This document shows positions 1-64,000 of a stretch of 64,000 nucleotides of DNA, one piece after another (within the stretch, counting starts at the first letter, position 1; every line of letters starts with the position of its first letter). The DNA lies in the IMG/VR virus record IMGVR_UViG_3300023179_000013, positions 96,001 to 160,000 of that record; one strand, 5' to 3'. The notes under the pieces were generated by a model that was given only the letters and a program-made list of their open reading frames with translations, did not search any database and was not told the origin of the DNA. Source of the DNA: a virus. A program made the position numbers and the translations under genes.

Positions 1-1
1 A

Positions 2-1219
2 ACCGCATATAATAAAAGAATTATAGATAGAATTATACCTAAAAAAACAGCCCCTTCTTCATCTAATAATAATGCACAAACCAAATTTAAAGAACTTTTT
101 TCAGCATTAGATATTTTATTTACTTTTATAAATAGATTAAAATGGAATGATGATAAAGACTCTAATTTTGATTTAGATGAGAATAACAAATATAAAAATG
201 CGTTAAAGGATATTATTAATTATTTTAAAACTATAGGTAAATCCAAAACTAAAAGTAAAGCAATTATTCCTACTAAATTAAGTTTAACAATGGATGGTAT
301 AGGAGGAATAATAATTGGAAATATATTTAAAATACCAGATGAGGTATTACCTAGAGGGTATAAGGGAGGGGATGTTGGTGCCAGACTAGGGTATATAGTT
401 ACAGAAATAGGTCATTCTATAAGCAATAATGATTGGACAACAAATCTAACTGCCCAAACTATTATATTAGAAGAAGATAATACTGGAATTAAAATTGACT
501 ATGAAAATATAACTATTGCTCTACCAGTATATAAAGAAGTTACTTCTCCTGCTGAATCTAGCGGAACTGGAGGGACAGCTGAGACCAAATCTACCACTCC
601 AACTCCAAGTGGTGTAGGAAACGGCTGCAAAGCTGTAGCACCAGATGTTTCTTCAATTAAAGATAGTGAATTAGATATTATTAAAGGATCATTTACCACC
701 AACACAGGAACAGTAAATGAATTAGCAGTAGTAGATGGAAAACCAGTAGGAAAAGATGTAGCTAAAGCTATTATATTAATGAAAAGAGCGGCTGCTAAGG
801 ATGGAGTTGATTTAAGAGTAAATAGTGGGTTCAGATCACCTTACACTACTATTGGTCCTAATGGTCCAATACAATCAACAAAAGGAACTTCAGTTTCTTC
901 TACTTCTCAAGATACTTTATATAGTGCTTACCTTAAAAACGGTAAACCATTAACAGCTAAACCTGGAACATCTAATCATGGTAATGCTTTTGCATTTGAT
1001 CTAAATACAGGCTCAGTAACAGGAACTATTAAGTCTCCACTTAATAAAAAAGTATATCAGTGGTTAATAGATAATGCTCACAAGTACGGATTTGTAAGAT
1101 GGGTAGCAAAAGAAGAATGGCATTGGGAATATAGACCAGGCGAATACCAATATAATCAAAGAGTTCCAAGAGATAATAAATTATATGCTGGTATGAAAAC
1201 AGATAGCCCTTGTGGGTAA
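2..1219 (+). CDS. 5'-truncated structural (baseplate hub/tail-like) protein with C-terminal M15 (VanY-like) Zn peptidoglycan peptidase
   Basis: Frame is open from position 2 into the listed ORF at 290. C-terminal motifs SGFR, PGTSNHG..AFDL and EEWHWEY are typical of M15B peptidases, and follow a Ser/Thr/Gly-rich linker. Confidence 0.75.
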   Translation, partial: TAYNKRIIDRIIPKKTAPSSSNNNAQTKFKELFSALDILFTFINRLKWNDDKDSNFDLDENNKYKNALKDIINYFKTIGKSKTKSKAIIPTKLSLTMDGIGGIIIGNIFKIPDEVLPRGYKGGDVGARLGYIVTEIGHSISNNDWTTNLTAQTIILEEDNTGIKIDYENITIALPVYKEVTSPAESSGTGGTAETKSTTPTPSGVGNGCKAVAPDVSSIKDSELDIIKGSFTTNTGTVNELAVVDGKPVGKDVAKAIILMKRAAAKDGVDLRVNSGFRSPYTTIGPNGPIQSTKGTSVSSTSQDTLYSAYLKNGKPLTAKPGTSNHGNAFAFDLNTGSVTGTIKSPLNKKVYQWLIDNAHKYGFVRWVAKEEWHWEYRPGEYQYNQRVPRDNKLYAGMKTDSPCG

Positions 1220-1233
1220 TAAAATAAAACATT

Positions 1234-1773
1234 ATGGGATTTAGAGTACCAAAAAATCAAATCATTAAAAGCAAATATACCTCTGGTAAAGAGTATATGT
1301 TTGTTAGTACATATAGAGAATATCAAGGGTATTATTATGAAAGTAGTGGCAAATTATACGCCGGGGAAACATATGATTCAGCAGCGCCTGAATTAATAAG
1401 AATAAATTCAAATAATGTTAATCGTTTATTAACTAATCCTTTTACTTATGTTTATGGAAAAGTAGCTAAGAATAATACAATTAAATTTACCTCTCCAACA
1501 TTAGTCCCTTCAGTTGTTTTTAATCCAAACAACCAAACAACTCCATTTACTAATAGATATTTTACTAATAAAGTAAATGTTTCTCCTATTATTATTAAAG
1601 AAATAAGTAAAAGTACTTATGATAAGATTGTAACCGACCCTATATACAACACTGTAATGATAAAATGGAATAATGAAGGAAATAATGATATTGCTATAGC
1701 GGAAGCAGAAAAGAAAATGCCTGGAATAACTGCCTTTTTAAAAGAAGAAACAGGCGATTCTTTTGAAGGCTAA
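1234..1773 (+). CDS. Hypothetical phage protein
   Basis: 179 aa ORF with A-rich leader; no recognised motif. Confidence 0.6.
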   Translation: MGFRVPKNQIIKSKYTSGKEYMFVSTYREYQGYYYESSGKLYAGETYDSAAPELIRINSNNVNRLLTNPFTYVYGKVAKNNTIKFTSPTLVPSVVFNPNNQTTPFTNRYFTNKVNVSPIIIKEISKSTYDKIVTDPIYNTVMIKWNNEGNNDIAIAEAEKKMPGITAFLKEETGDSFEG

Positions 1774-1792
1774 ATTTTCTAACTTATATTTA
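1762..1792 (+). promoter_or_regulatory. Bacteroidetes-type promoter (TTTG-N19-TATATTTA)
   Basis: TTTG 1762-1765 and TATATTTA 1785-1792; the motif recurs in at least 9 intergenic regions. Confidence 0.6.
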
Positions 1793-1811
1793 AAGATAAA
1801 GGTTATGAAAT

Positions 1812-3116
1812 ATGTTTTATATAATAGAAAAACAAGATCAATTATCTAAACTAGGCCCGTTTGAAGATTGCTTCGTTAAATTCATCCCACACAACGACAA
1901 TTTCCATCCTAAACTTAGTCCGCTTAGCTTAATATACATTAGATCATTAAATGATCATAAGGGTTATATTTTGTGCTTAGACCACAATGAGTCATTTTCA
2001 TTAGATAAACAATCAGTTATTGATTGGCTTAATACTAACACAAACAAATTATGGGTGTTAGATAAGAAGGAAGCAATGTGTTGGTTTCCCAATGCTGATA
2101 AATTATATGATATTAATTTTATCGAACAACCCAACCTAACAGAAGCACTAAATATACCAGCTATTACGTTTTACTATAGCAAACACACTAATTATCCAAC
2201 TGTAAATCGACTGATTCCTATTAGTAAACACTACGAAGAATGCGAGAACGTGTTTGATGTAGTACTACCTATAATCCAAAAATACCGAGCAAATAACGTT
2301 GCTTATGCGTTTAATAACGGCCCACTTACGCGCGTGTTTCACGAGATTGAATCGCAAGGTATTAAAGTAGATAAGCAATGTTTTATCGATTGCTACGGCA
2401 ATGATTTAAAATACCCTGAATTTAATTTGGCTAAAGGTAAAATATATAGCCAATACAACTTATATACTACTACAGGTCGTCCGTCCAACACCTATAACAG
2501 CATTAATTTTGCTGCACTGAATAAAAACAATGGTGAGCGAATGTGCTATAGACCACAAAATACCAAATTTATTGAATTTGATATTCAGGGATATCACCCA
2601 CGATTAATTGGTGAAATGATTGACTTTAATTTCCCAAGTGATAGAAATTCATATGAATATTTAGGTGAATTATTAGGTGTAAGCCAACAAGAGGCCAAAG
2701 AATTGACATTCAAACAGTTGTATGGTGGTGTGTGGGCTGAATATAAAGACCAACCATTCTTTAGAGATGTAGCAAAATACGTTGATGAATTGTGGGATGA
2801 ATTTCAATACCAGGGGTATGTTAAAACACAAAATCGTTGCTTTAATCGCTCTGAATTACCAGATATGACGCCGGCTAAGTTGCTGAATTACGTCATCCAA
2901 AGCTGTGAGACATCAACAAACGTTATGTTAATTAATGCAATATTGAACATATTAAAAAATAAACAAACCAAATTAGTGTTGTACACTTATGATGCATTTC
3001 TATTTGATTGTGCTAAAGAAGATGGCAACGAATTATTAACCGAAATCCAAAACATTATATACTATCCCGTTAATATTAAACAGGGTAATACATATCATGG
3101 CTTGAAAAAAATCTAA
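1812..3116 (+). CDS. Compact family A DNA polymerase-like protein
   Basis: TTTGRPS; motif A EFDIQGYHPRL; motif B AKELTFKQLYGG; NYVIQS; motif C YTYDAFLFD. Confidence 0.8.
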   Translation: MFYIIEKQDQLSKLGPFEDCFVKFIPHNDNFHPKLSPLSLIYIRSLNDHKGYILCLDHNESFSLDKQSVIDWLNTNTNKLWVLDKKEAMCWFPNADKLYDINFIEQPNLTEALNIPAITFYYSKHTNYPTVNRLIPISKHYEECENVFDVVLPIIQKYRANNVAYAFNNGPLTRVFHEIESQGIKVDKQCFIDCYGNDLKYPEFNLAKGKIYSQYNLYTTTGRPSNTYNSINFAALNKNNGERMCYRPQNTKFIEFDIQGYHPRLIGEMIDFNFPSDRNSYEYLGELLGVSQQEAKELTFKQLYGGVWAEYKDQPFFRDVAKYVDELWDEFQYQGYVKTQNRCFNRSELPDMTPAKLLNYVIQSCETSTNVMLINAILNILKNKQTKLVLYTYDAFLFDCAKEDGNELLTEIQNIIYYPVNIKQGNTYHGLKKI

Positions 3117-3121
3117 TATTT

Positions 3122-3544
3122 ATGGCGGCACAACTAAATGACTTTTTGGACTTGAACAAACTATTCTGCACCTTTACTTCTCCTGCGGACCTAGATGAAA
3201 CTGTAGCAACGATTAATCGCAAGTATGCAGTGTTATTTAACAAAATATTCATCCTTGAATCACCCCAAAGCGATGAATTAATGTGTACTTATAACATTGA
3301 TACAGGAAATATGGCTTCATCTCCAATGTCTAATACAATATTACTCCACCGCAAAAAGGAAAGTAACACATTATACACCATTAATGCACTTAACACATTA
3401 ATTATGTCATTGAATGGTGGTATATTAGATAAAAATTTCATTATTAATTGGCAGGACTATAAAAATAGCATATTATTAACCAATGGTCCGGATTTACGTA
3501 AATTAGATACGTCTATCCACAAGATTATTGATTTTAATAAGTAA
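3122..3544 (+). CDS. Hypothetical protein in replication module
   Basis: 140 aa ORF between the PolA-like gene and SSB. Confidence 0.6.
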   Translation: MAAQLNDFLDLNKLFCTFTSPADLDETVATINRKYAVLFNKIFILESPQSDELMCTYNIDTGNMASSPMSNTILLHRKKESNTLYTINALNTLIMSLNGGILDKNFIINWQDYKNSILLTNGPDLRKLDTSIHKIIDFNK

Positions 3545-3546
3545 GT

Positions 3547-3577
3547 TTTGAAACCATAAAGAAGAATCATAGATTCA
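3547..3577 (+). promoter_or_regulatory. Bacteroidetes-type promoter (TTTG-N19-TAGATTCA)
   Basis: Same spacing as the other copies; upstream of SSB. Confidence 0.45.
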
Positions 3578-3622
3578 ATTAATATTGTGTTCATAGAACA
3601 CCTCATTTAAAAACAACATAAC

Positions 3623-4447
3623 ATGGACTTAAGTCTCATCAAGCAGAAGTTGTCCGCTTCTCAAAACAAAGGACAAAAACGTGAAAAAGTCGATTACAGT
3701 AAGATCTTCTGGAAACCAAAACCAGGTAAGTATCAGATCCGAATTCTCCCCTCAAAGTTCGACAAATCAAATCCATTCCGCGAAGTTTATTTTCACTATG
3801 GTTTTTCTAAAGGACCAATCTTAGCATTGACTAATTGGAACGAGAAAGACCCTATTGCTGAATTCGCAAAAAATCTCCGCAAATCTGCTGACAAAGAAGA
3901 TTGGCAATTAGCTAAAAAAATTGAACCAAAACTTCGTTACTTCGTTCCAGTATTGGTACGTGGTGAAGAAGCTCAAGGCGCTCGCCTATGGGAATTTGGT
4001 AAATTAATTTATGAGCAATTGTTAGGTATCGCTGCAGACGAAGATTATGGTGATTTCACAGACATCACTGATGGACGTGACTTTACAATCGACGCTGTTG
4101 AAGATGTAGTTGCTGGTAGAAAAGGTATCAAATGTAACATTCGTGTTAAGCCTAAAACATCTCCTATCTCTGAAGATGCAACAGTAGTAACTAAAGCATT
4201 GGAAGAGCAACCAGACATTCTTACTATCAACAAACACTATTCATTTGATGAATTGAAAGATTTATTAGATAAATGGTTAAATCCTGATAGCGAAGAAGAT
4301 ACTGATGCTCCAATCGCATCTAAAGATGAAGAAGAGGAAGATGAATTTCTTGCTGAACTAAACAAGCCAGTAGAACAAACCTATAAGCTTGATACTAGTG
4401 CAACTAAGACATCTAACGCAGACAAATTCGACGATTTATTTAATTAA
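3623..4447 (+). CDS. T4 gp32-like single-stranded DNA-binding protein
   Basis: FWKP..IRILP N-terminus, WEFGK, acidic tail ending FDDLFN; position before recA. Confidence 0.8.
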   Translation: MDLSLIKQKLSASQNKGQKREKVDYSKIFWKPKPGKYQIRILPSKFDKSNPFREVYFHYGFSKGPILALTNWNEKDPIAEFAKNLRKSADKEDWQLAKKIEPKLRYFVPVLVRGEEAQGARLWEFGKLIYEQLLGIAADEDYGDFTDITDGRDFTIDAVEDVVAGRKGIKCNIRVKPKTSPISEDATVVTKALEEQPDILTINKHYSFDELKDLLDKWLNPDSEEDTDAPIASKDEEEEDEFLAELNKPVEQTYKLDTSATKTSNADKFDDLFN

Positions 4448-4460
4448 TTAAAACTGATTT

Positions 4461-5567
4461 ATGGCGAAAGCAAAAAGCTCACTTAGTGAGGTTGTATCTG
4501 CCTCCTTGAAAGGTGGTTTCGATTTGGATAAGTTTAAGAAATCCAAATTCTTAGATCAATCCTCAAAATTTAAAAAACAGCGCTGGTTAACATTCTCACC
4601 AGCACTACGTGATGCGCTTTCAATTCCTGGTATTCCTCTGGGCCACGTGTTCGTGGCTCGAGGAGGATCAGATACAGGTAAAACTACTATGCTGATTGAA
4701 GCAGCAGTTGAAGCTCAAAAGCAAGGTATATTGCCTGTATTTATCATTACTGAAATGAAATGGGACTTCTCACATGCTCAGAAAATGGGATTCCAGTGTG
4801 AAGCAGTTCCTGATGATGCAACTGGAGAAGTAGTAGATTACAAAGGATTCTTCCTCTATGTAGATAGATCCTCTCTAAACACTATTGAAGATGTATCTCA
4901 TTTCATTGCTGATATTTTAAGCGAACAGAAAGATGGTAAATTACCTCATGATCTATTGTTCCTATGGGACTCAGTAGGTTCTATTCCATGCGAAATGAGC
5001 GTTAAACAAGGTAATAATAACCCTATGTGGAACGCAGGCGCTATGGCAACTCAATTTGGTAATTTCATTAACCAACAATTCCCACTATCACGTAAAGAAA
5101 GTTATCCATACACTAATACATTATTCATTATTAACAAAACAGGTGTACAACCAGCATTAACGCCTATGAGTCAACCTCGTATGACTAATAAAGGTGGTAA
5201 CTCAATGTACTGGGATGCTACAATTGTAGCTACATTTGGTAACGTTACTAATAGTGGTACTTCAAAAATTAGTGTACAACATAAGGGTAAGAAAGTAGAA
5301 TTTGCAAAACGTACTAAAATCGCTATCGATAAGATTCATGCTGATTATGGTATTGCTACTGCATCAACTGTACTTGTTACTCCTCACGGATTCATTCCTG
5401 ATACGCCTGAGGCAATTAAAGAGTACAAGAAAACCTATGCTCATGAATGGTTTAATGAAGCCATTGATGTATCTGACCTAGTACAGGTTGAAGATAATAG
5501 CGAATGGGAAGAAAGTAGTAAAATATCACCAACAATCGAAATCGATAACGAAGGAAATGAAGAATAA
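4461..5567 (+). CDS. uvsX: RecA/UvsX-like recombinase
   Basis: Walker A GGSDTGKTT, Walker B FLWDSVG, IIN..GGN motifs. Confidence 0.85.
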   Translation: MAKAKSSLSEVVSASLKGGFDLDKFKKSKFLDQSSKFKKQRWLTFSPALRDALSIPGIPLGHVFVARGGSDTGKTTMLIEAAVEAQKQGILPVFIITEMKWDFSHAQKMGFQCEAVPDDATGEVVDYKGFFLYVDRSSLNTIEDVSHFIADILSEQKDGKLPHDLLFLWDSVGSIPCEMSVKQGNNNPMWNAGAMATQFGNFINQQFPLSRKESYPYTNTLFIINKTGVQPALTPMSQPRMTNKGGNSMYWDATIVATFGNVTNSGTSKISVQHKGKKVEFAKRTKIAIDKIHADYGIATASTVLVTPHGFIPDTPEAIKEYKKTYAHEWFNEAIDVSDLVQVEDNSEWEESSKISPTIEIDNEGNEE

Positions 5568-6582
5568 ATATGCGGACATGTTGTCCAAAGTCAATAATGA
5601 TCAGCGTGGAGTTTCTGACTCCATTCTGATTATTGATGGTTTAAATACCTTTCTTAGATCATTTACTATGATCAACCATATAAATCCAGACGGCCACCAC
5701 ATAGGTGGCCTAACTGGATTTTTAAAATCAGTTGGGTATGCTATCAAAATGATAGAACCAACCAAAGTAATTATAGTATTTGATGGAGCTGGAGGATCTA
5801 ACGCCAAACGAAATTTATATCCTGAATATAAAGCAAACAGAAATAAATCTCGAATGACTAATTACTCTATCTTTAGCTCTAAAGATGAAGAGAACGAGTC
5901 TATCAATAACCAGATGGCAAGATTGATTCAGTACCTTCAATGCCTACCAGTTACAATGATTGTAGTAGATGGAATTGAAGCAGATGATACAATTGGCTAT
6001 TTAGTAGGTAAATTTGAAAAATACCCTTCAACTAAAGAAGTAACAATATTATCAGCCGATAAAGATTTCCTTCAATTAGTAAGTAATAAGGTTCAAGTAT
6101 ATTCTCCAACCAAAAAGAAAATATACAAACCAAAAGACGTATTAGATGAATTTAATGTTAGTAGCTACAATTTCGTTAACTATAAAATATTAATGGGAGA
6201 CAATTCAGATAACCTACCTGGTATTGATGGTTTAGGACCTAAAAAGGTAATTAAAATGTTTCCTGAATTAGCTAGCGACACACCAACAACATTAAATGAA
6301 ATGTTAGAAAAAGCAAACAATAAAATAGGTGAACATGATTTGTATGCTCGTATAGTTGAAAGAAAACATCAATTAGAAATTAATAGTAAACTGATGAATT
6401 TGCAGACTATGCCTATATCACCTGAGAATATAGAAATAATACAACGTAGTTTTAATTTGCCTTATGAATTGAATGCTCATGCATTTATGACTATGTATGT
6501 AGCTGATCGCCTTGGAGAAAGTATACCAAATACTCCTAATTGGCTTAATCAAGTATTTGGTCCTTTAAATTCCTTTAAGTAA
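5557..6582 (+). CDS. rnh: 5'-3' exonuclease / RNase H (flap endonuclease family)
   Basis: IIDGLN, VFDG, YKANR, EADD, SADKDF, GDNSDNLPGIDGLGPK; likely start is ATG 5557 rather than TTG 5488. Confidence 0.9.
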   Translation: MKNKYADMLSKVNNDQRGVSDSILIIDGLNTFLRSFTMINHINPDGHHIGGLTGFLKSVGYAIKMIEPTKVIIVFDGAGGSNAKRNLYPEYKANRNKSRMTNYSIFSSKDEENESINNQMARLIQYLQCLPVTMIVVDGIEADDTIGYLVGKFEKYPSTKEVTILSADKDFLQLVSNKVQVYSPTKKKIYKPKDVLDEFNVSSYNFVNYKILMGDNSDNLPGIDGLGPKKVIKMFPELASDTPTTLNEMLEKANNKIGEHDLYARIVERKHQLEINSKLMNLQTMPISPENIEIIQRSFNLPYELNAHAFMTMYVADRLGESIPNTPNWLNQVFGPLNSFK

Positions 6583-6598
6583 ATTTATAAAATAAGTT

Positions 6599-7981
6599 AT
6601 GACAACATTAAGTAAATTAAATCAATACGGAAACGCGTTTCAAGTTAAAGTACTAGGAGCACTATTAACACAACGTGAGTTCCTTCTCAACATAGCAGAT
6701 TCATTAGACCCAGAATACTTTGAATCCAGTGCTCATAAATGGACAGTAGAATACGTTCAAAAATACTTCCAACAATATCACACTTATCCCACTATTGAAA
6801 CATTATCAATCGAAATTAAAAAAATTGAAAATGAGGTATTACGAATTTCTCTCACTGACTCACTTCGTGAAGCTTATAAAATGGCTGACGTTAGTGATTT
6901 GGAATGGGTTGAAAAAGAATTTAGCGATTTCTGTAAGAACCAGCAAATGAAAAAAGCCATTATGACCTCTGTTGATCTACTCAACATGGGAGATTATGAT
7001 GGTATCAGAGCATTGATTAACGATGCTATGAAAGCAGGTGAAGATAAAAACGTTGGTTTGGATTATGCAGTAGATATTGAAACACGATATCGCGATGATG
7101 ATAGAGGCGCTATTCCATTCCCTTGGAAAACATTCAACGACCTTACACAAGGTGGTTATGGTAAAGGCGATTTAGTACTACTATTCGGTAACCCAGGCGG
7201 TGGTAAATCATGGGGTGTTATGGCTATGGGTGCTTACGCAGCAGCATTAGGATATAATGTTATCCACTACACACTAGAACTATCTGAAGGGTACGTTGGT
7301 AAACGTTATGATGCAATATTTTCAGGTATTGATGTTGATAAACTAAATGAGCATCGTACAGATGTGGAAGAATCAATTGCTAAGGTTAAGGGTAAAATAA
7401 TGATTAAAGAATACGCACCTAAACGCGCGTCTTTAGATACGATAGAGGCCCATCTTCAGCAACTTGAACATCAGAATGAGTTTAAACCCGATTTGATTAT
7501 AATTGATTATTTGGACTTGCTACGCACTAAAGGTAGAAAGGAACGTAAGGATGAAATTGATGACGTTTACACTGATGCTAAAGGTTTAGCAAAACAGCTC
7601 ATGATTCCAATTGTATCACCATCACAAGCAAATAGAACAGGCGCTGATGAAGATATCTTACAAGCTAAAAACGCAGCAGGATCATACGATAAGATCATGA
7701 TTGGAGATATCATTGTATCATTAGCACGTGGACGTAAAGATAAAGTAAACGGAACAGGTAACTGGCACTTCATCAAAAACAGATATGGTGCTGATGGATT
7801 AACATTCAGCTCCAAAATTAATACCGCAAACGGATTTATAGATATATACGATCAACCTCTAGATGATGAAGAATTTGAAACTAAGAAGAACAATAAGAAA
7901 ACAAATGACTTCTCTGATGTAGGAGTAGAAGATAGATTTGTTCTTCGAAGTAAGTTTGCTAAATTTGAAGAGGAACAATAG
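6599..7981 (+). CDS. DnaB/gp41-like replicative helicase
   Basis: Walker A GNPGGGKS, YTLELS, IIIDYLDLL, SQANR, KNRYG. Confidence 0.9.
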   Translation: MTTLSKLNQYGNAFQVKVLGALLTQREFLLNIADSLDPEYFESSAHKWTVEYVQKYFQQYHTYPTIETLSIEIKKIENEVLRISLTDSLREAYKMADVSDLEWVEKEFSDFCKNQQMKKAIMTSVDLLNMGDYDGIRALINDAMKAGEDKNVGLDYAVDIETRYRDDDRGAIPFPWKTFNDLTQGGYGKGDLVLLFGNPGGGKSWGVMAMGAYAAALGYNVIHYTLELSEGYVGKRYDAIFSGIDVDKLNEHRTDVEESIAKVKGKIMIKEYAPKRASLDTIEAHLQQLEHQNEFKPDLIIIDYLDLLRTKGRKERKDEIDDVYTDAKGLAKQLMIPIVSPSQANRTGADEDILQAKNAAGSYDKIMIGDIIVSLARGRKDKVNGTGNWHFIKNRYGADGLTFSSKINTANGFIDIYDQPLDDEEFETKKNNKKTNDFSDVGVEDRFVLRSKFAKFEEEQ

Positions 7982-8016
7982 TATATACTATATTTATAAC
8001 TACACAAATAAAAGAT

Positions 8017-8283
8017 ATGTTAACAGTAAAAAGATACACTGCAACGTGGTGCCAACCATGTAAGCAACTTGCCCCTATATTTGAAGAATTGCAAAGAGAG
8101 ATAACAAATACTCATTTTGAAACAATTGACGTTGACATGGACAGAGAAGCAGCCATAGAAAAAGGAATATCTTCTGTTCCAACAGTTATATTAGAAAAAG
8201 ATGGAACACAAGTATACCGCTTTAGTGGTGTGTTACCTAAATCGGTTATAGCTGGTATCATTAAACAACATCTAAACAACTAA
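8017..8283 (+). CDS. trxA: Thioredoxin
   Basis: WCQPCK active site, SVPT cis-proline loop. Confidence 0.9.
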   Translation: MLTVKRYTATWCQPCKQLAPIFEELQREITNTHFETIDVDMDREAAIEKGISSVPTVILEKDGTQVYRFSGVLPKSVIAGIIKQHLNN

Positions 8284-8298
8284 AAAATAGAACAAAAA

Positions 8299-10712
<2,414 letters not shown>

Positions 10713-10715
10713 TAT

Positions 10716-11396
10716 ATGAAAAAAGGTTATGTTTTACTGGTTATTTTACTCCTAGCATTTACTAGTTGTAAGAAAGTTCTTGGTATTAGAGATGATCCAT
10801 ACCCATTTGAAAATGGTAAACGATCAAAATTAGCTATGCGCTATCCTCAAGACGCTAGAGGTTATTATCTAGTTCCAATTGATACAACAACTAATTCAAA
10901 TCGATTTGACATTTATGTTGAAGCAACTAAACTAATTCCATTCTACTGGTACAATGGAACATCAGTAATGAGTGTTAAATTTGATTGTAATTCATATTGG
11001 GTATTAGGAGCAGGACAAAATGACCTGGTAGTTAACATTCCATTATATAGCCCATTTACTAGCTTATATAGTAGCCCATACTTTAATACTCCACTTCCAG
11101 TAAAAGATACTACTGTAGTATTAAACCAATATAGAAACAGTATTGTGTCTGTTGTGCAGGAGTCAAGCATATATTTAAAAGAATATTTCCCTGGCAGCAT
11201 GTATCAACCAGCAGATGAATATCAGCCTGAAAGTGGGATGATGTGGGGTAAGCGTATTGTAGGTCCTATTCCTAGATATTTTAAGGGAGATACTATAACA
11301 GTATATTCTAAAATCTTTTGGGATGCCGGAAATTATACTTATACTCACCCTCAAGAGACAACTAAAATTGATAGCGTAAAAGTAATCTTTAAATAA
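10716..11396 (+). CDS. Lipoprotein
   Basis: Signal peptide II MKKGYVLLVILLLAFTS-C. Confidence 0.7.
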   Translation: MKKGYVLLVILLLAFTSCKKVLGIRDDPYPFENGKRSKLAMRYPQDARGYYLVPIDTTTNSNRFDIYVEATKLIPFYWYNGTSVMSVKFDCNSYWVLGAGQNDLVVNIPLYSPFTSLYSSPYFNTPLPVKDTTVVLNQYRNSIVSVVQESSIYLKEYFPGSMYQPADEYQPESGMMWGKRIVGPIPRYFKGDTITVYSKIFWDAGNYTYTHPQETTKIDSVKVIFK

Positions 11397-11992
11397 TGAA
11401 AAAACAATACATCACTAGAAAAGGTTCATTTGACTCTGGTCATAGAGTAATGAATGAACGAATGAAATGCTTTAACATTCATGGACATACTTACCTGTAT
11501 GAGCTTGAATTTGAATTTAATGAAATGGAAGAAATCGGTTATGCAATCGATTTTAAAGAAATTAAACGTGTAGGATGTCAGTGGATTGATGATATTCTAG
11601 ATCACGGTATGATTTTAAATCCACAAGACACTAAATTAATTGAAACTACTAAAGATTATGGTACTAAAATATGGTTAATGTCTTTAAGTGGTGAAGGACA
11701 ATATTGCAATCCATCAGTAGAAAATATTGCTAAAGAGGTATTCCTAGCAATGATGGTATTATTTCAACCATATAAGAATCTTAGAATTCATAAAGTAACT
11801 ATTTATGAAACACCAAATTGCTCCACAATATGTCTTAGAGAATCAATCTCAGATATTGAAGCAAATAACTGGATGAAAGTTAGATTCAATGAAGTAAATC
11901 AATATGCAACAGATAAAGGAGTAATTGAATATGACGACAGAAAAATATCAGATTCATCAACTGAGCAGATTAATTATCTCGAAAACAAATAA
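11396..11992 (+). CDS. queD: 6-carboxytetrahydropterin synthase
   Basis: FDSGHR, CFNIHGHTY, IDF, LDH, PSVENIA, YETP. Confidence 0.9.
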   Translation: MKKQYITRKGSFDSGHRVMNERMKCFNIHGHTYLYELEFEFNEMEEIGYAIDFKEIKRVGCQWIDDILDHGMILNPQDTKLIETTKDYGTKIWLMSLSGEGQYCNPSVENIAKEVFLAMMVLFQPYKNLRIHKVTIYETPNCSTICLRESISDIEANNWMKVRFNEVNQYATDKGVIEYDDRKISDSSTEQINYLENK

Positions 11993-12005
11993 TCTAAATT
12001 AATAT

Positions 12006-12791
12006 ATGAAAGTCAGTCACGAACTGCCAATTGAATTATTACATTATAGTTATGCATGGAATGATTATGATTATTGTCTTCCCCATCTAATAGACAAATC
12101 AGATAGATATAGATTATTCTTTCAAAAAGCTCGTTTAAATAAACGTTTTATTATCATGGATAATGGTCTGTTTGAAGGAGTAAAACATACAACAGAGGAT
12201 CTATTTAATAAAATGTTTATTGTTAATCCTAATATCTTTATTGTACCTGATGAATGGAATGATTCAGCTGCTACTATTAGAAATGCTAAGCATTGGATGA
12301 TTAACTATAAAAAAGATTTACCTGATCAAACTAATTTAATGGCAGTATGTCAAGGTAAAACCATAGCTGATTTAATTACTACATATCAAACATTAGTTGA
12401 TTTAGGTTATAAACACATTGCATTTAATCATTCAAGTGAAGCATACTCAAACAAATACCCCGAACATACTCCGGTATATGCTAAGATGTATGGTAGAATT
12501 GAATTGATTAGAGTGTTAATGGAAAGAGATATTATTAGAAAAGACATTTACCATCATTTGCTTGGTGTCTCATTACCTCAAGAGATAATTGCTTATAGTG
12601 GATTTGACTGGATTAAATCAGTAGACACTTCTAATCCAATTATTGTTGGTTATAAAGGAGAACGCTATACAGATAGTGGTATTAATTTCAAACCAACTGA
12701 AAAGATAGAAGATCTCTTTGATAAAGACTTGGAAGACAAGATGGAAGATATTATCTTTAATGTAAACAAATTTAAACAATATGCCAAATAA
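12006..12791 (+). CDS. TGT-fold (DpdA-like) transglycosylase, probably inserts a 7-deazaguanine into DNA
   Basis: IIMDNGLFE, VPD, AVCQG, HHLLG and SVDTS echo TGT/DpdA motifs (DSG.F, H.LG, S.DS); lies between queD and queC. Confidence 0.65.
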   Translation: MKVSHELPIELLHYSYAWNDYDYCLPHLIDKSDRYRLFFQKARLNKRFIIMDNGLFEGVKHTTEDLFNKMFIVNPNIFIVPDEWNDSAATIRNAKHWMINYKKDLPDQTNLMAVCQGKTIADLITTYQTLVDLGYKHIAFNHSSEAYSNKYPEHTPVYAKMYGRIELIRVLMERDIIRKDIYHHLLGVSLPQEIIAYSGFDWIKSVDTSNPIIVGYKGERYTDSGINFKPTEKIEDLFDKDLEDKMEDIIFNVNKFKQYAK

Positions 12792-13059
12792 AATGTTATC
12801 GTTGTTTGATTATTTAGGCCAACCAGCCGGAAAAGAATTAGGAGCACAAGTTGCTGCCTATGCTAAAATTAGAAAAGCAAGTTATAGTTCACGTTACGTA
12901 ACTAATCCTAAATACAGTGGACCAGTATTGTTGTATACTAAAGAATTTCTTGATGAATGTTTTTTAATTAAAAAAATATTCACAGACAATACAGACTATA
13001 CTGAAATCAACACTCAGTTAGCAGAAGAAGCATTTAATAAAACAGAAAATATATTTTAA
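12781..13059 (+). CDS. Hypothetical protein
   Basis: 92 aa ORF translationally coupled to queC. Confidence 0.55.
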   Translation: MPNKMLSLFDYLGQPAGKELGAQVAAYAKIRKASYSSRYVTNPKYSGPVLLYTKEFLDECFLIKKIFTDNTDYTEINTQLAEEAFNKTENIF

Positions 13060-13907
13060 TGAAAAAAGCAGTATTATCCTTAAGTGGAGGAATGGATAGC
13101 TCTACTTTGCTGCTTCATCTACTTGCCCATGGCTATGAAGTAACAGCATTGTCCTTTGATTATGGACAAAAACATCGCGTTGAACTTGAGCGTGCTAAAG
13201 CATTAATAGAATATATTAATGATAGAATGTTCTATAACAAAACAGATAATTATGTAAAACATCAAATTATCAAACTAGATGGATTACAACAATTACTCAA
13301 CTCAGCACTTGTAACAGGTGGTAAAGACGTTCCTGAAGGTCACTACGAGCAAGATAATATGAAAGAAACAGTAGTACCTAACCGCAATAAAATCTTTGCT
13401 TCATTAATTCAAGCAGTAGCATTATCAGTTGCTACTAAAGGTGAAAAACAAGAGTGTGTTATTGCGATGGGTATTCATGCTGGTGACCACGCTATTTATC
13501 CTGATTGTAGACAAGAGTTTCGCGATGCTGATTTTGAAGCATTTAAGATTGGTAATTGGGATTCTGAATTAGTATCACATTATACTCCTTACCTTCATAC
13601 TGACAAGTTAGGCATTTTAAGAGATGGAGAAGTATGTTGTCAAAAATTAGATTTAGATTTTGATGAAGTATATAAACGTACTAATACATCTTACAAACCT
13701 ATTCCTATTATTGGAACATACGATGAAAAAATAGTATGGTACTCTGATTATAAATCAGCAGCATCAGTAGAACGTATTGAATCTTTTATTAAACTAGGTC
13801 GTAAAGATCCTGTAGCTTATGCTGATGAAACTGGTCCTGTAAAATGGGAAGTAGCTAAAGCACACGTAGAAAAAGTATTAGAACAACATAGAACAACAAA
13901 TTTGTAA
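13059..13907 (+). CDS. queC: 7-cyano-7-deazaguanine synthase (zinc-ligand cysteines absent)
   Basis: SGGMDS, FDYGQKH, VPNRN, YPDCR. Confidence 0.9.
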   Translation: MKKAVLSLSGGMDSSTLLLHLLAHGYEVTALSFDYGQKHRVELERAKALIEYINDRMFYNKTDNYVKHQIIKLDGLQQLLNSALVTGGKDVPEGHYEQDNMKETVVPNRNKIFASLIQAVALSVATKGEKQECVIAMGIHAGDHAIYPDCRQEFRDADFEAFKIGNWDSELVSHYTPYLHTDKLGILRDGEVCCQKLDLDFDEVYKRTNTSYKPIPIIGTYDEKIVWYSDYKSAASVERIESFIKLGRKDPVAYADETGPVKWEVAKAHVEKVLEQHRTTNL

Positions 13908-13926
13908 ACAAATATCCCTTATAGTT

Positions 13927-14169
13927 ATGAGTTATCAGACAAAGGTACGTGCGAATTACCTTAATCGCACAGCAAAATTGAGCTTCTTTAAGAACCGTCA
14001 ACGTAATGGCGATGTAGCTCGTCTTGCAGACGAAACAGGCTACACAGAGCGTATGATTTATTACACCCTCACTGGTGAGCGTCGTGTAAACCAAACCATC
14101 GCTAACGCAATGTATAATCTTACTCGTCGCCGCATGCGCAACGAAGATTATATCGTAGCTACGGCTTAA
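13927..14169 (+). CDS. Small basic HTH-like DNA-binding protein
   Basis: VARLADETGYTERMIYYTLTGER resembles an HTH; Arg-rich; GC-richer codons; followed by a terminator. Confidence 0.6.
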   Translation: MSYQTKVRANYLNRTAKLSFFKNRQRNGDVARLADETGYTERMIYYTLTGERRVNQTIANAMYNLTRRRMRNEDYIVATA

Positions 14170-14184
14170 TAAGCCAACAAACTC

Positions 14185-14223
14185 AACATCCCCATTTCCT
14201 AGAGAGTGGGGATGTTTTATTTT
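14185..14223 (+). terminator. Intrinsic terminator
   Basis: AACATCCCCATT...AGTGGGGATGTT stem followed by a T-rich tract. Confidence 0.75.
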
Positions 14224-14236
14224 AAATTACAAATTT

Positions 14237-15082
14237 ATGAAAATATTAGTAACAGGAGGAGCAGGATTTATTGGAACTAATCTTATTAAAAGATTACTTA
14301 ATAAAGGTCATACTGTTCAATCGTTAGATAATTACGATAGTGGTTTAAGAGAAAATGAAATTGAGGGATGTACTTATTATTTTGGTGATGTTAGATCAAT
14401 TGGAACAATGGATAAAGACATTGATTTAATTTATCATTTAGCTGGTCTAAGTAGAATCCAACCATCATTTCAAAACCCAAATAATACATTTGAAGTTAAT
14501 ACAATCGGAACTCAAGAAGTATGTGATTTTGCAAAACACATTAAAGCAAAATTAATATATGCTGGTTCATCTTCTCGTTGGCACAATCCATATCAATCAC
14601 CTTATGCTTGTTATAAACATCTAGGAGAGGAAATATGTAAAATGTATCGAACTACTTTTAATACTAATATTGAAATTGCTAGATTTTATAACGTTTATGG
14701 TCCTCATGAAATAGTAGATGGAGATTGGGCTGCGGTAACTGGTATTTGGAGACGTCAAGTAAGAGATGGTCAACCACTTACAATAGTAGGTGATGGAGAA
14801 CAACGCCGTGATTTTACTCATGTAGATGATATTGTAGATGGATTATATAAAATAGGAACAAGTAAAGAAAAACATGAAGATGCCTGGGAATTAGGAACAG
14901 GTAAAAATTATTCTATAAATGAAGTAGCAGACATGTTTGTTGAAAAATTTGGATGTAAAAAACAATATATTCCGAATCAAAAAGGCAACTATAGAGAAAC
15001 ATTAAGAGAAAATAATGACGCTATGGAGCGTTTAGGATGGCAACCATCAGATAAATTAAAGCAATATATTCAATCACTATAA
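14237..15082 (+). CDS. NAD-dependent epimerase/dehydratase (extended SDR)
   Basis: TGGAGFIG, YACYK, RFYNVYGP, RDFTHVDD. Confidence 0.85.
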   Translation: MKILVTGGAGFIGTNLIKRLLNKGHTVQSLDNYDSGLRENEIEGCTYYFGDVRSIGTMDKDIDLIYHLAGLSRIQPSFQNPNNTFEVNTIGTQEVCDFAKHIKAKLIYAGSSSRWHNPYQSPYACYKHLGEEICKMYRTTFNTNIEIARFYNVYGPHEIVDGDWAAVTGIWRRQVRDGQPLTIVGDGEQRRDFTHVDDIVDGLYKIGTSKEKHEDAWELGTGKNYSINEVADMFVEKFGCKKQYIPNQKGNYRETLRENNDAMERLGWQPSDKLKQYIQSL

Positions 15083-15090
15083 AATAAAAC

Positions 15091-15327
15091 ATGGACAATA
15101 TGAAGTGTTTAAAAAATACAAAAACAGGAAACATCATCAGAGTAGATAATAAACAAGCTAACCAAATGGTTGGCTCTCAATGGTCTTATATAGCGAAATC
15201 AGAATGGAAATTAGCTACACGTGTACCAGTGTCAGAAAAACAAACTGAAGAGGCTGAAAAGAAAGAAGTAACAATCAGTGAAAAAGCTCTTAAGCGTAAT
15301 AAACTTAAAGAAAAACAAAGACAATGA
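15091..15327 (+). CDS. Hypothetical basic protein
   Basis: 78 aa ORF with A-rich leader. Confidence 0.55.
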   Translation: MDNMKCLKNTKTGNIIRVDNKQANQMVGSQWSYIAKSEWKLATRVPVSEKQTEEAEKKEVTISEKALKRNKLKEKQRQ

Positions 15328-15449
15328 TACATGAGATAACCCACATATTAGGACTATGTGGTGAAAAACATCTTAATGCTATGGTTATAATGTTTGATTG
15401 GCAAAATCTTAGTCCTATATTTAATTATATAAAAACATTATTCAAATGA
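15324..15449 (+). CDS. 41 aa hypothetical protein (not in ORF track)
   Basis: MIHEITHILGLCGEKH...; ATGA overlaps at both ends fill the gap exactly. Confidence 0.6.
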   Translation: MIHEITHILGLCGEKHLNAMVIMFDWQNLSPIFNYIKTLFK

Positions 15450-16339
15450 GTAAAATAGATCCAAATAAACTACTAATCAGTAGTGATTTCTATTCCATCC
15501 AAGGTGAAGGAATAAGCAGTGGAGTACCATCATATTTCGTTAGATTAGGTATCTGTAACCTAACTTGCGGTATGAGCCGTAAGTTTGCCAATCAATTAGA
15601 GAAAGATAAGAATCTAGAAGACGGTGAAATATTCGTAGGTGATTTACATGCTGAAGGTAAAGCAACTTGGACTTGTGATAGTACATCTCAATGGTTATGG
15701 AGAGGTGAAGATAAAGAATTCCAATATTTAATTGATAGATGGAAGGAACAAGGTATCTATGAAGATATTAAGAATAGTACTATCCATATCATTTGGACTG
15801 GTGGTGAACCTACAATTAAAGGGCATCAAGAAGCAATTGTTAACTTTCATAAGTATTGGAATGATATAGTATACTATGAAACATTGAATAAATTAAAAAA
15901 TACAACTGTATTAGATGAAGATGTATACGATCACATGGATTTAAATCCATTTAATGAAATAGAAACTAATGGTACAGTTGTAATTGAAGATAATTTGTTT
16001 GAATTAATTGATCAAATTAACTGCTCACCCAAGTTAGCAAACTCAGGTATGACTAAGAAGCAACGCTTCAACGAAGAAGCTCTTAAACGCATCATGGAAC
16101 ATCCGAATTATCAATTTAAATTTGTAATATCCAATGAAGAAGACGTACAAGAAATTTTTAGCGAATTTGTGTTACCACTTAGCATACCTCTTAAGAATGT
16201 AGTCTGCATGCCAGGATTAGATGACGTAGCTAACTTTGAAGAGCGTACTCAGTTTTGTTTGGAGATGGCTAAGAAGTATAAGTTCCGTGGATTGACTCGT
16301 TTGCATATTGCAGCTTGGAATAAAACGTTGAATGTATAA
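15446..16339 (+). CDS. queE: 7-carboxy-7-deazaguanine synthase (radical SAM)
   Basis: FYSIQGEG, FVRLGICNLTC...TCDS, TGGEP, IETNGT, SPKL, RLH. Confidence 0.9.
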   Translation: MSKIDPNKLLISSDFYSIQGEGISSGVPSYFVRLGICNLTCGMSRKFANQLEKDKNLEDGEIFVGDLHAEGKATWTCDSTSQWLWRGEDKEFQYLIDRWKEQGIYEDIKNSTIHIIWTGGEPTIKGHQEAIVNFHKYWNDIVYYETLNKLKNTTVLDEDVYDHMDLNPFNEIETNGTVVIEDNLFELIDQINCSPKLANSGMTKKQRFNEEALKRIMEHPNYQFKFVISNEEDVQEIFSEFVLPLSIPLKNVVCMPGLDDVANFEERTQFCLEMAKKYKFRGLTRLHIAAWNKTLNV

Positions 16340-16545
16340 TGAAAGAGCTAGATCTTCATGGTTTAAAACACTATGATGTTAAGGACACAGTTGAGAACTT
16401 TATTCTAATGAATAGTACCCCATTCCGTATTATAACAGGCAGATCAGACAAAATGAGAGAACTAGTAGAAACAACATTGAAAAAACATCGTTTTGAATTT
16501 TATACTCCTGCTCACAACCCAGGAGAAATAATTGTAATAGATTAA
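16339..16545 (+). CDS. Stand-alone minimal Smr-domain protein
   Basis: ELDLHG...RIITG...NPG, the Smr signature. Confidence 0.7.
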   Translation: MKELDLHGLKHYDVKDTVENFILMNSTPFRIITGRSDKMRELVETTLKKHRFEFYTPAHNPGEIIVID

Positions 16546-16547
16546 TT

Positions 16548-16721
16548 ATGCTAGACGCAACTGAACAACGTATTGCTAATTTGCTTAGAAGCAACGGAGC
16601 AACTGACACACAAATTGAAATGTACTTAGATGATATTTTCTCCTTTAGTGATCCCAAGCTATATGAGAATTCTGATGATGAAGATATCTTAAGTGACTTT
16701 GAAGATTGGTTGGGAGAATAA
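16548..16721 (+). CDS. 57 aa acidic hypothetical protein (not in ORF track)
   Basis: MLDATEQRIANLLRSNGATD...FEDWLGE; fills the gap between genes. Confidence 0.55.
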   Translation: MLDATEQRIANLLRSNGATDTQIEMYLDDIFSFSDPKLYENSDDEDILSDFEDWLGE

Positions 16722-16752
16722 ATTTAAAATCATATATTTAATAAAAATAAAG

Positions 16753-17388
16753 ATGGAACTATTAAAGAAATCAAACGGCAATTTAGCTCGTACACCAGAG
16801 CAGGTAGAACAGATGATTGAAAAAGCATCTGAAGCATATGCTCAATTCCTTACAGCAGTAGGATTTGATTATAAAGCAGATAGACAAACAGTAGATACTC
16901 CTCGTCGTGTAGCTAAAGCATGGCTTAAGGATCTTATTGTAGGTAGTATTACTGATGAACCTAACATTACAGTATTCCCTAATGATGATGGGTACAAAGG
17001 ATTAGTAATCCAATCAGGTATTCCTATTGTTAGTATGTGTGCTCACCACAACTTAGCATTTACAGGGTATGCTACCTTAGCATATGTTCCAGGTGAACAA
17101 GTAATTGGATTAAGTAAGTTGAATCGTATTGTAGAATGGTTCTCACGTCGTCCACAGATGCAAGAATCGCTTACACAGCAAATCCACGATTACTTAGCTA
17201 CCAAAATGGATTGTCCGTCTGTAGCAGTTAGTATTGCTTGTAAACACACATGCTGCTCACATCGTGGTATTAAACATCCATCTGTAATGACTACAAATAA
17301 ATTTAGTGGTGTGTTTATGGAAAAGGATAATTTGATCCGTGAAGAATTCCTTCACGCAATTGAAGTTAACGGAACTAAAATGAAATAA
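16753..17388 (+). CDS. folE: GTP cyclohydrolase I
   Basis: DTPRRVAK, SMCAHH, GLSKLNR, QMQE.LT, HTC..RG; start set to ATG 16753. Confidence 0.92.
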   Translation: MELLKKSNGNLARTPEQVEQMIEKASEAYAQFLTAVGFDYKADRQTVDTPRRVAKAWLKDLIVGSITDEPNITVFPNDDGYKGLVIQSGIPIVSMCAHHNLAFTGYATLAYVPGEQVIGLSKLNRIVEWFSRRPQMQESLTQQIHDYLATKMDCPSVAVSIACKHTCCSHRGIKHPSVMTTNKFSGVFMEKDNLIREEFLHAIEVNGTKMK

Positions 17389-17389
17389 T

Positions 17390-17551
17390 ATGCAACCTAA
17401 AGAATCAAAATCAAATTGGCATTTCTGGATTAGTTTTGTTAAATCTTGTATTAGAATATTTGCGGGCTGTGCTATTATAGGTCAAAGCCTAGTAGCAGCA
17501 GGTGTTAGCTTAATTCTAGCTGAGTTTTTAGGTATTATTGAAGAATTATAA
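17390..17551 (+). CDS. 53 aa membrane protein (not in ORF track)
   Basis: HFWISFVKSCIRI...AEFLGIIEEL; hydrophobic. Confidence 0.6.
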   Translation: MQPKESKSNWHFWISFVKSCIRIFAGCAIIGQSLVAAGVSLILAEFLGIIEEL

Positions 17552-17560
17552 AATAAAAAT

Positions 17561-18079
17561 ATGTTAAACGCACAACAAATATTAGACGAAGGATTATTGC
17601 GCCTTGAACGCGCTCAAGGTAAACCAGCTCAAGTTGGTTATGATCTTACCTTAAAGCAAGTTAATGCAGTAGGCAATAAAAGAGATATGGCTAGTCATCG
17701 TATTGGTAAAGTATTAAAAGATAAAACACAACTTACTAACTATGAACCATATGGCTTGATTAATTTAGATGGAGTAACAGGTTGGTTATTATATGAAGGT
17801 GTATATGACATCACATTCAATGAAGGATGTAAAATCCCAGATAATCGTGTAGCATTTATTAAACAACGCTCATCCCTGTACCGCAACGGTGCAATTATTA
17901 ACAGCCCGGTATTTGATCCAGGGTTTGAAACTGAATTTATGGGCACATTAATGTATGTTCATTGTCCAATATTCATTGAGGAAAATGCCAGAGTAGCCCA
18001 AATCTACTTCCACGAATGTACACCAGCTGAAAAGTATGATGGTCAGTGGCAAAATGATAAGCAACGAGCTTCATTATAA
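17561..18079 (+). CDS. dcd: dCTP deaminase / trimeric dUTPase family
   Basis: GYDLT, QRSSLYRNG, FDPGF, RVAQI, YDGQWQ. Confidence 0.8.
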   Translation: MLNAQQILDEGLLRLERAQGKPAQVGYDLTLKQVNAVGNKRDMASHRIGKVLKDKTQLTNYEPYGLINLDGVTGWLLYEGVYDITFNEGCKIPDNRVAFIKQRSSLYRNGAIINSPVFDPGFETEFMGTLMYVHCPIFIEENARVAQIYFHECTPAEKYDGQWQNDKQRASL

Positions 18080-18096
18080 GAAGCATATTTATATGC

Positions 18097-18831
18097 ATGC
18101 CATTAACATTATCAAATACAAGCGGAGCAGGTAATTTTACATTAGTTAATAATAGCAATAGTGGTAGACTTAGTATGTCTATCACTAATGCTATAGTTAC
18201 TAACGGACTTACTTTACAATTAGATGCTAATAACTCTACATCATATCCTGGCTCAGGAACTACATGGTATGATTTAGCAGGCACACAACAAAACATTACA
18301 CTTGTTGGTACACCAACATATACGGCCGCAGCGCCATCATATTTTACTTTTAATGGCTCAACACAAAGAGGTTCAGGAACAGGTGCTGTATTATCATCAA
18401 CAAGCTATACTAAATGTGTATGGTTCTATTTAAACTCATATGTTGATAATAATATAGTAAGCAGTGATGTAGGTGGACATTATATGTTTTTCCAAGGAGG
18501 AAATAAAATGTATAATGGTCATTCTAACTGGACTGGATTTCCAAGTAACTATCCATCAACAGCTACATTTAGTTTAAATACATGGTACAATGCAGCACTT
18601 ACATTTAATACAACTGATGGAATGAAACTTTATATTAATGGTGCATTAGATAGTTCTTATACTACAATTAAAACAGCATTTACAGGAGATGGCTCAACAA
18701 ATATAGCAGCTTATGGAGCAGGTAATTTATTAAATGGTAGAATAGCTAAAGTTTACTGCTATAATGTATCTCTAACAGCCGCTGAAGTTTTACAAAACTA
18801 TAATGCTGATAAAGCAAAATTTGGATTGTAA
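18097..18831 (+). CDS. LamG/concanavalin A-like domain protein (probable virion decoration or fiber)
   Basis: GLTLQLDA...SYPGSGTTWYDL, WYNAALT, LYING, LTAAEVLQNYNA. Confidence 0.8.
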   Translation: MPLTLSNTSGAGNFTLVNNSNSGRLSMSITNAIVTNGLTLQLDANNSTSYPGSGTTWYDLAGTQQNITLVGTPTYTAAAPSYFTFNGSTQRGSGTGAVLSSTSYTKCVWFYLNSYVDNNIVSSDVGGHYMFFQGGNKMYNGHSNWTGFPSNYPSTATFSLNTWYNAALTFNTTDGMKLYINGALDSSYTTIKTAFTGDGSTNIAAYGAGNLLNGRIAKVYCYNVSLTAAEVLQNYNADKAKFGL

Positions 18832-18863
18832 TTTGACTTCGTCAAAATAAATTCGTATATTTA
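18832..18863 (+). promoter_or_regulatory. Bacteroidetes-type promoter (TTTG-N20-TATATTTA)
   Basis: Upstream of polB; spacer contains GTCAAAATAAA. Confidence 0.6.
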
Positions 18864-18869
18864 AGGGTT

Positions 18870-21443
18870 ATGTATCAAGCAATTTACTACGATAGATCTA
18901 CTTACACTTATCATCTGCGTGATGATGAAAAAGGATGGCTTGACTTCAAGTACACTCCTGAATTATATCAGATTACACCTAATGGTCCTTTAAAGACATT
19001 AGATGATAAACGTGCTACTCCAACTGAAAAATATAATTGGAAAGATACCTCATTATACGAGCAAGACGTTGATAGATGTACTCGTGTACTGATTGATCTC
19101 TATAAGGACAGTGACGATACTGCCAAATATCAAAACATAGTATACTTCGATATTGAGTGTGAAATTGGTGGAACTCTAACTACTGAGTACATTAAAACAG
19201 CTCCTATGAAGATGACCTCAGTAGCTGTATACGATAATACAACTCAAAAGTATTACTGTTTAATCCTAGATGAAAAGAAACAGCTGAGCTATATAAATGA
19301 AAATAATAGGGAAATTAGACCATTCGATACTGAAGCTGAAATGCTAGCTGATTTCCTTAATCTATGGGAAGAGTTAGATCCAACTATCATCACAGGATGG
19401 AATAGTGGATTCTTCGATGTGCCTTACATGTACTATAGAATGTGTAATGTATTAGGCAAAGAACAAGCTGCTCGTCTATCACCACTTCGCAAACTAAACT
19501 TTACTGAATGGGATACTGCTCAACCAATTGAGCTAGCAGGTATTAATCATCTTGATTATATGTTGCTATTTAAAAAGTTCATTGTAAAGCAAGAACCATC
19601 CTATAAATTAGATGATATAGGAGAAAAATACGTTAAATTAAATAAGATAGAGTACGAGGGATCACTTGATAGATTATTTCAAACTGATATAAATAAATTC
19701 ATTCAATATAACTTACGAGACGTAGAAATTATACTTGAGTTAGAAAAGAAACTCAAATTCATTGATTTAACAGTTGCTATCTGTCATCTATGTCACGTAC
19801 CATATGAACAGATCTATTTATCAACTGTATTAAATGATGGAGCTATATTGACATATCTTAAACGTCAAGACATAGTATCACCAAATAAACCAACTACAAT
19901 CAACCCATCACTTAAAGAAGCTACTGGTGATGAATATGCTGGTGGGTACTTAAAAGAACCTACTCCTGGATTATATCAATGGGTTATTGACTTGGACTTT
20001 ACATCTCTATACCCTTCAATCATCCGTTCACTCAATATTGGTATTGAAACGTTAGTTGGTAGAATAGTTAATAGTGGTAAATACGATAACCAATGGACAT
20101 ATGCTGAACTAAAGCAAATGGATCCTGATGATGTAGCAGTTATTGAAAAATTAAATACTAATTTCACTACCTCCAGAACACAAGTATCAGTAGGTAAGTT
20201 AGTTCAAATGATTGAAAACAATAATTGGATTACCTCAGCATCAGGTGCAATATTCAGAACAGATAAATCATCAGTAGTATGTGATGTATTAACTGACTGG
20301 TTCAATAAGCGCGTTGAATATAAAAATAAAATGAAACAAGCTTATAAATCAGGTGATGCGGCTATGGGTGAATTTTACAACCGCAGACAACACGCTTATA
20401 AGATTAAACTAAACGACGTTTATGGCTGCTACGCAATCAACGGCTGGCGCTATACAGATGGACATAAGATCATTTCGTCTGCTATTACGCTTACTGGTCA
20501 ACGAGTTACTCAAGAATCAATTAAGTTTGTAAATAAATGGATGAATGATAAGCTAGGTACTGAAGATAAAGATTACGTTGTAACATCAGATACCGATTCA
20601 TTATTCATTCAAGTTAAGGATCTATTAACTGCTGATACAAATGATAAAGCAGCTGTAATTAAAAACATATTAGAGATTGCTACTGAAGTTCAAAAAGCAG
20701 CAAATGCATTTATTGGACAATTCGCTATTGAAGCATTTAATCTAAATGAGCGTGAGCATTACTTCGAATTAAAGCAAGAGGTAATTATTGAAAGGGGTTA
20801 TTTTGCTGGTAAACGTCGCTACGCAATGTTGATTGTAAATAAGGAAGGTGTTGACACTGAAGAGATGATTATGATGGGATTAGATCTAATGAAATCTAAT
20901 ATGCCTCCACTATATAAGAAATTCGGTCAAAATTTACTAACCGAAATCATGCGCGGTAAACCTAAAGCTGAAATCGATAAACAAATTATTGATTTTAAAG
21001 TATCGCTAGATCAATTACCTTGGGAAGACATTGCTAAACCAACTGGCGTTAAACAAATTAATTCATATATTGCTAAACGACCATCACCAGGTGAAATATT
21101 TAGTGAATTTAAATTAAAAGCCCCAATTAATACAAAATCAGCAGTATATTATAATGATTTACTTAAATTTAAAAAATTAGACAAGAAATATTCAAGATTC
21201 GTAGAAGGCGATAAGATGAAATATGTATCGTTGAAACCAAATCCCTATAACATAGATACACTTGGCTTTAGAGGTAATGGTGAAGATCCTGAATTTATAC
21301 TTGACTTTATAAACAAATATGTTGATAGAGAAGAAGCATTCAATTCAGTACTACTAAACAAACTAACAGGTGTATTTAATGACTTAGGATGGGATTTCCC
21401 AGTTTTAAACTCAAAAATTAACAAATTCTTTAAATTTATGTAG
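18870..21443 (+). CDS. polB: Family B DNA polymerase with 3'-5' exonuclease
   Basis: FDIE, GWN..FDVPY, YNLRD, DFTSLYPSI, K..LN..YG, SDTDS, KRRYA. Confidence 0.95.
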   Translation: MYQAIYYDRSTYTYHLRDDEKGWLDFKYTPELYQITPNGPLKTLDDKRATPTEKYNWKDTSLYEQDVDRCTRVLIDLYKDSDDTAKYQNIVYFDIECEIGGTLTTEYIKTAPMKMTSVAVYDNTTQKYYCLILDEKKQLSYINENNREIRPFDTEAEMLADFLNLWEELDPTIITGWNSGFFDVPYMYYRMCNVLGKEQAARLSPLRKLNFTEWDTAQPIELAGINHLDYMLLFKKFIVKQEPSYKLDDIGEKYVKLNKIEYEGSLDRLFQTDINKFIQYNLRDVEIILELEKKLKFIDLTVAICHLCHVPYEQIYLSTVLNDGAILTYLKRQDIVSPNKPTTINPSLKEATGDEYAGGYLKEPTPGLYQWVIDLDFTSLYPSIIRSLNIGIETLVGRIVNSGKYDNQWTYAELKQMDPDDVAVIEKLNTNFTTSRTQVSVGKLVQMIENNNWITSASGAIFRTDKSSVVCDVLTDWFNKRVEYKNKMKQAYKSGDAAMGEFYNRRQHAYKIKLNDVYGCYAINGWRYTDGHKIISSAITLTGQRVTQESIKFVNKWMNDKLGTEDKDYVVTSDTDSLFIQVKDLLTADTNDKAAVIKNILEIATEVQKAANAFIGQFAIEAFNLNEREHYFELKQEVIIERGYFAGKRRYAMLIVNKEGVDTEEMIMMGLDLMKSNMPPLYKKFGQNLLTEIMRGKPKAEIDKQIIDFKVSLDQLPWEDIAKPTGVKQINSYIAKRPSPGEIFSEFKLKAPINTKSAVYYNDLLKFKKLDKKYSRFVEGDKMKYVSLKPNPYNIDTLGFRGNGEDPEFILDFINKYVDREEAFNSVLLNKLTGVFNDLGWDFPVLNSKINKFFKFM

Positions 21444-21445
21444 CA

Positions 21446-21682
21446 ATGATACGCCTAAACCAAAGTCACCATCAAATTAGAATAGACACAACAATTAAAA
21501 TAATTGAAAAAGATGGTACTGAGGTTACAGCGCCTGTAGTAGTACTGATAGGACTAAATAAAATTGAAGAAAAAGATCAATATAATTTTTATAAAATAGC
21601 TAATAAGTTATTTAATAAAGATTTTACATTAGACAGACGATCAAAACCACAACCTACTAAACCCTGGTATAAATTTTGGTAA
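21446..21682 (+). CDS. Hypothetical protein
   Basis: 78 aa; ends KPWYKFW. Confidence 0.55.
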   Translation: MIRLNQSHHQIRIDTTIKIIEKDGTEVTAPVVVLIGLNKIEEKDQYNFYKIANKLFNKDFTLDRRSKPQPTKPWYKFW

Positions 21683-21710
21683 GTCAAAATAAAGGTTATA
21701 TATTCATTCA

Positions 21711-22049
21711 ATGCATTTATTAAAAGGTTTCATATTCGGATTATTAGCTCAAATTATTACATTTCTTCAATTACAAGGTCAACTTAAAATTGATTGGATA
21801 AAAAATAATATGTGGTTTGGTATATTAATGGGATTACCAATATCCTTTCTATTCATGATGTCTGTTAAGAATTTCGTAGAAGCATTTGATGGACAAATAT
21901 GGCCATCACGACTAATTGGATTTGGAATAGGTGTAGTGACATTCACTGTTATGTCTCATTATATGTTTAGAGAACCACTAACACCTAAAACACTTATTTG
22001 TTTGGGCTTAGGAACCTTAATAGTTTTAATTCAAATACTCTGGAAATGA
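21711..22049 (+). CDS. Four-TM membrane protein (SMR/DMT-like size)
   Basis: Four hydrophobic segments; preceded by TTTG-N20-TATATTCA (21675-21706). Confidence 0.6.
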   Translation: MHLLKGFIFGLLAQIITFLQLQGQLKIDWIKNNMWFGILMGLPISFLFMMSVKNFVEAFDGQIWPSRLIGFGIGVVTFTVMSHYMFREPLTPKTLICLGLGTLIVLIQILWK

Positions 22050-22771
22050 AAAAATTATATTTAGAAGACGTTATTGAAAAATATTACCTGAATGGTTTAG
22101 TTGAACGTGTTAAAATCGATGTAGTCGATAAAACACTAACAACTAAATTTATCTCTAATCAAAAAAATCTAGTAGGAACACTATGTGCTCCTAACATTGA
22201 AATTGATGATTGTGAGTTTGGAGTATATGACACTACTCAATTATTAAAATTGATTGGCATTACTGACCACTTCCTAACATTAGAGGTTGAAAAACAAGGT
22301 AAAATAGCATCAAAGTTACTCATTGCTGACAATGAATATAATCTAGAATATGCACTAGCAGATACAATGCTAACACCATCAGTACCCAGTATTGATGAAC
22401 CAGTATACCAATTAGTAGCTGATCTCAGCATGGATTTCGTTATTAAATTCCTCAAAGCAGGTAAAGCACTAGGTACCGAAGTGTTTGCTATTGAACAATC
22501 AACTGATGTTGATAATAATCCAGCAATTAAATTCACATTAGGTGGCACAGAAGGACACACAAATAAAATCAACTTCACAATCCAAGCAGCAGTATCCAGT
22601 GTACCAGGTTCAATTATCAAATTCCCTATTGCTGAATTTAGTGCAATATTAGCCGCAAATAAAGAATTTGAAAAAGGTACATTGAGTGTAAATGAAGACG
22701 GATTATTGAAAATTGAATTCAACAACAAAGAAGGTGTAAATTCTTGCTACTTGCTTGTCGGGAAGGAATAA
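22046..22771 (+). CDS. Sliding clamp (gp45/PCNA-like)
   Basis: FGVYD..QLL motif, size, alternating alpha/beta pattern, replication context; ATGA-coupled start at 22046. Confidence 0.65.
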   Translation: MKKLYLEDVIEKYYLNGLVERVKIDVVDKTLTTKFISNQKNLVGTLCAPNIEIDDCEFGVYDTTQLLKLIGITDHFLTLEVEKQGKIASKLLIADNEYNLEYALADTMLTPSVPSIDEPVYQLVADLSMDFVIKFLKAGKALGTEVFAIEQSTDVDNNPAIKFTLGGTEGHTNKINFTIQAAVSSVPGSIIKFPIAEFSAILAANKEFEKGTLSVNEDGLLKIEFNNKEGVNSCYLLVGKE

Positions 22772-22790
22772 TTTCACATACGTATATACG

Positions 22791-22852
22791 ACATAACAAA
22801 AGGTACGACAGGCCTCAGTTATGTATTAAATAACCGCTCACCTTAGGGGGGC
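22791..22852 (+). promoter_or_regulatory. Structured hsp20 5' leader
   Basis: ACATAAC/GTTATGT stem whose loop is complementary to 23291-23308; second G-rich hairpin at 22836-22852. Confidence 0.5.
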
Positions 22853-22867
22853 ATAAAATAAAATAAA

Positions 22868-23275
22868 ATGACACAAATTCAACGTTGGGCAATGGACCCA
22901 TTCGACATCGTTTGGAAAAATTTCTTCGATGCAAATTCACAATTCAACACAATTGACAACAAAATCAACTACCCAGTTGACATCTACGAAACAGAAGATG
23001 GTTTACGATTCGAGCTTGCCGTAGTTGGCCTCGATAAAGAAGATCTAGACATTCACACAGACGGAGATACGCTACGTGTATCACACGAAAGACAACAAGA
23101 ACAAGAACGCTCTTACATCCAAAGAGGAATTGCTAAACGCTCGTTTGATTTGGCTTGGAAAGTTGCTTTAAAATTTGATTTAAACAAACTTGAAGCTAAA
23201 TTAGATAAGGGTCTGCTTATTATTGATATCCCTTATGCGGATGAAAAAGCACCTAAAAAGGTAAAGATTAAATAA
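22868..23275 (+). CDS. hsp20: Small heat shock protein (Hsp20/IbpA family)
   Basis: YPVDIYE, LAVVG, YIQRGIAKRSF, A.LDKGLL.I.IP. Confidence 0.9.
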   Translation: MTQIQRWAMDPFDIVWKNFFDANSQFNTIDNKINYPVDIYETEDGLRFELAVVGLDKEDLDIHTDGDTLRVSHERQQEQERSYIQRGIAKRSFDLAWKVALKFDLNKLEAKLDKGLLIIDIPYADEKAPKKVKIK

Positions 23276-23331
23276 GTTTTGAAATTAAGAAGGCCTGTCG
23301 TACATTTTATTTAATTGAAAAAATACTGAAA

Positions 23332-23622
23332 ATGAAAATAAAACCATTACACAATCACGTTGTGATCAAACAACAAGATGAAACTGAAACAATGTATGGA
23401 AACATCATTGTACCTGATGCAGGTAAAGAAAAACCACTAATGGGTGAAGTAATTGCTACTGGACCTGGATTGGTTAACTTTCATGGAAATTTAATTCCAA
23501 ATGAGGTACCTGTAGGTGCTGTAGTAGTGTTTCCTGCGTTTGGTGGGCAGCGTATTACAGTTAAGGGCGATGAATATATCGTAATGAAGGAACAAGATTT
23601 ATTAGCAATAATTGAAGAATAA
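23332..23622 (+). CDS. groES: Co-chaperonin GroES
   Basis: IKPLHNHVVIK, GNIIVPD.GKEKP..GEVIATGPG, EQDLLAII. Confidence 0.92.
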   Translation: MKIKPLHNHVVIKQQDETETMYGNIIVPDAGKEKPLMGEVIATGPGLVNFHGNLIPNEVPVGAVVVFPAFGGQRITVKGDEYIVMKEQDLLAIIEE

Positions 23623-23834
23623 TGGCGTTAGTATCTGTAGAATATCATCTTGAAACATGGGAGGAATTTGTTGAATTTTGGAAATCAGACAAAATAGTAT
23701 TCCGTGAAAAAAATATATTTGAGGATGAAAAAGGAAAGAAATGGTACAGATTATATAACGAACCTACATTAAAATATCTTAGAGAAAAAATGTTAAGAGA
23801 CATTGAATATTTAAACAATAAAGTAAATGAGTAA
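23622..23834 (+). CDS. Hypothetical protein between groES and groEL
   Basis: 70 aa; overlaps both neighbours. Confidence 0.55.
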   Translation: MALVSVEYHLETWEEFVEFWKSDKIVFREKNIFEDEKGKKWYRLYNEPTLKYLREKMLRDIEYLNNKVNE

Positions 23835-25455
23835 AATAATTAAATTTGATAGAGAAGCTAAAGAAAAGCTTCAAGCCGGTATTGACAAGGTCAATAATGC
23901 CGTTTCTGTTACAATGGGTCCTTATGGCCGTAACGTATTAATTGAAAAAGAACACGGGCAAGTAGCATCAACTAAAGATGGTGTTACTGTTGCTAAAACA
24001 ATTGTGTTAGAAGATCCAATTGAAAACATGGCTGCTACTGTTATTAAGCAAGCAGCTCAAAAAACAGTAGATGCTGCTGGTGATGGTACTACAACATCAA
24101 CAGTATTAGCTCACGCTATTGCCTCTCAAGCATTGCTAGCAACGTCTTATGCTTCAACAAATGCCACTCAAATAAAGCGTGGTATTGAAGAGGCTGTTAA
24201 GCAAGTAGTAGCTGAGTTGAAAGAAATGTCTACACCTATTACTGATGAAAAGCAAATTAAACAAATTGCTACTCTATCAGCTAACGGAGATGAGGAGATT
24301 GGTAACTTGGTAGCTACCGCTATTGAAAAAGTGGGCAGGGATGGAGTTGTTACTGTTGAAGAGTCTCGTACAGGCGAAACATCACTTGAGATTGTGGAAG
24401 GTATGCAATTCGATCGTGGTTACAAATCCCCTTACATGGTGACAGACAATAATACAATGACAGCAGTATTAGATGAACCATTGTTATTGATTGTAGATAG
24501 CCGAATTACCCAAGTAAAAGATTTACTTCCAATCCTCGAATCAGTATCTCAGCAGAATAAATCACTCTTTATTGTAGCTGAAGATATCGATGGTGAAGCA
24601 CTTGCTACATTGATTGTAAATAAAATGAGAGGTGCTCTTAAAGTAGCTGCTGTTAAAGCACCTGACTTTGGAGATCGCCGAACATTGATTTTAGAAGATA
24701 TCGCTACATTAACAGGTGGTACTGTAGTATCATCTCAAAAAGGTATGCGTTTGGATAAATTCAATAAAGATTGGTTTGGACAAGCTCGTACTATTACTGT
24801 AGGTAAAGAAACAACTACTATTGTTGATGGTAGAGGTGATGCTGATAAGATTGAAGCTCGTATTGTAGAATTAAAAACACAAATTGATGCTTCAACATCA
24901 CCATATGAAATTGAGCGTTTGCAAGATCGCTTAGCTAAGATGGTTGGTGGTGTAGCTATCATTAACGTAGGTGGTGGTACTGAAATCGAAATGAAAGAAA
25001 AGAAAGATCGCCTTGATGATGCTTTACAAGCAACTAAAGCAGCACTTGATGAAGGTATTTTACCTGGTGCTGGTGTTGCTCTATTTAAAGCCAAAGACAT
25101 TATTACAGGTATAGATAATACAGATTTTGGTAAAGGACGTAAAATAGTATTCCAGGCGTGCTCCTCACCATTCACTCAAATCTTAACTAATGCTGGTGAA
25201 GATGCTAATGAATGGAGTGGTAAATGGAGTAAATTCTTCAAAACTGAAAACACTGTTCCTGATATTACTAACAACACCATAGTAAATGCATTTGATTCAG
25301 GTATTATAGACCCAACCAAAGTAGTACGCTCAGCACTTGAAAATGCCGCTGCCGCTGCAGTAACATTACTTATGACTGAGTGTGTTATCCATGAAAAAGT
25401 AGATAAGGATAAAAAACCTGCCGCTAATGATTTCGGAATGGATTTAGGAATGTAA
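23827..25455 (+). CDS. groEL: Chaperonin GroEL
   Basis: TKDGVTVAK, AGDGTTT, EGMQFDRGY, KAPDFGDRR, GIIDPTKV. Confidence 0.96.
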   Translation: MSKIIKFDREAKEKLQAGIDKVNNAVSVTMGPYGRNVLIEKEHGQVASTKDGVTVAKTIVLEDPIENMAATVIKQAAQKTVDAAGDGTTTSTVLAHAIASQALLATSYASTNATQIKRGIEEAVKQVVAELKEMSTPITDEKQIKQIATLSANGDEEIGNLVATAIEKVGRDGVVTVEESRTGETSLEIVEGMQFDRGYKSPYMVTDNNTMTAVLDEPLLLIVDSRITQVKDLLPILESVSQQNKSLFIVAEDIDGEALATLIVNKMRGALKVAAVKAPDFGDRRTLILEDIATLTGGTVVSSQKGMRLDKFNKDWFGQARTITVGKETTTIVDGRGDADKIEARIVELKTQIDASTSPYEIERLQDRLAKMVGGVAIINVGGGTEIEMKEKKDRLDDALQATKAALDEGILPGAGVALFKAKDIITGIDNTDFGKGRKIVFQACSSPFTQILTNAGEDANEWSGKWSKFFKTENTVPDITNNTIVNAFDSGIIDPTKVVRSALENAAAAAVTLLMTECVIHEKVDKDKKPAANDFGMDLGM

Positions 25456-25456
25456 T

Positions 25457-26068
25457 ATGGATGTACATTATATTTGGATAGGGGGGAGTGAAATACCTAA
25501 TAACTATTTAGTCAACTATCAAAAATGTGTTCAGTTAAATCCTTATTTTAATTTTAAAATATGGAGAAATGAAGAATGCTTACAATTAGTTGAAGAATAT
25601 GGTTTAATAGAAATTTTCACTCCCTTATCTTTTATATGTAAATATAATTTAATAAAATATCTTATATTACATAAATTCGGAGGAATATACACTGATTTTG
25701 ATATACTATGGAAACAACCATTTTCTTTAATAATTAAAGATTATGAATTCCACAACACAGATATTATATTAACTACTGTTCCCCCTATGAATTATTTAGA
25801 TGATCCGTTTATAATAAGTAAATCTAATATTTTTGGAGGATGTATATCATATTGCAAAAATAAAGACAAAAGTAAATGGCAGTATGATGGAGATTTATAT
25901 ATAAAAACAGGAAAACTAGAAATACATAAAGCAGAACCATTTGGGCCATTTAGCTTATCAGAATGGATTGATTTATATAAAATAAATTTTAAATGTTTTC
26001 CACAAAAATCATTTCTAGATAATAACGGATTATATGGTGACCATCAACAAGTAAATACTTGGAAATAA
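25457..26068 (+). CDS. Glycosyltransferase, GT32-like (DxD)
   Basis: HYIWIGG, ILHKFGGIYTDFD, FGP. Confidence 0.75.
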   Translation: MDVHYIWIGGSEIPNNYLVNYQKCVQLNPYFNFKIWRNEECLQLVEEYGLIEIFTPLSFICKYNLIKYLILHKFGGIYTDFDILWKQPFSLIIKDYEFHNTDIILTTVPPMNYLDDPFIISKSNIFGGCISYCKNKDKSKWQYDGDLYIKTGKLEIHKAEPFGPFSLSEWIDLYKINFKCFPQKSFLDNNGLYGDHQQVNTWK

Positions 26069-26103
26069 TTTGAAAGGCATAATAAAAGTCATATATTTAA
26101 GTT

Positions 26104-27024
26104 ATGAAAAAACATACACTCTGGATTGAAAAATATCGTAGCCAAACGCTAGAACAGTACATCGGAAATGATGCTGTTAAAGATCGCATCTCCAATTGTA
26201 TTGATAAAAACGATATTCCCCATTTTATCTTTAGCGGTACAGCAGGTACTGGTAAAACAACATTAGCTAAACTAATAGTTAATAACATTAAATGTGATTA
26301 CCTCTATCTTAACGCTAGTGATGAGAATGGTATTGACATGATTAGGGAAAAGGTAAAGGGATTCGCTTCATCAGCTACATTTAATCCAATTAAAGTAGTA
26401 ATATTGGACGAGGCTGATTTCTTGACTCAACCAGCACAAGCTGCACTTCGTAATATTATCGAAGAATATTCAATTAATACACGCTTTATCTTAACATGTA
26501 ATTATATTGAGCGTTTAATTGAACCGCTTACATCACGTTGTGAAATTCATATCTTAAAACCACCATCAATGCCTGATGTTGCAAGACATATTTGCACAAA
26601 TATTCTTGATGTTGAAGGTGTAGAATATGATTTGAAAAACGTAGCAATGTTAGTTAAAGAATATTATCCTGATATTCGCTCAGTAATCAAAAATCTACAA
26701 GCAGGAGTTAAAGATAATAAATATCAATGGATTGCTCTTAGCACTGATTGGCTATCTAAAGTAGTAGAAGTATTAAAATCTAGAGATAAAAAAGCATGGT
26801 ACACTATCAGACAAATTGTAGCTGATGCCCAAATAGATGATTTTCAAATAGCATATCGCTATATGTTTGATAATCTAGAAAAATATAGTCATGGACATGA
26901 TGCTGAAATATCAGTAGTATTGGATGATCATATCTGGAGAGCAGGTGTAGTACCTGATAAAGAAATTAATTTTGCAGCTGCAATAGCTAAAATATTAGAA
27001 CTAAATAAAAAACAAGTATTATGA
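26104..27024 (+). CDS. Clamp loader AAA+ subunit (gp44/RFC-like)
   Basis: WIEKYR, GTAGTGKTT, LNASDENG, LDEAD, SRC. Confidence 0.93.
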   Translation: MKKHTLWIEKYRSQTLEQYIGNDAVKDRISNCIDKNDIPHFIFSGTAGTGKTTLAKLIVNNIKCDYLYLNASDENGIDMIREKVKGFASSATFNPIKVVILDEADFLTQPAQAALRNIIEEYSINTRFILTCNYIERLIEPLTSRCEIHILKPPSMPDVARHICTNILDVEGVEYDLKNVAMLVKEYYPDIRSVIKNLQAGVKDNKYQWIALSTDWLSKVVEVLKSRDKKAWYTIRQIVADAQIDDFQIAYRYMFDNLEKYSHGHDAEISVVLDDHIWRAGVVPDKEINFAAAIAKILELNKKQVL

Positions 27025-27257
27025 GTCAAGAACAAATGAACTTAAATATCAGTTTAGATAAAACAACTGAATTAGTATGTGATGAATGTGGTAATCCTGC
27101 TTTTCAAGAGGTAGTATTGCTTCGTAAAGCATCTCGCTTCATTACAGGAACAGCACAAGATGCTATGATTCCAATTCCAGTATTTGCTTGTAGCAAATGT
27201 GGACACGTAAATGAAGAATTTCTTCCAATGCAACTTAGAAAACAAACAGAACAATAA
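27021..27257 (+). CDS. Zinc-ribbon protein
   Basis: CDECG...CSKCG. Confidence 0.7.
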   Translation: MSQEQMNLNISLDKTTELVCDECGNPAFQEVVLLRKASRFITGTAQDAMIPIPVFACSKCGHVNEEFLPMQLRKQTEQ

Positions 27258-27529
27258 TGTTCAATTTATTTAAAAAATTATTTAAAATGTCAACTAAACA
27301 AGAACTAGAACAGCAACTTGCTGGTGCTATTGATGTAGCTCAACGTTTAAATGAAGAAATTAAAACATTAAGAACAGCTAATGAAACACTAGCAATTGAA
27401 AATGAATCATTAAAAAATGATTTCAATGCAGCTGCTGATAGAGTGAGATATTTAGATGGTCAAGTAAGAATGCTAGAAGCACAGCGCCAAGCTAAAAACC
27501 AATATTCAGATAACGATAGAAACTATTAA
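27257..27529 (+). CDS. Coiled-coil hypothetical protein
   Basis: Heptad pattern. Confidence 0.6.
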   Translation: MFNLFKKLFKMSTKQELEQQLAGAIDVAQRLNEEIKTLRTANETLAIENESLKNDFNAAADRVRYLDGQVRMLEAQRQAKNQYSDNDRNY

Positions 27530-27912
27530 TGCCTAATATCTTCGACCATATTAAAAATATTACCACGTCTAAGGGTCCATATCTAGGTGACGAGGGATGG
27601 AACAATTGGATGATCAATCGTTACCTAAGTATGGATCCCGACTATTGTGAAGTAGTTAATATAGTACAGAAGAATACTTGGCAAATGAAAGGAGAGTACT
27701 TATATAACCTATATAAGGACCTGATTCCCCAACAGTATAAGTTTCTAAAGTATATTAAAGCATCTAAAAAATCAAACTATGAAAAGGATGATATTAATGC
27801 TGTTAAACAATACTTTGAAATATCCGAAAAACAAGCCAAGGAATATATTGATATGCTCCCTGAAGAAGAATTGGAAACAATAAAACAACAAATAAATGGC
27901 GTTTGCAGTTAA
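27529..27912 (+). CDS. Clamp loader small subunit (gp62-like)
   Basis: FDHIKNIT, WMINRYLS, KQYFEISEKQAKEY. Confidence 0.75.
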   Translation: MPNIFDHIKNITTSKGPYLGDEGWNNWMINRYLSMDPDYCEVVNIVQKNTWQMKGEYLYNLYKDLIPQQYKFLKYIKASKKSNYEKDDINAVKQYFEISEKQAKEYIDMLPEEELETIKQQINGVCS

Positions 27913-28153
27913 ATTTATATTGGTAATGTTAGCTATGATTGTAGCTGATATTTGCTGGACTATGTATTTTATTGAAGTAGATAAACGTAGACCAGTCCCG
28001 GCAGGTATATGGGGTTCTGCTATTATGATATTTGGAGCATTCACCACAGTTCATTATGTTGATGATCATAGATTATTAGTAGCTGCTATATTAGGTTCTT
28101 TTATAGGCACAGCAGGAACAGTATATTATAAAAATAAAAAAGAACAAAAATGA
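27896..28153 (+). CDS. Small membrane protein
   Basis: Three hydrophobic segments. Confidence 0.6.
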   Translation: MAFAVKFILVMLAMIVADICWTMYFIEVDKRRPVPAGIWGSAIMIFGAFTTVHYVDDHRLLVAAILGSFIGTAGTVYYKNKKEQK

Positions 28154-28503
28154 CAATAAATAGCTACGAAGACTACCAACGTTTTATGCGTGATACTGAA
28201 CTGCATTGTATTGATAATAAAATGAAAAAATCAGAAGACTATTTCGTTAAGGATGAAATTACTAAATCTGTAATATTAGATTTATCATCCCGTGCTGCAC
28301 GTGGTGTTAAAAAATATAATACAACATTAGGTGAAAACAATCACCAAAATATGCTTCAACATGCTTATGAAGAAGCACTTGATTTAGCTCAGTACCTCAA
28401 AAAAGAAATTACTACACTTAATACCATCCAAGATATGGTTAAAAAGTATCCTAATGATGCTGATTTAGGCGAACAGATAAGACTAATATATGACCAAAAG
28501 TAA
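28150..28503 (+). CDS. Possible all-alpha NTP pyrophosphohydrolase (MazG-like)
   Basis: R...GVKKY..TL and HAYEEALDLAQYL acidic helix. Confidence 0.45.
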   Translation: MTINSYEDYQRFMRDTELHCIDNKMKKSEDYFVKDEITKSVILDLSSRAARGVKKYNTTLGENNHQNMLQHAYEEALDLAQYLKKEITTLNTIQDMVKKYPNDADLGEQIRLIYDQK

Positions 28504-29422
28504 ATTAACTGAAGTTGAACTGAAAGTTAAGAACTTTACCCCACCAGAAATCAATCACGCATTTCAGCGTACTGTATCTTACTCTCAATTTTCAATGTAC
28601 TCAACATGTCCACATCAGTGGTATTTAAGCTACGTTGAAAATAAACAACCATATCAAGCTAGCATCCACACTGTGTTTGGAACTTCATTCCATGAAACAC
28701 TCCAAGAATATATTAATACAATGTATAATGTGAGTGGAGTAGCCGCTGATAAAATGGATCTAGAAGCTTTATTCACTGAACGCTTTAGGGAAGTATACAG
28801 AAGAGAATATGAAAAAACAGGAGAGCATTTTAGCAATCCATTTGAAATGAGAGCATTTTTTGAAGATGGAATAGCAATTCTGAGTTGGATTAAAGCAAGA
28901 CGAAATAAATTATTTACAATACGTAAAGTAAAACTACTAGGTATAGAGTTACCTCTGCTAGTAGGAGTAAGTAAAAACATATTCCTAAAAGGATTTATTG
29001 ATTTTATCTTATACGACACCGAACTAAATAAAGTTTACATTTATGACATCAAAACCTCGACGCGTGGATGGGGCGAAAGAGAAAAGAAGGACGATACTAA
29101 ACTCTCTCAAATCCTCCTTTATAAAGAGTACTTTGCAAAACAATTCGGACTCGACGTTGATCGAATCGAAGTTGAATACTTTATTGTCAAACGAAAAATT
29201 TGGGAAGAGTCTGAATACCCAATTCCCAGGGTTCAATCCTTCAAGCCCGCTAGTGGAAAATCCAAAAGACGACAAGCAGTAGATAATTTTAATGCTTTTG
29301 TACAAGATTGCTTTGATGAAAGTGGTAAACCTAAAATTAAGTCGTACATTAAAAATGTAGGTGAAAGCAGCTGCAAATGGTGTCCCTATGCAGATAAACC
29401 AGAACTTTGTAATAAACAGTGA
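28490..29422 (+). CDS. PD-(D/E)XK Cas4/RecB-like exonuclease
   Basis: SYSQ...CP, GT.FH, GFIDF, YDIKTS, Q..LY, CKWCPY...C. Confidence 0.85.
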   Translation: MTKSKLTEVELKVKNFTPPEINHAFQRTVSYSQFSMYSTCPHQWYLSYVENKQPYQASIHTVFGTSFHETLQEYINTMYNVSGVAADKMDLEALFTERFREVYRREYEKTGEHFSNPFEMRAFFEDGIAILSWIKARRNKLFTIRKVKLLGIELPLLVGVSKNIFLKGFIDFILYDTELNKVYIYDIKTSTRGWGEREKKDDTKLSQILLYKEYFAKQFGLDVDRIEVEYFIVKRKIWEESEYPIPRVQSFKPASGKSKRRQAVDNFNAFVQDCFDESGKPKIKSYIKNVGESSCKWCPYADKPELCNKQ

Positions 29423-29694
29423 GAACAGCAATATACGTTTTAAAAAGAAATAATGAAATAGTTTATTTGGGTAAAAGTACAAACCCATATGAACGTTGGA
29501 AATTCCATCGCCGTAGCCGTAAATTTGGTAAAGAATTAGTAATGGAAATAGTAGATGAATTTAATGATATGGAGCTAGAATGGATATTAAAATTACAAGC
29601 AAATGGTACATTGCTGGAAAATAAAACACTAAACACCAATTCTAATAATGATTGGAAAATTGGTGATTCTTATTCAAAACTTAAAACAAAATAA
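29419..29694 (+). CDS. Minimal GIY-YIG nuclease-domain protein
   Basis: AIYVL...VYLGKS...R...H...E...N; GTG start. Confidence 0.7.
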   Translation: MRTAIYVLKRNNEIVYLGKSTNPYERWKFHRRSRKFGKELVMEIVDEFNDMELEWILKLQANGTLLENKTLNTNSNNDWKIGDSYSKLKTK

Positions 29695-29712
29695 CGCGTT
29701 TTCGTATCTTCG

Positions 29713-29729
29713 TATATATTTATATCAAA
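29713..29729 (+). promoter_or_regulatory. ATATTTATA-class promoter at the start of the glycan island
   Basis: TATATATTTATATCAAA, repeated identically at 38747-38763. Confidence 0.55.
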
Positions 29730-29738
29730 ATATAATAT

Positions 29739-29936
29739 ATGGCAAAATCAAATATGCAATTAACAAGCGTAAAGATTCCTGAAGACTTATTTGAACAATT
29801 CAAAATTGCATGTGTAAAGTACAAATTCAGCGTACAAAAATTAACAGAACGTTGTATGTTTATGTATTTAACAGATGAAGAATTTAGAAAACAAGTTCAC
29901 AATCAATTAGACACTAATTTTACAGGAAGCATTTAA
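29739..29936 (+). CDS. Ribbon-helix-helix DNA-binding protein
   Basis: LTSVKIPEDLFEQFK...SVQKL. Confidence 0.6.
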   Translation: MAKSNMQLTSVKIPEDLFEQFKIACVKYKFSVQKLTERCMFMYLTDEEFRKQVHNQLDTNFTGSI

Positions 29937-29945
29937 AAAACAATT

Positions 29946-31403
29946 ATGAAAGAAGGTTATATTGAACAATCAAAACGTAAGAAAATCTTACTGTTATGTG
30001 ATGATATCAGAATGACTTCTGGTATTTCTACAATGGCTCGTGAAATCGTAGTAGGTACATCACATCATTACAACTGGGTTAACGTTGGTGGAGCTATTAA
30101 CCATCCTGATCAGGGCAAACGCTTTGATTTAAATGAGGATACTAATAGACATGCTGGTATTAACGATGCTAGTGTTATATTATATCCGATTAATGGTTAT
30201 GGTGATCCAATGTTTTTAAAGCAAATGATTGCCCTGGAAAAACCAGATGCATTGATGATGTTTACCGATCCTCGCTATTGGGTTTGGTTATTTCAGATGG
30301 AACATGAAATCAGAAAAACTATTCCTATTATTTATCTTAATATTTGGGATGACTTACCTTATCCAATGTACAATAAGTCATTCTACGAATCATGTGATGC
30401 ATTACTTGCAATCAGTAAACAAACAGAAAATCTAAACAGAGCAGTATTAGGAGCAGAATTATCAACTGAAAAAGTAATCAAATATGTTCCTCATGGTATT
30501 AATGAGAATATATTCTTCCCTATTACTAAAGAACATCCCGAATACTTAGCATTACAAGATTTTAAGAAACAATTATTTAAAGAAAAAGAATACGATTTTG
30601 TATTACACTATAATGCTAGAAACATTCGTCGTAAGTCGGTTCCCGATTTGATGTTAGCTTGGAAAATATTCATGGATAAATTATCTGATGATGCTAAAAA
30701 GAAATGTGCCTTTGTACTCCACACTCAACCAGTAGATGAAAATGGAACAGATTTATATGCTGTAAAAGATATGTTATTTGGTAATTATGAATATAATATT
30801 ATATTTGAACAGGGTCGTTATTCATCAAATGTAATGAATTTACTTTATAATGCTACTGATATTACAGCATTAATTTCATCTAACGAAGGTTGGGGATTAT
30901 CACTTACAGAAGCAATGATGTGTGGTAAGCCAATTATTGGTACTGTAACAGGTGGTATGCAAGACCAAATGCGCTTTGAAGATGAAAATGGTGAATGGAT
31001 TAAATTCACTGAAGAATTTGGATCTAACCATAGAGGTAAATATAAAAAACACGGAAAATGGGCCTACCCAGTATTCCCATCTAACCTCTCCCTTGTAGGT
31101 TCTATTCCAACTCCTTATATCTTTGATGATAGAGCAGAACCATTTGATATTGCAGATCAAATTAGTCGCGCTTATATTGATAAAATGAGTGACCCTAAAG
31201 AATGGGAAGAAAAAGGAAAAGCAGCTCGTGAGTGGGTTACCTCAGATGAATCTATGCAATCTGCAAGATGGATGTGTAAAAATACCATCGATGGTATAGA
31301 TGCTACTTTTGAAAAGTGGACTCCTCGTCATAGATTTGAACTCATTCAAGTAGAAACTCGTAAACAACCTAAACATTTCGTTAAACACGTTATCGCAAAA
31401 TAA
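29946..31403 (+). CDS. GT-B glycosyltransferase (GT4-like)
   Basis: NARNIRRK, SSNEGWGLSLTEAMMCG (EX7E). Confidence 0.85.
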   Translation: MKEGYIEQSKRKKILLLCDDIRMTSGISTMAREIVVGTSHHYNWVNVGGAINHPDQGKRFDLNEDTNRHAGINDASVILYPINGYGDPMFLKQMIALEKPDALMMFTDPRYWVWLFQMEHEIRKTIPIIYLNIWDDLPYPMYNKSFYESCDALLAISKQTENLNRAVLGAELSTEKVIKYVPHGINENIFFPITKEHPEYLALQDFKKQLFKEKEYDFVLHYNARNIRRKSVPDLMLAWKIFMDKLSDDAKKKCAFVLHTQPVDENGTDLYAVKDMLFGNYEYNIIFEQGRYSSNVMNLLYNATDITALISSNEGWGLSLTEAMMCGKPIIGTVTGGMQDQMRFEDENGEWIKFTEEFGSNHRGKYKKHGKWAYPVFPSNLSLVGSIPTPYIFDDRAEPFDIADQISRAYIDKMSDPKEWEEKGKAAREWVTSDESMQSARWMCKNTIDGIDATFEKWTPRHRFELIQVETRKQPKHFVKHVIAK

Positions 31404-31404
31404 T

Positions 31405-32715
31405 ATGAAACAATTAATAATAGTAAGTTGTCCTATTGACACATATTCTGGTTATGGTGCTCGCTCAAGAGATATTGTAAAAGCGCTTTTAAAAGCTAAT
31501 AAATACGATGTCAAAATCCTCCCACAGAGATGGGGTAATACACCTTTTGGATTTTTACAAGCAGATAATCCTGAGCATAAGCAAATTCTAGATTGTTTCC
31601 TTCAGCAACCACAACTACCACGCCAACCAGATTGCTGGATTCAAATCACAGTACCAAATGAATTCCAGCCAATAGGTAAATTTAACATTGGTATTACAGC
31701 AGGTATTGAAACAACGGTATGTGCTCCTGAATGGATTGATGGTGTTAATAGAATGAATTTAACATTAGTATCGTCTGAACATGCTAAGAAAGTATTTGAA
31801 CAATCAGCATTTGAACAACGTGACCAACAATCAGGTCAAGTTATAAGAAATATTAAACTTGAAAAACCAGTAGAGGTATTATTTGAAGGTGTTGATACTA
31901 GCATTTATGAAAAAATAGATGCTGTTAATGATAGTGAAGTATGGGATGTATTAGATTCAATCGATGAAGAATTTAATTTCCTATATGTTGGTCATTGGTT
32001 GCAAGGTGAATTAGGACAAGATAGAAAAGATACAGGTATGTTAGTTAAAACGTTCCTTGAAACGTTTAAAGGTAAAAAAACAAAACCGGGTCTTATTATG
32101 AAAACATCTTCTGCTACTTATTCAATTATGGATAGAGAAGAGATTATTGATAAAATTAATAGAATTCGTGAGGCAGTAGGAGATGAAAATTTACCTAACA
32201 TCTATGTATTACATGGTGAATTAACAGATAATGAAGTAAATGAATTATATAATCACCCTAAAGTAAAAGCACACGTTACATTTACTAAAGGTGAAGGATT
32301 CGGTCGCCCATTACTTGAAGCATCAGTTAGTCAAAAACCAGTAATTGCCCCCAATTGGAGTGGACATGTTGATTTTCTTGGCCCTGAACTGTCAATATTA
32401 CTGCCTGGCCAAATTACCCAGATTCATCCTTCAGCAGTAGTACAAAATATGCTTATTCCTGAATCAGGATGGTTTACAGTTGATTATAAAATAGCTTCTG
32501 AAACACTAGAAAGCGTTTATAAGAACTATAAAAAATATCTTGATGGAGCAAAACGCCAAGCATATATTTCCCGTACTGAATTCAATTTAGACAAAATGGC
32601 TGAAAAATTGAATGACATTATTGAGGAAAAAGTACCTAAACAAGTAGCACTTAAATTGCCTACATTAAAGAAAATCGAGTTACCTAAACTTAAAAAGGTA
32701 GATGATGCAAAATAA
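31405..32715 (+). CDS. GT-B glycosyltransferase (GT4-like)
   Basis: SGYG, DRKD, GEGFGRPLLEA. Confidence 0.85.
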   Translation: MKQLIIVSCPIDTYSGYGARSRDIVKALLKANKYDVKILPQRWGNTPFGFLQADNPEHKQILDCFLQQPQLPRQPDCWIQITVPNEFQPIGKFNIGITAGIETTVCAPEWIDGVNRMNLTLVSSEHAKKVFEQSAFEQRDQQSGQVIRNIKLEKPVEVLFEGVDTSIYEKIDAVNDSEVWDVLDSIDEEFNFLYVGHWLQGELGQDRKDTGMLVKTFLETFKGKKTKPGLIMKTSSATYSIMDREEIIDKINRIREAVGDENLPNIYVLHGELTDNEVNELYNHPKVKAHVTFTKGEGFGRPLLEASVSQKPVIAPNWSGHVDFLGPELSILLPGQITQIHPSAVVQNMLIPESGWFTVDYKIASETLESVYKNYKKYLDGAKRQAYISRTEFNLDKMAEKLNDIIEEKVPKQVALKLPTLKKIELPKLKKVDDAK

Positions 32716-32759
32716 TACAGGTGCTATAATCTATACTTTTCAAAATAATACATTAAGTT

Positions 32760-33152
32760 ATGAAAGAATCACTTATCGTTTGTCCTAGATGCGGCTCAAA
32801 TGCTTGTCACGAAGCATCAAATGAAAAATTCACAATGTGGAGTTGCTTTGGATGTGGGTTTACTTCAAATTCAACAATGATTGAAGAAAACATTGAACAA
32901 ACAGAAGAAGTACTTCCTGAATTGTATAAAGCACTTCGATTTAAAGATGAAAAAGGATATCATTGGTATCCAATTGCTTTAACATTTGATGATAAATCAA
33001 TGGTATTTGCTGAAGGCACATCTGTTGAAACATGGAAATGGTCCGCAGTACAAGCCAAAGAAGGCAAACCAGATATGACAACTAAAAAAGAATTTGAAGA
33101 GCGTGACTTTATGGAAGCGCTTGATTATGTAGGTTATTTTAATCAAAAGTAA
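32760..33152 (+). CDS. Zinc-finger hypothetical protein
   Basis: CPRCGS...CFGCG. Confidence 0.6.
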   Translation: MKESLIVCPRCGSNACHEASNEKFTMWSCFGCGFTSNSTMIEENIEQTEEVLPELYKALRFKDEKGYHWYPIALTFDDKSMVFAEGTSVETWKWSAVQAKEGKPDMTTKKEFEERDFMEALDYVGYFNQK

Positions 33153-33153
33153 T

Positions 33154-33780
33154 ATGTCTACAATTAGCTTTGCTATTACAGCACACAACGAACACGTTGA
33201 ATTAAAACGTTTATTAGATCAAATTGTATCATTTATTCGTCCTGAAGATGAAATTTTAGTTCAATTAGATTCTAATTCAACTACTGAGGTACAAAACGTA
33301 GCTCAAAGTTATGGAATAGGAACCAAATATGAATATCATAGAGTATTTGCTTCATTAAATGGTGATTTTGCTTCGTTTAAAAATAATTTAAAATCACTTT
33401 GTACTCGTGATTGGGTATTTTTTATTGATGCTGATGAATATTTAAGTGATGATTTAAAAGATAATATCTATGAAATCTTGAATATGAATAAAGGACTGGT
33501 AGATGTTATTGCATTACCTCGTATTAACACAGTTGAAGGATTAACTCGCGACCACATTGATAAGTGGCGTTGGTTTGTAGACGATAATGGTTGGGTTAAT
33601 TACCCTGATTATCAGACTCGTATCTGCGCTAATAAAAAAGAAATAACGTGGATTAATAAAGTACACGAGCGTCTTACAGGTTGGAAGACAATAGCAAATT
33701 TACCTTCAGGATATGATTTAATGCATCCTAAAACGATTGATAGACAAGAAAAACAAAATAAACTTTACGAAACATTATGA
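33154..33780 (+). CDS. GT2 family glycosyltransferase
   Basis: ITAHNE, WVFFIDADE, PDYQTR, VHE. Confidence 0.85.
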   Translation: MSTISFAITAHNEHVELKRLLDQIVSFIRPEDEILVQLDSNSTTEVQNVAQSYGIGTKYEYHRVFASLNGDFASFKNNLKSLCTRDWVFFIDADEYLSDDLKDNIYEILNMNKGLVDVIALPRINTVEGLTRDHIDKWRWFVDDNGWVNYPDYQTRICANKKEITWINKVHERLTGWKTIANLPSGYDLMHPKTIDRQEKQNKLYETL

Positions 33781-34181
33781 GTAACAGAAAGTATCTCCCC
33801 ACATTAAGTGAATTAGTTGATCGCTTAAGTATTGTTCAACTTAAAGAAGTATTTATTCCTGAACATAAAGCAGAATATGCTGAAGAAATCAAAGCAATTG
33901 TGCATGACATTCAGTTATACTTAGATGAAAGTAAAGAACCAGTTACAGCAGAAACAATTCGAGCCGTTGTAGTATTATCCCAAATGAATCTTCATATTTG
34001 GCACAATGAATCTAACTACCGCAAAGGAATTAAAGATGGTAATAACCTTGAATTAACCCACGGTTTAAATGGTATTCGTAATACTGCCAAAAACAAGATT
34101 CAAGAAGTAATGGGTGGTCGTAAAGATTATAAAATTGACTGCTTGGCCGCTGAATTTAAAGATTGGGATATATCATGGTAA
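33777..34181 (+). CDS. All-helical hypothetical protein (DUF6165/DUF4254-like)
   Basis: SELVDRLSI...N..IW..E...R...N..R..K..I pattern. Confidence 0.5.
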   Translation: MSNRKYLPTLSELVDRLSIVQLKEVFIPEHKAEYAEEIKAIVHDIQLYLDESKEPVTAETIRAVVVLSQMNLHIWHNESNYRKGIKDGNNLELTHGLNGIRNTAKNKIQEVMGGRKDYKIDCLAAEFKDWDISW

Positions 34182-34576
34182 AAGTATGGGTAAATGGTTC
34201 CTTTGATGTTCTTCATTTAGGGCATCTTAAACTATTAGAATACGCTAATTCATTTGGTCGTGTTCGAGTAGGAATTGATACTGATGAACGAATCCGAGAA
34301 AAGAAAGGACCCTCTCGCCCATACAATACACTAAAAGATAGAGTAGAATTTTTATATTCTTTAAGAAGTGTAGAAGATGTTGTTATATTTGGTTCAGATG
34401 ATGAATTAATCCAACAAATTAAAGAATATAAACCTAAAATTATGGTTATAGGAAATGACTATAATTTAGAAGCAGTTATAGGAAAAGAATATATCCCTGA
34501 AATTAAATTTTTTAATAAATTACCTGGTAAATCAACCAGCAAAATTTTAAGTTATGGAAAAACCAACGGTTTGTGA
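34175..34576 (+). CDS. Cytidylyltransferase-family nucleotidyltransferase (HldE/RfaE domain II-like)
   Basis: NGSFDVLHLGH, KGPSRP, GNDY, STSKI. Confidence 0.85.
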   Translation: MVKVWVNGSFDVLHLGHLKLLEYANSFGRVRVGIDTDERIREKKGPSRPYNTLKDRVEFLYSLRSVEDVVIFGSDDELIQQIKEYKPKIMVIGNDYNLEAVIGKEYIPEIKFFNKLPGKSTSKILSYGKTNGL

Positions 34577-34925
34577 AGGTTGCAAAGTACCCAAAGGGTG
34601 GGGTGAAGAACTAATTATTGAAAATAATGAAAAATACTGTGGTAAGCTTCTTATATTCAAAGCAGGATGCAAATTCAGTATGCATTATCATTTAATTAAA
34701 GATGAAACATGGTATGTAGACAAAGGTACTTTTCTGTATAGATGGATTGATACTGAAACAGCAGAAGTACATGAAGAACATCTTAAACCAGGAAATATAG
34801 TTAGACAACGCCCTGGTCAACCACATCAGTTGGAAGCCTTAGAAGAAGGTACTATATTTGAAGTATCAACTCAACACTTTGACTCTGATTCATACCGTGT
34901 ATGGAAAGGAGATTCACAAAAATAA
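34554..34925 (+). CDS. Cupin (sugar isomerase-like)
   Basis: KGWGEE, SMHYH..KDETW, PH, EVST. Confidence 0.75.
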   Translation: MEKPTVCEGCKVPKGWGEELIIENNEKYCGKLLIFKAGCKFSMHYHLIKDETWYVDKGTFLYRWIDTETAEVHEEHLKPGNIVRQRPGQPHQLEALEEGTIFEVSTQHFDSDSYRVWKGDSQK

Positions 34926-34932
34926 ATTAATA

Positions 34933-35889
34933 ATGAAAGTAGTATACGTAACAGGCTGTTTAGGATTTATAGGCTCATATGTTACTAGGGCTTGTCTTGA
35001 AAAGGGATGGTATGTTAAAGGTATAGATAAAATAACATATGCCGCTAATAAAGAATTACTTGATGAATTTAAACAATACTCTAATTTTTCATTTGTTCAT
35101 TGCGACATCAATGATTTAAAATTTCTTTATGAATGTGACTATATCATCAATACAGCAGCTGAAACACACGTAGGTAACTCAATTGCTAATAGTGATGAAT
35201 TTGTCCATTCCAATATCAATGGTGTTCACCATTTATTAGAATTAATCAAAAATTACAGACAAGAAACATCAAAAACACCAATTCTTCTTCACTTTAGTAC
35301 AGATGAAGTATATGGTGATATTGAAGAAGGGGCTCATACTGAAACAGACCTACTCAAACCAAGCAATCCATACTCAGCAACTAAAGCTGCTGCTGATATG
35401 TTAGTATTAGCTTGGAGTAGAACATATAATTTGCCTTATATTATTGTTAGACCAACTAACAATTATGGTGTTGGGCAGTATGTTGAAAAATTAATTCCCA
35501 AAGCATGCAAATATCTTAAATTAGGAAAGAAAATTCCATTACATGATAATGGAACACCAATTCGTAACTGGTTACATGCTGCCGACACTGCTGAGGCAGT
35601 AATTGCTATTGTTGAAAGTGGGGTTAAAAACGAAATATACAATATTGCTGGTGGGTTTGAACAATCAAACTGGGATACTGTAAATAAAGTAGTAAAAGTA
35701 TATAATAATTATCTTTATTCTTATTCTGTAGAACCCTATTTAGATTTATCTTTTTCAAGGGCAGGACAAGATGTTCGTTATGCTTTAGATGATTCTAAAC
35801 TAAGAGCATTAGGTTGGAAGCCAAGAAAACAATTTGATAATGAATTACCAAGCATTATAGAATATTACAAAGAAAAATTCATTTGGTAA
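34933..35889 (+). CDS. rmlB: dTDP-glucose 4,6-dehydratase
   Basis: TGCLGFIG, DKITYA, AAETHV, STDEVYG, PYSATKA, RNWLH; ATG at 34933. Confidence 0.9.
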   Translation: MKVVYVTGCLGFIGSYVTRACLEKGWYVKGIDKITYAANKELLDEFKQYSNFSFVHCDINDLKFLYECDYIINTAAETHVGNSIANSDEFVHSNINGVHHLLELIKNYRQETSKTPILLHFSTDEVYGDIEEGAHTETDLLKPSNPYSATKAAADMLVLAWSRTYNLPYIIVRPTNNYGVGQYVEKLIPKACKYLKLGKKIPLHDNGTPIRNWLHAADTAEAVIAIVESGVKNEIYNIAGGFEQSNWDTVNKVVKVYNNYLYSYSVEPYLDLSFSRAGQDVRYALDDSKLRALGWKPRKQFDNELPSIIEYYKEKFIW

Positions 35890-36440
35890 TGAAATATCAA
35901 TCCCATCCTATATTTCCAGAAGTAATAATTTTTACTCCAAATGTATATTTTGATGAACGTGGATATTTTTTAGAATCATTCAATCAAAACATAAAGGATA
36001 TTCTTAAGGTTGATTTCCCTCAGGATAATCATTCAAAATCTCACAGATATGTTTTTAGAGGTTTACACTACCATTATAACAAACCAATGGGTAAACTTTT
36101 AAGAGTGGTGAGTGGAAATGGAATTGGTGTAATATTAGATATTAGAAAAAATTCCCCAACATATTCTAAATATGCTTTGATTGGATTAAATGATACTGAT
36201 AATAATATATTATGGACACCCCCCGGATTTGCTCAGGGGTTTTTATCTTTAGAAAATAATACCCATTTGTGTTATAAATGTACCACTGTTAGAAATGCTC
36301 AATATGAAGGAACAATTCATGTATTTGATCCAGAATTAAAAATAGATTTGGGATTAAACAGAAATAGTATTATATTGTCAGATAAAGATAAAAACGCTGA
36401 TTCTTTCGAAACGTATAACAATAATCCTAAATTTATATGA
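35889..36440 (+). CDS. rmlC: dTDP-4-dehydrorhamnose 3,5-epimerase family
   Basis: DERGYFLE, QDNHSKS, RGLHY, DIRKNSPT, SDKD; canonical FAHG appears as FAQG. Confidence 0.85.
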   Translation: MKYQSHPIFPEVIIFTPNVYFDERGYFLESFNQNIKDILKVDFPQDNHSKSHRYVFRGLHYHYNKPMGKLLRVVSGNGIGVILDIRKNSPTYSKYALIGLNDTDNNILWTPPGFAQGFLSLENNTHLCYKCTTVRNAQYEGTIHVFDPELKIDLGLNRNSIILSDKDKNADSFETYNNNPKFI

Positions 36441-36958
36441 TAAAATTATCAAACGGAAAAGGACAATTAGGTGATAAATTAAAAGAAAAATTTAAAGATT
36501 ACAATGTAGAAACAGATGTAACTATTTATCATACCTGGAAAGTCCCTCATTTGTATGAACCTAAACCGGGAGAAGAGGAATCAATACAGAAAAATGAATA
36601 TTTAAAATTAGTTGAGTTTTCAAAAAACAATCCTGATACTAAAATTATTTTTATTTCAACTAACTCAAATAGGCCTACTATCTATACTTACTACAAAGAA
36701 TTAGCAGAAGCTTATCTTTTATTAAATCATAAGTCTTGTGTTATATTAAAATTTCCTGTTTTTATAGGAAAAGGAATATTACCTAAATTAAAATCAGGTG
36801 AATTAAAACCATATGGGGTAACAGAAATAATTACTTTAGATAAAGTAGTAAACGCTATTGAAGAATTCATATCATATGATGGTTTAAAAAGAGTATTTAC
36901 AATAGAAGGAGAAAAAATAGAGGCAAAAACTATAGTAGAAATATTAAAAGTACAATGA
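36437..36958 (+). CDS. Truncated RmlD-like SDR reductase
   Basis: GKGQLG, IFIST, YTYYK; only 173 aa. Confidence 0.55.
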   Translation: MIKLSNGKGQLGDKLKEKFKDYNVETDVTIYHTWKVPHLYEPKPGEEESIQKNEYLKLVEFSKNNPDTKIIFISTNSNRPTIYTYYKELAEAYLLLNHKSCVILKFPVFIGKGILPKLKSGELKPYGVTEIITLDKVVNAIEEFISYDGLKRVFTIEGEKIEAKTIVEILKVQ

Positions 36959-37869
36959 TTACTAAAGTTACATATCATATAATGCCGTGGGAAATTGATT
37001 ATGCTCTTACGTCATTTATTCAATTTAAAAAGTCTAAATATTATCTTCAAAAAGAAGATAAAGTTAAAATAGATTCATTCCTTAATTTATCTAATTATCT
37101 GATTGATTGGGATAAAAGTAAATTACCTAAAGAATTTTTTATTCAAAAATATAAAGACTTATCTAATCTACTTATTGATTATGATCACACTCCTTTCATA
37201 TATGAAGGAGATGAAGTGTTTGGTATATTAGATAAGCAAAGAATGGCATATGATTCTGAAGTAGATTACTACGTTGAATTATGCCCAGACATGTATTTCA
37301 GCGAGACATTACTTGCTTCATTAATAGAGGCAGCTAAAGTAATACCTAATAAATATTTTGCAATAACCCCACAATTATACAAAATGTGGGACTGGACGTG
37401 GGATGTATTGGTAGCTGATAGACACATGAATGTACCTTATGATCAATGGGATAAAGCAGATTTATTCGATATTAGATGGGATTTTAAAAACACCGGACTA
37501 GAAAGACAACTTAAAACATCCCCAGTAAGTAAATGGTGTAATTGGTTTGATTTATACAACAAAGCATTTTATGAAGAAATGATTCCAGTACATGATGATT
37601 GGCATGGATATGGCCCTGGAGACACATATGGAATGATAATATCTGAATATGCTAAAAGCAAAGGAGCCGACTTTCAGCAATATATCTTAGAAGGTGAACT
37701 TATATTCGAATACCCAATAGGGCCACTTAAACAACGAAATTGGACTAGTGTTTATAGAGATATGATTGTAACCAAAGATGTTCCTAATCAAAGACAAGCA
37801 TTTGAGGCAAAGTTTAATCATTATATTAATAAAGGAATTCAACAATTAATTGATAAAAAGATTATCTGA
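36955..37869 (+). CDS. Putative GT-A glycosyltransferase
   Basis: LCPD, WHGYGPGD; cluster context. Confidence 0.5.
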   Translation: MITKVTYHIMPWEIDYALTSFIQFKKSKYYLQKEDKVKIDSFLNLSNYLIDWDKSKLPKEFFIQKYKDLSNLLIDYDHTPFIYEGDEVFGILDKQRMAYDSEVDYYVELCPDMYFSETLLASLIEAAKVIPNKYFAITPQLYKMWDWTWDVLVADRHMNVPYDQWDKADLFDIRWDFKNTGLERQLKTSPVSKWCNWFDLYNKAFYEEMIPVHDDWHGYGPGDTYGMIISEYAKSKGADFQQYILEGELIFEYPIGPLKQRNWTSVYRDMIVTKDVPNQRQAFEAKFNHYINKGIQQLIDKKII

Positions 37870-38738
37870 TGAAAATATTTTCTAATTTTAGACCTGAAGA
37901 TAGTCCTGTATATGATGGGTTAAAGGCATTAAATAAACCTATTACCTTTTTTTATGATTATGTTCCTCAAAATATAGAACAACTTCAAATTAATCCTTAT
38001 AATTTCATAATGCTCCATGAACCCAATGAATTCTTTGGAATGCATACCTGGGTTCTCAATAATTATCATTTATTTAATGGAGTATTAACATGGAATGAAG
38101 AATTATTAAATAAATGCCCTAATGCTATCTTATTTCACCATATTGGAGAAGGAGGATGTGGAATGAAAGCAAATAACTATTTAGAAGAATTTAATATAGA
38201 ATATCCTAATAAATCATTTAACGTAAGTTATTTAAGCGGAGCTAAATCATTAGTTGAGGGACACAAATTAAGACAAGAAATATATAAAATAGGAGACCAA
38301 ATTAGTATTCCTAAAAAATGGTTCTATACGTTAGATGATTTTAATAAAGAAAATTTTGAAAAAGGAGGAGTTGGACGCCCTGATAATATTTGGCCCTCTA
38401 AAAAAATATGTTATATTGATACCATGTTTAGCATTAGTGTAGAGAATATTAAAGCAAACAATTGGTACACAGAAAAAATCACAGATGCCTTTGCTACTAA
38501 AACAGTTCCTATTTTTTGGGGATGTCCCAATTTGGGGGAATTAGGATATGATGAAAGAGGAATTTTAAGATTTGAAACTATCCCTGAACTTATATCCATG
38601 ATAAATTCTCTCACCCCAGAAATGTATTATGATAGAATACCTTATATAGAACACAATTGTGAAATTATAAAACACCATCGAGTTAAAGATAAATTGGAAA
38701 ATTTCTTTAAAGAAATAATTGAACTCAACAATCTTTAA
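37869..38738 (+). CDS. GT10 (fucosyltransferase-like) glycosyltransferase
   Basis: FSISVEN...WYTEKI.DAF...TVPIFWGCPN. Confidence 0.75.
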   Translation: MKIFSNFRPEDSPVYDGLKALNKPITFFYDYVPQNIEQLQINPYNFIMLHEPNEFFGMHTWVLNNYHLFNGVLTWNEELLNKCPNAILFHHIGEGGCGMKANNYLEEFNIEYPNKSFNVSYLSGAKSLVEGHKLRQEIYKIGDQISIPKKWFYTLDDFNKENFEKGGVGRPDNIWPSKKICYIDTMFSISVENIKANNWYTEKITDAFATKTVPIFWGCPNLGELGYDERGILRFETIPELISMINSLTPEMYYDRIPYIEHNCEIIKHHRVKDKLENFFKEIIELNNL

Positions 38739-38777
38739 TAGATACTTATATATTTATATCAAACAATTAAATAGACT

Positions 38778-39716
38778 ATGAAAAAAGTTTTGATCACTGG
38801 TGGGGCCGGTTACTTAGGCTCCGTTTTAACAGAAGTATTAATTAATAAAGGGTATAAGGTTACAGTAATAGATAACCTTATTTATAAGCAAACATCTGTT
38901 GCTCCCTTTACGTACCATCCTAATTTTGAATTTGTGTTAGGTGATGTAACTAATGAATCACAACTCAAATCATTAGTAGAAAAACATGACGTAATTATTC
39001 CATTAGCTGCTATTGTGGGTATGCCTGCTTGTAAAGCGCAACCTGAATTAACAATTAAAGTCAACTATGAGCAAGTAAGAAATATTACTCAGTGGGTTAC
39101 TAAAGACCAAATGGTATTAATTCCTAATACTAATAGCCAATACGGTTCATCAACAGAAATCATTACTGAAGATTCACCATTTAAACCACTTTCATTATAT
39201 GCTGAAACAAAATGTGATGCTGAAAAAGCAGTATTAGATTCAGGTAATGGTATTGCATTGCGTTTGGCAACAGTATTTGGTATGTCGTATCGTATGAGAA
39301 TGGATTTATTAGTTAATGACTTTGTTTATAAAGCAGTAACAGATGGTTATTTAGTATTATTTGAATCGCATTTTATTCGTAACTATATTCACGTTAGAGA
39401 CATTGCTAATACATTTTTATTCATGATTGAAAATTATGATAGGTGTAATAACAATGCATTTAATGTTGGTTTAACATCTGCTAATTGCACTAAATTAGAA
39501 TTAGCTAAAAAAATTCAGCAGTTTGTTCCTGATTTGGTTATTGTAGAAAATAATTTCAAACAAGATTTCGATCAGAGAAACTATATGGTTTCAAATGCTA
39601 AATTAGAATCATTTGGTTGGCAACCTCAATATACACTTGAAGATGGTATTCAAGAATTAGTTAAAGGATACCAATTGATTACTAAATTTAAAAATAAAGA
39701 TTTTACAAACCTATGA
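38778..39716 (+). CDS. NAD-dependent epimerase/dehydratase
   Basis: TGGAGYLG, YAETK, LRLATVFG.S.RMR.DL.VN. Confidence 0.85.
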   Translation: MKKVLITGGAGYLGSVLTEVLINKGYKVTVIDNLIYKQTSVAPFTYHPNFEFVLGDVTNESQLKSLVEKHDVIIPLAAIVGMPACKAQPELTIKVNYEQVRNITQWVTKDQMVLIPNTNSQYGSSTEIITEDSPFKPLSLYAETKCDAEKAVLDSGNGIALRLATVFGMSYRMRMDLLVNDFVYKAVTDGYLVLFESHFIRNYIHVRDIANTFLFMIENYDRCNNNAFNVGLTSANCTKLELAKKIQQFVPDLVIVENNFKQDFDQRNYMVSNAKLESFGWQPQYTLEDGIQELVKGYQLITKFKNKDFTNL

Positions 39717-41239
39717 TAGACATTTTATTTATATCACCAGGCAATGCTGAAGGTATTTATCAAAATTTAGCTGATAATTATGCTGCTATTGAACCACCTA
39801 CTTGGGCATTATTGTTAGCCCAATCATGTCGTTCAATAGGACATACTGTTGCTCTTATAGATGCTAATGCTGAACAATTAGGTAAAGAGGAAGTAGAAAG
39901 AAGAATAAAAGAATTAAATCCACGTTTAATTTGCTTTGTAGTTTATGGACAAAACGTAAATGCAGGTACAGTTAATATGGGAGGAGCTACTTACTTATCT
40001 AAACACTTAAAAGAAATAGGTATTACTACTCCTATTGCTTATATAGGTTCTTATGTTCAAGCTGTTCCTATTAAGGCACTTAAAGATGAATCTTCAATTG
40101 ATTTCTTATTTACAAATGAAGGTGTGTATGCTTTAAGAAATGTATTAGCATTAGATAATATTGATATTAATAATTTATCTGATATTAAAGGCATTGCTTG
40201 GAGAAAAGAAGGAGTACCTACAATCAATAAAGCAGAAAAAGTAGTACCAAACGAGAGAATGGATATTGACCTCCCAGGTTATGCTTGGGACTTACTTCCA
40301 ATAAAAGAAAAACCACTTGATTTATATCGTGCTCCTATGTGGCATGCCGAATACGATCAAAATAAACGCTCCCCTTATGCTGCAATCCAAACATCATTAG
40401 GTTGTCAATTTGGATGTGAGTTCTGTATGATTAACATTCTAAATAGAAATGATGAAGATGAAATTGGGGTAGCAGGAAATTATAGTAATATGCGTTATTG
40501 GTCTCCTGAATTTATTATTGGTGAATTTGATAAATTAGTAGAATTAGGAGTTCATACAATTAAGATTACGGATGAAATGTTCTTATTGAATAGAAAATAT
40601 TATGTTCCATTCTGTGAATTACTTAGAGATAGAGGATATGGTAAATTCCTTAGAATGTGGGCTTATTCAAGAGTAGATACTGTTCGTCGCCCTGATTTAC
40701 TTAAATTAGTAAGAGAAGCCGGTATTAAATGGTTAGCCTTAGGAATTGAAAGTGCTGATAAGTTAGTTCGTCTTGAAGTATCTAAAGGTAAATTTGAAGA
40801 TGTAGATATTACTCAAGTAATTCAACAAGTACATGATGCTGATATTGAGGTAATGGCTAATTACATCTTTGGCCTACCAGGAGATACACAAGAATCAATG
40901 CAAAAAACTTTGGAATTTTCAAAAGAACTATGTACCTTCGGATGGAATGCATATGCAGCAATGGCGCTGCCTGGTAGTCAGTTATATAAAAATGCTGTTA
41001 TGAATGGAATCCCATTACCTGATACTTATGAAGGTTATTCATTTCATGGTTATGATACATTACCATTACCTACTGATACCTTAAGTGCTGCTGAAATATT
41101 AACGTTTAGAGATAAAGCGTTTAATGAATATCATTCATATCCTCCATTTTTAGAAAAAGTAAAAACTAAGTTTGGTCAAATAGCAGTTGATAATATTAAT
41201 GAAATGTTGAAAGTCAAACTGAAAAGAAAAATTTTATGA
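39713..41239 (+). CDS. Cobalamin-binding radical SAM protein (class B methyltransferase-like)
   Basis: N-terminal B12-binding-like domain, SLGCQFGCEFC, LGIES, YIFGLPGDT. Confidence 0.85.
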   Translation: MIDILFISPGNAEGIYQNLADNYAAIEPPTWALLLAQSCRSIGHTVALIDANAEQLGKEEVERRIKELNPRLICFVVYGQNVNAGTVNMGGATYLSKHLKEIGITTPIAYIGSYVQAVPIKALKDESSIDFLFTNEGVYALRNVLALDNIDINNLSDIKGIAWRKEGVPTINKAEKVVPNERMDIDLPGYAWDLLPIKEKPLDLYRAPMWHAEYDQNKRSPYAAIQTSLGCQFGCEFCMINILNRNDEDEIGVAGNYSNMRYWSPEFIIGEFDKLVELGVHTIKITDEMFLLNRKYYVPFCELLRDRGYGKFLRMWAYSRVDTVRRPDLLKLVREAGIKWLALGIESADKLVRLEVSKGKFEDVDITQVIQQVHDADIEVMANYIFGLPGDTQESMQKTLEFSKELCTFGWNAYAAMALPGSQLYKNAVMNGIPLPDTYEGYSFHGYDTLPLPTDTLSAAEILTFRDKAFNEYHSYPPFLEKVKTKFGQIAVDNINEMLKVKLKRKIL

Positions 41240-42462
41240 AACTAAATATATTTCCTAATACCCACCCAAATAATCCAAATACTTGGGCTTATCATCCATA
41301 CTATAAAAATATGTATAATGATTCCCCAGAAGATATTGACTTTGTTGAAGAATATGATGACAAGCAGGATTTATCTAAATATGATGAATTTATCCAAGAA
41401 TTTAAATCTAGATGTATTAAAAGTGGAATTTCAGAGGAAAACATTAATACATATTTAAATTCTACTAATATAGAACTTAGTAAAAAGATGAAAAACGGAA
41501 TACCTGTTTGGGTATCTACTATTCCTCTTTATTTTGGTCCGAATGATTGGATAATTGAAATAGAAGACTGTTGGAGTTTATTTTATCCGTTTCATGGAAA
41601 TGCCGAAAATGCGGATTATGACTTAACTGATTCTAATTGGTTGGTAAAAATATTAAGAGTTTTATTTGAAATGGATAATTGTAAACAAATATTAACCCAC
41701 ATAAAAGATTCAATTAATTTTATCGATGTAGTATTTGGAGAAAAAGTATTAGGAAAAACAAGTTTCTTACAACAGTCTGTAGATATTCCTGATGAAGAAG
41801 TAAAACTATATAAAAAAACAGATAAACATACTGTGTTTTTATTTCATGGGGGATCTGTTCACACACCTGAACACTTTTTTCTTAGAGGTGGCTTAGAAAC
41901 ACTACAGGCTTTTATAAACGCATATGAAATAAATAAAAATATACATTTAAACGTAGTTTATGATGTTAATGTATTACATGATAGTATTACATCACTCATG
42001 AGAAAACATCCGGGTATTACCTATTTTGACCAATGGCAAACAGATGAACAAATGAAAATTCATAGACAACAAGCAGATGTGTTTGTAGTACCAGCATATA
42101 GAATACATTGTATGTCAACCCTAATGTCTATGGCAAGAGGAAATCCTGTAATTTGTTCAGATGGATGGGGATTTGCTGAATATATATATGATAATTATAC
42201 AGGCATTATTACTAAAGGACAAAAATGCTCATGGAATGACGAAAAAGGAATTTTTAGAGAAAGTTATAAATTAGGAAGAGGAATTATCCAGCAAGATCTA
42301 ATGAAAAATATAGAAAAAGCAATGTTAAAATTATCTACAAATTTAAATTTGTATAATAATATGAGAATGAATTGTATTAATGAATATTACAAAAACTATA
42401 CAAATAATACAAGAAATCAAGTTCTATCTAGTATCATAAATAATCTAACTTTTACAAAATAA
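41236..42462 (+). CDS. Divergent GT-B glycosyltransferase
   Basis: ADVFVVP...SMARGNPVICSD...EYI. Confidence 0.65.
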   Translation: MKLNIFPNTHPNNPNTWAYHPYYKNMYNDSPEDIDFVEEYDDKQDLSKYDEFIQEFKSRCIKSGISEENINTYLNSTNIELSKKMKNGIPVWVSTIPLYFGPNDWIIEIEDCWSLFYPFHGNAENADYDLTDSNWLVKILRVLFEMDNCKQILTHIKDSINFIDVVFGEKVLGKTSFLQQSVDIPDEEVKLYKKTDKHTVFLFHGGSVHTPEHFFLRGGLETLQAFINAYEINKNIHLNVVYDVNVLHDSITSLMRKHPGITYFDQWQTDEQMKIHRQQADVFVVPAYRIHCMSTLMSMARGNPVICSDGWGFAEYIYDNYTGIITKGQKCSWNDEKGIFRESYKLGRGIIQQDLMKNIEKAMLKLSTNLNLYNNMRMNCINEYYKNYTNNTRNQVLSSIINNLTFTK

Positions 42463-42469
42463 TAAAAAC

Positions 42470-43072
42470 ATGGCTAAATATACTGCAGATGAATTGATCA
42501 CTTTTGAAGAAGACATAGCAGATTGTTTTAATAATGCTATGATTAAAGCTCCTATCCATTTATATTATGGAAATGAAGAGCAAATGATCAATATATTTGA
42601 AAAAGTACAACCTGAAGACTGGGTATTTTGTACTTGGCGCTCACATTATCAATGTTTACTCAAAGGTGTACCTCAAGAACAGGTAAAAAAAGATATATTA
42701 GAAGGTAAATCTATTACTCTTTGTTATCCTGAATATAATGTATACTCTTCAGCTATTGTAACAGGTAATATTCCTATTGCAACAGGTACGGCGTTGGATA
42801 TTAAACGTAAAGGTCAAACTAATCATGTTTGGTGTTTTGTAGGTGATATGACATCTGAAACAGGTACTTTCTTTGAAAACTGGAAGTATGCAATCAATCA
42901 TGATTTGCCTATTACCTATGTAATTGAAGATAATAGCAAATCAGTTTGTACTGTTACTAGAGAAGTATGGAATAGTGAGTTATACTTTAAAAACGAAACA
43001 AGAAAAATAATTTATTATCAATACGAAACCAAGTATCCTCATGCTGGTGCCGGTAAACGAATTCAATTTTAA
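42470..43072 (+). CDS. TPP-dependent E1-alpha-like subunit (truncated)
   Basis: HLYYGNE, TWRSH, SAIV, GDM...EDN TPP-binding motif. Confidence 0.8.
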   Translation: MAKYTADELITFEEDIADCFNNAMIKAPIHLYYGNEEQMINIFEKVQPEDWVFCTWRSHYQCLLKGVPQEQVKKDILEGKSITLCYPEYNVYSSAIVTGNIPIATGTALDIKRKGQTNHVWCFVGDMTSETGTFFENWKYAINHDLPITYVIEDNSKSVCTVTREVWNSELYFKNETRKIIYYQYETKYPHAGAGKRIQF

Positions 43073-43075
43073 TAT

Positions 43076-43612
43076 ATGAAGTATTTTGATGAATTAAAAC
43101 GCTCAATGGATTGGCTTAATGAAAAGCCAGATACATTTTTTCTAGGACAAGCAGTAACATATGCTGGTACAGCTATGACTAATACAGTTAAAGATGTTAA
43201 TCCTTCTAAAATGTTAGAAATGCCAGTAAATGAGGATATGCAAATGGGAATGACGATTGGAATGGCATTAAATGGTACTGTACCTATTTCAATTTATCCT
43301 CGTTGGAATTTCTTATTGTTAGCTGCTAATCAGGTAGTTAATCATTTGGATAAAATAAAAATAATGTCTGGTGGTGGATACACACCTAAAGTAATTATTA
43401 GAACATCAATTGGCTCACAACGTCCCTTACATCCACAACATCAACACATTGCTGATTTTACTGCTGGATTCAAGGCAATGTGTGATTGGGTTGATATCAT
43501 TAGATTAGATGAACCACACCAAATCTTTGAAGCATTTCAATATGCTTATGAAAGAACAGACAACCGCCCTACAATTTTAGTTGAATGGGGTGATTATTAT
43601 GGAGAAAAATAA
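43076..43612 (+). CDS. TPP-dependent E1-beta/transketolase pyrimidine-binding subunit (truncated)
   Basis: EMPVNE...G..IG.A..G, HPQH; lacks the C-terminal domain. Confidence 0.8.
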   Translation: MKYFDELKRSMDWLNEKPDTFFLGQAVTYAGTAMTNTVKDVNPSKMLEMPVNEDMQMGMTIGMALNGTVPISIYPRWNFLLLAANQVVNHLDKIKIMSGGGYTPKVIIRTSIGSQRPLHPQHQHIADFTAGFKAMCDWVDIIRLDEPHQIFEAFQYAYERTDNRPTILVEWGDYYGEK

Positions 43613-43617
43613 AAACA

Positions 43618-43962
43618 ATGAATTATAAAGAAACAAGACCTTGGGGTGAATTTGAAAATTTATTAGATGCAGAATATTGCAAAGTAAAACAAATCATCAT
43701 TAAACCAGGACAAGCTCCTAGTTATCAATACCATTTTAAACGTAGTGAAGTATGGGTTGTAGTTCAGGGAGAAGGAGAATTGAAAATAAATGATGAAATA
43801 CAATCTGTAAGAAAATGGGATGCTATTATAGTTCCTGTAGAAGCAAAACACCAAATTAAAAACACAGGTACTGAGGATCTTATTTTTATTGAAGTACAAT
43901 TAGGTGAATATTTTGGAGAAGATGATATAGTACGTTTAGAAGATAATTATGGCAGAGTATAA
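43618..43962 (+). CDS. Type II mannose-6-phosphate isomerase cupin
   Basis: RPWG, SYQYHFKRSEVW, IEVQLGEYFGEDDIVRLEDNYGR. Confidence 0.88.
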   Translation: MNYKETRPWGEFENLLDAEYCKVKQIIIKPGQAPSYQYHFKRSEVWVVVQGEGELKINDEIQSVRKWDAIIVPVEAKHQIKNTGTEDLIFIEVQLGEYFGEDDIVRLEDNYGRV

Positions 43963-45496
43963 AGTATTAATAACAACAAGTGGTCTAGGTAGCAGATTAG
44001 GTAATCTTACTGATTATACTAATAAAGCATTAATACGAGTAGCAGATAAACCTGCTATTTCGTATATTATAGAGTCATACCCAACCGATGCTGAGTTTAT
44101 AATAACATTAGGTCATTTTGGATCTCATGTAAAGCAATTCCTTCAGTTAGCTTACCCTGATCATAAATTTACTTTTATAGAGGTAGATAAATATAAAGGT
44201 GAAGGTAGTAGTTTAGGATATTCAATATTACAATGTAAACATGCTATCAATAGTCCTTTTATATTCCATGCCTCAGATACTATTGTAAAAGATTTAACAA
44301 TCCCTTCTCCTGATCATAATTGGGTAATGGGTTCATATAAAGAAGATTCATCTCAATATAGAACAGTAAATATACGTGATGGAAAGTTAATTAAAATTAA
44401 TGAAAAGGGAGAAATAGGGTTTGATTATTCATACATTGGAGTTGCTCTTATAAAAGACTTTGAACTATTCTTCTATAATTTAGAAAAATTAGTTTACAAC
44501 GAACACAAAGACACTTCTGATGTTCATGTTATAAATAATATGTTATCTGATGTTGATTTTCACTACAAACATATTAACTTTGGAGATTGGTTTGATATTG
44601 GTAATACATCAGAATTAATTAAAACTAGAAAAAAATTTAGTTCAAGTATTGAAGTACTAGATAAAAAAGATGAATCTATATTTTTCTTTGATGATTTTGT
44701 AATTAAGTTCTTTGCTGATTCTATTATTAATCAAAATAGAGTAACTAGAGCTAATAATTTAAAAGGATTAGTACCTGAAATTATAGGTTCAACTGAAAAC
44801 TTCTATAAATACAAAAAAGCAGAAGGTAAGTTATTTGCCAAATCTGCTAATAGAAGTAAATTCTTAACATTTTTAGAATGGACAAATAAAAATCTTTGGA
44901 TTAGTAAATCAGACCCTAATTTTAAATCTAAATGTTATGATTTTTATATTATCAAAACTAAGAAACGTATTAATCAATACCTAGAAAATAAACCGGATAA
45001 AGAGGAGTACATCAATGGAGAATTAATCCCATCAGTATATGATATGTTAGATCAATTAGATATTGAATGGTTAATTGAAGGTATTCCATCTCAATTCCAT
45101 GGTGATTTTATTTTAGATAATATTATTGAAACTAAAGATGGTTTTTGTTTAATTGATTGGAGACAAGACTTTGCCGGTGATTTAGAGGTTGGAGACTTAT
45201 ATTATGATTTGGCTAAATTAAACCACAATTTAAATATAAACCATGATATAGTTAATAGAGATTTGTTTGATTCTTCTAAAGATAATTGTTATATTTTAAT
45301 AAATAGTAAATTAAATGAATGTAAAGGTGTGCTGCATTCTTTCATTACAGAAAACGGATATGATCTGAAAAAAGTAAAAGTATTAACCTCTATTATATGG
45401 TTAAATATGGCTCCTCTTCACGAACATCCTTTTAATAATTTTTTATTTAATTTTGGAAAATATAATTTATATAAAAGTTTAAAAATATGGAACTAA
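43949..45496 (+). CDS. Nucleotidyltransferase fused to an APH/choline-kinase-like domain
   Basis: SGLGSRL...NKAL; C-terminal HGDF..DN, IDWRQ, YYDLAKL. Confidence 0.8.
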   Translation: MAEYKVLITTSGLGSRLGNLTDYTNKALIRVADKPAISYIIESYPTDAEFIITLGHFGSHVKQFLQLAYPDHKFTFIEVDKYKGEGSSLGYSILQCKHAINSPFIFHASDTIVKDLTIPSPDHNWVMGSYKEDSSQYRTVNIRDGKLIKINEKGEIGFDYSYIGVALIKDFELFFYNLEKLVYNEHKDTSDVHVINNMLSDVDFHYKHINFGDWFDIGNTSELIKTRKKFSSSIEVLDKKDESIFFFDDFVIKFFADSIINQNRVTRANNLKGLVPEIIGSTENFYKYKKAEGKLFAKSANRSKFLTFLEWTNKNLWISKSDPNFKSKCYDFYIIKTKKRINQYLENKPDKEEYINGELIPSVYDMLDQLDIEWLIEGIPSQFHGDFILDNIIETKDGFCLIDWRQDFAGDLEVGDLYYDLAKLNHNLNINHDIVNRDLFDSSKDNCYILINSKLNECKGVLHSFITENGYDLKKVKVLTSIIWLNMAPLHEHPFNNFLFNFGKYNLYKSLKIWN

Positions 45497-46458
45497 AATA
45501 TTTTATAGGACCTATGTCTAAAAACATAGTAGACGCTATACTTGAATTTTGTAAAGAAACAAAAAACGAGATTGCTTTAATTCCTTCTCGTCGTCAAATA
45601 GAATGGGATGGAGGATATGTAAATAACTGGACTACTAAAGAATTTAGCTTACATGCTCTACCTCTTACACTACAGCGTGACCATGCAGGACCAGGACAAG
45701 GAGCTACAGATGATGATGGGTACGAGTCATTAAAACACGATTGTGAATATTTAGATTTGATTCATATCGACCCCTGGAAAAAATACCCTGTATTTGCTGA
45801 TGGATTAGAAGAAACAATCAAAATGATTGAGTATTGTTATAAATTAAACCCAGAAATCCAATATGAGGTAGGAACAGAAGAAGCAATTAGACGATTTGAA
45901 TCGTATGAATTGGCCGACTTAATGCATCAACTCCAACACAGACTACCTTCAGAAGCATATAAACAAATTAAATATCTGGTAATTCAATCAGGAACATCTT
46001 TAAAAGGAACCAACCAAACTGGCACTTATGATTCAGAGCGATTGAAAGAAATGGTAGGGGTTTGTAAACAATTTAATGTGTTATCTAAAGAACATAATGG
46101 TGATTACATACCAGTATCAGTTATTCATGAAAAGTTCAATTTAGGGTTAGATGCAATTAACATAGCACCTGAATTTGGATTAATTGAAACTCAGACGTAC
46201 CTTGATGAAATAGGATCTGATGAAAAAACATTTGATCGTTTTTGGCAGATATGTTATGATTCTAAAAAATGGGTAAAATGGGTTAATCCTGGATTTGATC
46301 CTTATTATAATAAAAAAGAATTAGTTAAAATATGTGGACATTATGTTTTATCCAATCCTGATTTCTTAAGTGAAATTAAAAATCAATTTCCTGGGATTGA
46401 TGAAACAGTAAAAACTAATGTTAAAAATAAACTAAATGAATTATATAAGCAGGGATAA
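45487..46458 (+). CDS. KbaZ/GatZ-like (tagatose aldolase/4-epimerase) TIM-barrel enzyme
   Basis: RDHAGP, IHIDP, YEVGTEE, VIQSG, EHNGDY, NIAPE. Confidence 0.65.
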   Translation: MELKYFIGPMSKNIVDAILEFCKETKNEIALIPSRRQIEWDGGYVNNWTTKEFSLHALPLTLQRDHAGPGQGATDDDGYESLKHDCEYLDLIHIDPWKKYPVFADGLEETIKMIEYCYKLNPEIQYEVGTEEAIRRFESYELADLMHQLQHRLPSEAYKQIKYLVIQSGTSLKGTNQTGTYDSERLKEMVGVCKQFNVLSKEHNGDYIPVSVIHEKFNLGLDAINIAPEFGLIETQTYLDEIGSDEKTFDRFWQICYDSKKWVKWVNPGFDPYYNKKELVKICGHYVLSNPDFLSEIKNQFPGIDETVKTNVKNKLNELYKQG

Positions 46459-47572
46459 TGATGTTGTTCTAGGTAATAATGATCTAGAAGATCTATATAC
46501 ATTCAAAAATACCCCTGTGTTTATGGGATGTGTTGGCCATGACTCTTCTAAAGATTTATTGGTAGATATGAGTTGGAAGATAAGCAAAAAATCAGGAATG
46601 ATTCAACTTAATCCTCTTCTTCCTTTAGACGTGGTATATAATACTGAACATGGATCTGGGACTGTTGGGAAAATATGGGATGAACACCATAAATCCTTTG
46701 CTCAGTTTATAAGTAAATACAGTATAAAAAATATATTAGAAATAGGAGGATTACACGGCATTTTATCTCAAAAATACTTTGATTTAGAAGGTAAAGCAAA
46801 ATGGACTATTATTGAACCAAATCCTATTGTCCCGGAATCAGTTCCTGTAAAAGTAATTACAGGATTCTTTGATAATAATTTCAAATCAGAAGAAAAATTT
46901 GATGCTATTATTCATTCTCATGTATTAGAGCATATCTATAATCCAAATGAGTTTATGGAGCATCAGTCTTCATTTATGAAGGAAGGAGATTTATTGATAT
47001 TTTCTATTCCTAATATGGAGATGATGTTAAAAAATAAATATACTAACTGTATTAATTTTGAACATACTGTATTTCTTAGTGAACCATATGTTGAGTATTT
47101 CTTAAATAAACATAGTTTTAAATTAATTGATAAACAATATTTTAGAAACGACCATAGCATATTTTATTGTGCTAAAAAAACATCTAATAATTTTAAAATA
47201 GATTTGTCTAAAAATTTATATGAAATAAATAAAAATATATTTCAAGAATATGTTGATTACTACATTAATGAAGTAAAGAAAATAAATGAAATAATAAATA
47301 ACATTAATATTCCTGTTTATTTATTTGGTGCCCATGTTTTTTCTCAGTATTTAATTGTGTTTGGTTTAGATACATCCAACATTATTTGTTTATTAGATAA
47401 TGACATTAAAAAAGAAAATAAAAGATTGTATGGTACATCTTTAGTATCAAAAAGTCCTAAAGTACTAAAAGATATTCCTGAAGCTTTAGTAATATTAAAA
47501 GCAGGGGTATATAACGATGAAATAAAAAATGACATATTAAGTAATATTAATCCCAATATTAAATTCATCTAA
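46436..47572 (+). CDS. SAM-dependent methyltransferase (NDP-sugar C-methyltransferase-like)
   Basis: ILEIGG..G, SHVLEH, IPN, FEH, FGA, LDN..KE.KRLYGT. Confidence 0.75.
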   Translation: MNYISRDNDVVLGNNDLEDLYTFKNTPVFMGCVGHDSSKDLLVDMSWKISKKSGMIQLNPLLPLDVVYNTEHGSGTVGKIWDEHHKSFAQFISKYSIKNILEIGGLHGILSQKYFDLEGKAKWTIIEPNPIVPESVPVKVITGFFDNNFKSEEKFDAIIHSHVLEHIYNPNEFMEHQSSFMKEGDLLIFSIPNMEMMLKNKYTNCINFEHTVFLSEPYVEYFLNKHSFKLIDKQYFRNDHSIFYCAKKTSNNFKIDLSKNLYEINKNIFQEYVDYYINEVKKINEIINNINIPVYLFGAHVFSQYLIVFGLDTSNIICLLDNDIKKENKRLYGTSLVSKSPKVLKDIPEALVILKAGVYNDEIKNDILSNINPNIKFI

Positions 47573-47931
47573 TGGATACCAGACCCAAAACAATCATTTG
47601 TGATATTGATGGTACATTAATTGTTCACCATGCTCCTCATATATCAGCTAATGAATCATATGTTCCTGAGTTATTAGAGGGTACACTTGATAAATTGAAT
47701 GAATGGGAAAGAAAAGGATACAATATTGTACTTTTAACTGGTAGGAAAGAATCAATGAGAAAGGTAACAGAACAGCAACTTTCTAAATTAGGAATATATT
47801 ATGATCAATTAATAATGGGAGTTGGTGGTGGACCTAGATATCTTATAAATGATTGTAAACCAGAAGGAACAGAAGCAGCCTTTGCTATTAATATTATTCG
47901 TAATAAAGGAATAAAGAATATTGAGATATGA
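47572..47931 (+). CDS. HAD-superfamily phosphatase
   Basis: DIDGT, LTGR, YDQLIMG, IND. Confidence 0.8.
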   Translation: MDTRPKTIICDIDGTLIVHHAPHISANESYVPELLEGTLDKLNEWERKGYNIVLLTGRKESMRKVTEQQLSKLGIYYDQLIMGVGGGPRYLINDCKPEGTEAAFAINIIRNKGIKNIEI

Positions 47932-49055
47932 TTTTATTATACAATGTTTATTTAGATGATAAAATAAGAATACCAGGATTCTTTTATAGGGGTAATTATG
48001 GAAATAATACTAACTCAATTGATGTATTTAAATATGCCCTAAGTAGTGTTGTAGATATATACCCGTGGACTAGAGTAATAATCAATGTAGAATTAAACCC
48101 AACACTGTCCCATAGAGAAGAAGAACTCAATAATTATATTAAAGATTTATTTAAAAATTACGACTTAATCTTAACAAACAAAAGATGTGAACGCCAATCA
48201 GAATGGAAACAACTATATGAACAATTAAATGATGAAATAATTTATTTCTGTTGTAATCACGATCATGTTTTTATAGATAAAGATCCTAAAGACTTCATTA
48301 AAGATATAGAAAGTTTTAGAGAATATTTTTCTGATAATGAAGCTTCTTTTTATTTTAGCCACTGGCAAGAAATATTGAATTTATTTATCCAAAACAAGCA
48401 AAATACAGACTCAGAATACATTTCAAATAACTCATATGCTTTATCAGATAGGTTTATAATTCTTTTAGATAATAATATAGATAGTATTCAAATTATTACT
48501 AAAAAACTTTATCATACATGGTGGTTTACAGGTGAATTTGAAGATATGGTATTGCCTAGAACAGATTACGCTAATTTTAATGGGTGTGTTTTTCCTAATC
48601 AACCTATTAAATTTCAAGTAGCCCCATATAAAGAATATTTTAGACATTTTGATGGATATTCTCATTTTGCTGATCCTTCTTATAAACCTATTATTAGTAA
48701 TTTAGTATGTCCTTTATTTATTCCCTCTGGGTTTTTTGAGAATGACATTAAGTTAAAAATAGGATATGATGTAAATGATACTAATTACATTAACATAAAT
48801 TTATCTAAAAATAACTATACTGTTGCAGATGATCAGGGAACTGATATGAAGTGTTTTATAGAAGAGATACCATATTTTTGGAAAAACAAAATATCTCAAG
48901 TAGATTCCAATCCCGAGTATAAAGAATTAGATTTTATATCTCAAAGAAATTCTAACATAATTGATCCTTTAGTATGTGGTTTATTCCATGGAAAAATAAA
49001 AGATCAATTTGTTATTGATAAAATAAAACAAGCTAATAATATAAACAATGAATAA
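47928..49055 (+). CDS. Hypothetical protein (possible glycosyltransferase)
   Basis: NHDHVFID, RHFDGY; cluster context. Confidence 0.45.
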   Translation: MILLYNVYLDDKIRIPGFFYRGNYGNNTNSIDVFKYALSSVVDIYPWTRVIINVELNPTLSHREEELNNYIKDLFKNYDLILTNKRCERQSEWKQLYEQLNDEIIYFCCNHDHVFIDKDPKDFIKDIESFREYFSDNEASFYFSHWQEILNLFIQNKQNTDSEYISNNSYALSDRFIILLDNNIDSIQIITKKLYHTWWFTGEFEDMVLPRTDYANFNGCVFPNQPIKFQVAPYKEYFRHFDGYSHFADPSYKPIISNLVCPLFIPSGFFENDIKLKIGYDVNDTNYININLSKNNYTVADDQGTDMKCFIEEIPYFWKNKISQVDSNPEYKELDFISQRNSNIIDPLVCGLFHGKIKDQFVIDKIKQANNINNE

Positions 49056-50220
49056 TTTTTATTTACCTTTAATGAGTGATAATATCGATAGAGAAGATAT
49101 TAATGCACTTGTTGATTTTTTAAATCAAAACCCAATTCCAAAATTAACTAACGGTCCTAAAGTAGTTGAATTTGAAAATGCTTGGGGACAATGGTTAGGT
49201 ACAAAATATAACTTAATGCTCAATTCAGGAGCATCAGCTAACGAATTAACAATGTTAGCTTTAAATTACATTCATGGTGAAGGGGAAATTATAGTACCCC
49301 CATTAACATGGATTTCAGATGTATCATCTGTATTATTTAGTGGTTTTAAACCTGTATTTGTAGATATCAACTTGAAAAACTTATCCTTTGATATTGACAA
49401 ATTAAAAGCAGCTATTACCCCTAAAACTAAAGCAATATTCCTTACTCACGTATTAGGTATTAATGGTCTAACGGATGAATTGATTCAATTGTGTAAAGAT
49501 AATGATATATTGTTGATTGAAGATGTTTGTGAATCACATGGTACAACATTTAAAGGACAAAAAGCAGGATCAATTGGATTTGCTTCTAACTTTAGTTTCT
49601 ATTTTGCTCACCACATGTCAACTATTGAAGGTGGAATGATTTGTACTAACGATGAATATTTCTATCAAGTATGTAGAGCTTTACGTTCACATGGGATGAT
49701 AAGAGAAATGACTAATGAAAAATTAAAACAGCAAATCATAGATGAGAATCCTGATTTGAATAAAGATTTTATTTTCCTTTGTCCTGCTCATAACTTTAGA
49801 AGTACAGAAATGAATGCTGTTATTGGATTATCTCAACTTAAAAAATTAGATTCTAATAATATCAACAGGATAAATAATTTTAAATATTTCATAGAACGCC
49901 TTGATCCAAACAAATATATCACTGATTTAGAAATAGAAGGACAGTGTAATTATGCTTTTATTATTATATTAAAAGAAGGTTCACTTAAAGTAAGAAATAA
50001 AGTAGAAAAAGTTCTAGCAGAACGAGGCATTGAATTTAGAAGAGGATTGTCTGGAGGTGGTAATCAATTAAGACAACCCTTCTTAAAAGATAGATATGAT
50101 CAAAGAGATTTCAAAAATGTTGATCATGTCCATTATTATAGTTGGTATGTTGGAAATTATCCTACATTAGAACAAGAAAAAATTGATACTCTACTTAATA
50201 TCTTGAATAATGAGATTTAA
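49048..50220 (+). CDS. PLP-dependent DegT family enzyme, ColD/RfbH-type 3-dehydratase
   Basis: NSGASAN, EDVCESHG, SFYFAHHMSTIEGG (His in the usual Schiff-base Lys position). Confidence 0.82.
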   Translation: MNNFYLPLMSDNIDREDINALVDFLNQNPIPKLTNGPKVVEFENAWGQWLGTKYNLMLNSGASANELTMLALNYIHGEGEIIVPPLTWISDVSSVLFSGFKPVFVDINLKNLSFDIDKLKAAITPKTKAIFLTHVLGINGLTDELIQLCKDNDILLIEDVCESHGTTFKGQKAGSIGFASNFSFYFAHHMSTIEGGMICTNDEYFYQVCRALRSHGMIREMTNEKLKQQIIDENPDLNKDFIFLCPAHNFRSTEMNAVIGLSQLKKLDSNNINRINNFKYFIERLDPNKYITDLEIEGQCNYAFIIILKEGSLKVRNKVEKVLAERGIEFRRGLSGGGNQLRQPFLKDRYDQRDFKNVDHVHYYSWYVGNYPTLEQEKIDTLLNILNNEI

Positions 50221-50695
50221 TGAAGTAAAGATATACCAACCAGATTCTTTTGAAGATTATAGAGGTGAATTATATACTCTATATAAACAAGAGGATCATG
50301 AATTAAAATTTAACCACGATAAAGTATCTGTTTCCAAACAACACGTGTTAAGAGGATTGCACGGTGATTCTAAAGCATGGAAATTAATTACCTGTCTATC
50401 AGGTGAAGTATATTTAGTAGTTGTTGATAATAGACCATCTTCTATCAATTATTTAAAATGGGATTCTATTGTATTAACAGCCAAAAACAAAAAACTGGTG
50501 TTGGTACCTCCAATGTTTGCTAATGGACATCTAGTATTAAGTCCAGAAGCAGTATTTTTCTATAAATGGTCATATCCAGGAGACTATCCGGATGTAAAAG
50601 ATCAGTTTAGTTTAAATTGGAAAGATCCAAGAATTAACATACATTGGCCTATAGATAATCCAATATTATCAGAACGAGATAAAAATTCACATTAA
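50210..50695 (+). CDS. Second RmlC-family epimerase
   Basis: DYRG, VLRGLHGD, WPIDNPILSERD. Confidence 0.85.
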   Translation: MRFNEVKIYQPDSFEDYRGELYTLYKQEDHELKFNHDKVSVSKQHVLRGLHGDSKAWKLITCLSGEVYLVVVDNRPSSINYLKWDSIVLTAKNKKLVLVPPMFANGHLVLSPEAVFFYKWSYPGDYPDVKDQFSLNWKDPRINIHWPIDNPILSERDKNSH

Positions 50696-51172
50696 ATGAA
50701 CTGGAAGAACCTTATTAATGAAATTCCTGATTTTCCTGTTTCTGGTGTTTCATTTAAAGATATTTCACCCTTGTTAAAGTCAATATATTTCCCTGCTGCT
50801 ATAAAGGAAATGAAAAATCAAGTTAAACAACCTGATTATTGGGTGGGAATAGATGCTAGGGGATTTATATTTGCCTCGGCATTATCTATGTTGAATGGAG
50901 GATTAATACTGTGCAGAAAAAAAGGCAAATTGCCTCCTCCTGTAATCAGCCAAGAATATATTCTGGAGTATGGAAATGATACTTTAGAAATTCAACCAGG
51001 AAAGGGTACAGTAATAATTGTAGATGACGTTTATGCTACTGGTGGGACAATGAACGCTGTAGAACAACTATGTACTAAAGCAGGTTATACTGTTATTGAT
51101 AAATTAGTTTTAGTTGATTTATTATTTTTACATGAACCAAATAACGTTAAAAGTTTAATTCAATATGAGTAA
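50696..51172 (+). CDS. apt: Adenine phosphoribosyltransferase
   Basis: PDFP..GV.FKDI, DARGF, RKKGKLP, LEYG, VDDVYATGGT. Confidence 0.9.
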   Translation: MNWKNLINEIPDFPVSGVSFKDISPLLKSIYFPAAIKEMKNQVKQPDYWVGIDARGFIFASALSMLNGGLILCRKKGKLPPPVISQEYILEYGNDTLEIQPGKGTVIIVDDVYATGGTMNAVEQLCTKAGYTVIDKLVLVDLLFLHEPNNVKSLIQYE

Positions 51173-51743
51173 AAAAGTATTCATAGTAGCGGTTCCTAAT
51201 GAAGTAGAAATTCAAGGTAAAATACTAGGATATCCCGTTATGTTTAGTGGTATTGGTAAAATTAATGCTGCTATGACAGCCACAATGGCTTTTAGTTTAG
51301 GATACGATGAAGTAATTAATATTGGTTCTTGTGGCTCATTAACAATACCTGTAGGAGAAATAGTTAAGGTAGGTCAAGTATTTCAAGATATAGACGCTAC
51401 CCCCCTATCTGAGTATGGTGAGGTACCTTTTGAAGCTAATAGCAAACAAATTGTTTTAGATGTAAAATCACCTTATACTTGCTTTACTACAGATTATTTC
51501 TATGATCAAGCTCAACAATCAAAATATTCTAAATACTATTTGGATATGATAAATAAATGTAGTATACTTGATATGGAATGCTACGCTCTTGCTAAAGTAT
51601 GTAAACGCTATAATATAAAATTTAGCTCATATAAATGGATTTCAGACAGCGGAGAGAGTGGAAGTTGGGAAGAAAATTGTAAAATAGGATTTGAAAAAGT
51701 AAAAAATATATTAAATGAGCAATTTAAAAAAGAAAGAGTTTAA
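51165..51743 (+). CDS. mtnN: MTA/SAH nucleosidase-like
   Basis: GIGKINAA, INIGSCG, DMECYA, KWISD. Confidence 0.82.
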   Translation: MSKKVFIVAVPNEVEIQGKILGYPVMFSGIGKINAAMTATMAFSLGYDEVINIGSCGSLTIPVGEIVKVGQVFQDIDATPLSEYGEVPFEANSKQIVLDVKSPYTCFTTDYFYDQAQQSKYSKYYLDMINKCSILDMECYALAKVCKRYNIKFSSYKWISDSGESGSWEENCKIGFEKVKNILNEQFKKERV

Positions 51744-52497
51744 ACAATTTAACATATTAGTTATAGGAGACTCATGTGTAGATAGATTTGTGTATGGTAC
51801 TGCTGTTAGATTAGCCCCTGAAGCCCCCGTTCCTGTGTTTAACCCATCAAATGAAACTACTAATGATGGAATGGCAGGTAATGTAGTTGCCAATTTACAA
51901 GCACTAGGATCAGATGTTATTTTTATCTACAACGATGAAAATGTTTTAAAGACACGTTATGTTGATGATAGATCTGGTCAAATATTGTTACGTGTTGATG
52001 AAAACGATAAAGTAAAACGAATTGATGTTAATTTATTAAAACAAATAAATAATAACCAATTTAGTGGTACTAAAATAGATGCTATTGTGGTTAGTGACTA
52101 TGATAAAGGATTTTTAGATGAAGAAGATATAGAATTCATCTGTAAGAATAATTCTAATGTTTTTATTGATACTAAAAAGATATTAGGTGGGTGGTGTAAA
52201 CACGCTTCATTTATAAAAATTAACCACGTTGAGTATCAACGTACTGAATACACAATTCACGAATTAGGGATTGAAAATAAAATGATTGTTACTTTATCAA
52301 GTAAAGGATGCCAACATGATGGTAAAATATATCCTGTTGAAAAAGTACAAATCAGAGATGTGTCAGGTGCAGGTGATACATTCTTATCAGGATTAGTGGT
52401 TGAATATATTTTAACTAAAAATATAGAAAAAGCTATCCTATTTGCTCAGCAATGTGCCACAGTAGTAGTCCAAAAACCAGGAGTATCAACAGTATAA
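51715..52497 (+). CDS. PfkB sugar kinase (HldE/RfaE domain I-like)
   Basis: RLAPEAPVPV, GMAGNV, SDYDKG, DVSGAGDT. Confidence 0.88.
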   Translation: MSNLKKKEFKQFNILVIGDSCVDRFVYGTAVRLAPEAPVPVFNPSNETTNDGMAGNVVANLQALGSDVIFIYNDENVLKTRYVDDRSGQILLRVDENDKVKRIDVNLLKQINNNQFSGTKIDAIVVSDYDKGFLDEEDIEFICKNNSNVFIDTKKILGGWCKHASFIKINHVEYQRTEYTIHELGIENKMIVTLSSKGCQHDGKIYPVEKVQIRDVSGAGDTFLSGLVVEYILTKNIEKAILFAQQCATVVVQKPGVSTV

Positions 52498-52498
52498 T

Positions 52499-53587
52499 AT
52501 GTACGATTATTTAATAGTTGGTTCTGGTTTCTTCGGTTCAATATGTGCTCGTGAATTAACTAATGCTGGTTATAAGTGTTTAGTTTTAGAAAAACGAAAC
52601 CACATTGGGGGAAATTGTTATACTGAAAATAAAGACGGAATTAATATTCACACTTATGGTCCTCATATATTTCATACATCAAATGAGGAAGTATGGAATT
52701 GGATTAATCGATACACTACATTTAATAATTTTAGTTTAAGGCCACTAGCAATTTACAAGGGTGAATCTTATTCTTTACCTTTTAGCATGTGGACATTTAA
52801 TAAACTATGGGGAGTAACCCATCCACATCAAGCTAAACTTATAATTGAACAACAAAGTAAACATATTGGTGAACCTAAAAACCTAGAAGAACAAGCTATT
52901 AAATTAGTAGGTACTGATGTGTATGAAAAACTAATTAAAGGTTATACTGCTAAACAATGGAGAAAACCATGTGACCAGTTACCTAAAGAAATTATTAAGC
53001 GCCTCCCAGTTAGATTTACTTATGATAACAATTATTTCAATGACAAGTATCAAGGCATTCCCGTTGGTGGATACACTCAGATATTTGAAAAATTATTAGA
53101 TGGTATAGAAGTAAAATTAGGAGTAGATTATTTAAAAGATAAAGAATACTGGAATAACCAAGCTACCAAAGTAATATATACTGGCCCTATTGATGCTTAT
53201 TATAATTATCAATTCGGAGAATTAGAATATAAAACAACCAAATTTAAACACACCAAGAAAAATACAGATAATTGGCAAGGTGTTGCTATGGTAAACTATA
53301 CTGATAGTAATATTGAACATACTAGAATTATAGAACATAAGCATTTTGAATTTGGTAATCAACCATACACTTGGATTACACACGAATACCCAACTGAATA
53401 TAAAGCAGGAATAACTGAACCTTACTATCCAGTAAATGATACTGAGAATAATAGTAAGTACCAACAATATAAACAGTTGGCTACTCAAGAGAAAAATATT
53501 ATATTCGGTGGACGACTTGCTGAATACAAGTATTATGATATGCACCAAGTAATTGAATCTGCTTTAAATTGTATTAAATCATTATGA
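52499..53587 (+). CDS. glf: UDP-galactopyranose mutase
   Basis: GSGFFG, HIGGNCY, YGPHIFH, YFND.YQGIP, EPYYP, GRLAEYKYYDM. Confidence 0.95.
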   Translation: MYDYLIVGSGFFGSICARELTNAGYKCLVLEKRNHIGGNCYTENKDGINIHTYGPHIFHTSNEEVWNWINRYTTFNNFSLRPLAIYKGESYSLPFSMWTFNKLWGVTHPHQAKLIIEQQSKHIGEPKNLEEQAIKLVGTDVYEKLIKGYTAKQWRKPCDQLPKEIIKRLPVRFTYDNNYFNDKYQGIPVGGYTQIFEKLLDGIEVKLGVDYLKDKEYWNNQATKVIYTGPIDAYYNYQFGELEYKTTKFKHTKKNTDNWQGVAMVNYTDSNIEHTRIIEHKHFEFGNQPYTWITHEYPTEYKAGITEPYYPVNDTENNSKYQQYKQLATQEKNIIFGGRLAEYKYYDMHQVIESALNCIKSL

Positions 53588-54567
53588 ATATATTATACAT
53601 AACAGATGTAAATCATATAGGTAAATTTCCTCCTGATTTTTCCTTTGGATATAGACCTTTTATGAGTTGGGTTCCTGCTCTTGATGCTACCCACTGCTCT
53701 TATTACCGTTTGAATGAATTAGACGTTAATTCTCAATTTGACGTAGCCATAATAGGTTCATTAAACAGTACACTACTTAATCCAAATAAAATAGATTTAA
53801 AAACATTAATTTTAGATAAAGTTAAAAAAATATCTAAAAAAATAATTTTCCATCAAGAATCTTACCATAGGAGCTTTACTCATGACGTTGGTGTATTTAA
53901 GAAAACAAATCAAGAAATTAATAATTATTATTTTGATTTTCTTACCCAATGTGATGCTTTCTTAGTTCATAATGAAATTGATGCAAAATATTTTGGGGAA
54001 CTATATAACAAACCAGCTTTTGTTCATCCTCAATTAATTATACCAATAGAAGAAATTCCTAATTCTGGTTTTGATAAGCCTAATAATTTCTGTTTATCTT
54101 CTTTTGGAGGATTACAAGATAAAGGAGGATCACTAGATGGTTATCTATTAGTTAAAGATTTTAACTATCCTATCTATTGCTTTGGTGGAGGTGAGTTTAA
54201 TTTACCTTTATTAGAATCTGTCCCTTATGACCCTGACTATGGAGGATTTAATCAGAAATTAAGTGCACAAATGAAGATAGGAATAAATGTACCCCATTTA
54301 CCTATTGGGGGTTCATTCCCTCTCCAGTGTGCTATGAATAAGGTTCCCTGTGTTGGGTGGAGTAATGGTGACCCTCAACAAGACTGCTTTCCAGATTTGA
54401 CAGCAGATTATCCTAATTTTAATAAATTAAAGACAATTATAAAGAAACTTTTAAATGAAAGAGATTTTTATGTAGAACAAGTAGAAAAGGGATATGAAAA
54501 TTTTACAAATAAATATTCTTTTGAACATTACATTAATCAGATAAATAATATATTTAATTCAATATGA
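53584..54567 (+). CDS. Divergent GT-B-like protein
   Basis: KGG, GSFPLQCA...VPCVG; cluster context. Confidence 0.5.
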   Translation: MNILYITDVNHIGKFPPDFSFGYRPFMSWVPALDATHCSYYRLNELDVNSQFDVAIIGSLNSTLLNPNKIDLKTLILDKVKKISKKIIFHQESYHRSFTHDVGVFKKTNQEINNYYFDFLTQCDAFLVHNEIDAKYFGELYNKPAFVHPQLIIPIEEIPNSGFDKPNNFCLSSFGGLQDKGGSLDGYLLVKDFNYPIYCFGGGEFNLPLLESVPYDPDYGGFNQKLSAQMKIGINVPHLPIGGSFPLQCAMNKVPCVGWSNGDPQQDCFPDLTADYPNFNKLKTIIKKLLNERDFYVEQVEKGYENFTNKYSFEHYINQINNIFNSI

Positions 54568-55439
54568 AAACATCAATTGTAACTTTTGGAAGAAATGATG
54601 GATATAAAGAAAAAGAACGTTTTCTAATTCATATGAAGGTATTATTAGATACCTTTGATGAAGTGAATTATGTTGACTGGAATTCAGATGTAGATAAGGG
54701 TAGTTTTTTATATGAAATAATAGATGACTTACCTAAAACAGGTAAAATAAAACACTTTGTTGTTCCTCCGGATGCTCATAATTTTTTATTTAACGGAATA
54801 AAAGGAGTACCTAAAGTAGTAAATAATCTAGCTTTTAATCTTGCTTTAAAAAGAACAGATGCTGATTGGGTTGCTTCAACAACATTAGATAATATCCCAC
54901 CATTAAGAGAAGAACTGGAGGAATTTATAAAAAATAGCAAGAAAGATACATTCTATACATTTAGTAGAAGGGATGCGGACTATGATGAAGTAGTAAAACA
55001 TCAAGATAATCTAATCGAATATAGAAAATATCTAGGAACAATAACAGAACCTAGATATTTCCCAGCAAGAGTAACCCCAAATGATGAATATAGTATTATT
55101 AATTGCTGTGGTGATTTTCAATTTGCTCCTAGAAAAATATGGCATGATATTAAAGGGATAGAAGAGAGAATGGTATTTAACTGCTTTATAGACACCAACA
55201 CACAGAAAAAAGTGGTATTGAATGGTTATAATTTAGAAGTAATATATGATATTCCTATGTATCATATGTCTCATGTAAATAAATTACCACAAGGAAATAA
55301 CGGGGTTGTTCATGAAGCTGCTGAAAAAGAACCACCTGTTTACAATGATGCTTGGTATTGGGTTGAGGAATTTAAAGAATCTGAGAATGAAAATTCATGG
55401 GGATTTGGAGATACAGAAATTGAATTTGAGATTTTTTAA
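54564..55439 (+). CDS. Putative GT-A glycosyltransferase
   Basis: GRNDGY, VDWNS, N....R, CGDFQ, YHMSH. Confidence 0.6.
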   Translation: MKTSIVTFGRNDGYKEKERFLIHMKVLLDTFDEVNYVDWNSDVDKGSFLYEIIDDLPKTGKIKHFVVPPDAHNFLFNGIKGVPKVVNNLAFNLALKRTDADWVASTTLDNIPPLREELEEFIKNSKKDTFYTFSRRDADYDEVVKHQDNLIEYRKYLGTITEPRYFPARVTPNDEYSIINCCGDFQFAPRKIWHDIKGIEERMVFNCFIDTNTQKKVVLNGYNLEVIYDIPMYHMSHVNKLPQGNNGVVHEAAEKEPPVYNDAWYWVEEFKESENENSWGFGDTEIEFEIF

Positions 55440-55463
55440 AATATTTATAAGAAACCTCCGTCT

Positions 55464-56003
55464 ATGCCTCGCCTCCGTCGCTCCAAATTAGACCCATTAA
55501 GTAGAATCATGACTCTCGGTGATATAGAAACCGATATAGTGAATGAATTAATTCACAACATATATGAGATAAATGAGGAGGACGCAAAAAAACAAACTAC
55601 AGAACCAATAAGGCTCATTATCAATTCATCTGGTGGGGAAATATATAGTGGACTTGCTTTAATTGATGTAATTAGTACTTCGTTGACTCCAATCCACACA
55701 ATGTGTCATGGTGCTGCCATGTCTATGGGATTGATAGTATTTGCTGCTGGTCATCACAGAACAGCGAGCCCTAATGCTACATTCATGTATCATGAAGCTA
55801 TGTATGGTCTTGAGGGAAAAACAGCATACCATAGGCAAGAAATGAAAGAAGCAAATCGCATTGATAAGATATGTGATGATTACTTATTATCTCGCACTAA
55901 ATTGACACAAAAATTATTAGATAACGTTAAAAATACACAAGCAGAATGGTATTTCGATGCGAAAACAGCGTTGAAATATAATGTGGTAAATGAAATTCTG
56001 TAA
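55464..56003 (+). CDS. clpP: ClpP-family serine protease
   Basis: INSSGG, GAAMSMG (catalytic Ser), FMYHE (catalytic His). Confidence 0.85.
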   Translation: MPRLRRSKLDPLSRIMTLGDIETDIVNELIHNIYEINEEDAKKQTTEPIRLIINSSGGEIYSGLALIDVISTSLTPIHTMCHGAAMSMGLIVFAAGHHRTASPNATFMYHEAMYGLEGKTAYHRQEMKEANRIDKICDDYLLSRTKLTQKLLDNVKNTQAEWYFDAKTALKYNVVNEIL

Positions 56004-56041
56004 CCCTTTCATATATTTATATGTATAAAACCATACTAAAA

Positions 56042-56419
56042 GTGAAACAATACATTAACGAAGCAAAAAGAATGCAGCAATTAGCTGGATTATTAAAAGA
56101 AAATCAAAATTCTCCTCGAATTTATGATGAAGCTATTAATTATGCATATGAAATGACCCCAGAAATGATGTACGAGGATGGGGAGTTTGGAGATGATGTA
56201 GAAAGCATACTTCAAGCAGAAGATGAATTTAAATCCCTCTTACGAGCAGAACAAATCAACCCTGCTAGTACTTTAGCTTATCGCAGATATTGGGAAAATG
56301 CACTCAAACATGCTAAAGGACAGGGAGATATTGAAGTAGCAGACTTTATGATTTGGTTTAAAGATGTAGCAGTTGAATCCTCAGCTTATTATGATGCTTT
56401 TAATGATATTATAGGCTGA
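56042..56419 (+). CDS. Acidic hypothetical protein with N-terminal INEAKRMQQLAGL motif
   Basis: GTG 56042 is preferred because ATG 56021 overlaps the promoter motif. Confidence 0.55.
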   Translation: MKQYINEAKRMQQLAGLLKENQNSPRIYDEAINYAYEMTPEMMYEDGEFGDDVESILQAEDEFKSLLRAEQINPASTLAYRRYWENALKHAKGQGDIEVADFMIWFKDVAVESSAYYDAFNDIIG

Positions 56420-56448
56420 TCACAAAGAAATATAAAAATAAAATAAAA

Positions 56449-56736
56449 ATGGCAAATCCAAAACTTAGAGTAGACGTAAATCATAACCCAACTAAAAAGG
56501 GTATTAAAGTTCAATTCGTAATGCCTGAAACATTAGAGGGTGATGCTAAAGCTGAGATTACTCAGAAATTGCAATCTAAGTTAAATCAAGGATTGGCTCA
56601 ATATAACTTAACAGTTAGCCAAGACACAGACGTGCCTTATGCTAACGTAATTGGCTTCTTAATCCCAATTGCTGATGTTAAATTAATGATTAAGAATGCT
56701 ATTTCAGGTGGTGGCAGCAGCGCACCAACAGTTTAA
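56449..56736 (+). CDS. Hypothetical protein
   Basis: 95 aa ORF with A-rich leader. Confidence 0.6.
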   Translation: MANPKLRVDVNHNPTKKGIKVQFVMPETLEGDAKAEITQKLQSKLNQGLAQYNLTVSQDTDVPYANVIGFLIPIADVKLMIKNAISGGGSSAPTV

Positions 56737-56753
56737 TTACCCAAAAAACGGTT

Positions 56754-57074
56754 ATGGCTAAAATAAAACGTAAAATGAGGAGAAAAATCCCTGTGCTTCG
56801 CGTTAAAATAGAGCCAGGAGCAAATTATTCTCAGTTAGCAGAAATACCAGAAGTTCAAAAAGTAGTTATAGAAGAAGCAATATATGCTATTAAAGATGGT
56901 CTTGCTCGAAATAAATCTTCCATCTCTCTATTTGAAGTAGCCTATTCAGATTATTATATTGAGTTAGAAAAACCAAAATGGAAACCTACTCTTGAAAAGG
57001 TACTTGAATACTACGTCGAGAAAGAGGAGTATGATAAGTGTATCGAAACAAGAGATTTAATTAGTAAATTATGA
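56754..57074 (+). CDS. Hypothetical protein with C-terminal UVR-like motif
   Basis: YVEKEEYDKCIETRDL. Confidence 0.55.
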   Translation: MAKIKRKMRRKIPVLRVKIEPGANYSQLAEIPEVQKVVIEEAIYAIKDGLARNKSSISLFEVAYSDYYIELEKPKWKPTLEKVLEYYVEKEEYDKCIETRDLISKL

Positions 57075-57505
57075 ATGACGGAGAAAAACACGCTGAAGGA
57101 ATTAAAAACTCCATTGATGGCATTATAGGTGTTGATACAACACTCAAATTAAAGAAGAAAACAGAAGACGACATTCAAAGAGAAAAATTTGAACAAGTTA
57201 TCCGTTTAGTACAAGAAATAGAAACACGTGGTGTATTAATGGCTGAAGAATTACAAGTTGATTTTTCAACATATGATGAGAAATTCTACAACGCTATTGA
57301 TATAATGTTTGAATTACATTTTGGAAAGGAAGCAGCCGAAATTATATTTTTTTACTTATACGAACGAACCAATCCAGATGGCTCCACTAATGATATATTA
57401 GATGCTAATGATTATGCTATTCCATTAGATACAGTTGCTGACCTATGGTCAGTAGTTAAATTAGCCCAATCCAAACAAAAGCTTGGAAGGCAAAAAAAGA
57501 AGTAG
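57071..57505 (+). CDS. Hypothetical protein
   Basis: 144 aa ORF, ATGA-coupled. Confidence 0.6.
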   Translation: MNDGEKHAEGIKNSIDGIIGVDTTLKLKKKTEDDIQREKFEQVIRLVQEIETRGVLMAEELQVDFSTYDEKFYNAIDIMFELHFGKEAAEIIFFYLYERTNPDGSTNDILDANDYAIPLDTVADLWSVVKLAQSKQKLGRQKKK

Positions 57506-57523
57506 TATATTTACCTAAACAAA

Positions 57524-57694
57524 ATGAAGTATATGAAAAAGATGATCGCAGTTGCAATGATTGCAACATTTGTAGTAGCTTGTACAAACGGTACAACTAA
57601 CACATCAACCACTACAACTGATTCAACTAAAGTTGACAGCACTGTAGTAACCAAAGACACTACTGTAGTAGCTGATACTACTAGTGCAAAGTAA
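57524..57694 (+). CDS. Small Thr-rich lipoprotein (not in ORF track)
   Basis: MKKMIAVAMIATFVVA-C followed by DST, DST, DTT, DTT; own promoter (57482-57513) and terminator. Confidence 0.75.
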   Translation: MKYMKKMIAVAMIATFVVACTNGTTNTSTTTTDSTKVDSTVVTKDTTVVADTTSAK

Positions 57695-57697
57695 TTA

Positions 57698-57729
57698 TTA
57701 GTGGGGCTTCGGCCCCCTAATTTTATTTT
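57698..57729 (+). terminator. Intrinsic terminator
   Basis: GGGGC-TTCG-GCCCC hairpin plus T-rich tract. Confidence 0.8.
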
Positions 57730-58332
57730 ATGCCTGCACCTAAACCACTTACTAAAGACGATATTTTAAAAGCAATGCGATTCACAAAATCGAATCGTGC
57801 TGCGGCTAGATATTTAGGTTGCTCGTATCAACACTACAAACCATTCGCTAAATTATTTCGAGTAGATGAGGGTGATCCAAATTCACCTACACTATTCGAC
57901 TCCCATAAAAACCAATCAGGCAAAGGCATTCCCAAGTTCCTACCTAATCGAAGAAAAGAACCAAACGTCAAACTTATCTTCGAAACAGGTACAGGTTGGG
58001 AATCCTTTACACCTGAAAAAATTAAAGCAAGAGGTGTAGCTGAGGGTTATTTGAAGGAAGAATGTTATCAATGTGGGTTCTGTGAGCGTAGAGTAACTGA
58101 TTATAAAACACCTCTACTACTCAATTTCAAGGATGGTAATAAAAATAACTATCTGCTTAATAATCTAGAATTATTATGCTATAATGATTATTTTCTACTT
58201 GTAGCTGACCCATTAACACCAGATCAAGTACGCCATATTGAAGATAACCAAACACCTAAAGCAACAGCACATGAATGGGATTTAGATGAAGCACATTTAG
58301 AAAACATGAGAGCATTAGGATTATTGGATTAG
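57730..58332 (+). CDS. HTH plus degenerate HNH-like protein
   Basis: SNRAAARYLGCSY HTH; CYQC...DGNKNN..L.NL.LLC without the catalytic histidines. Confidence 0.6.
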   Translation: MPAPKPLTKDDILKAMRFTKSNRAAARYLGCSYQHYKPFAKLFRVDEGDPNSPTLFDSHKNQSGKGIPKFLPNRRKEPNVKLIFETGTGWESFTPEKIKARGVAEGYLKEECYQCGFCERRVTDYKTPLLLNFKDGNKNNYLLNNLELLCYNDYFLLVADPLTPDQVRHIEDNQTPKATAHEWDLDEAHLENMRALGLLD

Positions 58333-58369
58333 TCAAAATAAAATCTTATATTTAACTAAATAAAATAAA

Positions 58370-58663
58370 ATGAACGGTTTACACAATCAATTTGCTGGGT
58401 TTGAATTGCCCGAAGAAATGAAACAAATGTATCGAGCAGGTTTCCAACCATTTGGACCTAAAAACATAGCTAAATTAGCTCTATTCCTCCAGGAAAGTAA
58501 AGTAGATAACTTCAATGAAGTATATGACTACTATTTATCCCTCAAACCACAACGTTTGGAAGGTGAATCAGATGCTGAATTGAAAAACCGCTCCAACTTC
58601 ACTAAAGCGCTTCAGAAAAATAAACAATATTTCTACAATTATTCAGTATACGAAAACAAATAA
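58370..58663 (+). CDS. Hypothetical protein
   Basis: 97 aa ORF after promoter 58323-58354. Confidence 0.6.
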   Translation: MNGLHNQFAGFELPEEMKQMYRAGFQPFGPKNIAKLALFLQESKVDNFNEVYDYYLSLKPQRLEGESDAELKNRSNFTKALQKNKQYFYNYSVYENK

Positions 58664-58667
58664 AGTT

Positions 58668-58886
58668 ATGGCAAATTTCTTTCAAGTAAAAGTACAGTTT
58701 ACTGTTGAAGACAGTAAAGGTAAAGTAAAAAAACAAAACGTATTGTATCTGGTAGACGCTCAGTCAGTGACTGAAGCTGAAGCCCGTACCGTTCAATTCT
58801 TAACCGCTAATGGCGAACAAGAATTTGAAGTGAAAGCCGCTTCGGAATCTCCCATTGTACAGGTAGTTACATCAACACAGAAGTAA
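58668..58886 (+). CDS. DUF4494-like protein (Bacteroidetes-associated family)
   Basis: F.VKV...GK.KK...YLVDA.S.TEAEAR. Confidence 0.7.
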   Translation: MANFFQVKVQFTVEDSKGKVKKQNVLYLVDAQSVTEAEARTVQFLTANGEQEFEVKAASESPIVQVVTSTQK

Positions 58887-58895
58887 TTACTGGAT

Positions 58896-58969
58896 CGGGA
58901 TTTAGTACAGTCCGGTAGTATGCTTGGTTTGGGACCAAGAGGTCGTAGGTTCGAATCCTGCAATCCCGA
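58896..58969 (+). tRNA. tRNA-Pro(TGG)
   Basis: CGGGATT/AATCCCG acceptor, CTTGG-TTTGGGA-CCAAG anticodon arm, TTCGAAT T-loop. Confidence 0.93.
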
Positions 58970-58974
58970 CATAA

Positions 58975-59075
58975 TGAGAGGAGTAGACGAAAATCCTACA
59001 CATAGTAAGGTGTACAACTTGCTGTTGATGGAGAAGTAGAAACATTGGAGGAAGTAATTAATTCTCCCCTCTCAA
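58975..59075 (+). ncRNA. Unclassified structured RNA with tRNA-like termini
   Basis: TGAGAGG/CCTCTCA 7-bp closing stem followed by ACA; internal hairpins; no TTCG T-loop. Confidence 0.45.
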
Positions 59076-59078
59076 CAT

Positions 59079-59150
59079 GCTCTGTTCGAATAAGGGTTAG
59101 TTCACCTCCCTTTCACGGAGGTAATACGGGTTCGAATCCCGTACAGAGTA
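59079..59150 (+). tRNA. tRNA-Glu(TTC)
   Basis: CCTCC-CTTTCAC-GGAGG anticodon arm, TTCGAAT T-loop. Confidence 0.93.
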
Positions 59151-59185
59151 CCTGAAGACGGTGCGATAAGCATTGATGCCACGTC

Positions 59186-59286
59186 TGACCCTTAGCTCAG
59201 TAGGTTAGAGCAAACTTATAGTACTCACGCCACTACAAGCGTCGAGGAAATAAGTCGTGCCGCTGGTTCGATTCCAGCAGGGTCAG
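59186..59286 (+). ncRNA. tRNA-like RNA with enlarged anticodon arm
   Basis: Intact acceptor, D and T arms; ~43 nt structured segment replaces the 17 nt anticodon arm. Confidence 0.75.
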
Positions 59287-59305
59287 CAAATTGATCTTTG
59301 AAATT

Positions 59306-59380
59306 GGACCCTTAGCTCAGTTGGTTAGCAGCGGCGCGCTCATAACGCGAAGGTCGTAGGTTCAAGTCCTACAGGGTCCA
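59306..59380 (+). tRNA. tRNA with CAT anticodon (Ile2 or elongator Met)
   Basis: GGACCCT/AGGGTCC acceptor, CGCG-CTCATAA-CGCG. Confidence 0.9.
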
Positions 59381-59385
59381 CGTTC

Positions 59386-59457
59386 GGTCCTGTAGTTCAA
59401 CGGATAGAACAGCTGCCTTCTAAGCAGCGGATACAAGTTCGATTCTTGTCGGGACTA
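59386..59457 (+). tRNA. tRNA-Arg(TCT)
   Basis: GCTGC-CTTCTAA-GCAGC anticodon arm. Confidence 0.93.
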
Positions 59458-59463
59458 CAAAAA

Positions 59464-59495
59464 TTTGGAAGGCAAATATATAGTTCTTACATTTA
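59464..59495 (+). promoter_or_regulatory. Bacteroidetes-type promoter (TTTG-N20-TACATTTA)
   Basis: Ends 6 nt before tRNA-Leu. Confidence 0.6.
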
Positions 59496-59501
59496 ATGTA
59501 T

Positions 59502-59590
59502 GCCCTGGTGGTGAAATAGGTAGACACGCAAGACTTAAAATCTTGTGACCCGCAACGGTCGTGCCGGTTCGATTCCGGCCTAGGGCACCA
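59502..59590 (+). tRNA. tRNA-Leu(TAA)
   Basis: CAAGA-CTTAAAA-TCTTG, long variable arm, encoded CCA. Confidence 0.94.
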
Positions 59591-59602
59591 ATATTTATAA
59601 GT

Positions 59603-59929
59603 ATGGCCTGTCATTGTTTACATTTAAGAGACGCTACTGAATTTTACTCGTTACTTAAACAACGTGACCCTGACTTAATCTCAAAGATGGTCAGATGTGT
59701 ACTCAGTGCTGCCAAGCGAAATAAAGATAAAATAGACATATTTGATATCACGTTTAAATCAATGGATGAATTAACATTCACTATTGATAAGTCTCAATAC
59801 AGAGAAATGTTAAGTAACTGTATGGCAGACATGATTACAGCTGAGGAATATGAATTATGTGCTGAAATCAAAAAGGTATTAGATAAGAAACCTCGCAAGT
59901 CGAGAAAGAAAAAAACAGAAGTTCTTTAA
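59603..59929 (+). CDS. Hypothetical protein with UVR-like motif (paralog-like to 56754)
   Basis: IDIFDI...TIDK and AEEYELCAEIKK; start ATG 59603. Confidence 0.6.
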   Translation: MACHCLHLRDATEFYSLLKQRDPDLISKMVRCVLSAAKRNKDKIDIFDITFKSMDELTFTIDKSQYREMLSNCMADMITAEEYELCAEIKKVLDKKPRKSRKKKTEVL

Positions 59930-59934
59930 TTTAT

Positions 59935-60296
59935 GGGGGAGCCAGGTATTGCTCCGTAATGTGAAGGTACCACTACATGCAGACGGTTGGTAGAAGTCGT
60001 CTTTAAACAAACTGCAAACAACAACTGACGAAATGTCAACAATGACCTTCGACGACCTTATGGCGTTCGTAGGTGCCGATTACGCTGTAGCAGCCTAATC
60101 CGCAAGGGGCAGCTGATAGCCTTGCAACAGAACAGCACTATAGGTTTCCTGTTTTTCCTAAAAAATAGGTGGTGGATGGCACGTTAACCAAAACTAGCGG
60201 CCCCAAATTACTGATCAGTTAATTCAGATCTAAGCATGTGATACGCTGGTGTTATTGTTCCTTACGGATACACGGGTTCGATTCCCGTCTCCTCCA
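59935..60296 (+). ncRNA. ssrA: tmRNA
   Basis: GGGGGAG/CTCCTCC-A acceptor with G3.U70, T arm ACGGG-TTCGATT-CCCGT, P2 TCCGTAA/TTACGGA, tag ORF 60027-60098 ending YAVAA*. Confidence 0.92.
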
Positions 60297-60349
60297 CAAG
60301 TACTTACTCCCCTTCCCATAAAACAGGGCGCTTAGAGTAAGTCTTTTCT

Positions 60350-60381
60350 TAAGGGTGGTTCGCTAGCGAACCGCCCTTTTT
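60350..60381 (+). terminator. Intrinsic terminator
   Basis: AAGGGTGGTTCGC/GCGAACCGCCCTT plus T tract. Confidence 0.8.
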
Positions 60382-60409
60382 GTATATTTATCCCTGATTA
60401 ATTAAAAGT

Positions 60410-60925
60410 ATGAGAACTTTATTTACAACAATATTGATATCATTATATACGGTACTAGCCGCTCAAAAAGCTGTTCCTGAGGGAGAAATAAATTCACCCA
60501 CATCTCCCTTCACCACAGTACATATTGGTACTGTTACTAATAAAGTTAAAATAGGCCCACTTACTGGAAATAAAAACTTAGCATTTGGTGTTAAAAACAT
60601 AACTGAAGAAGCTATACTAGATAAAGGATATGATTTGACTGATAGCTCAGAACTTAGATTAGATTTAGAGATAATTTATCTTGACATTCAACAAACATCA
60701 ACTGGTGTAAGTGTGTTTCATAAAACAGAAAACGAAACAATAATTAGAATAAAAGGTATTCTTTATATAAACAATAAAAAATCAAAAGAATACGTTGCAA
60801 CAGGCAAGTCCTCCGAAATATCTACATCTACAATGATTATTGATGAAGGTGGTGGTTTTAATCAAGCTTCGGCTCGTTCTGCTTTGAAAAAAACCATTAT
60901 TAACCTAATCGAAAAACTCCTATGA
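60410..60925 (+). CDS. Secreted protein (possible CsgG/LptE-like alpha/beta fold)
   Basis: Signal peptide ending A-Q; GVKNITEE, C-terminal helix SALKKTI. Confidence 0.55.
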   Translation: MRTLFTTILISLYTVLAAQKAVPEGEINSPTSPFTTVHIGTVTNKVKIGPLTGNKNLAFGVKNITEEAILDKGYDLTDSSELRLDLEIIYLDIQQTSTGVSVFHKTENETIIRIKGILYINNKKSKEYVATGKSSEISTSTMIIDEGGGFNQASARSALKKTIINLIEKLL

Positions 60926-62811
60926 AAAAACTATTATTAGCAATTGCGCTTTTAATCAGTTATGTAACCACATTCGCTCAAACACCTCAAATTGGACATT
61001 TCCAAACACTAGCCACTGTTAGAAGAGGTGATACATTAGATGTTACCTGGTATTATAGACCTGGTGCTCCTGACATTCGTACATTCCAAGTTGATTGGCA
61101 GTACAAGAAAACATTATTAACTTATTTATCTACCACGGTAGATGCTTCAGTTAATGGTATGTCTCCATCTGTAAGTTATAAAACTTGGGATAACTACAAG
61201 TATAATAACTATTCAAATGGTACTTATACTTATTCATCAAATACAGATTGGACAGTAGGACGTAACTATTTAGTATTATCAAGTGGTAATACAATTGGTT
61301 CAAACGGCTACATAATCCACAACAAATATAAGATTAATGCTGTAGCTCCAAACTACGTATCAGATACAATTACTGTAAACTGGGCTCGTATGTTTGACGT
61401 GAATGGTAATACTATTGGTGATAACGTAGCTCAACTTACAAACCAAAAATTAGCTATTAAATTATTAGGTAACTTAACATTATCAGGTAAAGTATGGTTA
61501 GGACCAAATATGGCTTTAAAACCTGTAGTTATCTGTACTCAAGCTAATAACGGTGCTTTTATAGATTCAATCACAGTAAATACTGATGGTACTTATACTT
61601 TAGATAATATAGATGAAAATACAAGGTATAAATTAACAGTTAAATTCCCATCTGCTTTAGCAACTATTAGAGATAATGCTGTAACAATTGCTGATGCTGT
61701 TAAAACATATGATGAATATACAGTAACAGACGTTAACCAAACATTCAGTCGTCAGTACTTAAAATATGGTTTATCTTATTTGATTGCTGATGTTAACAAA
61801 ACAGGTGCATTAGATGGTGGTGATGCTTATTCAATCTATGCTTCAGTATCAGGATTAAAACCAATTGATACAACTAAAGTATTAAACGTATTTAAAAAAG
61901 ATGTATATGATTCATTAGTATTAGGTGCTAACCAATGGAATGATTGGGTTACTTATATTAACGGAGTAACTTACATTTACGATAGTGTAGGTACAGTTAA
62001 CTTAACTGGGGTTGATATTAAGTATTTCATCTTAGGTGACGTTGATAGAAGCCATTCATCTCCAGTATACGATGCAGGTGGTGGATTAATCGTAGGTGCT
62101 AGATATATTGGTAATTTAGATATTAGCATTCCAAATGTATCTGCTCCAACAGGTCAAGCAATGTATGCTTCATTTAATATGAATACAAACGGTATTAAAA
62201 ATGATGGTCTACAGTTTGAAATGAGATACGATCCAACTAAAGTTAAATTTGAAGAAATTGTATCTAATATTCAAGGTCCTTGGTTACAATATTTAACACA
62301 TGATGAAGCAAATGGTATTATCCGTTTTGGTGGAATGAATAATCAAACTGCGGGTTCATTAGTTAATAATGTAACTCCATTTAGATTAAAATTCTCTCCA
62401 ATTGGAACAGGTGATGTATTAACTAACGTATATGTTAGACAATTAATGGATGCTTCTGATAAAAACGGAGATCACTTTAACATCAATTTACAATCTGATT
62501 ATGTAGTATTAGCTACAAGACCAGCTCCAATTGCAACACCTGAGAAAGAAATAACTGCTATGATTCGTCCAAATCCAACAAGTGGATTTTTTGAATTGGT
62601 AGTTACTTTCCCAAACAACAATATGGCAATGAATGCTAGAGTATATGATGTACAAGGTAGATTAGTAAAAGAAATAGGTAAAGTAGCTAGTGATAATTAC
62701 TATACAACTGTAATTAAACAAGTTGATTTAACGCAAGCTAGAGATGGTCACTATTTATTAGTGTTAGATAACGAAAGTAAAAAATTAACTAAACAATTTA
62801 TAAAAGCATAA
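60922..62811 (+). CDS. Secreted protein with dockerin/cohesin-like modules and T9SS type A C-terminal sorting domain
   Basis: Signal peptide ending FA-Q; ADVNKTGALDGGD; GLQFEMRYDP; C-terminus IRPNPT..VYDVQGRLV..GHYLLVL..KQFIK. Confidence 0.85.
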   Translation: MKKLLLAIALLISYVTTFAQTPQIGHFQTLATVRRGDTLDVTWYYRPGAPDIRTFQVDWQYKKTLLTYLSTTVDASVNGMSPSVSYKTWDNYKYNNYSNGTYTYSSNTDWTVGRNYLVLSSGNTIGSNGYIIHNKYKINAVAPNYVSDTITVNWARMFDVNGNTIGDNVAQLTNQKLAIKLLGNLTLSGKVWLGPNMALKPVVICTQANNGAFIDSITVNTDGTYTLDNIDENTRYKLTVKFPSALATIRDNAVTIADAVKTYDEYTVTDVNQTFSRQYLKYGLSYLIADVNKTGALDGGDAYSIYASVSGLKPIDTTKVLNVFKKDVYDSLVLGANQWNDWVTYINGVTYIYDSVGTVNLTGVDIKYFILGDVDRSHSSPVYDAGGGLIVGARYIGNLDISIPNVSAPTGQAMYASFNMNTNGIKNDGLQFEMRYDPTKVKFEEIVSNIQGPWLQYLTHDEANGIIRFGGMNNQTAGSLVNNVTPFRLKFSPIGTGDVLTNVYVRQLMDASDKNGDHFNINLQSDYVVLATRPAPIATPEKEITAMIRPNPTSGFFELVVTFPNNNMAMNARVYDVQGRLVKEIGKVASDNYYTTVIKQVDLTQARDGHYLLVLDNESKKLTKQFIKA

Positions 62812-62814
62812 TTT

Positions 62815-63147
62815 ATGTCAGAAGAAACAAACGTACAAGACCATAACGACGGAACTTGGTCAGGTCTTAAAAAAACAATCATTGGTACTATAAGTACAGC
62901 TATATTAGGTGCTGGTACTTGGTTTATGACTACTTTCTTTGGTGGCCATAAAGAAGATAAAGAAGAACCTAAAACAGAACAAGCTACTCCAGCTGCTCAA
63001 CCTACTATTGTTATTAATAATACTCAACAGCAACAACAAGCTGCTGGTGGAACAAAAGTAATCGAACGCGTAGTTGAAAAACCAGCTGCTAAACCAGCTG
63101 AGCCAGCTAAGCCTAAGAAGGAGTTTTCGGAAGAACCAAAATGGTAA
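62815..63147 (+). CDS. Single-pass membrane protein
   Basis: One TM segment, low-complexity Q/P/K tail. Confidence 0.6.
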   Translation: MSEETNVQDHNDGTWSGLKKTIIGTISTAILGAGTWFMTTFFGGHKEDKEEPKTEQATPAAQPTIVINNTQQQQQAAGGTKVIERVVEKPAAKPAEPAKPKKEFSEEPKW

Positions 63148-63169
63148 TTAACAATTAAAATTTAAAAGT

Positions 63170-63436
63170 ATGAAATGGTTTAAATCGTTGTTCGATGATA
63201 ACAACACAATCAATGAAAAATCAGTTGTAGGATTTTTAGCTTTCTTTATGATGGTAATTGCTTTAGGCGTTGACATCATTACTGGATGGCTTGGAAGAGA
63301 ATTCATGATTAATGAATTTATCTTTGATGGCTTTATGGTAATTGTATTAGGTTCATTTGGTATTGGATCTATTGACAAGTTTATCAATGCTAAGCATAAT
63401 AAAAAACCAGAAGAAGAAACTCCAACTGAAGAATAA
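63170..63436 (+). CDS. Small two-TM membrane protein (holin-like)
   Basis: Two TM segments, charged C-terminus. Confidence 0.5.
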   Translation: MKWFKSLFDDNNTINEKSVVGFLAFFMMVIALGVDIITGWLGREFMINEFIFDGFMVIVLGSFGIGSIDKFINAKHNKKPEEETPTEE

Positions 63437-64000
63437 TGGAAAAAAAGTCTAATATGATTAAAGCAATTATTGGTATAATTACGTACTTCATATTGATGTT
63501 TACACTAGCTACTAAGTGTAATGCTCAAGTAGTAGGTAAAACTACAACTGAAGATTATAAAGCATCATTTGAAAAAAAATCAAATATTGATAGTCTATTA
63601 GATTATGACGGCCCTAAAATCCCAATTCAGATACTTAGCTTAGGCATCAGTGATGATGTCTATGCTATGTATCCTGAATTAAAGGATAAGCGTGTTGGGT
63701 TAGGTGTAACTAACATTGTAGTTGAATTTTTAGAAGAAACTAACCACTTTACTTTTACTGAAGATAAAACTGAAATTAAAAATAGAATGGTTAAGCAATT
63801 CCAAGCGTCACAATCTGGAATTACTGAAGATAAATTAGATGGTAGAGGTAAAATTAGATTAGCTCATTACTTCGCTTATATAGAAGTATATGACTTTTCA
63901 GTTTCAGAAGATGAAACAGTAAATATGAAAGATGGAGTTAAAAATACTGTTGTGACTCGTCTTGGTTTACAAGTTAAATTTGTTGATGCTGAAACAGGTG
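63436..64000 (+). CDS. 3'-truncated CsgG/FlgT-like exported protein
   Basis: Manually translated: signal peptide ending NA-Q, GLGVTNIVVEFLEETNHFTF...QVKFVDAETG; runs off the window. Confidence 0.6.
   Translation, partial: MEKKSNMIKAIIGIITYFILMFTLATKCNAQVVGKTTTEDYKASFEKKSNIDSLLDYDGPKIPIQILSLGISDDVYAMYPELKDKRVGLGVTNIVVEFLEETNHFTFTEDKTEIKNRMVKQFQASQSGITEDKLDGRGKIRLAHYFAYIEVYDFSVSEDETVNMKDGVKNTVVTRLGLQVKFVDAETG

Follow-up and report, generated by a model that had tools for sequence, protein, structure and literature searches.

In the anchoring scaffoldins OlpA, OlpC, and SdbA of C. thermocellum, a cohesin is joined to a cell-surface anchor, and anchoring is achieved by SLH or sortase. Mobile genetic elements also encode single small exclusion lipoproteins, such as T5 Llp, phi80/N15 Cor, and F-plasmid TraT, which bind one receptor. 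Curli-like CsgG/CsgF gene clusters have been described in pelagimyophages (the HTVC008M group) and in the Methylophilales phage Melnitz (PMC7029224; PMC9004378), and a role in lysis timing was proposed for the Melnitz CsgG/CsgF pair (PMC9004378). Cryophage, a phage of Bacteroidota, encodes proteins with type A sorting domains for type IX secretion (by the system abbreviated T9SS) that were presumed to use the host system; its cargo includes an endoglucanase, a GH39 protein, and a PA14 protein, each with its own C-terminal domain (CTD), and varies between phage variants (Bellas et al. 2020; PMC7468147). For the viral operon described here, there are precedents for parts only, namely the T9SS cargo of Cryophage and the CsgG/CsgF clusters of pelagimyophages.

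The operon belongs to IMGVR_UViG_3300023179_000013, a complete virus genome of 168,946 bp with direct terminal repeats, which encodes a phage DNA polymerase, ribonucleotide reductase, and GroEL. The host of this 169-kb phage is a Flavobacterium-type Bacteroidota. The window, that is, the whole stretch of DNA that was analyzed (64,000 nucleotides), had been taken to be of phage origin, and this was confirmed by the complete genome with terminal repeats, the phage genes, and the synteny of the module across 59 viral contigs, to which the cultured Flavobacterium phage vB_FspM_immuto can be added. Host contamination, a concern raised in the initial annotation, was ruled out by the terminal repeats, the matching composition, the flanking phage genes, and the presence of the block in a cultured phage. 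Cells are the usual setting of domains such as CsgG, cohesin, and the T9SS CTD, and two matches of gene E sit in bacterial MAG bins, which might point to host DNA misjoined to the phage assembly or to a cellular island. However, the base composition of the region is the same as that of the surrounding phage DNA, phage genes flank it on either side, this block is found in 59 plus 27 IMG/VR contigs and in one isolated, sequenced phage, and the MAG contig L064 carries the entire phage block together with a homolog of the phage GH19 gene. The probability of a cellular origin is close to nil, and this explanation is refuted to the extent that sequence data allow. A tmRNA gene adjoins the operon upstream of gene A, and the phage genome also carries a large sugar-biosynthesis island, which might provide or modify the glycans in question.

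The eight genes, A to H, extend over 7.4 kb (genome positions 156410-163804), all on the + strand (Table 1). The locus had been described as an operon of exported proteins; the open reading frames are indeed where they were placed on the + strand, but the window holds only about half of the eight genes, as the operon runs 3.8 kb past its end and position 64000 is the window edge rather than the operon end. Six products have a Sec signal peptide ending [A/G]-Q. Because the genes overlap or are closely coupled, A to H are bracketed by the sole two terminators with 12-bp stems on the + strand, and nearly all signal-peptide proteins of the genome are concentrated between them, A to H are predicted to be one phage transcription unit. 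Its products would be placed in every layer of the host envelope.

Table 1. Features of the operon. Positions are those of the window; an L003 position equals the window position minus 59000.
Feature	Position	Strand	Description
Terminator-like hairpin	60351..60378 (L003 1351-1378)	+	12-bp stem, T run; between tmRNA gene and A; upstream operon edge
Gene A	60410..60925	+	171 aa; exported, short distant relative of CsgG-like E
Gene B	60922..62811	+	629 aa; signal peptide, head, Ig-like, dockerin-like, cohesin, T9SS CTD
B Ca-loop DVNKTGALDGGD	61789..61824 (B 290-301)	+	genome-wide pattern scan; followed by helix AYSIYASVSG
B motif GDVDRSHSS	62035..62061 (B 372-380)	+	end of module common to H; B split point in immuto clade
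B cohesin domain	62110..62526 (B 397-535)	+	fold superposition; ortholog PF00963 matches
B T9SS type A CTD	62548..62808 (B 543-629)	+	PF18962, TIGR04183, fold match
Gene C	62815..63147	+	110 aa; one probable membrane span
Gene D	63170..63436	+	88 aa; two transmembrane spans; holin-like
Gene E	63436..64000 in window; full L003 4436-5191	+	251 aa, last 63 codons past window; exported, CsgG fold
Gene F	L003 5312-6754, downstream of window	+	outer-membrane-barrel-like protein
Gene G	L003 6751-7374, downstream of window	+	exported Endonuclease_NS nuclease with signal peptide
Gene H	L003 7371-8804, downstream of window	+	C-type lectin with Ig + dockerin-like module
Downstream terminator	L003 8815-8841	+	12-bp stem; 3' edge after H

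Protein B consists, in order, of a signal peptide, a beta-sandwich head (residues 21-186), an Ig-like part of the CarboxypepD_reg type (187-250), a dockerin-like region, a cohesin, and a type A CTD, and every one of its homologs (n = 537) is named hypothetical. The Sec signal ascribed to this 629-aa protein was corroborated by a hydrophobic N-terminal span (1-22) ending FAQ, with Q20 invariant in 23 orthologs. The type A CTD was likewise borne out, with scores of 32.5 bits for Por_Secre_tail (PF18962) and 30.9 bits for TIGR04183, above the respective cut-offs of 27 and 23; it reached 36.7 bits in a six-frame search of the genome, and PF18962 matched 23/23 orthologs. The modeled CTD superposed on the PorU CTD (6za2_A) with a Z of 11.2 and an rmsd of 1.8 A, and on the NucA CTD in the translocon (8glk_D) with a Z of 10.0 over 75/75 residues. 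The domain was judged by the motifs PNP..G, D..G, and G.Y, which we take to be those of T9SS CTDs, and P550, N551, P552, D576, G579, G609, and Y611 are invariant in the ortholog alignment. HMM, conserved motifs, and modeled fold all mark B as a canonical type A T9SS cargo. A cohesin-like domain had also been proposed, and the model of this part (pLDDT ~80) agrees: it matched cohesin 6kgc_A with a Z of 15.3 and an rmsd of 2.3 A over 135/144 residues, and more than 30 type I, II, and III cohesin entries at Z 11-15, far above unrelated folds. Pfam Cohesin (PF00963) matched 11 of the 23 orthologs (best E 7.8e-6), although B itself gave no match at E <= 1; the counterpart of B in immuto carries the annotation "cohesin domain protein".

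The canonical CTD also counts toward a different explanation, in which B is a decoy cargo that occupies or blocks the translocon and attachment machinery, and E, A, and F target other outer-membrane machines. Gliding adhesins and other T9SS-delivered phage receptors would then not be displayed, and superinfecting phages would be excluded by shutdown. Phage-resistance mutations of Flavobacterium often lie in gliding or T9SS genes, so that the system matters for adsorption, and E is so extremely conserved that it may act on a conserved host target. We nevertheless consider T9SS interference distinctly unlikely: a blocker needs no cohesin, no conserved 165-residue head, and no partner family with exchangeable lectins, and the free cohesin-CTD protein of the immuto clade, described below, resembles an adaptor and not a plug.

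A genome-wide pattern scan found a single EF-hand-type loop in B, DVNKTGALDGGD, and another in H, DVNQNGVLDLGD (H 396-407), such Ca-loops being confined to these two exported proteins. Positions 1, 3, 5, 9, and 12 of both loops fit Ca binding and are invariant in the alignments, and a helix follows each loop; in B, the residues D290, N292, D298, G300, and D301 are invariant in 23 orthologs. Two tandem loop-helix repeats, as in type I dockerins, were not found, B and H having one loop each. Dockerin_1 (PF00404, gathering score 22.9 bits) matched neither B nor its 22 orthologs; H scored 12.1 bits, below the gathering score, and 10 of 19 H orthologs matched sub-threshold on the Ca-loop (best E 0.0013; 18.6 bits in contig L039), with the matches of the H family spanning only the second half of the profile (29-56 of 57). 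Thus, of the dockerin-like Ca-binding repeat claimed for B, the EF-hand-type loop with its invariant residues stood, but it is one loop, and no Dockerin_1 match accompanies it. The region was modeled at pLDDT <50. Residues 187-380 of B align with residues 298-476 of H at 35% identity (E 2e-14), and this shared Ig plus dockerin-like module ends in LGDxxxSHSS. The heads joined to the constant docking module differ among phages (Lectin_C, PA14, or GEVED), and no T9SS CTD was found on H or on the lectin, PA14, and GEVED head proteins.

In vB_FspM_immuto and 19 further viral contigs (20 contigs of the immuto clade), B is split in two, which is a new observation here. The head protein has 363 aa and ends in LGD[AV]NGTGxN, and the second protein, of 243 aa, is composed of its own signal peptide, the cohesin, and the CTD, and nothing else. 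The cut falls exactly at the module boundary, the same boundary at which H ends. With a free signal-peptide-cohesin-CTD protein left by the split, the gene arrangement favors an adaptor role in trans for the cohesin-CTD. The idea in the initial annotation of a self-assembling cohesin/dockerin-like arrangement is a plausible candidate, which the conserved fission strengthens; the purposes suggested there, namely exclusion, aggregation, or jamming of the T9SS, are hypothetical.

The order A-B-C-E-F-H was syntenic in 59 viral contigs at 44-97% identity, and the module was syntenic also in vB_FspM_immuto, in whose clade some members fall to about 25-30% identity; A adjoins B in 58/59 related loci. 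G (the nuclease) and D come and go from the block between phages, and relatives carry inserted genes: one encodes a type II membrane protein, termed X, and another, in contig L020, resembles genes for TonB-dependent receptors. Such traffic would suit morons, accessory genes for exported proteins that are independent of one another and have a transcription unit in common without joint assembly. This possibility seems very unlikely, given that the gene order persists across 59 contigs even where identity drops to 44-56%, and to about 25-30% for some members in the immuto clade, that B and H have a module in common, and that the fission and fusion of B tie the cohesin-CTD to the docking module. 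Contigs L039 and L016 have the endolysin directly after H, and a module abutting the endolysin in some relatives fits a lysis role equally well.

The model of E (pLDDT 81.6) had CsgG as its best Foldseek match (E 1.8e-7), and comparison with CsgG 4uv2_F gave a VIA Z of 13.9 and an rmsd of 3.3 A over 182 residues. Eight CsgG entries reached Z 12.6-13.9, and the next folds at most 10.1; PelC, FlgT, LptE, and TraT gave Z 7.6-10, CsgG being 3-4 Z units above PelC, FlgT, and LptE. Pfam CsgG (PF03783) matched 15 of 36 more distant members of the E family (best E 1.9e-17), which places E in the wider CsgG superfamily; it matched neither E nor A, and a six-frame genome search at E <= 10 returned no match either. 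Protein A has a signal peptide ending LAAQ and, in Pfam, only a weak Lipoprotein_16 match; profile comparison with E (hhalign, A3 vs A1) gave a probability of 76% and an E of 2.3e-5 over 126 columns, which marks A as a distant relative of E. The description of two CsgG-like exported proteins accordingly held for the fold of E and the distant kinship of A, but not at the level of PF03783, which neither protein matches. No lipobox Cys is present in E: its sequence, ..LATKCNAQ.., has a K preceding the Cys and a cleavage-type site at A-Q; E orthologs read SSAQ, LPAQ, or YAQ, with no Cys, and distant cellular relatives have a GC lipobox in their consensus. From these sites, E is predicted to be cut by signal peptidase I (Q at +1) and not lipidated. 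The nonameric, 36-strand barrel of CsgG is built from two membrane-spanning beta-hairpins; the monomer model of E has long strands (145-163, 167-184, and 190-205) with a hairpin tip rich in charged residues. CsgF had no match anywhere in the genome, the profile of the N-domain of F found no CsgF in the PDB or Pfam, and E has no csgE, csgF, or curlin partners, nor were curlin-like repeats seen. No operon member is more strongly conserved than E, whose median identity is 73% vs 56% for B (82% vs 27% in contig L064).

Two small membrane proteins had been reported, and this was upheld for D, which has two clear Kyte-Doolittle spans (14-42 and 45-68), but less so for C, whose one Gly/Thr-rich span stays under the Kyte-Doolittle threshold. 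C, which always lies directly after B, also has a conserved N-terminus, DGTWSGLKKT, and a Pro/Ala/Lys/Glu-rich tail; its residues 1-55 are 60% identical to the immuto counterpart, and a family search gave nothing above noise. Since D in relatives mostly adjoins the GH19 endolysin rather than the operon, it is probably not a core member. In F, a conserved N-domain that contains Cys is joined by a variable Gly/Asn/Ser linker to a C-domain that is conserved and barrel-like. Alternatively, an outer-envelope pore that permeabilizes or weakens the outer membrane late in infection might be formed or gated by E and A, together with F as a barrel and with C and D as membrane proteins; this would be an egress or lysis-timing device analogous to spanins or pinholins, with the lectin and cohesin proteins as accessories. 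D resembles a class II holin in its two spans and its place beside the GH19 endolysin in relatives, two relatives have the endolysin immediately after H, E is the most conserved member, and lysis timing has already been proposed for phage CsgG (PMC9004378). In this phage, however, the GH19 endolysin (genome positions 20098-20694) is ~136 kb distant from the operon, E has no lipobox and its membrane insertion is putative, given the many charged residues in its long hairpin, and a lysis device leaves the T9SS-tagged cohesin and the swapped lectin, PA14, and GEVED heads unexplained. We regard this explanation as unlikely.

Our preferred reading, to which we give somewhat less than an even chance, is that this envelope-populating unit uses the T9SS to present interchangeable heads for glycan binding on infected cells. 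The operon proteins would cross the inner membrane by Sec, and the host T9SS would take the cohesin-CTD unit to the cell surface. This unit would be the socket for two plugs, the dockerin-like module of H and that of B's own head part, so that heads that bind glycans and are exchanged between phages (C-type lectin, PA14, or GEVED) would be carried to or held on the surface of the infected cell. An accompanying envelope complex may be formed by the ring-type CsgG-fold proteins E and A, together with F as an outer-membrane barrel and C as an inner-membrane protein. The likeliest purpose would be surface remodeling that aids the phage by masking or occupying surface glycans and receptors, whereby superinfecting phages would be excluded and progeny kept off debris; alternatively, infected cells may be made sticky. 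Because the docking loop is single, sub-threshold, and modeled at pLDDT <50, the plug-and-socket step draws entirely on the logic of gene fission and fusion.

Further points run against the display model. It gives no specific job to E despite its top conservation, and H has no CTD, so crossing of the outer membrane would need co-transport with B or another route. We know of no precedent for co-transport of a non-covalent complex by the T9SS. A bolder and unlikely proposal is that the cohesin-CTD is a secretion adaptor: folded proteins with the dockerin-like module and without a T9SS signal would bind it in the periplasm and pass the translocon as a non-covalent complex, or be captured at the surface, with E and F as a second phage-built outer-membrane machine beside it. 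If so, the phage could retarget the host T9SS to any swapped-in head, and the operon would provide the first example of type IX secretion by a 'hitch-hiker' route as well as the first cohesin-dockerin display system encoded by a virus.

Compared with known systems, the operon would act like the surface-exclusion proteins Llp, Cor, and TraT, which are made by mobile elements, exported, and alter the host surface; this is a functional analogy only, as the operon has no sequence or fold relation to them except the weak TraT fold match of E (Z 7.6). The alpha/beta fold of the E model is common to ring lipoproteins that act together with an outer-membrane partner (CsgG-CsgF, PelC-PelB, LptE-LptD, TraT, and presumably Caulobacter HfaB-HfaA/D), and the E gene lies next to that of the barrel-like F. 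Ring lipoproteins of the CsgG/HfaB family are lipidated, whereas E is predicted to be cut by signal peptidase I, and an oligomer, a channel, or a partner contact is putative. Pelagimyophages and Melnitz are, like this phage, large aquatic myophages with a CsgG-type protein without curlin and a small exported-protein operon, and Melnitz likewise encodes a tmRNA gene, which here adjoins the operon. Their hosts are Proteobacteria, whereas the hosts here are Bacteroidota; they have recognizable CsgG and CsgF, whereas here neither has a Pfam match and E is without a lipobox; and the operon here also has a cohesin with a T9SS tag, a barrel protein, and lectin proteins. Cryophage has a CTD on each cargo, whereas here the CTD is on the cohesin adaptor and the heads are without one, and, unlike the Cryophage cargo genes, B belongs to a conserved multi-gene envelope module. 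As in cohesin-dockerin assemblies, a cohesin fold (Z about 15) is combined with a surface anchor and with varied heads on a common Ca-loop docking element. Where cellulosomal systems have an SLH or sortase anchor, a two-repeat dockerin, and enzymes, this operon has a T9SS CTD, one sub-threshold loop, and lectins, all encoded by viral genes.

Genes A to H are read as a single 7.4-kb transcription unit, with a hairpin and T run at each end. Matches to a Bacteroidetes-type promoter pattern did not exceed the chance level, and a sigma-70 promoter scan gave a count below the shuffled expectation. Nearly all signal-peptide proteins of the phage were located in this unit by a crude whole-genome scan, and 6/6 of its signal peptides end in [A/G]-Q, as the 'Q-rule' for substrates of Bacteroidetes signal peptidase I would predict. 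Against PHROGs, A, B, D and E were without a match, and the one match of C was low-complexity and Zot-like. The tmRNA upstream is Rfam RF00023 (61.4 bits); a 'tRNA-Val' called there by ARAGORN was without Rfam confirmation. Host contamination, named in the initial annotation as a ground for refutation, is the only rival explanation to be excluded, to the extent that sequence data allow: the 168,946-bp record has direct terminal repeats and is rated complete, its + strand carries all long ORFs, the genes in the window include those for a phage DNA polymerase, a ribonucleotide reductase and GroEL, and G+C is uniform across the A-E region, so the operon region is phage DNA.

Features of the operon, its surroundings and related contigs (G000, whole virus record, in which the window is 96001-160000; L003, segment with the rest of the genome, position = window position minus 59000; L016, L020, L034, L039 and L064, contigs with related blocks)
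Feature	Location	Strand	Detail
GroEL-type chaperonin	Window 23827-25455		Phage-encoded; phrog_5725, E 1.5e-151
Sugar-biosynthesis island	Window about 29900-56000		Roughly 25 kb
Six tRNA genes, then tmRNA	Window 58896-60299		Directly upstream of operon
ARAGORN 'tRNA-Val'	Window 59193-59287		95 nt
Upstream hairpin	Window 60351-60378	+	12-bp stem and T run, just before A
A	Inside window	+	171 aa
B	Inside window	+	629 aa
C	Inside window	+	110 aa
D	Inside window	+	88 aa
E	L003 4436-5191	+	251 aa; first 188 codons in window
F	Downstream of E, outside window	+	480 aa
G	Outside window	+	207 aa; Endonuclease_NS, E 3.8e-40
H	Outside window	+	477 aa; Lectin_C 28.5 bits vs cut-off 22.6
Downstream hairpin	L003 8815-8841	+	12-bp stem and T run, just after H
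NlpC/P60 peptidase	L003 10313-10756		Signal peptide; E 8.2e-26; downstream of operon
DUF932 protein	L003 12733-13521		Downstream of operon
GH19 endolysin homologue	G000 20098-20694		Far from operon
Protein X	L039 12246-12791		
Protein X	L016 4443-5120		
Protein X	L034 8927-9475		
TonB-dependent-receptor-like protein	L020 15400-17649		749 aa; Plug + OMP_b-brl_3
E counterpart	L064 7125-7757		

The type A T9SS C-terminal domain (CTD) proposed for the 629-aa protein B was borne out, since it scored above both curated cut-offs (PF18962, 32.5 vs 27; TIGR04183, 30.9 vs 23) and the fold agrees. The PF18962 domain was present in 23/23 B orthologues tested, with the PNP, D..G and G.Y positions invariant in their alignment. 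This alignment (53-86% identity) was used to predict the fold of B, and the model had a mean pLDDT of 68, with the cohesin and CTD parts at about 80-90. The predicted fold of residues 543-629 matches solved T9SS CTDs, among them that of NucA inside the translocon (8glk_D, Z 10.0, 75/75). The CTD also fits a rival explanation in which the protein jams the T9SS. The predicted cohesin-like domain also stood: residues 397-535 of the predicted fold superpose on cohesin 6kgc_A (Z 15.3, rmsd 2.3 A, 135/144 residues) and on more than 30 solved cohesin entries at Z 11-15, and Pfam Cohesin was matched by 11 of the 23 orthologues. In sequence searches, neither B nor E matched a PDB chain. N-terminal to the cohesin are a beta-sandwich head (21-186), an Ig-like CarboxypepD_reg-type domain (187-250) and the proposed dockerin-like calcium-binding repeat, which was retained only in part: a single EF-hand-type loop (290-301) followed by a helix is invariant among orthologues, but the region has no Dockerin_1 match and was modelled at pLDDT <50. 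The head lies near ESM-Atlas clusters with Cohesin in 13-18% of members (score 0.92, a lead only); a second cohesin there was rejected, as hhalign against B's own cohesin gave a probability of 0.1%.

B and the lectin protein H share a docking module (B 187-380 vs H 298-476, 35% identity, E 2e-14), which runs from the Ig domain through a Ca-loop and an alpha/beta stretch to the motif LGD(V/I)(D/N)xSHSS; after this motif H terminates, whereas B continues into the cohesin. Dockerin_1 matched the H loop below threshold in 10/19 orthologues (best E 0.0013; 12.1 bits in the present phage). The head ahead of the module varies by phage, being a C-type lectin here and in 13/19, PA14 in L020 and GEVED in contig L051. 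Within the L020 block, the PA14 docking protein is followed by a TonB-dependent-receptor-like gene, a further phage-encoded outer-membrane protein.

The cultured Flavobacterium phage vB_FspM_immuto, whose block runs nuclease, lectin, head protein, cohesin protein, C, E, F and A, carries B as two genes. The first encodes about 364 aa with its own signal peptide and ends in LGDVNGTGLN; the second, two bases on, encodes about 244 aa comprising only a signal peptide, cohesin and CTD. When the short cohesin-CTD protein was used as the query, split B was found in 20 viral contigs; more distant clades have fused B of about 633 aa. Because the second signal peptide is conserved, the split is no frameshift artefact, and the immuto-type cut coincides exactly with the end point of H. 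Of all the evidence obtained, this fission argues most strongly that the cohesin-CTD part may act as a detachable adaptor that operates together with proteins bearing the docking module. The heads would then be displayed or anchored at the surface via this adaptor, a reading to which we give slightly under even chances.

Of the two CsgG-like partners initially proposed, E was upheld at the level of fold and wider family, and A as a probable distant relative of E. The model of E (pLDDT 81.6) had CsgG as its best match (Foldseek E 1.8e-7; VIA Z 13.9, 182 residues), ahead of PelC, FlgT, LptE and TraT (Z 7.6-10). Pfam CsgG was matched by 15 of 36 diverse family members (best E 1.9e-17) and LpoB by 7, and profile comparison links A to E (76%, E 2.3e-5); E itself, however, lacks both a Pfam family match and a lipobox. 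More than 6,000 E homologues were found, thousands of them in metagenomes and some named CsgG by JGI; cluster names of distant relatives include caspase and kinase fusions only. E is the most conserved operon member, with a median identity of 73% (41 distant viral loci) where B is 53-61% identical (43 loci). In L064, which is binned with a Sediminibacterium MAG, E was 82% identical, compared with 27% for B, 42% for A and 43% for F. Such conservation may point either to an oligomer under tight constraint or to a host partner that is itself conserved.

In F, an N-domain with an invariant DPCT and a second Cys and a C-domain of about 215 residues (65-90% identical) are both conserved, and the Gly/Asn/Ser linker between them is variable. 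The label 'barrel-like' is a weak lead drawn from the sequence pattern and Atlas neighbours; assignment to a named barrel family was rejected, given no Pfam match, weak scores for the nearest named neighbours of the C-domain (Phage_OMP and OMP_b-brl, 0.87-0.88) and a poor Atlas model (pTM 0.38). The mature N-terminus, T-x-T-Y-x-F-I-D-P-C-T, is reminiscent of the start of CsgF. A CsgF-like start was not sustained: a profile built from 22 F N-domains matched neither a CsgF chain in PDB nor, at E <= 10, Pfam CsgF. The genome gave no Pfam-level CsgG match, and a six-frame search of it no CsgF match.

A rival explanation is a pore for egress or lysis timing, along the lines proposed for Melnitz CsgG/CsgF. 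Of the two small membrane proteins expected, D has two spans; C, which invariably follows B, has a conserved N-terminus and one weakly hydrophobic span. Holin-like D adjoins a GH19 endolysin in relatives; in the present phage the endolysin homologue is far away. Many relatives carry in D's place, between C and E, a type II membrane protein of 180-225 aa (X), which is absent here; its N-terminus includes FKDLLNSMMKRRW, and its tail is acidic and DGDG-rich with four Cys. A further rival is that the operon's genes are unrelated morons. The position of G differs between phages. In all, 59 IMG/VR contigs preserve the order A-B-C-E-F-H, and the genomes of some of them measure 180-320 kb. Carriers in two scans numbered 59 and 27 viral contigs, and the module is present in the cultured pair Flavobacterium sp. 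LMO8 and immuto.

In the mechanism that we propose, envelope assembly would begin with Sec export of the operon products, and the cohesin socket would be taken outward by the T9SS. Docking-module proteins would bear exchangeable glycan-binding heads, and the CsgG-fold and barrel proteins would belong to the same assembly. As its purpose, we favour the masking of receptors or glycans, or the making of sticky cells. The phage also has a sugar-biosynthesis island containing glycosyltransferases, two NDP-sugar dehydratase/epimerases, a DegT aminotransferase, a B12/radical SAM enzyme and a methyltransferase; it may be connected with the operon, whose lectin could have the island's product as ligand or target.

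Should this reading hold, large phages of Flavobacteria and related bacteria, abundant in lakes and seas, remodel the infected-cell surface with their own modular lectin display, which would be relevant to superinfection exclusion, to whether infected cells aggregate and sink, and to T9SS cargo selection. Direct testing is possible because the LMO8/immuto pair carries the module, and the cohesin-CTD adaptor would serve as a ready-made surface-display tool for Bacteroidota. No paper on the combined T9SS-cohesin/lectin/CsgG-fold module emerged from literature searches; the sole report found of phage-encoded T9SS cargo concerns Cryophage (PMC7468147). Pelagimyophages (PMC7029224) and Melnitz are reported to carry CsgG/CsgF clusters, and for that of Melnitz a lysis-timing role was proposed (PMC9004378). 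Melnitz combines its CsgG/CsgF cluster with a tmRNA (PMC9004378), and the present phage likewise encodes a tmRNA.
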